Assembly (NCBI RefSeq): GCF_006345805.1
Contig: NC_043014.1
Location: 52,328,001-52,392,000 of the forward strand
Direction of reading: 5' to 3'
DNA from: Octopus sinensis
Lineage: Eukaryota
Length of the DNA: 64,000 nt
How positions within the stretch are numbered: position 1 is the stretch's first letter; every line of letters begins with the position of its first letter. Both the position numbers and the translations under genes were made by a program. The notes beneath the pieces are model-generated. The model was given only the letters and a program-made list of their open reading frames with translations, did no database searches and had not been told where the DNA came from. Below, piece after piece: positions 1 through 64,000 of the stretch.

Positions 1-642
1 TTAAATAATTTTTCATTAGATGTTAGATTTCAATCAATTTCCTGTCTAATGACACATTTCGGTTTCATAAATAAATGATATATTTCCTAGTTCAATGCTC
101 CATTATTGTTGTTATTCTTGTTGTAGTTTATGATAACCGCTGCTACTGGTGAAGCTGGCAAAGGTATTGTTGTGTTGTTGTTGTTGCTGTTGTTGCTGTT
201 GTTGTTTTTCGGTTAATACCGTTTTTATTATTGTTTGTCTTATATAGCTATTACATTCAATACATTGTTATTATTTTCCTCGCCTTTTTTTTGCCTTGAA
301 AGACATATCATCGTACATGATGAATGAATCATAATTTTCATGCGGCAAATACAGAGTCAATAAATCTCTCGCACATTATTTTTTTCAATCCTTCAAGATT
401 AGCTCGTTTAACTATTAGCTTATTATAATAGTTATCGTATGTCATCAAGCCATTTCAAATATGTCTCTCGTCATAATTGCTGTATATCGAACGGACCCTG
501 TTATGCCATTTATTAAACAGACATCTATACATTTGCTCTCCGCTCATTTATCGGTTACTGCAGATAATCAATCACCGAAAATGTCTAATCACAAAAACTT
601 CTCTTATCTTTTCTTCACAACAAACTCTTATAGACATATAGA

Positions 643-685
<43 letters not shown>

Positions 686-687
686 AT

Positions 688-864
688 GCGCCGGCGTGGC
701 TGTGTGGTGGTAAGAAGCTTGTTTTGCAAATCACATGTTTCCGGGTTTCAGTCCCACTGCTTGGTACCTTGCTCTAGTTTCTTCTGTCATAGCCGCGGGC
801 TGACTATTCCTTACGAAGTTATCGACCCTGAAAGGATGAAAGACAAACTCGACCTCGACGGAAG
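688..864. mobile_element. Degenerate composite SINE remnant: family A tRNA-like head (+) joined to a family B central segment (-)
   Basis: gcgccggcgtggctgtgtggtggtaagaagctt...ccgggtttcagtcccactgc matches the head of the intact copies at 14388 and 42803; atcgaccctgaaaggatgaaagacaaactcgacctcg matches family B (24542-24580). Confidence 0.7.
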
Positions 865-888
865 ATGTTGTAATGGTTGACACAGTAT

Positions 889-1517
889 AAGCAGCAACCG
901 AAGCTGATCCGCGCTCAAGCTGCAACTGAAGACGATCCGTGTTGTGTTCAAGCATCGATTGAAGATAATCCACGTTCAAGCATCGATGGAAGATGATCCG
1001 CGTTCAAGCAGCAACCGAAGCTGATTCGCGCTCAAGCAGCAAGCGGAGCTGATTCGCGCTCAAGCAGCAAGCGGAGCTGATTCGCGCTCAAGCAGCAAGC
1101 GGAGCTGATTCGCGCTCAAGCAGCAAGCGGAGCCGATTCGCGCTCAAGCAGCAAGCGGAGCCGATTCGCGCTCAAGCAGCAAGCGGAGCCGATTCGCGCT
1201 CAAGCAGCAAGCGGAGCTGATTCGCGCTCAAGCAGCAAGCGGAGCCGATTCGCGCTCAAGCAGCAAGCGGAGCCGATTCGCGCTCAAGCAGCAAGCGGAG
1301 CCGATTCGCGCTCAAGCAGCAAGCGGAGCCGATTCGCGCTCAAGCAGCAAGCGGAGCCGATTCGCGCTCAAGCAGCAAGCCGAGCTGATTCGCGCTCGAG
1401 CAGCAAGCGAAGCTGATCCGCGCTCAAGCAGCAACTGAAGACGATCCGCGTCCAAGCAGCGATTGAAGATGATCTGCGTCCAAATCGCGATTACATATGA
1501 TCCGCGTTCAAGCAGCA
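889..1517. repeat. 28-bp GC/CpG-rich minisatellite, about 22 copies (caagcagcaagcggagcYgattcgcgct)
   Basis: Head-to-tail period of 28 nt read directly; near-identical core at ~1033-1380 with diverged units at both edges; no spacers. Confidence 0.97.
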
Positions 1518-1989
1518 GGGATTTATACGGAGGCTTAATGATATTGATTCACTGTGCATTGATATCTCAAGCAGCAGATTGAAAGTGAATGGAAAATGTA
1601 TGTATGTAGTTCAAGAACTGTCCACCGAGAATAAAGTGCATTCAATAATTCACCAACCAGGCAAATAGACTGCCTATAACAGACGTAAAGTAGGAAACAA
1701 AGAAATAGGTATTACCGAATTAAAATCCAATGTTAAGTCAGAAAAATGTACATCTACACCGAACAAAGATCCTGCTGTAAAATTGGAATAATTCAACAGA
1801 TCCAATTCACATTGATTTTTTCCAGAATATGGAAAAAGCTAGCATGAAAGACCTTTGTCCAAAACTAGAAAGTGTCAAAAGACAACCAACTGGAGTCACC
1901 AGAGCGAAAGTCATCTCGCAATATGCTAATGCACACACACACACACACACTATATATATATATATATATACGGGTGTGTGTGATTGTGT

Positions 1990-3272
1990 ATAGAAGAATA
2001 TATTAATAAAAGGAATTCCAACCTTGTCTGATTTTCACGTTTTATTTACAATCTTATAATATAATATAATAAAATAATAGAATTTTGAATGTTCATTCTG
2101 ATTGAACTTTCATGCATTAAAGTCTGCAATCTTCAGGTTCATGTAGTAGTGGTGACAATCATGCTTCAACATTTTTGACTGCAGCGAGATGATTGAATCT
2201 GTGCCTTAAATACAGCTGTGTGGGCTCCAGATTGCTAGGTTTTGCAAACTGTATTCTGACCAATCAGTGTGTAGTATCACTCAATTACTTAAGCTGATTG
2301 GTTGGTTGAGCCGATTGGTTTAGGCGTCACGCTTTGTTGGACATATCAGGAGTCCTGTATCTTAACCCTGGTCGAGGCAGCAATTGTTGGGCTATTTTTA
2401 GAAATGTTGTAAATAGCCTTTGTCAGAGATTTTTATATTTTTATATTTCAATTGTCATCATCATCATTGTCAGCACCTTAATTATTGTTGCTAGTGGTGA
2501 TGGTGGTGGCAATAGAACTTTTAACCCTAAATAAGATAATTTTCCCGCTATCTAAGTATTATTATTATTGCTTATTTAGCTTGGGTTCGAATTTATCAAT
2601 AAAATTCTTTTCTCTGATTCTCCTCTCGATTTCTCTTGGGCTTTGTAATTTGTAGAATGGAAATATTATATCTATTTTCCGACGACATGTTGCTAGGTGG
2701 TTACTCTAAGGTATCTGACGGACCTATTGGTCTCTAATCTGTTGTCGGTGTACACGTGAGCGATCTGATAGTGCGTTTCCCCTCTGACCTACATATATTT
2801 CTTCACAATTTGGGCATTTGATGCAGTAAATTAAATTTTTGCTTTTGAAGTTCATATTCGCGTTTGTGAATATTTTCCCGGTTTTTGTGTTTATATATTG
2901 GCCGGTATGTATGAATTGGCATGTGCCACAACGGCTATCATTGCATTTAGATACAGTGAATGTTTGGTCCTCGTTGCTAAGGTCAAATTTTGCCTTTGTT
3001 AGTAATTAGTAATTTTTCCACGTTTTTAGGCTGTCTTTTACTAAGAACCATAGCTCGATCCGTGATTATATCTTTTAATTCATTACTTTGAGCAATGATT
3101 GGTAGGTTTTCTTTGGCAATGTTGAAGATATTCTGGTGACATGGGTTGTGTGTCACTATGAATGGTATGACTTGTTCTTGCTTTCCTCTTCCTTGGGTTG
3201 TCCTAAGTTGTTGTATGTGTATTTTTATAGCCCGCTGTATGCCATTTTCTATAAGTAGAGATGGGTATTTTT
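1990..3272 (-). mobile_element. 5'-truncated Penelope-like retroelement (PLE): linker, GIY-YIG endonuclease and 3' non-coding end
   Basis: Manual minus-strand translation 3272->2565: KYPSLLIENGIQRA...IPFIVTHNP...SKRQPKNVEKLL/(frameshift)TKAKF...SKCNDSRCGTCQFI...KSKNLIYCIKCPNCEEIYVGQRGNALSDRSRVHRQQI...REKNFIDKFEPKLNKQ*. This has the Cys linker and the GIY-YIG motifs (LIY...YVGQ) typical of PLEs. One frameshift and two internal stops; microsatellites on both flanks. Confidence 0.9.
2103..2141 (-). ncRNA. Degenerate hammerhead-core motif in the PLE 3' end
   Basis: Minus strand: UGAAC-CUGAAGA-U-UGCA-gacuuuaa-UGCA-U-GAAA-GUUCA. Both core boxes and a helix II are present; helix III and the cleavage site are missing or decayed. 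Lies ~425 nt downstream of the GIY-YIG stop. Confidence 0.45.
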
Positions 3273-3280
3273 GTAACTAT

Positions 3281-3317
<37 letters not shown>

Positions 3318-4270
3318 CCCCGCTGTACAGTGGATCTCACAAGAGATAACGCTGTAAATAATACCATGTAAATATTACCTTTAACTATATATATATGTGT
3401 ATGCACATACATACATACACACACATCAAGTATATGCCTACATAAACATACACAGGCAGAAACATAGTCGTGTTTCCAATCATAACCATGTAACTATATA
3501 AATAACAAAAAGCATAATTTATAAAAACAATATTGGCGTTCACATAAAGTTGTTGTTGTCTGAAGATTGGATCTGGTGAAATTTACACACAAAAACACAC
3601 ACACACACACATACGTGTATTATATATATATATATATATGTGTGTGTGGTGTGTGTGTTGTGTGTGTGTGTGTGATTGTGCATATATACGTCAGTGTACT
3701 TGTTTTTTTTTCTTTTGTATTTATAATACGTCGATCAATATATGTGTGTTTCATGTGTCTTACTTTACTTAACCAACCTATATTCACCAAAAATGTTCTG
3801 TTTAACTCAACGTTAAATTCAAACAGAATTTTTGTTCACTTCTCAAACTTTAATAAACTTAGATTCGTCTTTTTTTTTTAAATTTTAACTTTTTTCCGAA
3901 TATTTTTCTCACAAAATTCTTGACAACTCGTATATTCTGTCGACGTTTTATCACTGCTTTCATTTTCAGTTTTATTTTTGTATCATTCCAAACGTTTTGT
4001 TTCTTTTTACAGATTTACCTCATTTTCTTCTGGCTTTGTCGTCATGAATTCCATTCACTTATTCATTATTTTTCTGGTTATCTAGACTCGTCACATGCCT
4101 CTTAGTTCGAACTTCTTTGAACGTTGTCTACTGTTATTTAAGGTTTTCGTTTGATTTCAATTTTGAAAGTATCTTTGGAGTAACACCATTACTTCCCAGG
4201 AACTATCTGGGCAACAGTGCCATCCAAACTCCCACATACCACTCTCTCTCTCTCTCTTATACATTATATA

Positions 4271-4311
<41 letters not shown>

Positions 4312-4504
4312 TACTTATTTGTATATTTATATATATATACACGCGAATATCACCTATAATATATATACCCATAAATACATACATAAATATATATATATAT
4401 ATATATATACTTATTTGTATATTTATTTATATATACACGCGAATATCACCTATAATTATATATACCCATAAATATATTATATATATATATATATATATAA
4501 TATA

Positions 4505-5135
4505 TATCGGAGTAATTTATTTGGCTTCTAAGGCGGCGAGCTGGCAAAAACGTTAGCCCGCTAGGCGAAATGCTTATCTGTCTTTACGTTCTGAGTTCAA
4601 ATTCTACCCAAGTCGACTTTGCTTTTCATTCTTTCAAGATCGATAAATTAAGTACCAGTTGCGTATTGGAGTCGATCTAATCGACTGGCGTTGTGCCCAG
4701 AGTAGAAAAGAATTTATTTGGCTTCTTGACTGCTTCTATTCCTCTGTGCCAGTCTAAGCCACTGATCTCTAATGAGGCTGGTTATGTCATGGAAATGTCT
4801 GTTGCAAAGTTCACAATGGATCCGTGTGGAGGCCTTGGTTGTTGCAGCGCCCACTTTTTGTTTGTTGCCGTTTCTCTTCTTTCCTCTGTCGTTCAGCTTC
4901 AAAATGATCGGTCTTAGTAGAGCTGGAATGATGCCAGCCGGGCCTGTCTTGATCTTTAATGTCCCAGGCTTTGGGATAGATTCCAGTGAGTTTTGGGATT
5001 TGCTTCAACTGGTCCTTCTATAGACGGAGGGGACATTCACGGGATCATCTTCCAGTGGAAAGTTCAACAATTTGACGCGGCAACCTGCTCTCTTTCATTC
5101 TCGCTACGTGGCCCACTCAGACGAATTTACAGGAG
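4505..5135 (-). mobile_element. RTE-clade LINE 3' fragment (pseudogenised ORF C-terminus)
   Basis: Minus translation *VGHVARMKESRLPRQIVELSTGR*SRECPLRL*KDQLKQIPKLTGIYPKAWDIKDQDRPGWHHS...FEAERQRKEEKRQ.../HCELCNRHF follows the RTE C-terminal pattern (WxGHVxRM..RLPKQ..GEL..G.R..GRP...KD.LK...W...A.DR..WR, then CxxC). Confidence 0.88.
4532..4710 (+). mobile_element. SINE family B with 16-bp target-site duplication, nested in the RTE 3' end
   Basis: Head ggcggcgagctggcaaaaacgttag, B-box-like gagttcaaattc, central cttttcattctttcaagatcgataaattaagtaccag; TSD aatttatttggcttct at 4514-4529 and 4711-4726. Confidence 0.9.
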
Positions 5136-6106
5136 CGCAAGTGGTAATGTCGAAATATATGTAAACACGTCTATCTTTGACGGTGTACGATGAAATACCA
5201 AACACATCGGGCACTGCAGTTTACAGCATTTATTTTAAGTAAATGAAATACAGAGTTATCTCCGTACTCCTCCATCGGAATTGTTTCCATAATGATTTAT
5301 TCCCATCTCTACTGCTATTATTTGCATTCATTGAAATGTACTCCTTGGACTTATATAGATTGACGAATATTTTCATTCTGAAATGGGCAGCCCAGAGCGG
5401 ACCTAAACGCAGTGTTGTACTACCAGCGAATGAGGACTTCGCATGAGAGTCGCCACTGTTTGTCATTGCATTGTCTCTCATCATCTGATACCAGGTTTCA
5501 CTTTGGTGAGGGTCTTTCTGCATTTGATTATTAGAGTTTGGAACATCCCACAAGCAATCTCCCGACGGAAGAATGCAATACTTTAAAGCGCTGAGTGTAA
5601 ACGACATTCCGTTAATCTTCTCACCCAAACTTGCAGTTCTTCGATCGCTTTTCTAAAAGAAACGTATACTTAATGTTATAATATTATTCAGAATCGCGTA
5701 GCATACATAAAAACTAATCAAAACAAGGCATGGACAAGAATTCTAGAGTAATTTCGAGTTGTTGAAATATTTTGGTGGAAGTGCAACTTGGGTAGTTGAC
5801 GGTGAAACATTAACGAGGATAATTTAATGCCAAGCTCGTGTAGGATATAATGGTGTTCAGTGTTACGTATAATGTATTAATTAAATTAATACCTGAACAT
5901 TAGGTTACTATAAAAGTTAATATTAAAATTTGCATTGAACAAAGTAAGCTGGACTAACTGATGGAAATCCTATCAGATTTAACTTTGCTTTTATTTTCCT
6001 CGAGAGATCGATAAAATACTATTGAAATATGCAGTACCATGTGCGACCATAATCAATAATACCCATTCTCTCAAATGTAAGAAACGATTACTGATATTAT
6101 AAATAA

Positions 6107-6140
<34 letters not shown>

Positions 6141-6590
6141 GTACTCGTCTGTGTGTACATACATACATACATACACACTATGTAAAGGTATTTACACGAT
6201 AATAATCTGAATAATTGCGAAGAAATGTGTTAATAATTTTTCCATTATAAATTCTGTTTCTTCTCTATTTTTTTTCTTCTTTTCATGAAACGCATAAAGT
6301 TACTTAATGGAAAGCATAAATGTGTAGAACAAATTTTACTTCACTATTCATTATCTCATAGTATAGCCTCGTTTCCACTTACACAACGGCATGTATTAGA
6401 GAAATTAGACTATATAATCGTTTTTACATATATTTTTCATGTAAGTAACGAGTCTTGTATAAAGCCCAATCTGTTAGAGATATGTGTGTGTGTGTGTATG
6501 AGAGAGAGAGAAAGAAAGCGAGACAGACATGTTCAAGAAGTTTCAAATGCATTAGGAGTCTCATGGTATATGCTTAATATCTTAATCGGT

Positions 6591-6644
<54 letters not shown>

Positions 6645-6844
6645 TACAGTGAGAAAGAGAGTTAGATAGACAGGTAATGAATAGGGAGAATTATACTCCG
6701 TATATAGCACAACTATTTAGTGCTCGAAGTTAATTGGGCTATTGCAATACGCACACACATATATATATATATATACACACACACATAGTAAATGGTGCTG
6801 CCCCAGCATGGCCACATCTGATGAGCTGAAAGTGGTTCAGTTCA

Positions 6845-6893
<49 letters not shown>

Positions 6894-6906
6894 TATATAT
6901 ATATAT

Positions 6907-6944
<38 letters not shown>

Positions 6945-7033
6945 TTTATATGGAGATAGATATAGATAGGTAGGTAGGTTTATATACGGGGTGCATTCCA
7001 TAAGCTTAGAAACACTTATCAGGCAGACACACG

Positions 7034-7071
<38 letters not shown>

Positions 7072-7073
7072 TA

Positions 7074-7238
7074 CGACAGGCTTCTGTCAGTTTCCGTCTA
7101 CCAAATCCACTCACAAGGCTTTGGTCGGCCTGAGGCTATAGTAGAAGACACTTGCCCAAGGTGCCATGCAGTGGGACTGAACCCGGAACCATGTGGTTCG
7201 TAAGCAAAGCTACTTACCACACAGCCACTCCTACGCCT
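7074..7238 (-). mobile_element. SINE family A, 5' half (tRNA-like head and CORE-like block)
   Basis: Reverse complement of ggcgtaggagtggctgtgtggtaag...ccgggttcagtccc...ggcaccttgggcaagtgtctt; ends in a (TA)n tract. Confidence 0.9.
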
Positions 7239-10039
7239 ATATATAATTTTTATTGTTGTGTGAAGGGAGAATCATTACGCCGATATTGATAAAACCTACA
7301 TACAGTGACACACAGACACACACACGATTCGTTCTGCACACCGATGAATGGAAGTGATTTCCGTGCAAATTCTCGTAATTATGTTCTACACTAATGGAAA
7401 GAGAAAAACCTTTTCCTTCGTTTCTAATATCTTCTCAGTCTCCTTTTATATACGGTAATTAATTTTCGTTTATAGCTGCCAGATATATATTATTCTCTTT
7501 ATATCGAAAATAATTATTCGTTTTGAATAAAAACTTTTAACACTACCTTCCCAAAGTCCCGAACTCCACCACATCTTCCCGTCTACCTGAGTGCAGATTG
7601 CTCCACATCTAAACGAACGAGTGTTTATACCATGTTTATGACGCATAATTACTACGTCAGCAGAAATCTATGTGGAACAATGCCTAGAGATAGATCATCG
7701 CTTACACTTTCACTATTGTCGGATGCGTTCTCGTTGTCAGAGAAAGCAAACTTCCGATAAACGAAACGTTTCCATTATCCGATATTGATATTTAAACCAT
7801 TACGTGGTCTTGTTTTGAATATGAAGCTATTATTCGTAGTATTTCCGGTTCCCTTCAGCATCAGTAAGCGCACGGATGATCCGCGGGTCAAAGTTTGTGT
7901 TGTGCATCGAATATCAACGCAAAGGAATCCGACTTTGGATAGAATATCAACAAGAAATGCTGTAGTTTACAAGATCTATCGCAGAAGTGCAGAACATTCC
8001 TCGTATTAATTACCATTATTGAAATCTCATGTTTGTGTCGCTGTTGTAGATCTTTCTGCTGCTATCAATATTTTGCGAACATTAGATCCATAGCATTTCG
8101 ACCATGACCAATGTGTCCGCAAAGTTATTATATTTTGCTGTTCTTTCTAGCACATTAAGAAAACAATATAATGGCTGTCTCAGTAAGTCGTTTTCATTTT
8201 GCTTCATGTTTTACTTATCACACTAACCAGACTGCACCCATCTTGGAGTACCGCCTTCATGAGTATGAGTCGGACAACTTGATCCTAACATATTTATCTG
8301 AAAATATGGTAATTATTACGTCCGTCGGTTTGCTGAACCGCTAGTTAACGTTATCGGAAGTGTGCCGACCCCAGTTTTCAAGCAGTGGTGTGGATAGTAC
8401 CATCAGGGCACCTCATGTTGGGTAAGTCAACGTCAGCCGTCAGGAATATAGTGCTATGTTGATCCAATTATGGTTGTTATGCAACCATCATATATTATGA
8501 ATTATATCTAATGATGTTCTTATTAATCATGAGGACGTTCTTCCGCTTTAGCAGCGTACTTTTACATCATTTATTAAGGTTATCTCTGATAGTGGCAATG
8601 TATTCGAGGATGATTAATGTCTAAGATGGGCGCTGATGACTGGACGAAAACACAAGAAATATGGCATATATGCCCATTACCCATTTTCGATTTCATTGTC
8701 TATATACATCTGACGTCTAGTATACGTTACGCAACAACAAGAAACAGTGCTGGCTATAATATTTGTAGAGATAACCTCAATAAATCATATATTTATATAA
8801 ATATGTATATTAATACATATATATATACGCATACATATATGTAGTTATACACACGTAATAATATCAAATATGCACATTGATCATACGTATGTGATCTGAT
8901 ACTAACCACTCGTTGTCTAAAAAAAATCAGCTAGCCTAATCTGTTTTATTTCCTGTGGTCTTTGACATGCAAACGTCCAGTGGATAAATTTTCAGTGATC
9001 GTACACACTCTCAACGGTCCACGATAACCTTGTGAATAAGCTGGAATAACATTTTGCTTCTCTTCCGCTGAATACTTTTTAATTTTATTCCATTTCTATA
9101 AATTTTAGTCAAATATGTTTTCCCCATTAATGTTAGTTACAAATCTTTCTAATATTTAAACGTAACTTTTGCTTCATTAAACTCAACATGTTACAACTAT
9201 TTTTTTCAGATTAAAATAAAATATGAATAAACGCGAAACATCTGATATCCTGGGTTAGCAATAAAACGAAAATAATGCATATATTGGTGATAATTTGTAC
9301 AGGAAATAGGCAGGGAGCTTGCAGAGTAATTAGGGCCCCGGACAAAATGCTTAGCAGCATTTTGTCTCTATTCCACCAATGTCAACTTTACCTAACGGCC
9401 ACCCGCGATCAATAAGAGTACAACTTGAGCAGTGAGATCGATGGAATCGACCTACCCTCTCCTCTAACCTTCAGGTTTTGAGTGTATAGGTGAAAGGAAT
9501 AAGTTGTAAATGAAACAATTATAATTGGGTGGAACATCAAAAATTGTTTTCTCATCTTTTCATGATGAGAGATATTTATTATAAGTAGTTTTTTTATTTC
9601 CAAATGCCTTGGTAGATTTATTGTTCGGCTTTACAAAATTTGATGTTTTGCAACAGATATGTGGAAAATGCCAAAACTTACCAAAATTTATATCTGATTA
9701 GATTCGAATATGCATACGAATAGCTGAACTCCAGAAGCTGTGAAATTGTTTCATTTATTTTTACAATACATAGAAATATATCATATTAATATTTACCAGC
9801 TTTTCATCGAAATAAGATGATATTTTCAATTATAAAATACAAATTCTTCTATTCAATCAAACTATTCTATATTGATGGTATAAAGGGAGATTTTTAGTTA
9901 CAGTAATACGAATCGTTTACAATTCTTTCGTCTTCATTTCTCTTGCCAGTTCATCTTAAAACTGTCTCCAAATTTTTTTTCTTCCACAAATTGTTTATTT
10001 ATTTCAGAATTCACCAATTCGACTTGCTGGAGTTCCTTT

Positions 10040-10240
10040 TTATTTTTTCATTTTATTTTATTTTATTTATTTATTCTTTCATTTTATTTTATTTTTTCAT
10101 TTATTCTTTCATTTATTTTTTCATTCATTCATTCATTTATTTTTTCATTCATTCATTCATTCATTTATTTTTTCATTCATTCATTCATTCATTTATTCAT
10201 TCATTCATTCATTTATTTATTTATTTATTTATTTATTTAT
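10040..10240. repeat. (ATTT)/(ATTC)n compound microsatellite
   Basis: Direct reading; source of spurious ORF 9943-10296. Confidence 0.95.
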
Positions 10241-10821
10241 TTGTTTGTCGATCATGCTATCATAAAACTTGTTCAACTGTTCAGAAACTGCTCTAAGATA
10301 CTTTTGTGAACCAAATGCTTTCCTGAACTAGTTAACAAAATTAATGATTTTGTTTTATTTTCTGTGCTTCTTTAATTTTCAATGGCGTCTTTTTTTTAAA
10401 TTGCATTATTTTCACCAGGAAACCCTACACGTGACAATCTTGTTATAAGAACCTTACAGCGTTCTGTAAAATAAGGTCGTTGTACTTTTACACAAACCCT
10501 TCGTACACTTTTGCGAATAACCTTCATTTAACAGGTTAAAATCCTGAATATTAGTAAATTAATGAGTTTTGCTTTATCCATAATGATTCTAAAGTTAGGT
10601 TTTTGAATTACTTTCTACTGGCATAACGAAACCCCATCACTTTCGCATTCATCAGAGTTTGGAAAGGGTCGATTGGATTCTTAGATACGACGCTGTTACG
10701 AAAGAGGTTTATTTTGCCTAATAATTCCCATCTGTAATAATTTATGGAAGTTCTACGATAGGTGACCTTGGCAACAACATTATGGTCCCTCATACCGATT
10801 ACATTCTATTTTTTTCCTTCT

Positions 10822-11239
10822 TCACGTTGCAGTCATTTGACTGCGGCCATGTTGTATTGCCTTGTGGGGGTTTAGTCCAACAAATGGATCCCAGGACTTA
10901 CATTTTTTAAGCCCATTACTTATTTTATCGGTCTTTATTGCAGAGCCGCTAAGTTGCGGGGACGTAAACATACCAACACTCGTTGCCAAGTCGTGGTGGG
11001 TGACATACACCGACATAAAAACACACGCGCACATACGTATGTTTGTATGTATTGCATGGATGTATATGCGTATGTATGTATGCGACGTTCAGTTTCCATC
11101 TACGAAATCTACTCACAAGGCTTTGGAAGAACATGGCTATGACAGAAGATACTTGACCAAAGTGTCGCGCAGTCGAACTGAAGTCGAAACCATGTGGTGG
11201 GGAAGCAAGCTCTTTTACCACATGGCTTCTATTGCGCCT
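10822..11239 (-). mobile_element. SINE family A, diverged full-length copy
   Basis: Tail cagtcatttgactgcggccatg...gagccgctaagttgcggggacgtaaac, internal microsatellite, head ...ccatgtggtggggaagcaagc...gcgcc. Confidence 0.85.
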
Positions 11240-11914
11240 CTATGTATTATTTTTCCCTAAAAGGTTTCACGATGGAAAAAGCACTATTTTTAGCTAAAAT
11301 ATATATTTTGATTCTTTGTTTACTTTATTTTTTTGGATTTTCTCTTAAGATTACATGATATACATCAGTAGATATACGAATAGAACAAAAAAAATTGATT
11401 TGGAATTATGGCAGGCGTTCCATATAATAGCCGCATAATGTGTGTGAGCGTCATTTCACTTGATGCAAGACTCAAATGAATTTGCTTTCAATAAAAAAAA
11501 CAACAGCACATTGTTTTCTCATCACAGATCTGTTCAGGTGTACTTGAAACTGATTCCACAATAGAATGAACAAGACAGATAATTTAGAATCAATGTGTCA
11601 GGTGTAACCAAAATCATAAAAGACCAGAGAGAAAATGGTGTCCTGTCATGGATGCTAGGCTTTATCCTTCACACCATACTCTGAGTGCTAAATAATTTGC
11701 CTGATGTTAACTGCATTGAAAATATTCCGCCAAGATTTCCAACATAGTCATAAATAACCCAGTTTTAGTCATCGATCACAGAGACCCCGAAATGTGTCAT
11801 AGGGACAGCTCCAACTCCATTTCCGATTAAAAGTTAAGACGAAATTTTCAAAAGCCACCCACACGTAGAATTTCATCTGTGCATTTTGGTTCTTTAATAT
11901 AAATTCAAATCAAG

Positions 11915-12110
11915 GCAGCATACTTGCGGAATCGTTAGCAGGCCGGGCATAATGCTCAGCGGCATTTCGTCCCTTTATATACATTCTAATTTCAAATTCT
12001 ACATCGGTCGATTTCCTCTTTCATCCTTGTGGGGTAGATAAATCAAGTATCAATCAACTTACTCCATGCCCTAAATTGCTAGCCTTGCGCCAAAATTTGG
12101 AACCGATATC
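11915..12110 (+). mobile_element. SINE family B, diverged
   Basis: gcggaatcgttagcaggccgggcataatgctcagcggcatttcgtc...tttcatccttgtggggtagataaatcaagta. Confidence 0.7.
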
Positions 12111-12542
12111 AATTTGAATTATTCATTTGGCCCAAAATTTCGTCAAATAAACATAACGTATCTGCACACTCATTGTGCGTACCACGTCAAAGTAAAGAGA
12201 TTTACAACGTTTATGTGGAGTAAAATATTGACTCAAGATTATTGTGGCTTGCCATAAAATACTTTCTACATTGTCTTGCGAAAATACAGTAAATCATGAG
12301 AGGAAACCTGAGAGGAGTGATGAGTTATTGCTCGATAATTAATCAAAAGGAGAATTTGTGCATTGTTGATTTAGTGTCTTGACGTAAGAATTGGAAAATC
12401 TAAATTTTTAATATCTCGCCCTTCAATAAAGAACATGAAAAATAAGAAATGAACTGTCAAAAGAGAAAAGCATTAATGGCTGGCAAATCCGCATAGTGCG
12501 ACTGGAAAACAAATGGCTTACATTCCGCAGAACTGCTGGAGA

Positions 12543-12578
<36 letters not shown>

Positions 12579-12714
12579 TCACGGGCAGCTAGACAGAAAT
12601 ATAGAGAGCTATATAGACACATACATAGCTATAGAGATAGCGATCGAAATAAGGACATATAGTTGTGTTTAGAGAGAGAGTAAAGAAATAAATACGCAAC
12701 TTGCGGGTGTCTAT

Positions 12715-12755
<41 letters not shown>

Positions 12756-13314
12756 CCATGTGTTAGATCACACATTTTAGCTATAATTTATCAACCACCA
12801 TAGTATATTTCATTTATTGATGACTTCACTATCAAATGTAGTCTCATGTAGCTTTTTAGTAATAATCTCTGCTATCCAATACATAATTTCCTCCAAAGGA
12901 ATCATACAAGATGGGTTTTTTTCCTCATGCAAACAACGTTCAATTATTTTCTATATTTGCATCTAAATTTATCTGAAAATCTTATTTGCTTCAAAATTTC
13001 AACAACGTGTTTTCGCTCCTCCTATTTTCCCATCCAAATGGCGGTTTCTTATTTTACTTTAGCTTTGTTTTCGTTACAATAGTGTTCATTAAATAATTTA
13101 TCACCATCTACAAGTATGGAGAATAGCATGACGTTTTGTTTTCATATCCTACGACGTGACGCTATTTTTCAATGTATTTCTTTCAGTATATGAATGAACA
13201 TTATAAGCGTGGATATTTGTAAACATTTTTTTATTGCACTCTTTTCTGTATAAATCCAAATTATAACAGGCATTCATAGATATTTAAATTTACATTCGTT
13301 TCTATAAGAAACGT

Positions 13315-13562
13315 GGAAGCGCGTGGCTTGGTGGTTAGGGTGTCAGCACCATGATCGTAAGACTGTGGTTTCGATTCCTGGACCGGGTAATGCGTTGTGT
13401 TCTTGAGCAAAACACCTTATTTCACGTTGCTCCAGTTCATTCAGCTGGCAAAAATTAATAACGCTGCGATGGACTGGCGTCCCATCAACCTGGGGAACAC
13501 ATACGTGATAAAAACCAGGAAACCGGGCCCATGAGCTTTAAAGGCTTTAAAAAGGGGCGGTG
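13315..13562 (+). mobile_element. SINE family D-type head with an alternative tail
   Basis: A box tggcttggtggtt, B box ggtttcgattcc, then gttgtgttcttgagcaaaacaccttatttcacgttgctccagttcattcagctg shared with the copies at 36817 and 43395; its 3' part differs from theirs. Confidence 0.8.
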
Positions 13563-14034
13563 TATCAGCAGGGTCGCAGCTCTGAGCTGAAACTAAAAAG
13601 AGGAAAAAAAAAAAAAAAAATGCAATATTTGCCTGAAATGTTATGATGAACTTTATAAAACTAATACATACACCCACACGGTTACTCTTGCGCATATGCT
13701 TACATACGTACACACATAAGCATACACGCTCACATCATATATAATAGAAGCAGAATATCCCGTGACCAGAGACCTTTGATGGTTAAGCCAACACCACTAC
13801 AAGGTATGTTTAGAACAATGATGTCTCCTCCACTTTCACAACTTTATCCAGCGGAATCCTTTCCGATAGATTATCATTTGATTCAAAAATAGTTCTTCAG
13901 GCCGATGCATTGTTAAACCAATAAATCATGAAATTTAAATGAGAATACTTATCTTCGGAAAGTGTCTGCAGAAGGAATCAAAGACTTTTATTTACGAAAC
14001 AAAACCAATGCCATCTCAATACATATTGGAATTG

Positions 14035-14160
14035 TGGTAGCGAGCCGGCAGAATCGTTATTACATCGGACAAAATACTTAGCCGCATTTCTTTCGTTTTT
14101 ACTTTCTGAGTTCAAATTCCTGCAGAGTCGACATTAGTTTCATCCTTTCGGGGGGCGATA
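14035..14160 (+). mobile_element. SINE family B, truncated and diverged
   Basis: ggtagcgagccggcagaatcgtta...gagttcaaattcc...tttcatcctttcgggggcgata. Confidence 0.7.
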
Positions 14161-14341
14161 ATGAATGTTCCCTTGATCACTGTTTATTGCGGTGGGGTGA
14201 TCTTGCAATCAACATGTCTGCATGCTGTTATATAACGTGATACGATAGGCTACACTTTAAGAAAATTCCAAAACGCCCTTCAAATATGCCGACCAAGTAG
14301 CAAAACTGCACCATCTGGAAGTTCTTCATGGCTGATGGCCA

Positions 14342-14386
<45 letters not shown>

Positions 14387-14387
14387 A

Positions 14388-14550
14388 GGCGCAGGAGTGG
14401 CTGTGTGGTACGTAGCTTGCTAACCAGCCACACGGTTCCGGGTTCAGTCCCACTGCGTGGCACCTTGGGCAAGTGTCTTCTGCTATAGCCCCGGGCCGAC
14501 CAATGCCTTGTGAGTGGATTTGTTAGACGGAAACTCAAAAGAAGCATGTC

Positions 14551-14621
<71 letters not shown>

Positions 14622-14814
14622 TGTGTTTGTCCCCCTAGCATTGCTTGACAACCGATGCTAGTGTGTTTACGTCCCCGTCACTTAGCAGTTCGGCAAAAGA
14701 GACCGATAGAATAAGTACTGGGATTGCAAAGAATAAGTCCCGGGGTCGATTTGCTCGACTAAAGGTGGTGCCCCAGCAAGGCCACAGTCAAATGACTGAA
14801 ACAAGTAAAAGAGT
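14388..14814 (+). mobile_element. SINE family A, full length
   Basis: tRNA-like head (tggctgtgtggt...gggttcagtccc), CORE-like ggcaccttgggcaagtgtctt, internal (TA)n(TG)n, tail ending tgactgaaacaagtaaaagag. Confidence 0.93.
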
Positions 14815-14857
14815 ATATATATTATACGAGCACTATCACGACTAGGGTCCCAGTTAT

Positions 14858-14888
<31 letters not shown>

Positions 14889-15682
14889 TGCCATGACCAC
14901 ACACGCACACACACAAATGTGCGTATTTATTGTAGAGTACGTACATTTAATCGGAGAACGCTACGTGCTTATTATTAAAGTATCATGATATCAAAGAAAT
15001 CTTATTCTGAAATGCTACAATGAAATGGCATCGAAAATGACAATAGCTTATCGTTTGCAGTAGCGCTATGAAGAGGTCTTCTGTTGTCTTGTTTGATGTT
15101 AACATTAGTCGTGAAACAAATGTGAAAGGTTAATTCTAAACAGGTTTGTTTCATCTTCCCAAGTACGCTCATTGAATTGATTGATTAATGTAATTGTGCA
15201 ATCATTAAATATAACGAATTTGGTTTCGTAAGATGCAGTACGCGTGCGCAATGAAAGTTTGTTAATATTTTTAATATTATTCTGAAAATTGTTGAATGCA
15301 GAATACATTTTTGATATTTTCGCTATATATTGACGTGACAGCAGGCAGTTTGTAGTGTCCTTATAAATAATTCCGTTTTCTCGCTTTCTGTAAAGTTTCT
15401 TATACACACATATTTAAACACATATTTAAACACATATTCATACTCGTGTGTATACACACCGACAGTAAAGCACGCATTTATATATATACTGTTTTGATGT
15501 ATTTCAAGTTATGTCGGTTGATGTCGGAATAGAGAGTCTTCGTAATCAAATATTAAAGAGCAGTTTCAAGTATTAGAGATATGTAGGTGTATAGAGATAG
15601 GTAAATAGATAAGTTGATAGAATGAAATTATCGTTTCAGACAACACCTTGATAGGGGGTTAACTGACACTGTTCAACATTGG

Positions 15683-16066
15683 TGGAAGCACTCTGTCGGT
15701 TCCGACGACGAGGGTTCCGGTTGATCCGATCAACGGAACAGCCTGCTCGTGAAATTAACGTGTAAGTGGCTGAGCACTCCACAGACACTAGTACCCTTAA
15801 CGCAGTTCTCGGGGATATTCAGCGTGACACAGAGGTTGACAAGGCCGGCCCTTTGAAATACAGGTACAACAGAAACAGGAAGTAAGAGTGAGAGAAAGTT
15901 GTGGTGAAAGAGTACAGCAGGGATCACCACCGTCCCCTGCCGGAGCCTCGTGGAGCTTTTAGGTGTTTTCGCTCAATAAACACTCACAACGCCCGGTCTG
16001 GGAATCGAAACCGCGATCCTACGACCGCGAGTCCGCTGCCCTAACCACTGGGCCATTGCGCCTCCA
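15683..16066 (-). mobile_element. SINE family C (tail 1), full length with TSD
   Basis: Head tggaggcgcaatggcccagtggttagggcagcggactcgcggtcgtaggatcgcggtttcgattccc; direct repeat cactgttcaaca at 15667-15678 and 16065-16076. Confidence 0.93.
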
Positions 16067-16643
16067 CTGTTCAACACTAGTAGATGCGCAAACCTCACAA
16101 AAACATCTCAACACGATGACAAACGAAATGAAAGTAGAAATAATAGGCTGAGAAACGAGGACGGAAAACGAAGGATGAGAAAGAATAAATAAGAAAACGA
16201 AAGAAAATCCTTCTCTTCAACGAGTCCTCTTTTAACAGTCCTTAAGAAGTGGTTTAATCTTCCTAATGGAATCGCACGGTCAGGCCATGCCATCAGACGA
16301 GTACCACTCACGTACTAATATCATAGCAGTTACGTATTCCTATTGATAATGACCAATATATTCACTGAATAAGTAAGTGAAACGCTTTAGAACGAATGTG
16401 CAAGTGTTGTTTACAAAAATTAATTTCTGTATGGCGCGAGATATATATTGAATCAAAGAAATGGTACCACAAATAGAGCAGCCTGGAACGATGCCGACTG
16501 AGAACTTAAGTGAGAATAAAGTAGCGGTAGAGATTTGGATAGCCAAGACGCACGTTATTAAAAAGTTTTAATTCTCACACACAGCTTTATAAACATGTGC
16601 GCGTGTTCGTATAGATATGAAAAAAAAAATGTAGGTCTTTATA

Positions 16644-17040
16644 TCTTTATATATAAAAGTGTGGTTGTGTGCTGTCTGTCTCCTACGATTTAGATTCCTA
16701 ACTACTCCCACATTTTGCGGTGCAGTCTAACCAAAACCGGGTATCTTATAGTCGTGATTCATATCGAGCCCTTCTGGGTATTAGCGCGCGTCTACGAAGA
16801 GTCTACGATTTAAAAAAAAAATTACCATCAATTTTTCCCATTTTTAATGCATTTTTTCGCTATTATATAAGGGAAGTAACTCTCTAAAAATTTATTAAAT
16901 CTCAGAGCGTAAAAAGCTACAGTAACCCACCCCCCTTTGTGGTTAGCCATATTGAGATGGCTATTATACTTAACATCTCTAAAAATGCTTACATAGTTAT
17001 TTCCCTTACAAACTCGTGCAACGCCGGGTGATACTGCTAG
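16644..17040 (+). mobile_element. Non-autonomous Helitron
   Basis: 5' TC (tctttatatataaaag), 3' CTAG preceded by a decayed subterminal hairpin (ctcgtgcaacgccggg), inserted between A and T with no TSD; same family as 30542-30899. Confidence 0.85.
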
Positions 17041-17199
17041 TCTATATATATTTTAGACTATTTCTAATATTATTTCCGTATGTTCACAATCGAGGAATGA
17101 AAATAAAGAAGTAAACCCTTCTTTTTTTTATGACCGCATGATTGAATTTTGGCTTTATTGTCGTTACAGAACAAATGAGAGTGGGACTCAAGGAATGTG

Positions 17200-18254
17200 T
17201 TAGATTGTACTTTTACTGAGTGATGACACCCCGTACATGGTAATCAATGGAGTTGCAGTCTGGGGAGTTAGGTCGCCAAATGTTAAAGGTGATGTCGTCG
17301 CAGACATTCTCCGACAGCCACGAGTGGGTTCTCCTGCTTGTGTGACATGGTGCAGAGTCCTGTTACCAGACATAGGTTCTTCCACTAGCCACCCTTTTGA
17401 TCCAGTATTACCACCTCCAGGTACATAATGTAGGCCTCCGTGGTGAGTCTGATGTGGTGTGGGAAGATGAATGGAGGCAAAACGACGCCATCACAAGAGA
17501 TCACTCGATTATGTTCACTGGATGTTTGATTTTTATCAATCTCGGTATATGTTAGGGGACACGGCGAGCCAACGGTTGTTCTGTGTGTTCAGTATCGATC
17601 CTGACAGAAAAAAAATCTCATCTGGAAAAATACCAAAGCATGTTTGGTTGGAGGGGATGCTTCAGTTTGTTTAAAATCTTCGTAACGCGATCTTTCCTCT
17701 TATCCTTCACGGTTTGGTATAAAACCTGGCCCTTTGATATCTTGTATGAGGGATACCGAATGTCTTCATGCACTATCTGCTCGATAGCAAACTCAGACAC
17801 GCCCAGGCCCTGGTGATGGAACCGATTGACTAGGAGGGATCATTGTCAATCATGGCCTGGATCACACCCACAAATTCAGGAGTTCCTTTCTCATCAGAAC
17901 GGTCAGAGTGAGTTATCCAATCTGTCGTACCTTTGTAATCATCATTACACTTATCCAATTCTGTCTGAATCTTCTGCACCGCGCTCAGATTGGCACTCAT
18001 ACACTCTGAAATGTTCCTATTGGAGATTTCGACGCAAATGCCAAGCAGTATAACATGTCGTTTCCAAATTTCTGGCAGAGTGAATTTTGTCATAGTGTTT
18101 TTATTTATTTTGTATCACAAACAGTGCCCAGCAGATCCTACTATACTGTATACTCGAAAAAAATAATAACAAGACGCATGCGAAAAGTAAGAAATATAAA
18201 ATGGTGACAGTTTACCCATCGCACGTTGTATAAATTTCCATCGCAAGTTGTATA

Positions 18255-18255
<1 letters not shown>
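17200..18255 (-). pseudogene. Tc1/mariner superfamily DD37D (maT-type) transposase pseudogene with 5' terminal sequence
   Basis: Frameshifted minus frames: MTKFTLPEIWKRHVILLG...TPEFV...IVHEDIRYPSYK...LNKLKHPLQPNMLWYF...YVW*QDSAPCHTSRRTHSWLSENVCDDITFNIWRPNSPDCNSIDY. I count 37 residues between the second and third catalytic D. TIR-like tacaacgtgcgatgggtaaactgtcacc near 18203-18230; 3' end truncated. Confidence 0.9.
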
Positions 18256-18313
<58 letters not shown>

Positions 18314-19083
18314 GAGAAAGAGAGAGACAGACTGACAGGCAGACAGACAACCAGATGAAGAGTGACACATAAAAACATACGTTTATAAATTAAATATTTC
18401 GATTATGATTTTGATGCGATTCGGTATATAAAAATTCGTGAAAGCGCTCAACGCACAAAACAAACGTGAAATATCATTGATTCGCAAGACGCCATTTGGG
18501 AAATAATCTAAATAAAACTATATGTAATACAAGTTACTTTTAAGCTTATTAATCCAGTTAAAGTTTTTAAATTTCTCACAAAAATAATTATGCATTGAAA
18601 GACGTTGATCAATACACGATTTTCGAGTTCTATGAAATACCATTGAGAGAGATAAAATTAATTCTTTCAATGGTTCGATGTAGAAATATTTTTTCCTATT
18701 ATTTCTTTTCTTACTGTCACATATAATAATGCAATGATTACAACCGTGAGAAAAAAAATATATATAAGAAGCTGGATTATCGTGTCGCGACTTCTATCTA
18801 ATAGTGAAAGATTTAGTTAGAGTGATTGGATTTTTGTCAGACAATCTGAGTACCGTTAAATAATTTTAAAAAGGTAATTAAATATTACCTCCGGAGAATT
18901 GTTATAAAGATTCCGCATAAAAAATTGATTTAGTTTAAACAGATTCTTTTTATTTTGTTATTTATTGAACTGAAAGCGACGATATTTTATGACATATGCT
19001 TCTCTTTCGATTAAAACATCCGTATCAGTCATCGTTTGTGTATACTTATTAAAACACACCCTTTTGAGATATATATATATGTG

Positions 19084-19351
19084 TGGAGGCGCAATAGCCT
19101 AGTGGTTAGGGCAGCGGACTCCGGGCGTTGTGTGTGTTTATTGAGCGAAAACACCTAAAAGCTCCACGAGTCTCCGGCAGGGGGGGGGGGTGATCCCTGC
19201 TGTACTCTTTCACCACTCTTTCTCCCACACTTTCTTCTGTTGGCCTGCTCGCTTAGCCAGCGGGGTGGCGTCATTCGAAGGCTAAAACAATGCGAACGCA
19301 TTGTGACCAGCGATGTGTAACAACATCTGATGGTCTGGTCGGTCACGTGAT

Positions 19352-19358
<7 letters not shown>
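19084..19358 (+). mobile_element. SINE family C head (internal deletion) with tail 2
   Basis: tggaggcgcaatagcctagtggttagggcagcggactc..., then ctgttggcctgctcgcttagccagcggggtggcgtcattcgaaggc...tggtcggtcacgtgatcacgtga; flanked by (TA)n. Confidence 0.88.
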
Positions 19359-19384
<26 letters not shown>

Positions 19385-19595
19385 ATTGATCCAAACAAGA
19401 TCAAAGAGAAAACACAACAACGCGAGGACGTGGAACAAGTATAGTGTTATTGGACGCTCAGTAAAGGAAAGACAGAAGGAGGATTTAAACGTTCGAGTGG
19501 AGCTCTTCGTCAGAAACATAGAAAAAAAAAGGTCCAAGGAAGGGAAGACGGAGAAAGAAAATCGCCAACGATACACACGCGCTCACATATTGAAA
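19385..19595 (-). mobile_element. Short (TA)n-flanked repeat carrying a degenerate minimal hammerhead (19483-19517)
   Basis: Minus strand: GUUU-CUGACGA-A-GAGc-ucc-aCUC-GAA(-)CGUU-uaaa. Same layout as 45070-45250 and 26990-27120 (gtattagtataacgctc...acgtttcgagc). Confidence 0.55.
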
Positions 19596-19611
19596 TATAA
19601 TATATATATAT

Positions 19612-19648
<37 letters not shown>

Positions 19649-19670
19649 CAAAAGGATGTGTTATAATACT

Positions 19671-20060
19671 GGATGGATGGAAGCACTCCGTCAGTTACGA
19701 CGACGAGGGTTCCGGTTGATTCGATAAACGGAACAGCCTGCTTGTGAAATTAACGTGTAAGTGGCTGAGTACTCCACAGACACGTGTACCCTTAACGTAG
19801 TTCTCGGGGATATTCAGCGTGACACAGAGAGTGACAAGGCCGGTCCTTTGAAATACAGGTACAACAGAAACAGGAAGTAAGAGTGAGAGAAAGTTTTGGT
19901 GAAAGAGTACAGCAGGGATCACCACCATCACCTGCCGGAGCCTCGTGGAGCTTTAGGTGTTTTCGCTCAATAAACACTCAGAACACCCGGTCTGGGAATC
20001 GAAACCGCGATCCTACGACCGCGAGTCCGCTGCCCTAACCACTGGGCCATTGCGCCTCCA
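19671..20060 (-). mobile_element. SINE family C (tail 1), full length with TSD
   Basis: Near-identical to 15683-16066; short (TCCA)n tail; TSD gttataatact at 19660-19670 and 20062-20072. Confidence 0.93.
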
Positions 20061-20849
20061 CGTTATAATACTATTCCATATATGTAACATCAGTCATGCC
20101 AATAATCCAGCGTACATCTATCATCAGCTACCCCGCAGATATCAGTTTATCCCGCAGATAGTAGTTTATCCAGCAATTACAGGTCTAGAAGAAAGAAAAT
20201 GAAGTCGAAAATGCACACGAAATAAATTAAAATATATTTGCATTTTAAAATATAGCAATACACTCCACCATTTCACAAGGTTTTTGAAAAGGTGTTGTGT
20301 CTCAAATTCTGGTCGTTTTTTTTTTTTCATAAGAATAGCTTGCTTTTGAGGTAGGAATCTGGCTCAGGATGCTCTCCATTAACGCACAAATTGATTCGTC
20401 AGCGTCCATGTGTTAGGCTTCGTGGCAGTCGCACGAGTGTGTTTTTGTGCGTACGTGTGCGTGTGTGTGTGTGTGTGTGTGCACACACATAGACAAACAA
20501 GTGGTGTGACCAGAGTTAAGAAACACCGAAATACCAATTGAAATTTCATTTAAACCCTCCCCTCTATCTCTTACCCTCTAATAAAATGGACGTGTCTAAC
20601 ACGCTCACGAAACAAAGCCTTGTGGAGGTGAGTCAAAGGAGTTATGAAATACATATTACTCCAACCAGTTCTAGATTGTGTAGTTTCGTATTTTCGTTTG
20701 TTCTCTCATTTGTGTATGTGTGAGATTCCATATTTTATGTTGTTTTATTTATTATTTTTATATTATACTATATATGAGAGAGCCAGGAATAAAAAGCGAA
20801 AGCTAGAATAGAGAAATAAGTTAGTATTTTTTTGATATTGTAAACAATA

Positions 20850-21026
20850 GGCGCAGGAGTGGGTGTGTGGTAAGTAGCTTGCTTGCTAACCAACCACATG
20901 GTTGCGGGTTCAGTCCCACTGTGTGGCACCTTGGGCAAGTGTCTTCTGCTATAGCGCCGGGCCGACCAATGCCTTGTGAGTGGATTTGGTAGTCGGAAAC
21001 TGAAAGAAACCTGTCGTATATATGTA

Positions 21027-21072
<46 letters not shown>

Positions 21073-21306
21073 CGTGTTTGTGTCTGTGTGTGTGCGTGTT
21101 TGTGTGTCTGTGTTTGTCCCCCTAGCATTGCTTGACAACCGATGCTGGTGTGTTTACGTCCCCGTCACTTAGCGGTTCGGCAAAAGAGACCGATAGAATA
21201 AGTACTGGGCTTACAAAAGAATAAGTCCCGGGGTCGATTTGCTCGACTAAAGGCGGTGCTCCAGCATGACGGCAGTCAAATGATTGAAACAAGTAAAAGA
21301 GAGTAA
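20850..21306 (+). mobile_element. SINE family A, full length
   Basis: Same head, internal (TA)n(TG)n and tail as 14388-14814. Confidence 0.93.
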
Positions 21307-22351
21307 ATTAGTCACTCTTGAGTGTAAAGTTTTAACAGCTTGCTGTATTTATTCACTGTAAATGAGAAAAACAATTAAGGTGTTATTATTATTATTATTA
21401 TTATTATACAATAATTTAAGTGGCGATGATATAAGCGTACCTATAAGAATCATTAATCGTTACATCTCGCAACAACGTAAAGGCTTAATGCTACTTGTGG
21501 ACTGATTGAATCTTCAAATGAAATTTTCACCATTAAGTTTGATCATACAGTCTCTCGATAATATCAACAGCAGTGTTCCCTAACTTCGATGTGCTGCTCC
21601 TAATATATATATCATCACAGGGAGCATCACCATCTCTCCTAATCTCATTTACTCGATCATTACGTTTAAATGCTTCAGCATCTCACGCTTCTAATTTGAT
21701 CAGCAGGAAACAATGCTCTAATGCTATTCCTCGTAATGAGATGACAGTTGTGTCCAGATTACGTCACAAAGTTTGCAATTTCCGGTTGTGAAAGCATTAT
21801 CATCTCCTATAAGGCCCTTAATAATAGAGATGAGATTCTGCTCATTGATGGTACGTGTATAATCAAGGGTACGCCAATTTGACGTTGTGTTAATACACGT
21901 AGCCTTTGTAATCTATTACAATGAGGAATAATGTGATAGTTAAGTAAGAGTCAGCCCAAAAACGATTCCAGTATTACTCTATGAAAGCTGAAGGTCTTTA
22001 AATACAGGTTAATTACAGGTGGGGTGTGATATACTGTCCCATTTGATAGTAGGGATTATAGCATTATCTTATAAGCAATGCAACCCATTATATTTGAAGA
22101 GCGTATTATGTGATTCTGAAATCCTTGCATGTTGACATAACAAAACCTTTGGTACATCTCTTGGAAGCAAAACATGTTTTAAGGTATAAATTAGATAAAT
22201 GTTAAACAACAGGAAATTATGAATTACTGTCAGTGCCAACCCAGTCTATTAACAAGGATTCTTTCCTTTTGAACGGAGCTTCCTGGTCAAAATATCGGGA
22301 TCACGAATGCGGATTTTGTTAAAGGTAATTTTAAAGTATAATTTTACAGAG

Positions 22352-22584
22352 GGCGGCGAGCTGGCAGAATCTTTAGCACGCCGGGCGAAATGCGTAGCCA
22401 TATTTCGCATACCGCTACGTTCTGAGTTCAAATTCCGCCGAGGTCGACTTTGTCTTTCATCCTTTCGGGGTCGATCAATTCAGTACCAGTTCCACACTGG
22501 GGTCGATATAATCGACTTAATCCGTGTGTCTGTCCTTGCTTGTCCTCTCTGGGTTTAGCCCCTTGTGGGTAGTAAAGAAATAGG
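22352..22584 (+). mobile_element. SINE family B, full length with TSD
   Basis: ggcggcgagctggcagaatc...gagttcaaattccgccgaggtcgactttgtctttcatcctttcggggtcgat...agtaaagaaatagg; TSD taattttacag at 22339-22349 and 22585-22595. Confidence 0.92.
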
Positions 22585-24177
22585 TAATTTTACAGTATAA
22601 ATTAAAGGTAGTTATGGAGCTAATTATTTATATTACCTGTAACGCAGTCGTCTTGATTCAGCTTGCCGTCATGTGAAGCAATCATGTCACACCGATCGTC
22701 ATTGTATAATATTCTGAATAGTTTTTACAACGTAGGGTGTTTCCACGTGAATGATAATCAATGTTTAACTATTTCCCAATAATATCTCCCACTTAAAACT
22801 ATTGCTCCAGGTATTCTTTATTCCGGATGTACTAACACCATGCACAGCAGAGGTGATTAATACCATGCTATTTATATTTATTCAATGCCACACACACCCA
22901 GGGTCATCCAAAGAATTTGATGTAACCAGGATATGACATCAAATCGAACGATTCTCATGAACAACGCATTAAATATTGACCTAAGGAAGTGATAAATTTC
23001 GACGTTGCTCCTGTGATATTTCTTTCAGTCTTTAAGTAAATAAAAATTTCAGAAATTAATCGAACCATTTCGGTTCGATATTGAAATTTCGAAATTTTCA
23101 AATTTTCAAGGTACTTTATTTTGATATCGTCATCGTTTAATTTAACTTGTCACTAATTACATTAAAATCTATATAGAATGAATGCATTCACTTACCTAGT
23201 ATAATTGCCCCATAATGAAACTTGTCTTATTTATTTTCATAGCTTAAGAATGTTTGATACTGATCGATCTTATTACAAATAACATTTCATAGAACACTGT
23301 AGAACATTTTTTTTTAATATCCATGAGATTTTGAGGAAAGACCTAATTTAGACCACTAGGAAACAAAAACGTTTTTATCTGAGAAGTAGGGACTGTTTCA
23401 GGCGTATTGGCATTAAAGTAATAATCAAATATTCCTCTCCCCAGAGCGATTCAGTACCTTCTAGTTCTGATAATCGTATCGCCTTCATATATTCTTTGAA
23501 AATAGTTATTTTCTCCGTTAAATTGGAACATTTTCTGTTGTTGAATAAAAGTCAAAATTGTCGAAATTTGATATCAATGACTAAAAACTATTATGGGACT
23601 CTCAATGAGGAACCTCCTACCATGATTCTACGTTCTGTACCACTGCGTAGCAACTTGGCCAAATGCTTTCCACATCAGCCTCGGGCCGACCAAGCCCTCT
23701 TGAGTGGATTTGGTTGGCGGAGAGCAAAAGAAATCACTCGTCATCTGAATCCACGGTTGCATACTAGATCATACCATTTCAGTATTTATTAATAGCTCCC
23801 CCATATACCTTTGCACTATCAGACCCGTCCTGCTTCAGTATTCGCATTTTTACTTGAAACTGTATCTCTTACATTTACTGCACATACAAGTAGCCATATT
23901 CAATGAAGTACTGAACTGACGCTACTCATAATTCTCTTCTAATAAGCTTTATTGATATCCAACCAAGATAGCGCTTTTCATATAAACACTGTCACAACGG
24001 GAACATCGTAAATATCCTTCAATATCGTCAAGATGATATTCTGGTCGTCAGCAGCTTAAACACACTCGCACGACACATATCAGGAAAACGTTAATTGACA
24101 TACCAACAACACAGAATCGTAAAACTAACTACAAATGCTAGAACTCATTAACGGACAATTTTCTTCCTAGCAATTCT

Positions 24178-24665
24178 CTATTTCTTTCCTACCCACAAGG
24201 GGCTAAACACAGAGGGGACAAACAAGGACAGACAAACGTATTAAGTCGGTTACATCGAAAGGATGAAAGGCAAAGTCGACCTCAGAACGTAACAGCGGAA
24301 GAAATACCTATTTCTTTATTACCCACAAGGGGCTAAACACAGAGGGGACAAACAAGGACAAACGTATTAAGTCGGTTACATCGAAAGGATGAAAGGCAAA
24401 GTCGACCCCAGAACGTAACAGCGGAAGAAATACCTATTTCTTTATTACCCTCAAGGGGCTAAACACAGAGGGGACAAACAAGGACAGACATAGGTATTAA
24501 GTCGATTACATCGACCCCAGTGCGTAACTGGTACTTAATTTATCGACCCCGAAAGGATGAAAGGCAAAGTCGACCTCGGCGGAATTTGAACTCAGAACGC
24601 AACAGCGGAAGAAATACCACTAAGCATTTCGCCCGGCGTGCTAACGTTTCTGCAAGCTCACCACC
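24178..24665 (-). mobile_element. SINE family B followed by two internally deleted tandem copies (periods ~126 and ~130 bp)
   Basis: ctatttctttNNtacccNcaaggggctaaacacagaggggacaaacaaggaca recurs at 24178, 24308 and 24434; only the last extends to the head at ~24665. Confidence 0.9.
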
Positions 24666-25852
24666 TAGCTATTACCCATTAGCAGTTTCACAGATAAATG
24701 AGTATACTTCAGACCACTTTATCTACTAACCCTCAACAAAGCGTCTGAAAAACAGTGAAGGAGTTCCCTGATACCTAGGACGTCATTTTTGCTACAAATA
24801 GAGCCACCATCAGCCGTGTCCAAATAGGCCAAGAACCTGATTTTCATAAAGTAAATAAAATATACTCACTCAGCCGCTATTTACAGATGCTCCCTATTCT
24901 CTCCCTCTCTCCATCTGACTCCTGTGGTCACCTTAGCTAACTATTCGCCTCGACCCTGCCAGATAAGTTTGTTTATATTTTTGCTCTGTCTCCACTCGAG
25001 TAGCCACGATACACATGTCCATTTTCTTGAATCATTTCGTGTCCACTCAATCTATATTAACCACGTGTATTTCTCCATTCGCAGAATGACGGTCCTAACA
25101 CTTTCTTATTCTTGCGTTGCTGCAGACATTAAACTTTTCTTTGTACGAACAATAATTGTATAAATTTCATTAATCTCTAGACATCAAGGGAGGTTTTGGA
25201 GATATTTTTCAATTGAAGATCCTTTCTACTCTGTGTATGTGTCTGGTACATGTATAGAATGATTAAATCTCAGCAATTTGTCTTCGTTATTTTAGTCATT
25301 TTAAGGATATTAAAACAGATCAAAATCCACCAAGGAAATAGCTGCAAACATGCTTTCTGTCAAACATGGCCGGGCGATTCTAGAAAATTCTTGTTAGTTC
25401 GTTAATGACGAACTTTAAATCTCCAAAGTTTTGAAATATTTACCTGTATTTTATTAAAACAAATGACCTAACTGATGAGCGTTAAAGACATTTCCTTAAT
25501 ATCAGTTGTACATGTATTTCACAGAAATGAATTTGGTATTTCCTTTGAGTGTTCTCGTTCATCATCGCCCCTCAATTTATTTGTTGGATATTTCAGCACG
25601 ATAGACGACAAACAAGTGTCCTCCTATGTGGAACCAACCAATATAGAGATTGTGTCAATTTCTATTTCTGTAAGTTTAATGTATATTTAATGTAAATCCT
25701 AAAAGCTTAGAATATTAATTACTTTGGATTGAAAAGATCCAGCTCTAGATAAATAGCATTTTTATACTTTACCAGCGTTAAGGGCACTTTGAAACAAAAA
25801 AGAATTCAACCGAATAAAGTCATAACGCTATTAATTTCTTTTACTAATGAAA

Positions 25853-25937
25853 ATAGATAGATACAGACAGACAGACCGACATAGCCAGACACAGACAGAC
25901 CGACATAGATAGACAGATACAGACAGACCGACAGAGG

Positions 25938-25984
<47 letters not shown>

Positions 25985-26098
25985 GTAGCTAGGTAGAGAT
26001 ATACGTAGGTAGATAGATCGATCGATAGATATGTAGATAGATAGATAGATAGATAGATGGTTACAGACAGACTGGCAGAGATAGATACATAGATAAAT
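25853..26098. repeat. (GATA)/(GACA)n microsatellite
   Basis: Direct reading. Confidence 0.95.
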
Positions 26099-26514
26099 AT
26101 ATGTGCGGATGCCGGACGAATAGATTGAGGGGAAGAGAGAGGGGAGAGAGAGATAACTAGATGAATTCTGGTGAGACGATTGCGTCCCTTGTCAGGGGCA
26201 AAAATAGCCAATCAGTCATTATTTAATTTTTTATGCGCAGTTGTCTCTGTAATTACCTCTTTTATAAACACACAATCGGATTCAACTCTCTCTTTCTCGC
26301 TTTTTTTCTCTTTTTTCTCCCTTGTGTACGTGTGTGTGTACGTGTTTATCTGTCTTTTTTTGTGCGTTTGTGTGTGGCTACATAAAAAGATATATACGTT
26401 CGGCTATGCGAATGGATTTACTCAGGAGAATGTTTTCCCATAATTAACCGCGATACTAGTAATGCCGTAACTTCACCGACTAAATACGGCACAGTCTAAA
26501 GCCTCTGTGTAGTA

Positions 26515-26817
26515 CTGTTCTATATTTTAGAGATGAGGAATTCTGTACATTATTTACAATGGACGGACATGTCCCCTCATCTGGATTCTTGTTACCACAA
26601 CGTTTCGGCTGATTTACTCTCCAGCATTCATCAGATGTCCTGCTGGAACTTTGAACCTAGACCTGGGTTCTCATTCCTCAGGTATTTTTTGCTAATGGTA
26701 CTATCTTTATTATTATTTATTCAAGGCACTGCCTGGAATTGTACTCAGAATCTCGTTATTAGCAACCCGCGCTCTTACTTAATAATTACGCTATATGCCA
26801 GGCAGTGCCTTCAATAA
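26515..26817 (-). mobile_element. tRNA-headed SINE-like element with hammerhead-bearing tail and inverted 5' duplication
   Basis: Minus strand from 26799: ggcatatagcgtaattattaagtaagagcgcgggttgctaataacgagattctgagtacaattccagg (decayed A/B boxes), (AAT)-rich linker, then HHR motif 26637->26596. Inverted arms 26717-26736 and 26798-26817 (19/20 match). Confidence 0.65.
26596..26637 (-). ncRNA. Minimal type I hammerhead ribozyme motif (partly decayed)
   Basis: CAU-CUGAUGA-au-GCUG-gagaguaaau-CAGC-c-GAAA-CG-UU-GUG: intact core boxes, 4-bp helix II, palindromic AACGUU helix III, 3-bp helix I. Confidence 0.6.
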
Positions 26818-26819
26818 AG

Positions 26820-26985
26820 AATAATAATTTTATTACCCACAGGGGGCGACACACAGAGGGGACAAACAAGGACAAAGGGATTAAGTCGATTACATCCAAC
26901 CCAGTGCATAACTGGTACTTATTTAATCAACCCTGAAAGGATGAAAGGCAAAGTCGACCTCGGAGGAATTTGAACTCAGAATGTA
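26820..26985 (-). mobile_element. SINE family B, 5'-truncated
   Basis: ttattacccacagggggcgacacacagaggggacaaacaaggac...gaaaggatgaaaggcaaagtcgacctcggaggaatttgaactcagaa. Confidence 0.85.
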
Positions 26986-27118
26986 AGGGCAGCCCTGTGT
27001 TTGGGAGTGTGGTCAAATTTATTGAGAAACAAAAGCGGATGACAGGTGTAGAAACAAGCAGGTTTATTAGTATAACGCTCGGGAAGAATAGAAAGGTATT
27101 TTACGTTTCCAGCCTACG

Positions 27119-27152
<34 letters not shown>

Positions 27153-27829
27153 AGCACATATGTATGTAGATATATGTATGTATGTACATGCATGTATGTA
27201 TGTATATACCAGTAAACTTCCTAGGTAGCACAGCAGCGAAAACGAGTGTATCGGCGGTTGAAGGATTTAAGTTCGATTCACGGGTTGAATGACACGTTTT
27301 CTGAAACAAGTCATCTCATTTCCTGCTGCTAATCTCTAGATTAGCGACCTAATCTCTACCCGGTCAATATCTCTCCACTGATTATACCCTTGATCATTGG
27401 GTAGTCGTCTATTTACATCCCAAATGCACTGAAAATTTCACAAAATTTCAGCCTCCTTTATAAACCTATAGCATTGAAATTGCATTTCCATACGCTTAGC
27501 AGAAGAGTTTGCAAGTTAACCCTATCTTGTAACAATCTCGATTCACATCTACGCAAAATCCAATACATGTGAGCCGATAGCTACATGTTCATATTAGTGT
27601 GAATGTGAGCAGTTTTCACTATTGCACCACATGTGTAGTATATATCATGTCTGTCAGAAGTCAGTAAAAATAAATAATTTCAATGAAACTCTTTTCCTTT
27701 TTGTTTGTTGACAGTTGTTCGCCGAATAAATCACATTATCTTCAACGAGACAGCTAAATACTTATTAAATTTTGAATGTTAATTTCCTTGTTGTACTGTA
27801 TAATACATAGCTATCCGTGAATGTGTAAT

Positions 27830-28345
27830 ATATATATACGTTAAGTAGACGTAATATATGTATATATATTATATGTGTGTGTGTGCGCCGACGTCTGTAT
27901 ATTTATAAAAATATGTATATATGCACATCTAATAATTGTATATGTATGCACATATACACATATATACAATTGCATATATACATATATATTATACACACAC
28001 ATATTTACTATATTTGTACGTAACAATATATATACACAGAAACATATGCCTATTTAATTGCATATATATGTGCCTGTGCGTATATCCATATAACGATAGA
28101 TATATACGTATTATATGTAATTGCATATATATATACACACATATATGTATTATATATATTTGTATGTATATAACTACATAAGCTATGTACATATATATAT
28201 ATATATATATGTACATTATACATATATATATATGTACACAAACTATGTACATATTTATATACATTCACACATACACACATACATACACACTAACGAACTA
28301 GGTATATATATATATCATTGTACTACGCACACACATGTACGCGTG
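27830..28345. repeat. Degenerate (TA)/(CA)/(TG) low-complexity tract
   Basis: Direct reading; generates six overlapping YIYI/CVCV pseudo-ORFs. Confidence 0.9.
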
Positions 28346-29160
28346 CGTGTCTTTGTAATATATAAATATAAAACTGACTTTTTCAGCAGACATTATTTTG
28401 TAATTTTCGTTTTCTGTTTTTGACACTTAATAGTATGTTACATTTTATCTCGGCAAAAGGACGACTTGTCAAACTTTAATACTTTCGGTGAATTATATCA
28501 CAAATTAAAAATTCTATATTTCTCTCAAATACTCAGGAGATTAGAAAGGCGGTCAATACTTGTTTTCACACCAGAATAATTACTTCGAAAAAGGGGGAAA
28601 AAAAATTCAGTAACTATGGAACTAATTACAGTTGTAATTTACAGGTAGAGTTCAATATTAAAAGCAGTAAATTTCCAGTGTATATTTATTCCTCCATCAT
28701 TCATATTACTGTAGAGTTATGCAAATTTCGATCAGAAAAAAATATATTAAATATTTAGAGAACTAGTTAAAATCTCAAAATGGCGCTTACACAGTTTTCA
28801 GTGTAGTTTTGCTTACGCCATTATGTATCCGTTTTCTTCAGAGAGTACGATTTGATAACTTATACCTATCATTATTAGTAAATCCCGAAATTTTGATTAG
28901 GCCATCGGTTATATTCGTCGGCATATTTCACTGGGATTTATTCTGTGAACCCATTAGAAGAACCTTATACTATTTCTATCTTGGCATATTTGAAGTCAAA
29001 TCAATTCAAAATTTCGAATCACATATTGGAATTTTACGGTTTCAGCTAATCTAAATCTCTGAGTATATTATGTGCATTTCAGAAAAGATAATGTACCTGT
29101 GTAATATCCGGTGTTCGAGCTATTGTGCCACACCATTTATACAGAATATAAGTAATTATA

Positions 29161-29628
29161 TTTTTTCTACTTCAGGCACAAATACTGAAATTCTGCACTA
29201 GGGGACGATTCGAATACATCGACATGAGAATTCAACTGGTACTTATATTACCGACACTACGATGTTGAAAGGCAACACTCGGCCACGGCGGAACAATTCA
29301 GAACTTAAAGACACACAAGCCGAGCCGCCATGCATTGTGCCCCGCGTGTTAACGAATCTGCCAGCTTGTCGCCCCTTAAGAAAAATGATAATCTTCCAAT
29401 CTACGATACGCGCAAGACCTTCAATTTTTCTACTATAGTCACCAAGCCTCACATTTTGTGGGAGGGCACCAGGACTAGATCGATCCCAGTACGCAAGTGA
29501 TGTTTAATTTATCGACCTCAAAGGGATGAAAGGCAATGTCGACCTCGGCGGAACTTGAACTGAGAACGGACGAAATGCCGCTGAGCATTTTTTCCCGGCA
29601 TATCGACGATTCACCCAGCTCACCGCCT
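29161..29628 (-). mobile_element. Two diverged SINE family B copies in tandem (29161-29378, 29428-29628)
   Basis: Each has the ttttctact..aggcacaa tail, a gaaaggcaa.gtcgacctcggcggaa-like centre and a ccagctc.ccgcc head. Confidence 0.75.
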
Positions 29629-29808
29629 TAAATAATAACAATAATAATAATAATAATAATAATAAATAATAATAATAATAATGGTAATAATAATAATGAT
29701 AATAATAATGATAAAAATAATAATAATAATAATGATAATAATAAGGATAATAATAAGGATAATAATAATAATAATGATAATAATAATAATAATAATGATA
29801 TAATAATG

Positions 29809-29842
<34 letters not shown>

Positions 29843-29968
29843 TAACAATATTAATAATAATAATAATAATAATAATGATAAAAATAATAATAATAATGAT
29901 AAAAATAATAATAATAATAATAATAATAACAACAATAACAATAACAATAATTATAATAATAATAAATT
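29629..29968. repeat. (AAT)n microsatellite, about 340 bp
   Basis: Direct reading; source of the poly-L/Y and poly-I ORFs. Confidence 0.97.
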
Positions 29969-30464
29969 ATATGACTGTCCGATTTCATTATCGTAATTTC
30001 GTTTCGCTACAAGAATGAACTGAAATCATCTCCGCTTCCAGAATGGCTTATAAAACCCACTGTTATAAATCACAGCAGCAAATTATCGATACAGGAAACA
30101 GATGAGTACAAACATCAAAGGAAATTTCTATGCCATCCGTTATACTAGATTTTACTGCTAATTAACTTCCCGGTTGTCTTTCCGCTAAAAAAAAAAAATG
30201 ATAACCGATAGAATTTTCTCACTTGAAAGAAGCATTTTGTGTTTTTTGTTGGTTTCTGGTTTTTCTCTCCTTTACGAGACGCAATATTGTGTCATTGATG
30301 TGATTTATAGTATACACATAAGTTTTAATATAAAGTTTATGATATCATGATGACATATGTTAATGGTGTAAATGATGATGTTTACGGCGACACTGACAAA
30401 AATTATGACGCTAATTACGACTACGATACATACAAGTCTCCTAATTTTTTTTCTCTCTCCAGAT

Positions 30465-30541
<77 letters not shown>

Positions 30542-30899
30542 CTAGCAGTATCGCCCGGCGTTGCTCGGGTTTGTAAGGGAAATTAAGCATTTTTAGAAAG
30601 TTATGGCCAAAAAATAGCAAAAACATGCATTAAAAATGGAAAACAAAATGATGGTAATTCTTTTTTTAAATCGTTGACTCATCGTAGACAATTTTAGAGA
30701 GTTACTTCCCTTATATAATAGCGAAAGAAATGCATTAAAATCGAAAAAATGGTAATTTTTTTTTAAATCGTAGACTCATCGATATGAATCACGACTATAA
30801 GATACCCAGTTTTGGTTAAACTGCACCGCAAAATGTGGGAGTAGTTAGGAATCTAAATCGTAGGAGACAGACACACAACTTCACTTTTATATATAAAGA
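30542..30899 (-). mobile_element. Non-autonomous Helitron (same family as 16644-17040)
   Basis: Reverse complement starts TC(tttatatataaaag) and ends cccgagcaacgccgggcgatactgCTAG; A|T target site. Confidence 0.87.
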
Positions 30900-31106
30900 T
30901 ATCTGGGGTGGTGGTGTTACTTTAAACCGAGAATATTTTGAGAGTGACTGGAAGTTTCAGCCATCGCAGTGTGCTGATGGCTTAGGCGGGTGAAACTTCG
31001 AAGTCATTGTCAATGTTATTCGTACTTAGGAACATGAAAGTACAGAGCAACCAACATATTAATGTAAAATGGCTTTTATTCATAAGTGAACTTAGAAATA
31101 ATCATT

Positions 31107-31145
<39 letters not shown>

Positions 31146-31161
31146 TATATATATACTCATA

Positions 31162-31486
31162 GCACTCCGATCGATGAACAGCCTGGTCATGAATTAAACA
31201 GCAAGTGGTTGAGCACTCCACAGACACGTGTCTCTAAACGTGGTTCTAGGGGAGATTCAGCGTGACAGAGTGTAACAAGGATGGCCCTTTGAAATGCAGA
31301 TACAAGAGAAAGAGAAAGGTGTAGTGAAAAAGTACAGCGGGGTTCTCCACCGACCCCTGCCGGAGCCACGTAGAGCTTTAGGTGTTTTCGCTCAAATAAA
31401 CACTCACAATGCCCGGTCTCGGATTCGAAAACGCGAAGCTGCGACACCGAGTCTGCTGCTCTAACAACTGCGCCATTGTTCCTCCA
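31162..31486 (-). mobile_element. SINE family C (tail 1), diverged
   Basis: gagcactccacagacacgtg...cctgccggagccacgtagagctttaggtgttttcgctcaa...gccattgttcctcca. Confidence 0.85.
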
Positions 31487-31683
31487 CTATATATATATAT
31501 ACACATACATACATACAGACACACACACAGATATTTAACAAAACTGGCCGACGAACGGGAACGTGCAACTTTCAGTAACAGCTTTTGTTATATTCTGCTG
31601 CTTCTAAATATAGCATATTACTCTACCTCTGGTATTTAAGTACTCTTTTTTCCACCTTGTTTCACATTTATGTGCTTACTCCA

Positions 31684-31736
<53 letters not shown>

Positions 31737-32249
31737 CATACTATAGGCAGACAGGCAGACAGGCAGACAGACAGACAGACAGACAGGTAGACAGATAGAT
31801 AGACAGACAGACAGACAGATAGACAGACAGACATAGATACACAAATACAAATGTTTAAGCGTACGCGTGAACTTTTCCTGCCTGTGGCCGAGTGTTTAAG
31901 ATATCGCTTGATAGATTAAAATAATTGACTTCGGTTCCCCGGTAGCATCTCAAGAATATTTTCTTTATCAACCATCTTTAATTCGACTGAGAAATGGTTG
32001 TGAAATACGTAGAAATTAATATTTCAGTTACCTTTCAGTTAATCTTAATTTCATTCTGGCCTTGTTAAGCATTGCGTTTGAATGACACTCATTGGACAAT
32101 GCATCAAGGCTTCCATTCCCTTTGGAATACTCGGCCACTTAGTCTAAGTTGAAAACTATTCAGTGATTTGATAGCGCTTGTGATTGACTGCGTAGGTATT
32201 CGCCGTGTCAAAATATATGCTGACATTTAAGATATGTGAATGTTTATCC

Positions 32250-32371
32250 GTTTGTACGCAGCCATTGTATATGAAAGCAACGCCTCTTGTCCGATCATCC
32301 TGGTTAAGCAACATTAGAACTGGTCAATGCTCGGCTGGGTGACTGCCTGGGAAACCTAGGTGTTGTAAACA
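32250..32371 (+). pseudogene. Decayed 5S rRNA copy
   Basis: gtttgtacgcagccatt...ctcttgtccgatcatcctggttaagcaacattagaactggtcaatgctcggctgggtgactgcctgggaaacctaggtgttgtaaac is colinear with metazoan 5S (CTCGTCCGATC, GTTAAGCAAC box A, GGATGGGTGACCGCCTGGGAA box C). ~120 nt, many substitutions, no oligo-T terminator. Confidence 0.85.
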
Positions 32372-32478
32372 TCTTAATTATTTAGGCCTAGCTTTATACT
32401 AACAAGTTTGCTTCTCCACATGGGTCCAGCTTCCGGTGTTCAGCCCCACTCCGTAGCACTTCGTGTATGTTAACTGTA

Positions 32479-32809
32479 TCAGGTCATCCCATAAGTTCTG
32501 TCCGATTTCACCATTTTTTTAAAAAAGATTGAATAAAATTTAATAGTATTTTCGAATGTCTCATGGAATTAAAAAATAGTTTTATGCATTTGTGCACATT
32601 TAAACTAATTAAATATTATTTTACAGAATAATAGAATTAACACTTCTTTAATTAAAACCCTTCCTAACATGGAAGTATCCAAATAGCATTTGAGCCACAT
32701 GATTCTTTATGAGTACGAAAAAGGAAACTCTGCAGCCGAAGCGATTCGAAACATACACTCAGTTATTGGAACGACTGCTTGAATGAAAGAACTTGCAGGA
32801 GATGGTTTT
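32479..32809 (+). mobile_element. Mariner-like transposon 5' fragment (TIR and N-terminal HTH)
   Basis: TA followed by TIR-like tcaggtcatcccataagttctgtccgattt; from ATG 32669: MEVSK*HLSHMILYEYEKGNSAAEAIRNIHSV/..DCLNERTCRRWF, the mariner first-HTH pattern; truncated at (TA)n. Confidence 0.85.
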
Positions 32810-32820
32810 ATTTATTTATA

Positions 32821-32886
<66 letters not shown>

Positions 32887-32890
<4 letters not shown>

Positions 32891-33338
32891 AATAATGAAG
32901 GGTGAAATTAAATTAAATTAAATTTCACAAATTGAATTCGGTGATACCAGTTGCGGGTTCTAGCTCGCTCTGATACTGAGTGAGTTGGTGCCTTCTGGTA
33001 TCTCAAAATTCAATATATAATCATTTATGATTATAGTATTCTACGCTGAAGAGAAAAGAAGTTTCGGTAAGATAGAATTATTTATTATTTAATATTTAAT
33101 ATTTATTCGTATGCTTTCCTTAAAACTTGATTTCGAAACGTACGTCCGTGGATAACTAAAAAAATGTATGATAGATTGCAGTCAATTCATTCTCTCTTAC
33201 CTGTTTGTGCCTTCCAAATGCTGTTTTTACTGAGATCTCCCTTTTTAGTAGAAGAAATAGCTATAACCCTTTGACTGCTATTTCTAAATTCGGTATGTGG
33301 TAAGGCAACTCGTTGCTAAACCCTTATTGCTTAGTATT

Positions 33339-33342
<4 letters not shown>
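32887..33342 (+). mobile_element. Non-coding, hairpin-rich, hammerhead-containing element (retrozyme or non-autonomous PLE-like) embedded in (TA)n
   Basis: Bounded by (TA)n on both sides; consecutive inverted repeats (32902-32928, 32932-33013, 33016-33035, 33253-33285) plus a central HHR; no ORF. Confidence 0.7.
33040..33152 (+). ncRNA. Type I hammerhead ribozyme with palindromic helix III; predicted cleavage after C33146
   Basis: Helix I UCUACG (33040-45)/CGUGGA (33147-52); core CUGAAGA (33046-52); helix II GAAA-ag-AAGUUU/AAACUU-ga-UUUC; GAAA (33135-38); helix III palindrome ACGUACGU; GUC triplet at 33144-46. All conserved core nucleotides are present. Confidence 0.85.
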
Positions 33343-33375
<33 letters not shown>

Positions 33376-34285
33376 GTTTGTGTTTTTATTTGCAGTTAAA
33401 ATGAAAATAATTTTCGATTAATCTGATAAGATACTGTACACTTTTGTAGAGTACAGATTTATTATTCTTAAACAAAAATGATGTTCAGAGAGAATTCGAA
33501 GTTTTGGTCAGCTAGTCTGTGCTTTCCTCGCTAAAGTCTAATGAATATATGCTCAATGTTATATGTAAAGGCATGAAGACTAACATTGAGTTTTTCTATG
33601 AAATACAATGACTCACTACATTTGGATTAATGCTAATTTATTTTCACTCAAGACAAGTCTTAAGAAGTGACTCGAATACTGCAAATTTCGTACGCGGTCC
33701 TTCATTTACTCTTAAAAATCTGTTACACACGTACACTTATATATATTATATATATATATATATTCCGCTGTATGTTGTGTAAAATCGATCCATTCGAAAC
33801 CGATAGATATGACAGATTTTTATAGCCATCTTTTTTCCTTCCTATTTCCAAATGATTAACGACATGTGTCAGAGACGTTGCGCAGTGAATGCTAATACAT
33901 AATTGAGAAATTTATAACACTATATATCTACATATAATCAGACATTTTCTATGTTATTATTATTTTTACTATTATTATTGCTATATTTTTTTGGTGTTTC
34001 GTCTACGTCATAATTGATGTTTGTATAAGATATAAGTATATTTTGTCAGCAAGTGTAAAATGAGGCTGGCAACATAACGAAGGGTGATGTATCATTTCAG
34101 TGTTTTCCATTAAGTTTGTTGACAATATGCATAGAATTTATGGCTTTCATATTTGGCATCTTATTAGCGACAAACTAGCAGTAAACTCAAGTGGATGGCA
34201 GACAGTGGGCGTGGAAATTGCACGCTATCTCAAGCGCGCGCGCACACACACTCGCAAATCCATACACATATATACATACAGCAAC

Positions 34286-34323
<38 letters not shown>

Positions 34324-34888
34324 CACACATAATATATATTTTATCCTTGCGAATCCCTTATCCGAAATCCCTGGATGCAAAAATGTTGCGAATTTTGGAG
34401 TACTTAAATATTTGAAATTATAAGATGGAATTCGGTCTCTAATCTGTAGACCCTATCTTATCCATTTGCATTTCGTTATATAACTTATTCATATACCCTT
34501 ATAGAAATTTTATATAACACTGTTTCCGTTTTTCTATAACACCATGAGAAATGTAAGGTATCATTTTCCATTTACGATGTCATGTTTTGATTAAAATCTT
34601 TACATTGCACGCATGCGATTTTTGCTTTATATTTATGTATTCTAGCAAAGAAATATTAGGGTTTTTTTTTTGCTTTTTAGGTGTAGGAAGATAGCATTGA
34701 ATATGATTACAGGTGAATAAATGAAAACTATAAGAGTTAACATTTTCATTTTAAAGTAATGTATGTACAGTTAATGGCCATTCATGTTTTACTAATCATA
34801 GATGCACATGGACAGAAACAAACAAACAAGGGACAACGTGGCTGCAAAGCGCGCTTCTTACGCACACAGTTATGATTATACCTGGTTT

Positions 34889-35264
34889 GTTCGTTTAGTC
34901 GTCGGCTTGTTCCAATCATTGGATTGCAGCCATGATTGGAACGCTGCTTTGAAGTGATTTTAGGCGAATGAATCGACCACTGTACGTATTCTATCGGTGT
35001 TTTTTTGCCAAACCACCAAGTCACTAAGACATAAACCAACAACTTTTTCAGCGGTAAGAGGGGCAGACACACACATACACACACACATACACACACACAC
35101 ATACATACACACACATACACACACACATACATACACACACATACATACACACACATACACACACACATACATACACACACACACACATACACACACACAT
35201 ACATACACACACACATACATACACACACACATACATACACACACATACACACATACATACATAC

Positions 35265-35295
<31 letters not shown>

Positions 35296-35609
35296 TACAT
35301 ACATACACACACATACATACATACACACATACATACATACATACAGACAGGTAGATAAATAGATAGTGAGAATTTACAAAAAACAAAATACGAAGACGTG
35401 TGATTAAACAACAAACAGATGTATTTGTTTAACTCTCGGGAAGTAATGACGGGCTTCATTCAGTTTCCTCCAACCAAATATACTGACAAGTTTGGTTTGC
35501 TTGCGGCTACATTAGCTGGCACTTGCCGAAGGTGGCACGTAATGGAACTGAATCCAGAACCATATTGTCGGAAAGGAAGCTTCTTACACCGCAACCACGC
35601 CTGCTCCTA
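34889..35609 (-). mobile_element. Old SINE family A copy with a ~280-bp expanded internal (CA)/(CATA)n tract (35068-35347)
   Basis: Tail remnant (gattgcagccatgattggaacgctgc...attctatcggtgttttttgccaaacc) and head remnant (cagtttcc...acttgccgaaggtggcacg...accacgcctgctcct) flank the microsatellite. Confidence 0.75.
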
Positions 35610-36660
35610 GCTAATTAAAAGCAGTTTGCAGATGGTTTATTTGGTAGAATGTTTCCCAATCTTGTGAGTTGAAATGTTCTAAACTTACATCTGAAATATT
35701 TTCACAAGCATTTGTATTGTGAACCGACCTATAAATACATACCGAGCGTAAAGCACAGCGTATAACAGTAATAAAGTGGAACAATGTATAATTAACATGG
35801 TTTTACAGTCAGGTAGAGTTGAGTTAATGCACGTTTTATTCGAAATGTGTCACGATAAACGCGCTTACACTGCAACATTGCTTCAACAGATTCTATCAAC
35901 ATCTTGCCGAAATGATATGAGTGAATAAGTAAATCACGTCAGCAATAAAGAGAGAGAGTTGCGTACAGGGAAGAACGATTCCATTAGATGAATTCCGTTA
36001 TTTCACTATTGTTGCGTTAAGTATCTATAATGACATTCGAAAATCGATATATATTTTATTAAAAGCATTACTCTGATAGGTATATAGCAGTACTTCATTA
36101 CACCTACCCACACTGTAAGGTTGTATATGTATATTTATGAGTCATATAAATTCCGTTGCAGAATAGATATTAAATTGTCATTTGTACCCGAGATGAGTCT
36201 ACGCTTACAAATAGAGAACGGAGTTTATATCGAACTTACAGGAAACATAACTTCTGTGATGCATTTAGTGTAGACATTGGTCGTAAATAAGGAGAGTGAG
36301 ACGAGTAATAATTCATTTTGTGGTGCGATCTTGATTGTTTCTGATATCCTGGGAAGATTTGCTTCAAAACGGAATTAGTAATATTACAACGTTAATTTAT
36401 CGGGTAAATATAGATATGATAACAAAGACACGCACACAGACACGTATAGTATACATACAATAAATGTACATGAATTTTCAGCAACATACATGCACTTTGG
36501 CCTGTTATAAATAAATATAAACATGCGTATACGTTATAAAGTAGATGATTATGAATTTGAAACAATAATGATATGTTTTCACATGTAAGCACTTGAAGAG
36601 GAAACATGCATTCACACACATAAATATGGTCATATATATATATATATATACACACATATG

Positions 36661-36725
<65 letters not shown>

Positions 36726-36816
36726 CACACATATGGTTTTATATATATATATAGATATATATATATAATATATATACACACATATGGTTTTATATATATA
36801 TATATATATATATACT

Positions 36817-37146
36817 GGGACCCCCTTCGGTCACGACACTGACCATGGGATTGCACCTAGAAAGTTACCCTCCTAGTCACAAGTCTGGGCAAGGTGGTTT
36901 TATGGAAGACGAGCAGTCGCCCATGCATACCGGCCTTCCCTCTCCACGCCACCAGTGTTATCCAAGGGAAAGGCAAATGGGCCAATACAGCTTGGCATCC
37001 GTGACGTCGCAACTCATTTCTACAGCTGAGTGAACTGGAGCAACGTGAAGTAAAGTGTCTTGCTCAAGAACGCAACACGCAGCCCGGTCCGGGATTCGAG
37101 CTGACAACTTCACGATCGTAAGCTCGACGCTCTAACCACTGAGCCA
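36817..37146 (-). mobile_element. SINE family D, near full length
   Basis: Reverse complement tggctcagtggttagagcgtcgagcttacgatcgtg...tcgaatcccggaccgggctgcgtgttg..ttcttgagcaagacacttt...ctaggtgcaatcccatggtc. Confidence 0.9.
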
Positions 37147-40100
37147 TAAATATAAGGGTAGCAAGAAATTCTAGAAAAAATTCTCCGCTACCAGCGGTCC
37201 AGTGAGAGAGAAAAGATAGTCAAAGACTATATAATATAGTCTTTCAATTTCAGAATTACAACTATTAGCGGTTTGAGTTTGGCTGCTCTTTTTAGTGAGT
37301 CAAATGTCCTATTATGGCCATTCCTTATATTTTTGAATGTATATATATATGAGGATTACATTACAAGCGTTTTAGTTATGAACGTGCTGAGACGAGGGGA
37401 AACTGATGAGATTGCATTAAGTTGTTATAAACTTATTTAATTGACTATAGATAGTAAAATAGAATGGAAAAGAAACAAGTAGAAAGAGAGCAAGCAAAGA
37501 GTTTTTGGATAAAAGTTCTGAATAAATTAAGAAATAAAAAGTAATTTCATATATACACTAATCAACACTGAATACTATGACCGTGATCCAAAATTTATAA
37601 TAACCACACAAATAAAGTACTAATTATACATCGTGAAGGACATCTTTAAAACTTGTACATAATATACATTATACAAATTACAAAAAATGAAAGCTATGAA
37701 AATTATGCAATTGATGACAGCCTTATCGAAAATAAACAGAAATGTGTCGAAAGAAAACATGATCAATAATACTATACTACAATGGCAATGTCATTTAAAA
37801 ACTTATCTTTACCAAACTAGTATTTCTTAATGAATCCTATGGCGAACGCGAAAGATATAAGCTCCCAGATAACTCATGTAGCTACCATACAAGGCTTTAT
37901 CCTGATACTAATGTGCAAGGAATAAATGATGGTACTTCACTACAAAAAGCAATTTCATTGAGAGGAAATCATTTATAGGTGTATTCGAAGGAAATTCCCT
38001 ACAAAAGAAATGAAATATATAATAGAGCATAGGAGGTTCGCACGCAAAACAGTGCAAATAAAATGAAAAATACGACATATACTGCTCACAAATAAACGGT
38101 TGGGTTTACATATCATTTGGTATTGCCTACAATAAATACTTTCCCATTAAGATAGAATGTACAAATATCACTTCATCTGGAAGATGAGACAAAGAAGAAC
38201 TATTAATGGTTGCTGATTAATTTTGGAACATTTATTTTGCAAACAAAGGAACACTTAGAAAATTATTAAAAACAACTTCACTACATATGGTTGGGCAGGC
38301 ATTACATTCACACGTAGATACAAATTTTTATTACACACGCGTTATTCTATGCCACGTATTGTATAAAAACCGAAGCTACTTGTCAGAAAATTAGAGAGCA
38401 GCCAGAGGATACTCTTTCAAATGAATCCGCAAACAAATGTGCTTCATTGGCATTCCATAGAAATATGAAAGTTATTTTCTGAATATGAAAGTTAAAGCAG
38501 GATGAGAACGAAAAACAATGCAATGGAAATTACAATTGTTAGAAGAATTAACAAGATCTTACCTTAAGGGATGAAATAAAATTTCATTCACAATGAGAAA
38601 GATAGCATTCAAATTATGGATATGTTTCAACAAAGATTCAAATAGTTGAAACAAAATAATGCTATTAAATTGTACTCAAAAAGGGTTTCCTAGTAATTAA
38701 GCAAAAATTATATAATTTTCCAATCGCTCGGACAAAGAAGTTATTTAACATTTTGTGAAACATTTTTGAAGTAGGAAAAACACAAAAACCTTCACTACAA
38801 ATGCTATGAAAACTGTTACAGAAGAATTTCCTGGTAATTAGAGAAATCTATTTAATTAGTCAGTCCTTCTAAACGAAATATGCCGAGTAAGAAAAACTGA
38901 AATAATTCACTGGATAAAGCAAAATGAAACTTAATAATTTTCGATTAACGCAGATGCAGATGTATGATTTAAACATGTGCTCAGCTGTCATTTGATTGAG
39001 ATCGTTGCACGTTCGATACATGTGCGTGAAATATAGACTGAGTGCCGTTCTACAGTAACATTCGCTTCATCCAAGAATTTGCAATGAAAAAGGTTGGAGA
39101 GAAAGTGAAATTTCCTTGGAGGAACAGCAAGTTGTCTGTTAAAATAATTGTCACTTGACCGCAAGAAATAAAGCTTTCAATGTCATTCGGACGAGTCATG
39201 CATGCTAACCTGATTTCCGTCTGACTACGCGAAAACATTGCAACACAGAGAGCTATGCTAAAGGAGAATGGTAAATAAAGATCTAAAATGAAATAAACAA
39301 CTAATATATATATATATACTTAATTTTAATTCTGCATAAGATTTATATTTCATGAATAATCACATTATTTTATGCTTTTAAAATTCCATACTTATGTTTT
39401 ATACACTTGGCATTCGCTTTGGGCATGTCTCTTCAACAGGATCCCTAGCCTCGTGTGACTTAAAATGGCCATTACAGTATAAAGAGTATAACACGTTCAT
39501 AGAAGATGGGCATATATTTTTATGCCAGTAATTTTTTTATACTAAGATTTTTGATGCTGGTACATTCGTTGGGTGACTTAGGATGACTTACCTTTCACCA
39601 ATAAGCGCATCATTGTTCATAGTAATTGTAGAAAAATTGTACCATTTGGTATTATGGCCAAGAATTACAGTTCTTCGATACAAGTTTACCAAACACATAC
39701 ACCTTATTATCTGCCTTTATCTCTGTGAAACTAGAAGCAATTTCCTTGTTTCAAAATTGATAACTAAGTTGTTTTTTTTTCCGCTCCAAATAGTGATAAT
39801 GTGTGAATTGAAATAATATTGATAAAGAAAACCTGATTCCTGGAATACTGTATAATCAGAGAAAATATTCAGTTATGATAATGAATAAAATAATCGACTT
39901 TTGTTGACGACCAGCTACTATAAAGCTTTGATTTCGATGAAGGTTTCTTTAATTGTTGTGAAAGTTTGAGAAAAGAAAACAAACAATGGGTCTCGCTGAC
40001 AAGTTTGTATTTAATTCAGTTTATCGAGCTTTATGCTTTTCCAAATGATTGAGTTGAATATCTAATAAAATATATTAAATCTCTTTATCATTTGGTAATA

Positions 40101-41123
40101 AGTAAGGAAGGGTTTGAACAATTATTTAAACATATTAGATCCATTTATCGTTTGTATTCAGATAACATATAAAGGCTTTATTTTTCATCAAGGAAAACTC
40201 ACTTTTTTCGAAAGGAAACATTTTCAGTTTTGAATCCCTTTGAAGCGAGACCTCTTGATTCCCTTTGAAGTGCTACATAAGGATACAATCCATGACAAGC
40301 AGAATAATATTAGAGATATGGATCAATAGAGAAGCATAATTTATGATTAATTATAATAGGTTTCAGTAAAATATAAATGATCAAAACATAGAAAATGATA
40401 TTTTAATATTACATTTAATAATTCTTCATCGTAAGATCCTATCAGCCATTAAGACAGAAATATTAAATTTAGTTTTATCATTAATTCGTCATTTAATTAT
40501 ATTTCAAGTATCATCATTTCCGTTGTTCAACCACGACCTCTTCACCGATATTCAACTTCACTGCAATAAATCAAATCCCAGCTATAGAATGGCTACATTG
40601 CAATAATCTAGCAACACTATTAAAGAGCCCTAAAATCATAAAATGCTCATCTATTTATTCAACCATTACGATACTTCAAAAGTATGTAACCCAATAACAA
40701 GGAAAACCACGTTATGATTTCCGTTTATTTGCGTCGTACATTTTTTTTTTATCTTCATTACTCATCGTCGTCTTTCATTACTAGGGCAGGCTTTTAATTC
40801 ATAAAACCACGGCTAAGGATTCCCACAAATCCGCCTCATTGTCTTCAAAACGTAAAAGCCATTTACATAATGTCCTGTCTGGCGCTTCCTTTCTCTAGAC
40901 TCTATAAACTATGCTGAAGTACACATGTTGACTCTGTCGCTTATCTTTGTATATATTCTGATATATAGCCACTGTGTAAGTATCTATTTGTATGTGAATC
41001 AACACATGATAACAGCCACACTATTATCAATTAATCATTATTATTATTTCGATGAAAAAATATTACATATTCATAGCCTACTTTGGAATGCAGTAGCAGA
41101 TATACACAACTCTACTTCACCCA

Positions 41124-41553
41124 TCTCTCTCTATATAAACGGCAGTTTGTGTGTATGTGTGTCTGTCAGGTTGTACCCTCACCCTGACCACGGCTTTCAA
41201 CCGATTCTGATGAAACTTGACACACACATAGCCTAATGTCATAATTCAAAGCTAACGCAGCGAACATTTTGAAAAGTTCCCCAGTTCTGAGAAAAATTGA
41301 TAAATTCGACATGGGGTCGAGAATCTAAGCTTTTTATATGCAACACATTTTCTGTCTCGGGGACACAACTCGACCTTTTTATCGTCCAAAGGGACAGCTA
41401 GGAACATCGTATACACAGAAGTATTCGAGTGAAGAGAAGACATTGCAACCTACACATGCGCCTTCGTCCCCTAGGGGGAAGGACTAGATTGGGATTAGTC
41501 GTTGCCTACTAGGGGCTCTCACATACCCGGGCAACGCCGGGCTATGCTGCTAG
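41124..41553 (+). mobile_element. Non-autonomous Helitron (second family)
   Basis: 5' TC(tctctctatataaacggcag), 3' hairpin cccgg-gcaacg-ccggg then ctatgctgCTAG; A|T insertion site. Confidence 0.87.
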
Positions 41554-42194
41554 TTTTATAATAAATTCCGGTCCCGTGATCGTCTAAATATGTGTAGAAA
41601 TTAAATCCGTATAAGAAATTTGAATCCAGAGCAGACATGCATTGTTATTTTATTTATTGAATTTTAAAGCACATCATTTAGACCTCATTGGGACTCGAAC
41701 TCAGACAGCTTAAACCTAAACAATCAGAGCTAAAATCTCATCAACAAACAGAGCATCAGATTGTATTTAGGGCGGGAATTATAACCAGTTTGTTACAATT
41801 TCAGATAAAATAGAAATAGAAGAACGGTGGGTATTTTTATGGTGGGATTTCTATTTCAATTAAAATCTTAAATGTTAAGTCATAATTGGATACATGTGTC
41901 TAGAGAGAGAACGCTAAACATTTGGAGAATAGCTGATGCTTGTTACCTCAAATGACTGAAGAATAACTGTGTGGATAAATGTGAACTGTTAAGAAACCCG
42001 CATCATATTGTTGATCAGGTAAACTGATAAAGTTTGCTTCCAGAGTCCATGTGAATTCTGTTAAGTAGGTCCATGTGTTTAAGTAGAGTAATCAAAGTTA
42101 AATCGTCAAGAACAGACTGAATGTAGTATTTTACTTCCCTTTTATTATTGGATTGGGTGTGTCATTACGCCAGGAATATCACCACACGTAGGGC

Positions 42195-42592
42195 GGCGGC
42201 GAGTTGGCAGAAACGTTAGCACGCCGAGCGAAATGCGTAGCTGTATTTCGTCTGCGGTTACGTTCTGAGTTCAAATTCCGCCGAGGTCGACTTTGTCTTT
42301 CATCCTTTCGGGGTCGATAAATTAAGTACCAGTTCCACACTGGGGTCGATATAATCGACTTAATCCGTCTGTCTGTCATTGTTTGTCCCTCTGTGTTTAG
42401 CCCCTTGTGGGTAGTAAAGAAATAGGTATTTCGTCTGCCTTTACGTTCCGTGTTTAAATTCTGCCGATGTCGGCTTTGCCTTTCATCATTTCGGGGTCGA
42501 AAATTTAAGTACCAGTTGTGTACTGGTTTCGATCTAATCGGCTGGCCCGCTCCCCTAAAATATCGGGCCTTGTGCCAAGATTAGAAAAGAAT
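42195..42592 (+). mobile_element. SINE family B dimer (full monomer plus headless second monomer with a different tail)
   Basis: The first unit ends agtaaagaaatagg and runs directly into tatttcgtctgcctttacgttc...tttcatcatttcggggtcg...ccttgtgccaagattagaaaagaat. Confidence 0.88.
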
Positions 42593-42802
42593 AATACCAC
42601 AAATGCACTGATTCAATAACACATCATTATTGTTAATCAAATTGGTGAAATATCTATCTCAACAACAATTAAAGTGCTGGTTAAGCAATAAATAGGTTGT
42701 TTGTCAAACTCCTTCAACTGCCAAGTTTTATTTATTGTTTTATTATTTTTATTGCTATTTATTTATTTATTAAGTTTTATTTGTTTATTTTTGATATAAA
42801 TT

Positions 42803-43207
42803 GGCGCAGGAGTGGCTGTGTGGTAAGTAGCTTGTCTACCAACCACATGGTTCCGGGTTCAGTCCCACTGCGTGGCACCTTGGGCAAGTGTCTTCTACTA
42901 TAGCCTCGGGCCGACCAAAGCCTTGTGAGTGGATTTGGTAGACGGAAACTGAAAGAAGCCTGTCGTATATATATGTATATATATATATATATATGCGTGT
43001 GTGTGTTTGTGTTTGTCCCCCAACATTGCTTGACAACCGATGCTGGTGTGTTTATGTCCCCATTACTTAGCGGTTCGGCAAAAGAGACCGATATAATAAG
43101 TACTGGGCTTACACAAGAATAAGTCCCGGGGTCGAGTTGCTTGATTAAAGGCGGTGCTCCATCATGACCGCAGTCAAATGACTGAAACAAGTAAAAGAGT
43201 AAAAGAG
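42803..43207 (+). mobile_element. SINE family A, full length
   Basis: Canonical head, internal (TA)n(TG)n, tail ending (gtaaaaga)2. Confidence 0.93.
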
Positions 43208-43394
43208 ATATAAGAAATTACTGGTTTGTTCTTCAGTTTTACATCGAGCTACAAATTATTTACATTTTGGTTTAACCAGCTAGAAATAGTAAATAAATAT
43301 CTCTGAAATATTGCGCTATTCGTCTGAAAAGGAAATATTTCGGATAATATAGTGATATGTTCATCGTCCATAGTACAAAAAACTGAGGTTACTG

Positions 43395-43727
43395 AGACCC
43401 ACCTCGGGCATGGCTGACCGTGAGATTGCACCTGGAAAGTTACCCTCCCAGGCACAAGTCCGGGCAAGGTTGTTTATGGAAGACCAGCAGTCGCCCATGC
43501 ATACCGGCCTCCCCTCTCCACGCCACCAGTGTTATCCAAGGGAAAGACAAAGGTTGATACAGCTTGGCACCAGTGATGTCGCAACTCATTTCTACAGCTG
43601 AGTTAACTGGAGCAACATGAAATAAAGTGTCTTGCTCAAGAACACAACACGCAGCCCGGTCCGGGATTCGATCTCACGACCTCACGATCGTAAGCTCGAC
43701 GCTCTAACCACTGAGCCATGCGCCTTG
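43395..43727 (-). mobile_element. SINE family D, full length
   Basis: Colinear with 36817-37146; the head reads aaggcgcatggctcagtggttagagcg on the minus strand. Confidence 0.9.
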
Positions 43728-45069
43728 AAACAACAAAAACAGCAGATGTGATGACCTCGATCGAAATGCATTTGATCACATTTTAACTCAACGACAAACA
43801 TTCCGTTCTCGGAAAAAGAGGAGGACTGTAAACGATGGATCGAATCGTTACGAATTAACAGCCAAATACCACTCATACTACATTAAGGAAGGAAAGATCC
43901 CATTAAGTAAATCAGAGTTCTTGATAACCTTAAAAGGGACACGGAGGTTACTCTTTAAAATTACATCTCTGACAGTGACTTCTTGGGGCTAAACGATAAG
44001 TACAGCTTCACGATGTAACTTCATTGAAGCAATAATTTACTTTGTAACTTAACTACGACTTTTAATGTACAATGATTTGAACGAAATATCCAAAAGAATA
44101 CGCTGAGAAGAAAAAGACACACAGCGATGTACATTCCGTTTGGTTTTTTCAGCGCTGAACGTAAAGCAAACTGTCATTTGATGACATGGAAGTGAAAAAT
44201 CCTTTCAAATTATCTAGTGCGCGATACCGCTGAATATAATAATTAATTAATTGCCTTTGAGGAAATGTTTCTTGCGTTCTGGTGACTTTTACCAAAGATT
44301 GCTTCATTTATTTTCACTAGCAGCAGCAGCAATGGCTGGAGTAATTACTTTGATGCTGTGTTGCATTTTACTTTCCGTCAACTACAGGAATCAGGAACTT
44401 TATATTTCAATGCATCAGTTTTACATAGAATCTTCCCTAAACTTTAAAATTCTCTTCTTTTCATTCTCTTTCTTTTCCCATCGTATAACAGAAATGTCTC
44501 TATATTATAATAACTACATTTCTATGAAACAAAATAAATTTTCAGCCTCAATAGTACTTTCTAAATTTATCGAAGCACCACATATTAACTGAAAGCTAGA
44601 AGGCGTGTAATCGTCTAAAGAGACTACAGAATTTGACTAATTGGAACTGTATTATATGGAGCCAAGAATCAAGAAAGGTAAATTAGAAATTAGATTTTCA
44701 ATCAGAATCTGAAAGAAGATAAATACAATTTTTCCATCAATAACGTTACCGATTGTCTAACGTCTAACTTTATGAACATCAATGTTGCTAAAAAATTTCT
44801 GTATGATATTAGCAACTAAATATCGCACCCGATACCTATAACGAAATGGTTGAGATATATCAATAAATGTAACCTGGCAAAGCCCGATGGAATATGCGCC
44901 AAATTGTTACGATGAGAGCTTTGAATTAAAAGATGGAAGGAAATATTGTAGGTTGAAGAAAATAAAAACAAAATTATTTATACCGAGCTTCATAATGCAT
45001 TTGGCATATTACTAACGTAAAGCATGTGATATATGTATGTATGTACATATATATATATATATATATATA

Positions 45070-45250
45070 GGGGAGAGTTTACGAAAAAAAAACAAAAGAC
45101 GAAGACAGGTGTTGTACAAAGCAAACAGATGTATTAGTATAACGCTCAGGAATAGAAAAAGTCTTTTACGTTTCGAGCCTACGCTTTTCTGCTGAAAGGG
45201 ACACAGAAAAAACAAGGAGAGAAAAAAGGAGACAAAAAAAGGAGAGAATA
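45070..45250 (-). mobile_element. Short (TA)n-flanked repeat with a decayed hammerhead-like motif (45163-45198)
   Basis: Minus strand: CUUU-cagcaga-aa-AGC-guag-GCU-c-GAAA-CG-UA-AAAG. Helix I, helix II and GAAA are retained but the first core box is non-canonical; related truncated copy at ~26990-27120. Confidence 0.45.
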
Positions 45251-45696
45251 TATATATATATATAAACCCTGTGCATTCCACTTCTCCCCATTGCCTAATA
45301 GGATATCTATAGCAGTGCAAAGGGTTTGGGGTTAAATTATTCCTATCAGTGATTTAGTATTCGTTTCCATGAGAGTAATCAAGCTCTCCCCAACTTCAAG
45401 TCGGTAATAATTGCAACTAATAACAAAGGGATCTGAGACAACCGCATGAAAGGTTATGCTGTCGGCAACTGAACTGGCTCCACCATAACACTTGGAGAAA
45501 TACTTCAAGAGAAACGACAGACTAGTCATAACGATGTCTGAGGATAATGTGATATTATCTGGGATTAAAGGCGGATATACAGAAACACAAGGGTCGGGGA
45601 AAGAGCATCAAGCTACAAACTGATATCGGAGTGATGAACACCTATATATGCATACATATGTGGTGGGAGGGGCATGCGTGCGTGTATGTGAGTGTA

Positions 45697-45730
<34 letters not shown>

Positions 45731-45926
45731 ATTCTTTTACTTGTGCCCTTGCTGGAGCACCACCTTTAGTCGAACACATCGATACCAGGACTTATTCTAT
45801 GTGAGCCTAATACTTAGTCTATCGTTCACATTTGTCGAACCGCTAAGATACAGTGACCTGAACACACGAACATCGGTTGCCAAGTGATGGTGGGGGGACA
45901 AACGCAGACACACACATCTATATATA

Positions 45927-45962
<36 letters not shown>

Positions 45963-45986
45963 CATCTATATATATATATACACACA

Positions 45987-46026
<40 letters not shown>

Positions 46027-46183
46027 GTAGTGGGTGTGTGGTAAGTAGCTTGCTTACCAACCAAATAGCTCTGGGTTCAGTCCCACTGCGTGGGACCTTG
46101 GGCAAGTGTTTTCTGCTATAATCTCGGGTCGACCAAAGCCTTGTGAGTGGATTAGGCAGACGGAAACTGAAAGAAGCCCGTCG
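45731..46183. mobile_element. SINE family A halves in opposite orientations (tail on -, 45731-45912; head on +, 46028-46183)
   Basis: Reverse-complement tail, then (TA)n, then forward head, then (TA)n. Confidence 0.85.
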
Positions 46184-46243
<60 letters not shown>

Positions 46244-46847
46244 AGTACAGAGAGATATAGCAGAGTGACGCTGTAGCAGAATGGTGCTATGCTAAGAGAA
46301 GTAACGCTTATCTAGGAGGAGGTTATACTTGGTGGGTGGGGTTAGCGATATATCGATGGAGAAACCAAGGGCAAAGAGTGAAAGATGGTAGAATTGAGAA
46401 ATGAGGAGAAAACCGTGGAGCTTTGAAAAAATTTAAAATTGCGAACTTAAAAATTGAAAAATGGAAAACGAAAACAGAAAAATATTTTAAAAACTATGTG
46501 AAAAAAAAATTTAATTAGTAAATGAAATGAAAATATGCTGAAAAACTCAGGTATAAATATGAATATATTTATATGAACAGCGAACAGGTGTTGAAAATTC
46601 CTCGTTTGAGAAAATCCAGGATAATTTTTTTTGCCTCGAATTTTCGAAGATCAAAGGTTTCGAATGTTTAAAAGGTCTACCGGTTTGAGTGAGTAAGTAT
46701 ATGAGAGTGAGAGAGATACAACGATAGATCGAGAGGCAAAAACAGAGAAAGAGGACGATAAGAGGTACAAAAATTATACGTTAAGATGTTTAGCAGTTTA
46801 TGAGATGCAGATGATAAATAGATAGATAGATACATAAAAATGTATGA

Positions 46848-46878
<31 letters not shown>

Positions 46879-47110
46879 ATCAAAATAAGCAACAAGAATG
46901 ACTCCGGTAATCTGGTGCGATCGTTTCGTACTACATCATTTTATTAAATGTTGTAAGTATTACAACAGCTTTAAAATGCTGGGTACTCATATATATATAT
47001 ATATATATATATTGATTAAAGCGGTAAGATAACAAAAGAAAGAGATCTCGATAATATGTAAATAGAGGAATTTATCTCTAAATATAGTATGTAGCAATAT
47101 TAGGTAGCCA

Positions 47111-47173
47111 AGATAAAACTCCGAGTTTCGGATGCCGAGGCGGAAATACACGCCACCATCTCTCCAGTTATCT
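47111..47173 (-). ncRNA. Type I hammerhead motif with core substitution, in a (TA)n-flanked element (~47012-47200)
   Basis: AGAUAA-CUGGAGA-GAUG-guGGCG-uguauuuc-CGCC-ucgg-CAUC-c-GAAA-CUCGGAG-UU-UUAUCU: perfect 6-bp helix I, two-part helix II, quasi-palindromic ACUC(G)GAGU helix III; A6 reads G. Confidence 0.65.
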
Positions 47174-48280
47174 AGCCATCGGAAAAATGCTATGAAACAT
47201 TATATATATATCATGTTATATATGTGTGTATGTGTGTGTATATTTATATGTGTGTGCTGTGTGTGTGCACAAACAAATAAATGAAACAATTATTTACTGC
47301 ATTTACCGTTTCGTCATAATTAATTTGATTTTACACCAACACTAACAATCTTTCTTGAAGTAATCTCTTCTGCTGTCTTTTCTGCGACTCATAAATTTAT
47401 TTCACCACTGTTTATAAATATTTTTATCTCCAGAAATTCTGTTGAGAACATCCTGGTTATCATCCACACTAAAATATATTTACCAACAGAGTAAATCGTA
47501 ATATCTTACCTTCGAGATAAGTCGAATTACCTTCGCTATCTCCATGAAAATTTCTATTGAAATATATACGTTGCATTAAATAGATAAACATACGAAAATC
47601 TTTTTCTAGAATTTATTCTGTGCTTTGATGTATTTTAAGGGTTGTGATTTTTGTTGTTTTTGTTATTACTTGAAACTCATCAAAATTCGTTTCGTAACGG
47701 TTATGCTATTCAATTATTCAAAGACTTATCTGGTTTTATGCGAAACAGAATGCGAACAAAACAGCGCTAATTGCGTTATTTCCTGTTATCAATCATCGTT
47801 GCTTTGAAAATGTACACAAGATCTCAGACTTAACTTACAAAAATCAACTGAAACAATAAATTGGCTAAATATATGAATTGTTCTTGCAATTCGTAAGAAT
47901 TCCTGATTTCAGATACGATAGTATGGCGTAGCGAAATAGAAAATTTGATGTTGGAGATTGACCTTTCGTCTGATAAATAGAAAAGTAGTTTTTCAAATGG
48001 GTATTCTCAAACAAAAAGGTCAAAACCAATACGTCTTGTTTGTCTTCATATCATGGAATATAAACTTCTACGAAGAACTATACCTAATCATTCTTCTTTG
48101 TGGCAGCCACCGTCAGTTTCAATGAATTCCGATTAGTTTTAAGAAATGTCTAAGAGATAAATATAAATCATTTAAACGTCATTTTAAACAGCGTTTAAAA
48201 ATAAATATGTCAGAGAATTTCCCATATCAAACTTTGTAAGATAGTATGACGATCATATAAAAATACTTTTTCTACGATAT

Positions 48281-48676
48281 ACTCTACTCTTTTACTCTTT
48301 TACATGTTTCAGTCATTTGGCTGCGGCCATGCTGGTGCACCGCCTTTAGTCGAGAAAATCGACCCCGGGACTTATTCTTTGTAAGCACAGTACTTATTCG
48401 ATCGGTCTCTTTTGCCGAACAGCTAAGTGACGGGGACGTGAACACACCAGTATCGGTTGTCAAGCAATGCTAGGAGTACAAACACAGACACACAAACACA
48501 TACATACATATACGACGGGCTTCTTTCAGTTTCCGTCTACCAAATCCACTCACTAGGCATTGATCGGCCCGGGGCTATAGCAGAAGACACTTGCCCAAGA
48601 TGCCACGCAGTGGGACTGAACCCGGAACCATGTGGTTGGTTAGAAAGCTACTTACCACACAGCCACTCCTGCGTCT
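48281..48676 (-). mobile_element. SINE family A, full length
   Basis: Reverse complement of canonical family A. Confidence 0.93.
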
Positions 48677-48852
48677 ATGAGTAAAAAGTTTGTGAAACTG
48701 TTGCATTATGAGAAATATCATTGCTCATCTCGCGAACATAACACCAGAACGTAAATAGAGTGTAAATATCAAATGATATTACAAATATAATTTAGCCATT
48801 ACTTTGTCCAAATCATATTGAGGAGTAACTTGCGAATTTTGAAAGCAATATT

Positions 48853-49010
48853 GTTAGTTAGTTAGTTAATTTTTTGGCTCAAAAAAGTAAAAAGCAAGGC
48901 CATGTAGGGGGACATGGAGTTATGTACAGGGTGGTGTTCATGTAAAGAGTTCGGGCCACTTGAGGTCAAGGGAGACTTTGAACCGAGCCGTCGTCGGCAT
49001 CTTCACCATA
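48853..49010 (-). mobile_element. Probable LINE 3' terminus with (AACT)n tail
   Basis: GC-richer segment ending on the minus strand with ccatgtccccctacatggccttgc...gagccaaaaaatt(aact)4: terminal hairpin (ccatgt/acatgg) plus tandem tail. Clade not determined. Confidence 0.45.
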
Positions 49011-50019
49011 TTCACCAATATTGTGCATGCATTACTCACAGTAGTAAATATTACATGTCAAACATATTCACTGCTTCTGTGAGTAATGTAGGTCGTGGTT
49101 GACGGCGTTGTTTGAGAGTTTAATAGGAAAGTTTGGAACGATCAGCTTAGGAGACAATTTTACTGTTTTATAACATACAGGAGTAAAGGTCTGGGTAACT
49201 TAACTGTCTCTTATTGTGCATTCAAGTTAATGGTTTAGGGTTAGAAAGAAGGAAAAAGAAAGAGTCTAGTCTGTGCATAAGAAAAGAAAGAGTCTAGTGT
49301 GTGGCAATCTTCAATGAGGCTTCTGCCGTAAAATACCATAGCCAGATGAAAGTTTAGATATGAGCTTTTTCTGTCGTTCACAAACGTTTTTACACAGAAA
49401 GGAAGTTTCACTGTAACCCTTAGGTAACAATAGGCACAAAATGTATTGAAATTTCAAGTTTTGGAGAAAGTGGTCGTTAACCTTACTACTGCAAGAGAAA
49501 GCAGAATATCCTTGTGCATGTGTGTTTAGGCATAGTGTCAAATCTATCCCAAATGTGTAGATAAAACCAATGCAGAATCCCGTAGAATGCTCGACACAAA
49601 CGTCACAATATTGGATTTAACTGGATTACTGGTTAAATACCTATACACTCTGTGCTGTTAAAACTTTGTTACAAGCAACTGGTGTATCTCAGTACCCGAG
49701 TTAAATTTAACTTATCCCAACCAGGGGCCCTACAGAAAGAGACAGTGATGCTTTCTTAGTTCCTCTATGTCGTATAATGTACAGTAACTCTGTTTGCAGT
49801 GAAGACGTTCATCTTTATTTCACTCCTTCTTACACAACTCACAACTACAAAAGAGTTGTATTGTTATTGACCAGAGTGCCAATACATTTAAGGGACGATT
49901 CCATAATCTAAGCTTCGATGCATCTTAGTAATTTCAGTTAATATTGAAACAGAAACGTAGCATGCCTCATTACCTTTTTTTTCCAATCAATAAACATGAA
50001 TTATTGATATATACATATA

Positions 50020-50057
<38 letters not shown>

Positions 50058-51325
50058 GAAAGTTCTTGGTGGCATTTATATGACGCTGTTTTGTTAAGTT
50101 TGAAAGCAAAATTGTTTTACGTAAATAGAGAACAAGGAAAGTTAAAGAAAAAAATCGTCCAAATATAAGTTAGATGTTTGCTAAAGATTAACATTTCAAT
50201 CGCTAGCAAGAGGAAGCCATTTATATAAAGCATTTATACGATACAATTTATAAACATATTTATAGTTGCTTTGCAAGTCTTAAACAAGTGTGCTTTCCAG
50301 TAAAGCAAATAAAAAAAACAACTGAAAAATAAGATTTCTTCTTCGAAAATCCATCATCTATGAATGGATGGATCGCACATGATAAGAAGTAAAACGAAGA
50401 GATTTAATCCCCTACCGAAACCATTATCTTCACGCTTTATTCTCCGTGTTACGTTACATTGCTAAACTAAAACTCAAATATCAATTCTCAGAGCAAACGT
50501 AATGCCGGTATTGGAATTGTGACAGAAGCAGACAAAGGAAGATATAAGAATGCATTAAATGGCACTAAGACCGTATTAAGTGATATCTATGACGGACTAA
50601 TGTAGTATCAGATTGCTAAAAAGGAAGCGATGTTTTGATCTTGGTGGAAAAGAAAGGGTAACAACAGAACAGATTTAGATGTTTATGAATGGTCGCCCTT
50701 CTCGTCACAGTTTTTCACGATAACAAATTTACATTACATAAGGTAGCTGGATAGAGATGTTATATGGCTGCAGCGCCTTTCAGCATACGTTCTATTGATC
50801 AAGGGTTAAACAAAATCATAAAATAGCACTGTATTTTCATTTTTTATATATTGTATTCATATAACGGTGAATCTGGAAACATTTAAACTACAATGGATAA
50901 TTTTTATGGTGCTTGATGAGACTAGAATATCCTCAAAGGCAGAACTGTTAAATATGAATAAAACTGAATTGCTACATGAGATAATGAAATATTTTACAGT
51001 GGAGTTAAGATATATCTATGGAAAATTCCATACCCTTTCCATGGTGGTAAACAGTGTTACATACCAACTACGCTTCTTGCAAGAAGGTCGTGTTCGAAGT
51101 ATACTTTTGTTGAGAAATGTTAAGTTTAATGAGGCCCAGACGATAGAAATACGTAAGGCTGTAGTCAGTACTATGAAAAATAATATGTGATGCTGTATAT
51201 CGTAGTAATATTCTTTTATGAAAATGGGTGGTGAGAATGGTTATATATTTTGAATGATAATGGAGATTTAAAGAGAACTATAAAAATGGCATACACAATG
51301 TGTTTAATCTTCTGCAAGAACTAAA

Positions 51326-51433
51326 GGTGTAGGAGTGGCTGTGTGGTAAGTAGCTTGCTTACGAACCACATGGTTCCGGGTTCGGTCCCACTGCAAGGCA
51401 CCTTGGGCAAGTGTCTTCTACTATAGCCTCGGG

Positions 51434-51478
<45 letters not shown>

Positions 51479-51701
51479 AGTGTTTGTATATGTGTTTGTA
51501 CGTCTGTTTGTGCTCCCGACATCGCTTGACAACCAATGCTAGTGTGTTTACGTCCCCGTAACTTAGCGGTTCGGCAAAGGTAACCGTTAGAATAAGTACT
51601 AGGCTTACGAAGAATAAGTTCTGGCGTCGATTTCCTCGATTAAAGGCGGTGCTCCAGCATGGCAACAGTCAAATGACTGAAACAAGTAAAAGAGTAAAAG
51701 A
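51326..51701 (+). mobile_element. SINE family A with internal deletion
   Basis: Head jumps from ctatagcctcgggc directly to (TA)n; tail intact. Confidence 0.9.
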
Positions 51702-52189
51702 GATATGGCAAAAAAAAACAGCAAACTTTTCTTTTCCTATTCTCGTCAAATTCACTTCGCAAGTTAATTTTTCTCTGAATTTATGAATTAAATTTCACCG
51801 TTTATTTAGACGTATTCATATTGAGGCAACCAAAGTGAAATCCACAGCTTAACCTTTATAACTCTCTGATGCTAATAACGGAAGGCAACGTTATTAGGCC
51901 CTGAAAAATAAAGAGGAACATTGAGAGAGCAGGGATATCCTTATAGGAAAGCTGCATAGATCCAGAGGTTAATAAGATCCACTTGTAAACACGACGTCGC
52001 AAGCGGCCACGCCGCTGTACGGGACGCCAGAGAGAAGTGTATTTCCCATTAAAATCAGACTGTCGCATGTGAGTGCTTATCATAAGGCAAGAACTGCTCA
52101 GAGTATTTCTGCATGTATAGAAACATACACACATGCATTGCTATATAATAGAATGATATACTATATATTGTGTTTACGTGTGCCTAAGT

Positions 52190-52526
52190 AAGGATCGCGG
52201 TTTCGATTCCCAGACCATGCGTTGTGAGTGTTTATTGAGCGAAAATACCTAAAGCTCCACGAGGCTCCAGCAGAGGCTGGTGGTGATCCCTGCTGTACTC
52301 TTTCACCACAACTTTCTCTCACTCTTACTTCCTGTTTCTGTTGTACCTGTATTTCAAAGGGCCGGCCTTGTCACTCTCTTTGTCACGCTGAATATCCCCG
52401 AGAACTACGTTAAGGGTGCACGTGTCTGTGGAGTGCTCAGCCACTTACACGTTAATTTCTTGAGCAGGCTGTTCCGTTGATTCGGATCAACCGGAACCCT
52501 CATCGTCGTAACCGACGGAGTGCTTC

Positions 52527-52528
<2 letters not shown>
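52190..52528 (+). mobile_element. SINE family C (tail 1), 5'-truncated
   Basis: Starts at aggatcgcggtttcgattccc and ends gacggagtgcttcca. Confidence 0.9.
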
Positions 52529-52581
<53 letters not shown>

Positions 52582-52666
52582 CATGTATGTATGTGGATGC
52601 AGTTAAGTACACATGCATTGCTATATAATACAGTTATATATCATATAGTGTTTACGTGTGCGTAAG

Positions 52667-52706
<40 letters not shown>

Positions 52707-54225
52707 TTATTGTGCATGTATGTATGTATGTGTATATAAGTACAAAAATAGATAAATGTGTGTGTATGCACGTAAGTACGAACATACATTTAAATGTATG
52801 AGGTATGTATGTGTATGTACATAAGTACAAATATTTATAATCAGATGCAACTCCATACAAATAGTATTGCCCTTTGAGAAGATCAATAATTTGAGTTGCA
52901 CTGATTATATTTAACATGGAAGAATAAAAGGCAATTTGGAACGTAGCCTAATTTTAAATTAAGACAACCATGGTGTAAACTAATTAAGGAAATGATTTTC
53001 TGGCATGACCTCGTATTCATCCCTATTGCATATTACAAGATAATGCCGTTCGATTCCGACAATCAGTTCGCCACGTTCGAAGCGTCTTAATCGAGGTAAT
53101 ATGGAACAGAATAGATATTTCACTCTGATAATTAAGTTGTATTTGACTAGATTCAGTGATTGGAATGGAGATATACTGGCCTTCCATCTTTAAGGGTTCT
53201 CAATGCTAGCTACCGCGAGATACTCAACTGAGTGAAGATTCAGTAGACTCGGTTTTTATCCTCACTCGGTTAATCTGAAAGTCCTTATAGGGACTGCATG
53301 GATTCCGGAGAGAAAATAAGGTTTTTATCGAAGATCAGGAGATCGGAGTTTTTCGCATCCAAATTATACAAATGTTTACCTCACTATTTGTTTTTGGACC
53401 TACGCATGTTTAGGCAGCCGAAATGTGCTCAGGTGTAAAACGAAGATCTGTGTAAGCAACTGTACATTACTGTATGGATGTGCAAATGCCCGTTCCTCTG
53501 ATATTTGATTCCATACGTATATCAAAGTGTGTGTGTGTAGTGATTAACGCATACCTTTCAACAACTTTCAACCTATGTTCTTCAAACTTTACACAGACAT
53601 CATTTATGTCCCATGGATGGTCATGCACTATAAATTTTTACCCTGAGCTCTCGCGTAAATAGATGTAAAAGGAGACAGCTTTTTGTGTGTAGGGTCTTCC
53701 ATACTTTTTTAAAATCTTTTGGCAATATAAAAAATATGGAAGGGTTTTGTCTATTTATTTCGACTGACCACCTGCGCAGAGACCCAGTCAGGAAACAAGA
53801 TTTTGCTGTCATGCAAATATTTGTTACTGTAAAAGATTTATCCAAATTCGTTATATGTACATAGTTTTTTGTATATAGGGTCATCTATACGTTTTTAGTC
53901 TACATGGTCGTATTTTGGCATTACAGAATAATTTTTAGTGGTTATCACAGAGTTTCATTTATTATTTATTTATATATACTGTAATTCTGTTTTATGACTA
54001 TTTTTTTTATGTCTATCGGTGTGTATAGTTTGAATTGTTGTTAGAGAATATTATAAAATAAAAGATTTTTGTCTATTTATTTTGATTCAGTTTTCCATAA
54101 TTCTTTAATATATGGTCATATATATTTTTATTATAGAATACTTTTTTAGTTGATCTCACATTTTTTTATTATTATTTATTTATGTGTTTTTATTGTCTAT
54201 TATTATTTTCTATATCCGATAACCA

Positions 54226-54935
54226 TTGAATGATGAGATTCAGTCTAATATTCACCGGAAAGATCTTGTCCAAAACTATTGGGAACCATTTAGTAGTCGA
54301 TGGCCATCAAATACGTTCAACTATGATCCTGCTGAGGATCACGCCGCTCATCGAGAGACTCTTACGAGTGATATGTCTGTAATATGTCCATTTTGCAAGG
54401 GCTTCAAGTGGGTTGGAGAATCCAGTGGCCTATACAAGATTCGTTTGCTTGACCTGTAAAACACTCCTCCTTCTTTGCTCTCTGGTCAACACCCTGATCC
54501 GCAGCGATTTATACAGAAAATTCGCGCTCATAACCGTCTTCCAGTTGACAAGATTCGGTCACAAATCCATTCATTAAAACTCCTATATGCCAACATTCAA
54601 AATTAAATTCAAGGACAAACCTCTAATCGCATAGGCTGTATTCTTCTTGTCAACAGCGCTGAACACCGATTCCTTCAAATTTACTACACGGGTGTTACCA
54701 CTGAGTAACGGTTCGCCGAGCGCATGTGGCACCTGAAACAAATATGCTTCTTTTTAATGAACTTCAGGAAATTCTTCACACCACCAATCGATATGTGAGG
54801 GACTTCAAAACTGATATACCTCGCCGACATACTACAGACGATCCCAATTTCAAAGTTATCATAAGGAGTGCGCGAACGCCTATCGGAGAGCACCGAGGTT
54901 GCTTTAACCAACCCCAAAATGAACAAATTGCAGAT
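54226..54935 (+). pseudogene. Helitron RepHel N-terminal region, decayed
   Basis: Across stops and frameshifts: FNYDP...DMSVICPFCKGFKWVGESSGL..IRLLDL*..LLSGQHPDPQRFIQKIRAHN/VFQLTRFG../MPTFKI/QGQTSNRIGCIL...RFLQIYYTG../ELQEILHTTNRYVRDFKT...KVIIRSARTPIGEHRGCFNQPQNEQIA. This follows the motif order of animal Helitron proteins upstream of the HUH core. Confidence 0.85.
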
Positions 54936-55509
54936 ATGCTCTGCCCTCCCGATGAAGCCACACCGTCGATTACATGGTTACCTCCTTCACACATACATCA
55001 ACATGCATTTTCATGTCAACTCTTTAGATGGCTCGGGATGGTCCACAACAGTGGTGTGGACTGGGCAATACACTGACTTTGATCTGAATGGCTAAAAACC
55101 CGAATACAATGCAATCATTATCCAATTTTCATTGTGCGTTACGCGCAGACATGATCATTTTCCAACTTTCATTATAGCTCATAACTGACTGTCGGTATGT
55201 GCAGGGGGATAACTAAGTAAAATCTCTGCCCACAATAAAACACAAGCTGGTTATTTTGAGTACATATATATGTGTATCATGTTCACTTTTACCGTCATTA
55301 CAACTTCACAATTATCTGTGCCTTTCAACGCGACATCTTTTCGCTGCCAATTACGAAAGATTCAAAGCGGTAATCGAGAACTGAAGTCAAACTCTTCATG
55401 CCTTCTACGGTTGCCGTGCTATTCATAAACCTTCTCGGTAGTTCAAATATTTGGTTGAAAAAATACTACCAAAGCAAATTAAACCATCCAAAGGACGGGT
55501 GCGTTAAGC

Positions 55510-55513
<4 letters not shown>

Positions 55514-55551
<38 letters not shown>

Positions 55552-57034
55552 ACCGACCAGACCATCAGATGTTGCTACACATCGCTGGTCACAATGCGCT
55601 TCGCATTGTTTTCGCCTTCGAATGACGACACCCCGCTGGCTAAGCAAGCAGGCCAACAGAAGAAAGAGTGAGAGAAAGAGAGGTGAAAGAGTACAGCAGG
55701 GATCACCACCCCCTACCGGAGCTTCGTGGAGCTTTTTAGGTGTTTTTCACTCAATAAACACACACAACGCCCGGTCTGGTAATCGAAACCGCGATCCTGC
55801 GACCGCGAGTCCGCTGCCCTAACCACTGGGCCATATATATACCCGGTTTGAGACAGCACACAAAATGTTAGTTACTTTAGAGCCACTGCCTTCGTTGCGA
55901 TTGCTCTCAATTATCCTCATTCCGTTACAAGCATTCGCAATCGCAAGGAAGAATCGGGAATAAACTGCATCGTTTTGTTCCAAACTAGACCAATGAAAAA
56001 GGAAAAATCTTTGGGTTTTATATTATTTTTCCTGTGAGTTTTATGAAGTACGTACCAGACATATCAAAATTTCATCGATCAAAATGCTGCCAATGCGTCG
56101 TCCTCTTAGAAAGTAAAACCCCCATACTAGATCACCTAAATTCAATTGTCTGCGTAGAACTTATATAATTTGACTTTATTGGTGCTGGAACTAAATACAT
56201 TTAGAGCCGAGACAATTTATATTGTGATTCCATGAACGTACGTTTGTAGTATTGATTCGTACCTATATATATATATATATATATAATATATATATATATA
56301 TATCACGTGACCGACCAGACCATCAGATGTTGCTACACATCGCTGGTCACAATGCGCTTCGCATTGTTTTCGCCTTCGAATGACGACACCCCGCTGGCTA
56401 AGCAAGCAGGCCAACAGAAGAAAGAGTGAGAGAAAGAGAGGTGAAAGAGTACAGCAGGGATCACCACCCCCTACCGGAGCTTCGTGGAGCTTTTTAGGTG
56501 TTTTTCACTCAATAAACACACACAACGCCCGGTCTGGTAATCGAAACCGCGATCCTGCGACCGCGAGTCCGCTGCCCTAACCACTGGGCCATATATATAC
56601 CCGGTTTGAGACAGCACACAAAATGTTAGTTACTTTAGAGCCACTGCCTTCGTTGCGATTGCTCTCAATTATCCTCATTCCGTTACAAGCATTCGCAATC
56701 GCAAGGAAGAATCGGGAATAAACTGCATCGTTTTGTTCCAAACTAGACCAATGAAAAAGGAAAAATCTTTGGGTTTTATATTATTTTTCCTGTGAGTTTT
56801 ATGAAGTACGTACCAGACATATCAAAATTTCATCGATCAAAATGCTGCCAATGCGTCGTCCTCTTAGAAAGTAAAACCCCCATACTAGATCACCTAAATT
56901 CAATTGTCTGCGTAGAACTTATATAATTTGACTTTATTGGTGCTGGAACTAAATACATTTAGAGCCGAGACAATTTATATTGTGATTCCATGAACGTACG
57001 TTTGTAGTATTGATTCGTAACCTATATATATATA

Positions 57035-57070
<36 letters not shown>
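55514..57070. repeat. 758-bp near-perfect tandem duplication bounded by (TA)n; each unit has a family C tail-2 SINE (-) at 55545-55833 and 56303-56591
   Basis: Identical ORFs at 55622 and 56380 (offset 758). Unique sequence after each SINE also matches, apart from gattcgtacc vs gattcgtaacc and TA-tract length. Confidence 0.96.
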
Positions 57071-57072
<2 letters not shown>

Positions 57073-57209
57073 CAATGTAATTTTGTATTGGTGTGAAGAG
57101 GGAGTATTTTGAGGTGTAAGGTTTTTTCTCCTTGAAGAGAGGCGACATAATTCACATTAATCTCCATATCTAATCAGTCTATACTCTTTCTTCCCATTAC
57201 ACTTTTATT

Positions 57210-57615
57210 AAGTCATTTTAGTACATCTTATGTAGCAAAACAATTTTCTTATAAACGCACATACTTGCATAACGTCGCCTTTCTACACCATACACGTCAA
57301 CATACGTCGTTCTAGGACACCATCATAAAAGCATTACGTTTCTTGTATACACACCTTATTTAGGAAAATCCAATGTCATAGAGAGGCGTTCAAACATTAG
57401 GTCGCCTTCATGCAATTTATATATCGACATACTTTGTTCTTATACACACACTATGTCATTTTTATATACTTTATATTGCAAAATACTTACCTATACACAC
57501 ATGCATATGTTAAGTCGCTTTTATACAATTTATGTAGAAAGTGTAATAAATTCATACACGCATGCACTGCGTCACTTTCATGCGGCTTATGTGGCAACCT
57601 ACTTTGTTCTTAAAC
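57210..57615. repeat. Old, decayed minisatellite (~50-60-bp unit)
   Basis: Recurring gtcRcYttYatRcaatttatRtagcaacatactttgttcttatacac-like blocks at ~57212, 57274, 57401, 57455, 57514 and 57571. Confidence 0.55.
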
Positions 57616-58126
57616 CCTCAGCATCCAGTAAGACAGCAGTTTAGCAACATTAGCACAAGCGTTTGAATAGACGTGGAATAATTTGCTGTTCGCTATGAAT
57701 CTCTACGTTCTGAGTTCAAATACCACCGTGGTCAACATTACTCTCTCTGTTTTCGGATTGATAAATAAGAGATTAATACAGGCATGGCTGTGTGGATATA
57801 TCGAAGAGTACGAGGTGAAAGACCCTCGTTATAGAGTTTGAAACCTCACGTTATTGGACTATTTTGTAATGGTTTATAACCTCACTTCTGTGTTATAAGA
57901 AAGAAAAAAGAAATTATGTTAAGTAAGAGGTTTTAGTGCCTCAACCTTGTAAAATGTTCGAAACCTTATATTGATTTAAAAAAAAAAAAAAGAAAATATG
58001 TTTTCGAGAAAAATCCAATCGGCGGGTGTTGGGTTTCGTCTCTCATTTATTCATTATCATTCATTAATGTGTTTGTCCAGCCCGCAAAGCACTTTGTACT
58101 GTCTATATGACAAATTTATGAAATAA

Positions 58127-58284
58127 AGTAGCTTGCTTCCCAACAACATAGTTCCGGGTTCAGTTCCACTGCGTGGAACTTTGGGCAAGTGTCTTCTGCT
58201 AGAGCCTAGGTCCGACTAAAGCCTTTTGAGTGGATTTGATAGACGGAAACGGAAAGAAACCCGTATGTGTGTGTGTATGTATAT

Positions 58285-58342
<58 letters not shown>

Positions 58343-58535
58343 CATGTATATGTTGTGTATGCGTGTGTGTTATTTGTGTCTGTTTGTCCCCGCTAACTTT
58401 CCACCATCGCTTGACAAAATGTGATTACGCCCCCATAAATTAGTGGTTCGGCAAAAGAGACAGAATATGTACTAGGCTTACAGAGAATAAGTCCTGGCGT
58501 TGATTTGTTCGAATAAAGGCGGAGCTGCAGCATGG
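58127..58535 (+). mobile_element. SINE family A, diverged and 5'-truncated
   Basis: agtagcttgcttcccaacaacatagttccgggttcagttccactgcg...(TA)n(TG)n...ggttcggcaaaagagacag...aaggcggagctgcagcatgg. Confidence 0.85.
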
Positions 58536-58857
58536 GAGAATTCAAATAAATAAAGCAAATAAAAAAATAAGAGAAAGGTACATTATCAACTCTCTTCTCT
58601 TTCCTGATCTCAGCGTCTTTTATTTTTGTTATTTTTTTGGCTACCATTACAAAGACTCAAACCTCCGACATATTGTTCACGAATATGCATAAGAATTACA
58701 TTAAGATGTCACAGGTCTTGCCTATATCCACGTATATTTGCCTAAGTGTGCTGTCAAAGTTTCGCTTGCTCTAACAGGTTTATGGTCTAGTTTGTGGCAG
58801 TGGACACCGTCCACGTTCTGATCCCCCACACCTTATTCCTGTACACCCTTATTGAAG

Positions 58858-58938
58858 CGAGTGAAGTGGGTGTTTCAGCGCATCTCCCTGGCCATCCTTC
58901 GGGGCAACGCCTTTCTATTTCGAATTCTGGGACCATGA
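58858..58938 (+). mobile_element. C-terminal scrap of a CRE-like RLE non-LTR retrotransposon
   Basis: RVKWVFQRISLAILRGNAFLFRILGP* resembles the FQRxSxAxQRGNAxxILG motif that ends CRE-clade restriction-like endonuclease domains; only 26 codons. Confidence 0.6.
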
Positions 58939-59004
58939 GGCAATCAAGATAAAAGAAGTACTTCCTAGCTCACTACCCGTAACTACTTTTTATATAAACT
59001 ATAT

Positions 59005-59380
59005 ATAGCAGTATCGCCTGGCGTTGCTCGGGTTTTTTTCGACCCTTTAGAATTGGAATTTTTGAAAAGTATAAATTTTGCATTATGTAGCTTGTTATAC
59101 TCTGGACATTTTTCTGATTGAAACACACCGAAAAATGGCGATAGAAGCAGTCAAAAAATCGTAGAAAATTGAGATTTATATGAAAAAAAAGCACCTTTTT
59201 GATGTAAATAATTTTTGGTGTTAACATGTTCCAATTTGAATTTGTTCTTCTACGAAGGGAAGAGCAAACCTTTTTCTATCATACTCTCAATTTTGGGTCT
59301 TGGAGGAGATAGTGTTAGTTGAAGGCTGCCAAACCTGCCATACACAGACGACTTCAGCTTTATATATATATAGAGAGAGA
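59005..59380 (-). mobile_element. Non-autonomous Helitron (third family, 3' end shared with 16644 and 30542)
   Basis: Minus strand starts tctctctctatatatatataaagctgaag and ends cccgagcaacgccaggcgatactgctat (CTAG changed to CTAT). Confidence 0.75.
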
Positions 59381-59600
59381 AGACATTAACTGTATTAGAA
59401 ACAGAACATATTGTAATCAGTTTTTATAAGAGTACTGTCCTACACACCTAGATAAATATGTGCACATACAAACAAACACATACAAATATTTATTAACAGA
59501 CGAAGATAGACGTAGACTGAAAATCTGTTGTCGCTGTGTTATTAGCAAAACGTGATCCAAACTGAGCAATTTGATTTTGCACTCTCTCTCTCTCGTTACA

Positions 59601-59986
59601 CTTTTACTTGTTTCAGTCATTTGACTGCGGCCATGCTGGAGCACCGCCTTTATTCAAGCAAATCGACCCCGGGACTTATTCTTTTGTAAGCCCAGTACTT
59701 ATTCTATCGGTCTCTTTTGCCGAACCGCTAATTGACGGGGACGTAAACACACCAGCATCGGGTGTCAAGCAAAGCTAGGGGGACAGACTCAGACATACAC
59801 ATATATATATACATACATATATACGACAGGCTTCTTTCAGTTTCCGTCTACCAAATCCACTCACAAGGCATTGGTCGGCCCGGGGCTATAGCAGAAGACA
59901 CTTGCCCAAGATGCCACGCAGTGGGACTGAACCCGGAACCATGTGGTTGGTTAGCAAGCTACTTACCACACAGCCACTCCTGCGCC
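59601..59986 (-). mobile_element. SINE family A, full length
   Basis: Reverse complement of canonical family A. Confidence 0.93.
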
Positions 59987-61471
59987 TATGAAAGTAGCCA
60001 TTTTGTTCTTTCTCCACTTCCAAATGCTCAAGGAGCTGGTTGTCTCCCTTTCATGCCCATGAAAATTTAAACAGCATGCTTTTACGCGTTAATTTGCATA
60101 GGAATTCAGTTTGCCAGAAAAACCGAGTGTTCATCGTCGATCATGACGAAGAATTCAGCGCTTACCAAAGTCTAACATACTTTTCTGATGTACGTTTCTT
60201 GTGAAATCAAGCAAGACTATTTCAATTTCCATATCTCGTCTAGCATAATATGTATAAATCACACGAGCTCGGTATTGATTTCGTGTTAGTCATTATATTT
60301 TAGACATTTAGAATTACATGGCAGGACCTAGAGGAAAGCTTGAGAAAAGTAGCAAACCATTATATGTTGACATCAGTTCTTTTTTTTCTATTATAGCTAT
60401 AGCTTCTCTGACAGAGAGCATATGCAACATGGGGTGTATATATATACATATATATATATGTATGTATGTATATCAATTCTGCTACAGAGAATAATATTTT
60501 CCTGCTCATTTATTGTCTATTTACAATTTGCATTGTTTGCATGTCACTTGCTACTCTCAAGATGTACAAGAAATATGTGTTAAATCCATCAAACCATACA
60601 TTTTGATTGCTTATTAATATTTATTGAGTTTCGACAACGGTTTAGATATACCGTATGCAATAGTCATTATTGTACATGTCAGCATATTACACAGGAATCC
60701 GACGTTGAATCTATTTTCTCACTGTATTTTTCCCGTCAACTAAACAAAAGTATACGCAGTTGTTTTTGGTTCTTTTTTTTTTGTATAATAAGAGATAGAC
60801 TGATATCTATAAGATATTTGTTTTGATGCTTTATAAGAATATGAATGCTAAATATAAGGGAAGCCAAAACGTTTTTGCATAACAATGAAATCAAAATGGC
60901 TAACATATCAGGAATTCATTCTACTAGCTGACTATACACACAGAAAAGATATAATCAGAACGAGATTTGAATAGATAATATAACAAATTTTTCTACTAAC
61001 TGACATGTCTTTCCTGCGGTGGGAAATGACAAAAACAAAAACACAAAAAAAAAAAAGACAAATAGAAATAGATTTTACATGGAAGAAACCTTTTTTTATG
61101 TCTACTAGAAAATGACTACTTGCATGAGAATGTAAGAAATAAAAGACGGCTATAAAAATATAACTTCGAAATTGCACTGAAATGGTTTGGAAAGACATGA
61201 AATTGATAATTATGTATAATAGACAAAGCAAATACATTCCTTAGACGCAGAGAATCGTAAAACTCAAAGAAGTGTTGGGTAAAGTATTGGATAATGATAG
61301 AAATTTCAAATGCAGCCAAGTTGCTCACGTTTGATTTTAAATATTTAACTATATATATCTTGCTATAACAAGTGATATGATAGTCTGATGTACTGAACAA
61401 AACATGAAACGGAATGGAATTATTAAGAACAATAATTGTACAACTTGCACATACCCACGCACAGCAACCAC

Positions 61472-61830
61472 GTGGAGGCGCAATGGCCCAATGGTTAGGG
61501 CAGCGGACTCGCGGTCGGAGAATCGCGGTTTCGATTCCCAGACCGGGTGTTGTGTGTGTTTATTGAGCGAAAACACCTAAAGCTCCACGAAGCTCCGACA
61601 GGGAGTGGTGGCGACCCTTGTTGTGCTCTTTCGACCCAACTTTCTCTCACTCTTTCTTCCTGTTTCTTGTCCCCGACTTCCTACGCAACCGCTGAACCTG
61701 GATGCGAATTCATCCATCCGTCGATGCTCTCGGTGTTGGGGGTTGACCTGCTTTCTAATCTGCGGGTCTTACGAATAGCACAGGACCACGTTTCGGACTT
61801 CTCCCACTAACAGAACAAACAAACAAACAA
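61472..61830 (+). mobile_element. SINE family C head with tail 3, (AAAC)n end and TSD
   Basis: Head as in family C up to ctttctctcactctttcttcctgtttct, then unrelated tgtccccgacttcctacgcaaccgctg...; TSD acagcaaccac at 61461-61471 and 61831-61841. Confidence 0.9.
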
Positions 61831-62608
61831 ACAGCAACCACAAAATCGAGTGAGAGTGACTCGATAACCAACCAAGCTTTCGCTAATACTTTTAGGAGTC
61901 TATGCAGCCACGGGTTCATATAGTCGGCCTCAAAGAAACGCAGACTTCACTGTCTCCGATGTAACTACCGTTTTGCTACAAATCGCCTGGATGGTAGTGA
62001 ATTCATTCCGGGCGAGGTATCTAAAGATACACGAAGTGAATTGCTCATCAATACAACTTGCCGCTCAGCCAGCTATCGAACATAAGATTGAATGATTTTG
62101 AACAGAAACCCCTCAACTCTTGACCACGTGCTTACTATTTTGTATTTGTGTGCTTGTGTGAGTCATCAGAATTGTGCGATGAGTGTTTTTTATGGTCGTC
62201 TTTCATTTCTTATATTCTTATTAATGTGCTTTTAGTGTACATCTGGATAGTATATATGTTCGTAAAACTTTAGCATTGGTACACCTAAAGAACTGAACTC
62301 CAAAATATATACAAACACATAATAAAGACTAATGATATATCAAGAGCTAGATCCTTCTCTGTAGGTATACGTATATCGAATTATCAGCCCTCGGTATTCT
62401 AATGCTTAATATTATAGAACAATGGAGGAATGTTAACAGAAGGGAAAATCTACATGGCAATAACCAGTGTGTCATAGAATTACAGAGTAGGACCTACAGG
62501 AAAGCATACAAAATATACGAATACAGATATTGTTTATTTATAGTGATGAAATTTAAATGGCTGTACTCGCACACACTTACATATAAATGTGTGTGTGTGT
62601 GTGTATGT

Positions 62609-63082
62609 AGAGGCGCATGGCCAATGGTTAGGGCAGCGCACTCGCGGACGTAGAATCGCGGTTTCGATTCCCAGACAGGACATTGTGAGTGTTTATTACG
62701 CGAAAACACGTAGAGCTCCACGAGGCTCCGGCAGGTGGTGGTAGTGAACCCTGCTGTACTATTTCACCACAACTTTCTCTCACTCTTTCTTCCTGTCTCT
62801 GTTGTACCTGTATTTCAAAGGGCCACCCTTGTCACACTGTGTCACGCTGAATCTCCCCGAGAACTACGTTAAGAGTACACGTGTGACTGGAGTGTTCAGC
62901 CACTTGCACGTTAATATATGAGGCGCAATGTCACTGGTGCCAAGCTGTATCGGCCCCTTTGCCTTTCCCATGGAAAACATCAGTGGCGTGGAAAGCGGAG
63001 GCTGGCATGTGTAGGCGACTGCTGGTCTTCTATAAACAACCTTGCCCGGACTTGTGCCTCGGAGGATAACCTAGGTGCAATC
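62609..63082 (+). mobile_element. Chimeric SINE: family C head and tail 1 continuing into the family D tail
   Basis: Family C to cagccacttgcacgttaat (~62915), then gtcactggtgccaagctgtatcggcc...aaccttgcccggacttgtgcctcggaggataacctaggtgcaatc, matching the family D 3' half. Confidence 0.85.
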
Positions 63083-63115
<33 letters not shown>

Positions 63116-64000
63116 ATATATACGTACGTATATGGACATCTGTACATTCTGGAATACGATTTGAGTACTACCAATGAGTGGTTGCCACTGCACGAATAAC
63201 ATACAGTTAATTGTAAACGAATGGATAATACAATCATTACGGCTTTCGATTTACTTGATTATAAATTAAATTCTTTTGTTCTCACCACTAATTATAGTTG
63301 TCTTAAATACACAATCACACACTATTTCCTTTCACACAACATTTATACACATGCCTATGTTTACATACACTTACACATATACATACAACGCGTGTGTTTG
63401 TGTGTATGGGGACTCTTTCATTGACATTAATTAAACAGGAAAGTACAAGGAAGCAGTTGAAATATGTGATAAATTGGTTTGACGTTTGGGAGAAGAAACT
63501 TTAAACACGTCATGAAAAGCGTAACATATTTATGACGGTTCCGAAAAACTGATAAAATGGTAGGAGGGAAGGGAGAAAGTAGCGAGAACTAATTAGGGAT
63601 AAGGGAAGGAAAAAGGAGGGGGAATTCGGCGGATTAAAGGAAGCGGAAAGCACAATGCAACACATGTTTAACAGCTGTCAAAGACTGTAGATAACCAATG
63701 CGATTTTCGCAATTATGAGAAACGAGGAAGTGTGCAGATTATGATGACAAGTAAAAACATGGTTATAAATGAGGACGTTGGCTAATTAATTATCTTTATG
63801 ACAAATATGAAAAGCCTAATTTGGAGACGGCGTGTATATAGAGAAAGAGCGATGCTTATGTACAACATACTTCTCCGCTCTTTCTTCTTTCTGCATCTCT
63901 TCTATCTTTCACAATTTTCTGTTTTCAAACCCCCCCCCCCCCACTTATTCTCTCTACACATTGGCAACTTGCTTCTCTTGTATTATCAGAAACCCTCTCT

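Follow-up and report, generated by a model that had tools for sequence, protein, structure and literature searches.

A tandem hammerhead repeat family of Octopus sinensis with one-A-one-B insertion ends in (TA)n, a non-LTR retrozyme probably copied by a Penelope-like element

We found that a hammerhead motif in a 64,000-nucleotide stretch of the Octopus sinensis genome (contig NC_043014.1, positions 52,328,001 to 52,392,000; hereafter the window) belongs to a non-coding tandem unit of 603 bp, and we consider it likely that a Penelope-like element (PLE) supplies the reverse transcriptase-endonuclease that copies this element, a non-LTR retrozyme, into (TA)n. The unit forms arrays that lie in (TA)n, their outer 3' ends fall at one of two fixed sites, A or B, and inverted insertions nearly always pair an A end with a B end.

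A preliminary description of the window, made from its letters alone, recognized a type I hammerhead ribozyme, and each of its parts was found where it had been placed: a 6-bp helix I (TCTACG at 33040-45 and CGTGGA at 33147-52), the core segments CTGAAGA (33046-52) and GAAA (33135-38), a long helix II arm of 82 nt (33053-33134) closed by GAAA/TTTC, and the palindrome ACGTACGT of helix III (33138-45), with a predicted cut after 33146 (Table 1). The general features of type I hammerheads are all present in the window (CUGANGA, GAAA, NUH, three helices and an open helix I). Unlike the minimal hammerheads of PLEs (PMC4209133), the window motif is of the canonical type: it has the canonical C3-G8 core and a G10.1-C11.1 pair, and its helices I and III measure 6 and 2 bp. 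The Infernal check that had been proposed gave a divided answer: the whole Rfam Hammerhead_1 model (RF00163, positions 1-45 of 45) aligned at 33040-33152 with a 78-nt insertion, but the score of 16.7 bits was below the gathering score of 34. An Rfam scan of the 6 kb around the motif had no hammerhead among its matches, and a short-helix hammerhead pattern gave no match either; both missed the hammerhead because its helix II spans 82 nt. A descriptor that allows a long helix II matched once in the window, whereas each of 200 local shuffles of the window gave no match. Hammerheads with a long helix II escape Rfam thresholds as well as short-helix descriptors, and families of this kind are likely to be undercounted.

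The 456-nt stretch around the motif folds at -120.9 kcal/mol (z = -6.7 compared with shuffles), and, as had been anticipated, folding is favoured on the hammerhead strand, the opposite strand reaching -88.7 kcal/mol. Closing helix III within a monomer is predicted to cost approximately 1 kcal/mol, whereas an intermolecular 8-bp duplex of the palindrome is predicted at -9.8 kcal/mol. These modelled energies are in line with the dimer model of PMC4209133.

Table 1 Features of the window copy and loci of the sister families (window positions unless a locus is given)
Feature	Location	Strand	Remark
Left (TA)n target microsatellite	32809..32886	.	Family-wide, 69/70 outer 3' ends abut (TA)n
Short inverted arm, unit 294 to ~260; outer end = site B	32887..32919	-	
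Inversion junction: short duplicated TTAAA units and TTCAC microhomology	32910..32928	.	Microhomology read from sequence
Direct arm, unit 379-603 then 1-196	32924..33342	+	99.5% identical to tandem-array copy (0 mismatches, 2 gaps)
Long predicted hairpin 5' of ribozyme; common inversion-junction site	32932..33013	+	
Type I hammerhead motif: 6-bp helix I, CUGAAGA, 82-nt helix II, GAAA, palindromic ACGUACGU	33040..33152	+	Predicted cut after C33146
5' half of conserved 3' module: two hairpins, TTCGGTATG arm, CCCTT motif; ends at site A	33225..33342	+	
Right (TA)n target microsatellite	33343..33371	.	
Sister-family loci	F2: L190-L192; F3: L117-L128; F4: L132-L142; F5: L165; F6: L175:5720-6860, L233-L247		

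What had been taken for a 456-bp element turned out to be a fragment. A search of the same genome returned near-identical copies at 603-bp spacing, and the true unit is 603 bp long; we number it from the base after the ribozyme cut. In these terms, the window copy consists of a monomer of the tandem unit that has been truncated and, inverted next to it, a short arm of the unit (Table 1). All six hairpin arm pairs that the preliminary description had named were located, but one of them, gtgaaatt/aatttcac, is not a feature of the unit: this first hairpin is a product of the inversion junction in the window copy, and GTGAAATT is absent from the + strand of the 603-bp unit. The GC content of the unit is 35% (210 of 603), and the longest reading frame in its 603 bp has 51 aa. 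When the unit was folded as a circle, the z score was -6.3 on the ribozyme strand versus -3.1 on the opposite strand (25 shuffles each). The window copy carries one ribozyme and is unable on its own to yield a unit-length circle; it is likely to be a dead end.

Copies across the genome bear out the proposal of a young, multi-copy, non-coding and tandem family that targets (TA)n and whose type I hammerhead has a palindromic helix III. A ribozyme 21-mer spanning the cut has 1,220 exact genome matches (0 for a control), and exact junctions with (TA)n number 497 for site A and 291 for site B genome-wide. The copies form dispersed arrays of 1 to approximately 20 units within (TA)n. Median identity of 114 full units to one reference copy is 98% (lowest, 91%), and the ribozyme core is intact in 159 of 163 copies that were picked via their 3' half. 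The median difference between units is 1 substitution inside an array and 7 between arrays, and both arms of inverted insertions carry common array variants. The uniformity within arrays agrees with a circle or a uniform multimer as the template. The partly shared variants within the arrays L094 and L068+69 do not fit copying from a single circle, unless they reflect later change or assembly mixing. The stretch around the motif is present in sequencing runs of five organisms.

Diverged matches led to at least five sister families (F2-F6), in which the parts stand in the same order. F2, F3 and F4 were found via the 3' module, and F6 by a scan that required a palindrome. The unit is 557 bp in F2 and 535 bp in F6, and F3, F4 and F5 are known from partial copies; over the module, the window family (F1) and F2 are approximately 69% alike. 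Among 10 ribozyme copies from five families, 58 of 60 helix I pairs are kept, with 2-4 pair types per position, helix II varies from 25 to 82 nt in length and helix III is palindromic throughout. In the sister families as a whole, helix II measures 25-83 nt. The preliminary description had set against its own reading the case of a single-copy sequence without covariation; what we found is a multi-copy family in which helix I covaries. In F3, two letters of the helix III loop are changed to ACGCGCGU, which is still a palindrome, a property that would be relevant to a dimer and irrelevant to the loop of a monomer. F2 carries GUU at the cut, and the U3-A8 core variant of PMC4209133 is found in F4 and also in N1, a local Neptune-type PLE family. 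The position of site B is alike in F1, F2 and F6, at +291 to +296 from the cut. In the 3' module, 90% of cells are paired versus 33-51% for slid controls; covariation in the module was not above shuffles, 274 of 500 of which matched its score. Approximately a dozen more hammerhead types with other palindromes (ACAUAUGU, ACUCGAGU, ACCUAGGU and ACCGGU) occur in the fetched loci, as seen in a scan that required a palindrome.

The ends of the insertions were mapped in loci sampled by their position on the first two contigs, together with the best search matches; L002 and L003 duplicate L097 and were removed, and ends that ran into the border of a stretch (three inverted and one uninverted) were left uncounted. 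Outer 3' ends fell at A (+186 to +201, approximately +191 from the cut) or at B (+279 to +306, approximately +294), and (TA)n adjoined 69 of 70 of them. Twenty of the 23 complete inverted insertions that were found via the ribozyme had one A and one B end, one was A/A, none was B/B and two had one end elsewhere; 20 of 21 A/B has a probability of approximately 1e-5 if the two ends are independent and 50:50. Uninverted copies ended at site A in 21 of 24 cases. The window copy is itself a B/A case, with a B arm of 35 nt and an A arm of 419 nt. When 20 loci were selected by their A junction, all eight complete inversions had B at the far end, and the L218 inversion was completed as B/A by L267. 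When 20 loci were selected by their B junction (18 of them without an exact A pattern), 15 of 15 inversions were A/B by eye; of the remaining loci, three were uninverted copies, one was interrupted by a gap in the assembly and one was the other half of L218. Sister families had A/B ends as well (10 of 11 distinct loci for F2 and 7 of 7 for F6), with queries that were biased to one end.

Sites A and B are unpaired in the predicted fold, and each follows a hairpin and CCCTT. The tail between them is approximately 100 nt long, and the insertions are tandem, inverted and 5'-truncated, with the tail on one end. They lie in (TA)n at both ends, which hides any target-site duplication. In many short inversions, both arms stop at one position on a small palindrome. 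The one-A-one-B rule likely reflects priming at two RNA sites, and at the genome level it suggests that the two sites would be used one per strand.

Truncation points were not enriched at the ribozyme cut (5 of 74 versus 4.9 expected), and 5' truncations showed no clustering at site A. At site B, there were nine versus 3.7 expected (P = 0.011 uncorrected; P = 0.10 by scan statistic), and unit positions 400-480, a region chosen after looking, held 20 of 74 truncation points versus 9.9 expected. Genome-wide, both arms stopped exactly at the cut in one insertion, which is about the chance level and not significant. Within one arm, arrays cross the cut up to approximately 14 times. Because truncations are unenriched at the cut and arrays cross it, cut linear monomers are not the main template; with a reverse transcriptase that would run through the cut site, the template would be an uncut multimer or a circle, and we lean towards the circle being a real intermediate.

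We propose that the arrays are transcribed on the hammerhead strand, that adjacent ribozymes would pair via ACGUACGU and cut slowly, and that this would release 603-nt monomers, which may circularize. A dimer of the PLE protein would bind the 3' module, where the helper reverse transcriptase would also start, and nick both strands of (TA)n. cDNA would then be primed at the two unpaired sites, A and B, one per target strand, and the reverse transcriptase would pass the cut site, continuing for up to approximately 14 units. The two cDNAs would then be joined by their 3' ends, at a microhomology or a short palindrome, into a head-to-head inverted insertion with one A and one B end, and failure of the second priming would leave an uninverted copy ending at A. 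In L1 twin priming, two primings on opposite target strands give rise to an inverted 5' segment that is joined at a microhomology. The proposed pathway is similar in its two-strand priming and microhomology joining, but here both sites are fixed internal RNA positions, whereas L1 uses the poly(A) end and a variable internal site.

PLEs have several of the properties that this pathway would call on. In vitro, a PLE protein, predicted to be a dimer, nicks both strands of AT-rich DNA, and its cDNA starts at two sites inside the RNA, which delimit the tail; these start sites were the same on both strands, and ribozyme cleavage was unneeded (PMC11167929). PLE insertions are tandem and inverted with a 30-40-bp tail on one end (10.1101/2021.04.23.441226). 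Similar to endonuclease-positive PLEs (Neptune/Nematis, and the Poseidon element PAc of PMC11167929), the octopus family has a hammerhead upstream of two internal end sites, and its insertions into an AT-rich or (TA)n target are 5'-truncated, occur in tandem and inverted form and bear a tail at one end only. Unlike those PLEs, it has no coding frame, its tail is approximately 100 nt rather than 30-40, and its end sites, approximately 190 and 295 nt past the cut, are much further from it than in PAc (PMC11167929). The palindromic helix III and enlarged helix II recall the hammerheads of PLE terminal repeats (PMC4209133). The terminal repeats of the three local Neptune-type families have no sequence match to the retrozyme.

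The main rival account of the inverted arm keeps the same element and helper but has a single B-primed cDNA snap back on the palindrome at its 3' end, after which it is copied to A and a TAT microhomology joins the target. Short inverted copies often stop both arms near the same unit position, at small palindromes such as CAATTG, GGTACC and CTAG, as snap-back would have it, but two identical cDNA ends could likewise anneal at such palindromes. Many insertions have arms that stop far apart, differing by several units, and snap-back leaves the prevalence of A ends among uninverted copies (21/24) unexplained; moreover, a PLE has two start sites in vitro (PMC11167929). We regard snap-back as improbable, and two-site priming remains our preferred explanation of the inverted arm.

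It is also conceivable, but in our view very unlikely, that the copies derive from an autonomous PLE, as the terminal repeats left behind after 5' truncation had removed its coding part. Terminal repeats of PLEs bear such ribozymes, mostly as lone motifs (PMC4209133), and 24 of 57 Xenopus families are homologous to known repeats, nearly all of which are PLE ends (10.64898/2026.07.22.740005). The octopus unit, however, is frameless and closes on itself in arrays of up to approximately 20. A tblastn search with one Neptune frame in 162 loci that had not been fetched as PLEs found only separate fragments past a TA tract in L079, and a search with three queries in 20 further loci found only the far edge of L256. 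Less probable still is that the copies are satellite DNA grown by local unequal crossover, with the ribozyme as a relic. Units are indeed homogeneous within arrays, and local amplification is proposed for tandem retrozymes in 10.64898/2026.07.22.740005, but a satellite would not be expected at hundreds of dispersed sites with fixed (TA)n ends and head-to-head inversions whose variants are common to both arms, nor would a relic ribozyme be expected to covary in helix I between families that are approximately 69% alike.

We infer a helper PLE from the insertion pattern. The genome contains young, intact elements in (TA)n that encode a reverse transcriptase and a GIY-YIG endonuclease in 781-aa stop-free frames, which are 99-100% identical, and a GIY-YIG search gave three Neptune-type families, N1, N2 and N3. 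The label rests on the order of reverse transcriptase then endonuclease and on a Cys linker, which is common to Neptune and Nematis (10.1101/2021.04.23.441226). Each of the three families carries its own ribozymes, and the two covered by tail mapping have their own 30-40-nt tails. The retrozyme 3' module had no profile match at the ends of N1, N2 or N3, and none of the loci tested had the repeat joined to a frame for reverse transcriptase and GIY-YIG. Matches to the module profile in L158, L165, L182 and L199 are nested retrozyme copies, not PLE ends, and an N2 end that resembles site A (CCCTTTTATTA) was dropped as proof because N2 has its own tail of approximately 30 nt.

Several further observations concern local PLEs. 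The window contains an N2 fragment at 2568-3273 on the - strand, with approximately 90% amino-acid identity, from the endonuclease end. By eye, young Neptune-type PLEs in L173-L177 and L180 seem to have an upstream frame joined to the reverse transcriptase at a T-run then A, a possible -1 frameshift. At L026:2960-3420, a reverse transcriptase fragment directly adjoins an inverted hammerhead-like end of an abundant type, which has ACUCAGAGU in helix III and in many cases the core CCGAYGA; the arrangement was seen as one adjacency. We take this fragment to be Naiad-like by its motifs and, to our knowledge, Naiads have been reported without hammerheads.

The family consists of tandem hammerhead units that are non-coding and low in GC, with dispersed, recently mobile copies. 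Animal non-LTR retrozymes (PMC7229834; 10.64898/2026.07.22.740005) are likewise tandem repeats that are low in GC and do not code for protein, and each of their units has one type I hammerhead with a short palindromic helix III; they occur as monomers, dimers and multimers, and PLEs co-occur with them. On the features compared, the octopus family fits among these retrozymes. Its 603-bp unit compares with approximately 300 bp as the typical length in PMC7229834 and a range of 51-972 bp in 10.64898/2026.07.22.740005, and its helix II arm is 60-90 nt long versus a 4-bp helix in the canonical form. The strict (TA)n target is also unlike the animal non-LTR retrozymes, and the passages covered in these two papers contain no description of fixed two-site ends or inverted arms for retrozymes. 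The long helix II, the 603-bp unit, the strict (TA)n target and the one-A-one-B end rule set the family apart, and the insertion anatomy is its new feature. The literature covered yielded no cephalopod retrozyme; the family may be listed in Repbase or Dfam as a repeat without a name, and supplements of the retrozyme papers could list an octopus family. The preprint 10.64898/2026.07.22.740005 also reports that eight of nine Xenopus retrozyme dimers were uncleaved in vitro and calls the mechanism of retrozyme mobilization open.

Inverted insertions would invite A-to-I editing of their transcripts. At L005:900-2150, A>G/T>C exceeded G>A/C>T in two of five sequencing runs guessed to be RNA (71 versus 10 in X1 and 45 versus 9 in X6), counts that have no matched DNA and come from sites that are not independent. 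The excess was absent from the large DNA-like runs X15 and X16 (3 versus 8 and 2 versus 9) and from X2, X8 and X9. The A>G/T>C pattern on both strands is a weak lead for such editing. In the window as a whole, 0 of 88 long frames matched Pfam at 1e-4. A decayed 5S rRNA-like stretch at 32254-32371 on the + strand (24.7 bits versus a gathering score of 38) may represent a pseudogene or else the start of a repeat derived from 5S, and in the left flank, 32665-32808 (+) looks by eye like the decayed start of a mariner-type transposase, a candidate. The window also contains a 28-bp GC-rich tandem array at 949-1516, of approximately 16 copies that are 96% alike, and a 126-bp tandem of a SINE-like repeat at 24178-24514.

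The link between retrozymes and PLEs has so far rested on co-occurrence and on likeness to PLE ends. Here, the PLE signature sits in the insertions themselves, in hundreds of near-identical copies. The A/B asymmetry predicts a dimer that starts at different RNA sites on the two target strands, and an in vitro system exists (PMC11167929). Tentatively, and conscious that the wider claim may well not hold, we suggest that the genome hosts an old clan of circular ribozyme RNAs free of protein, which has diversified into at least six families (535-603 nt in those whose length was measured). These RNAs would have no sequence likeness left to any helper and would offer a PLE dimer two structured start sites approximately 100 nt apart, one per target strand. 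If this is true, the one-A-one-B rule would be a genomic record both of how PLEs build inverted insertions and of how retrozymes are mobilized, and double-stranded RNA with heavy A-to-I editing would arise from the palindromic insertions, a source that renews itself.
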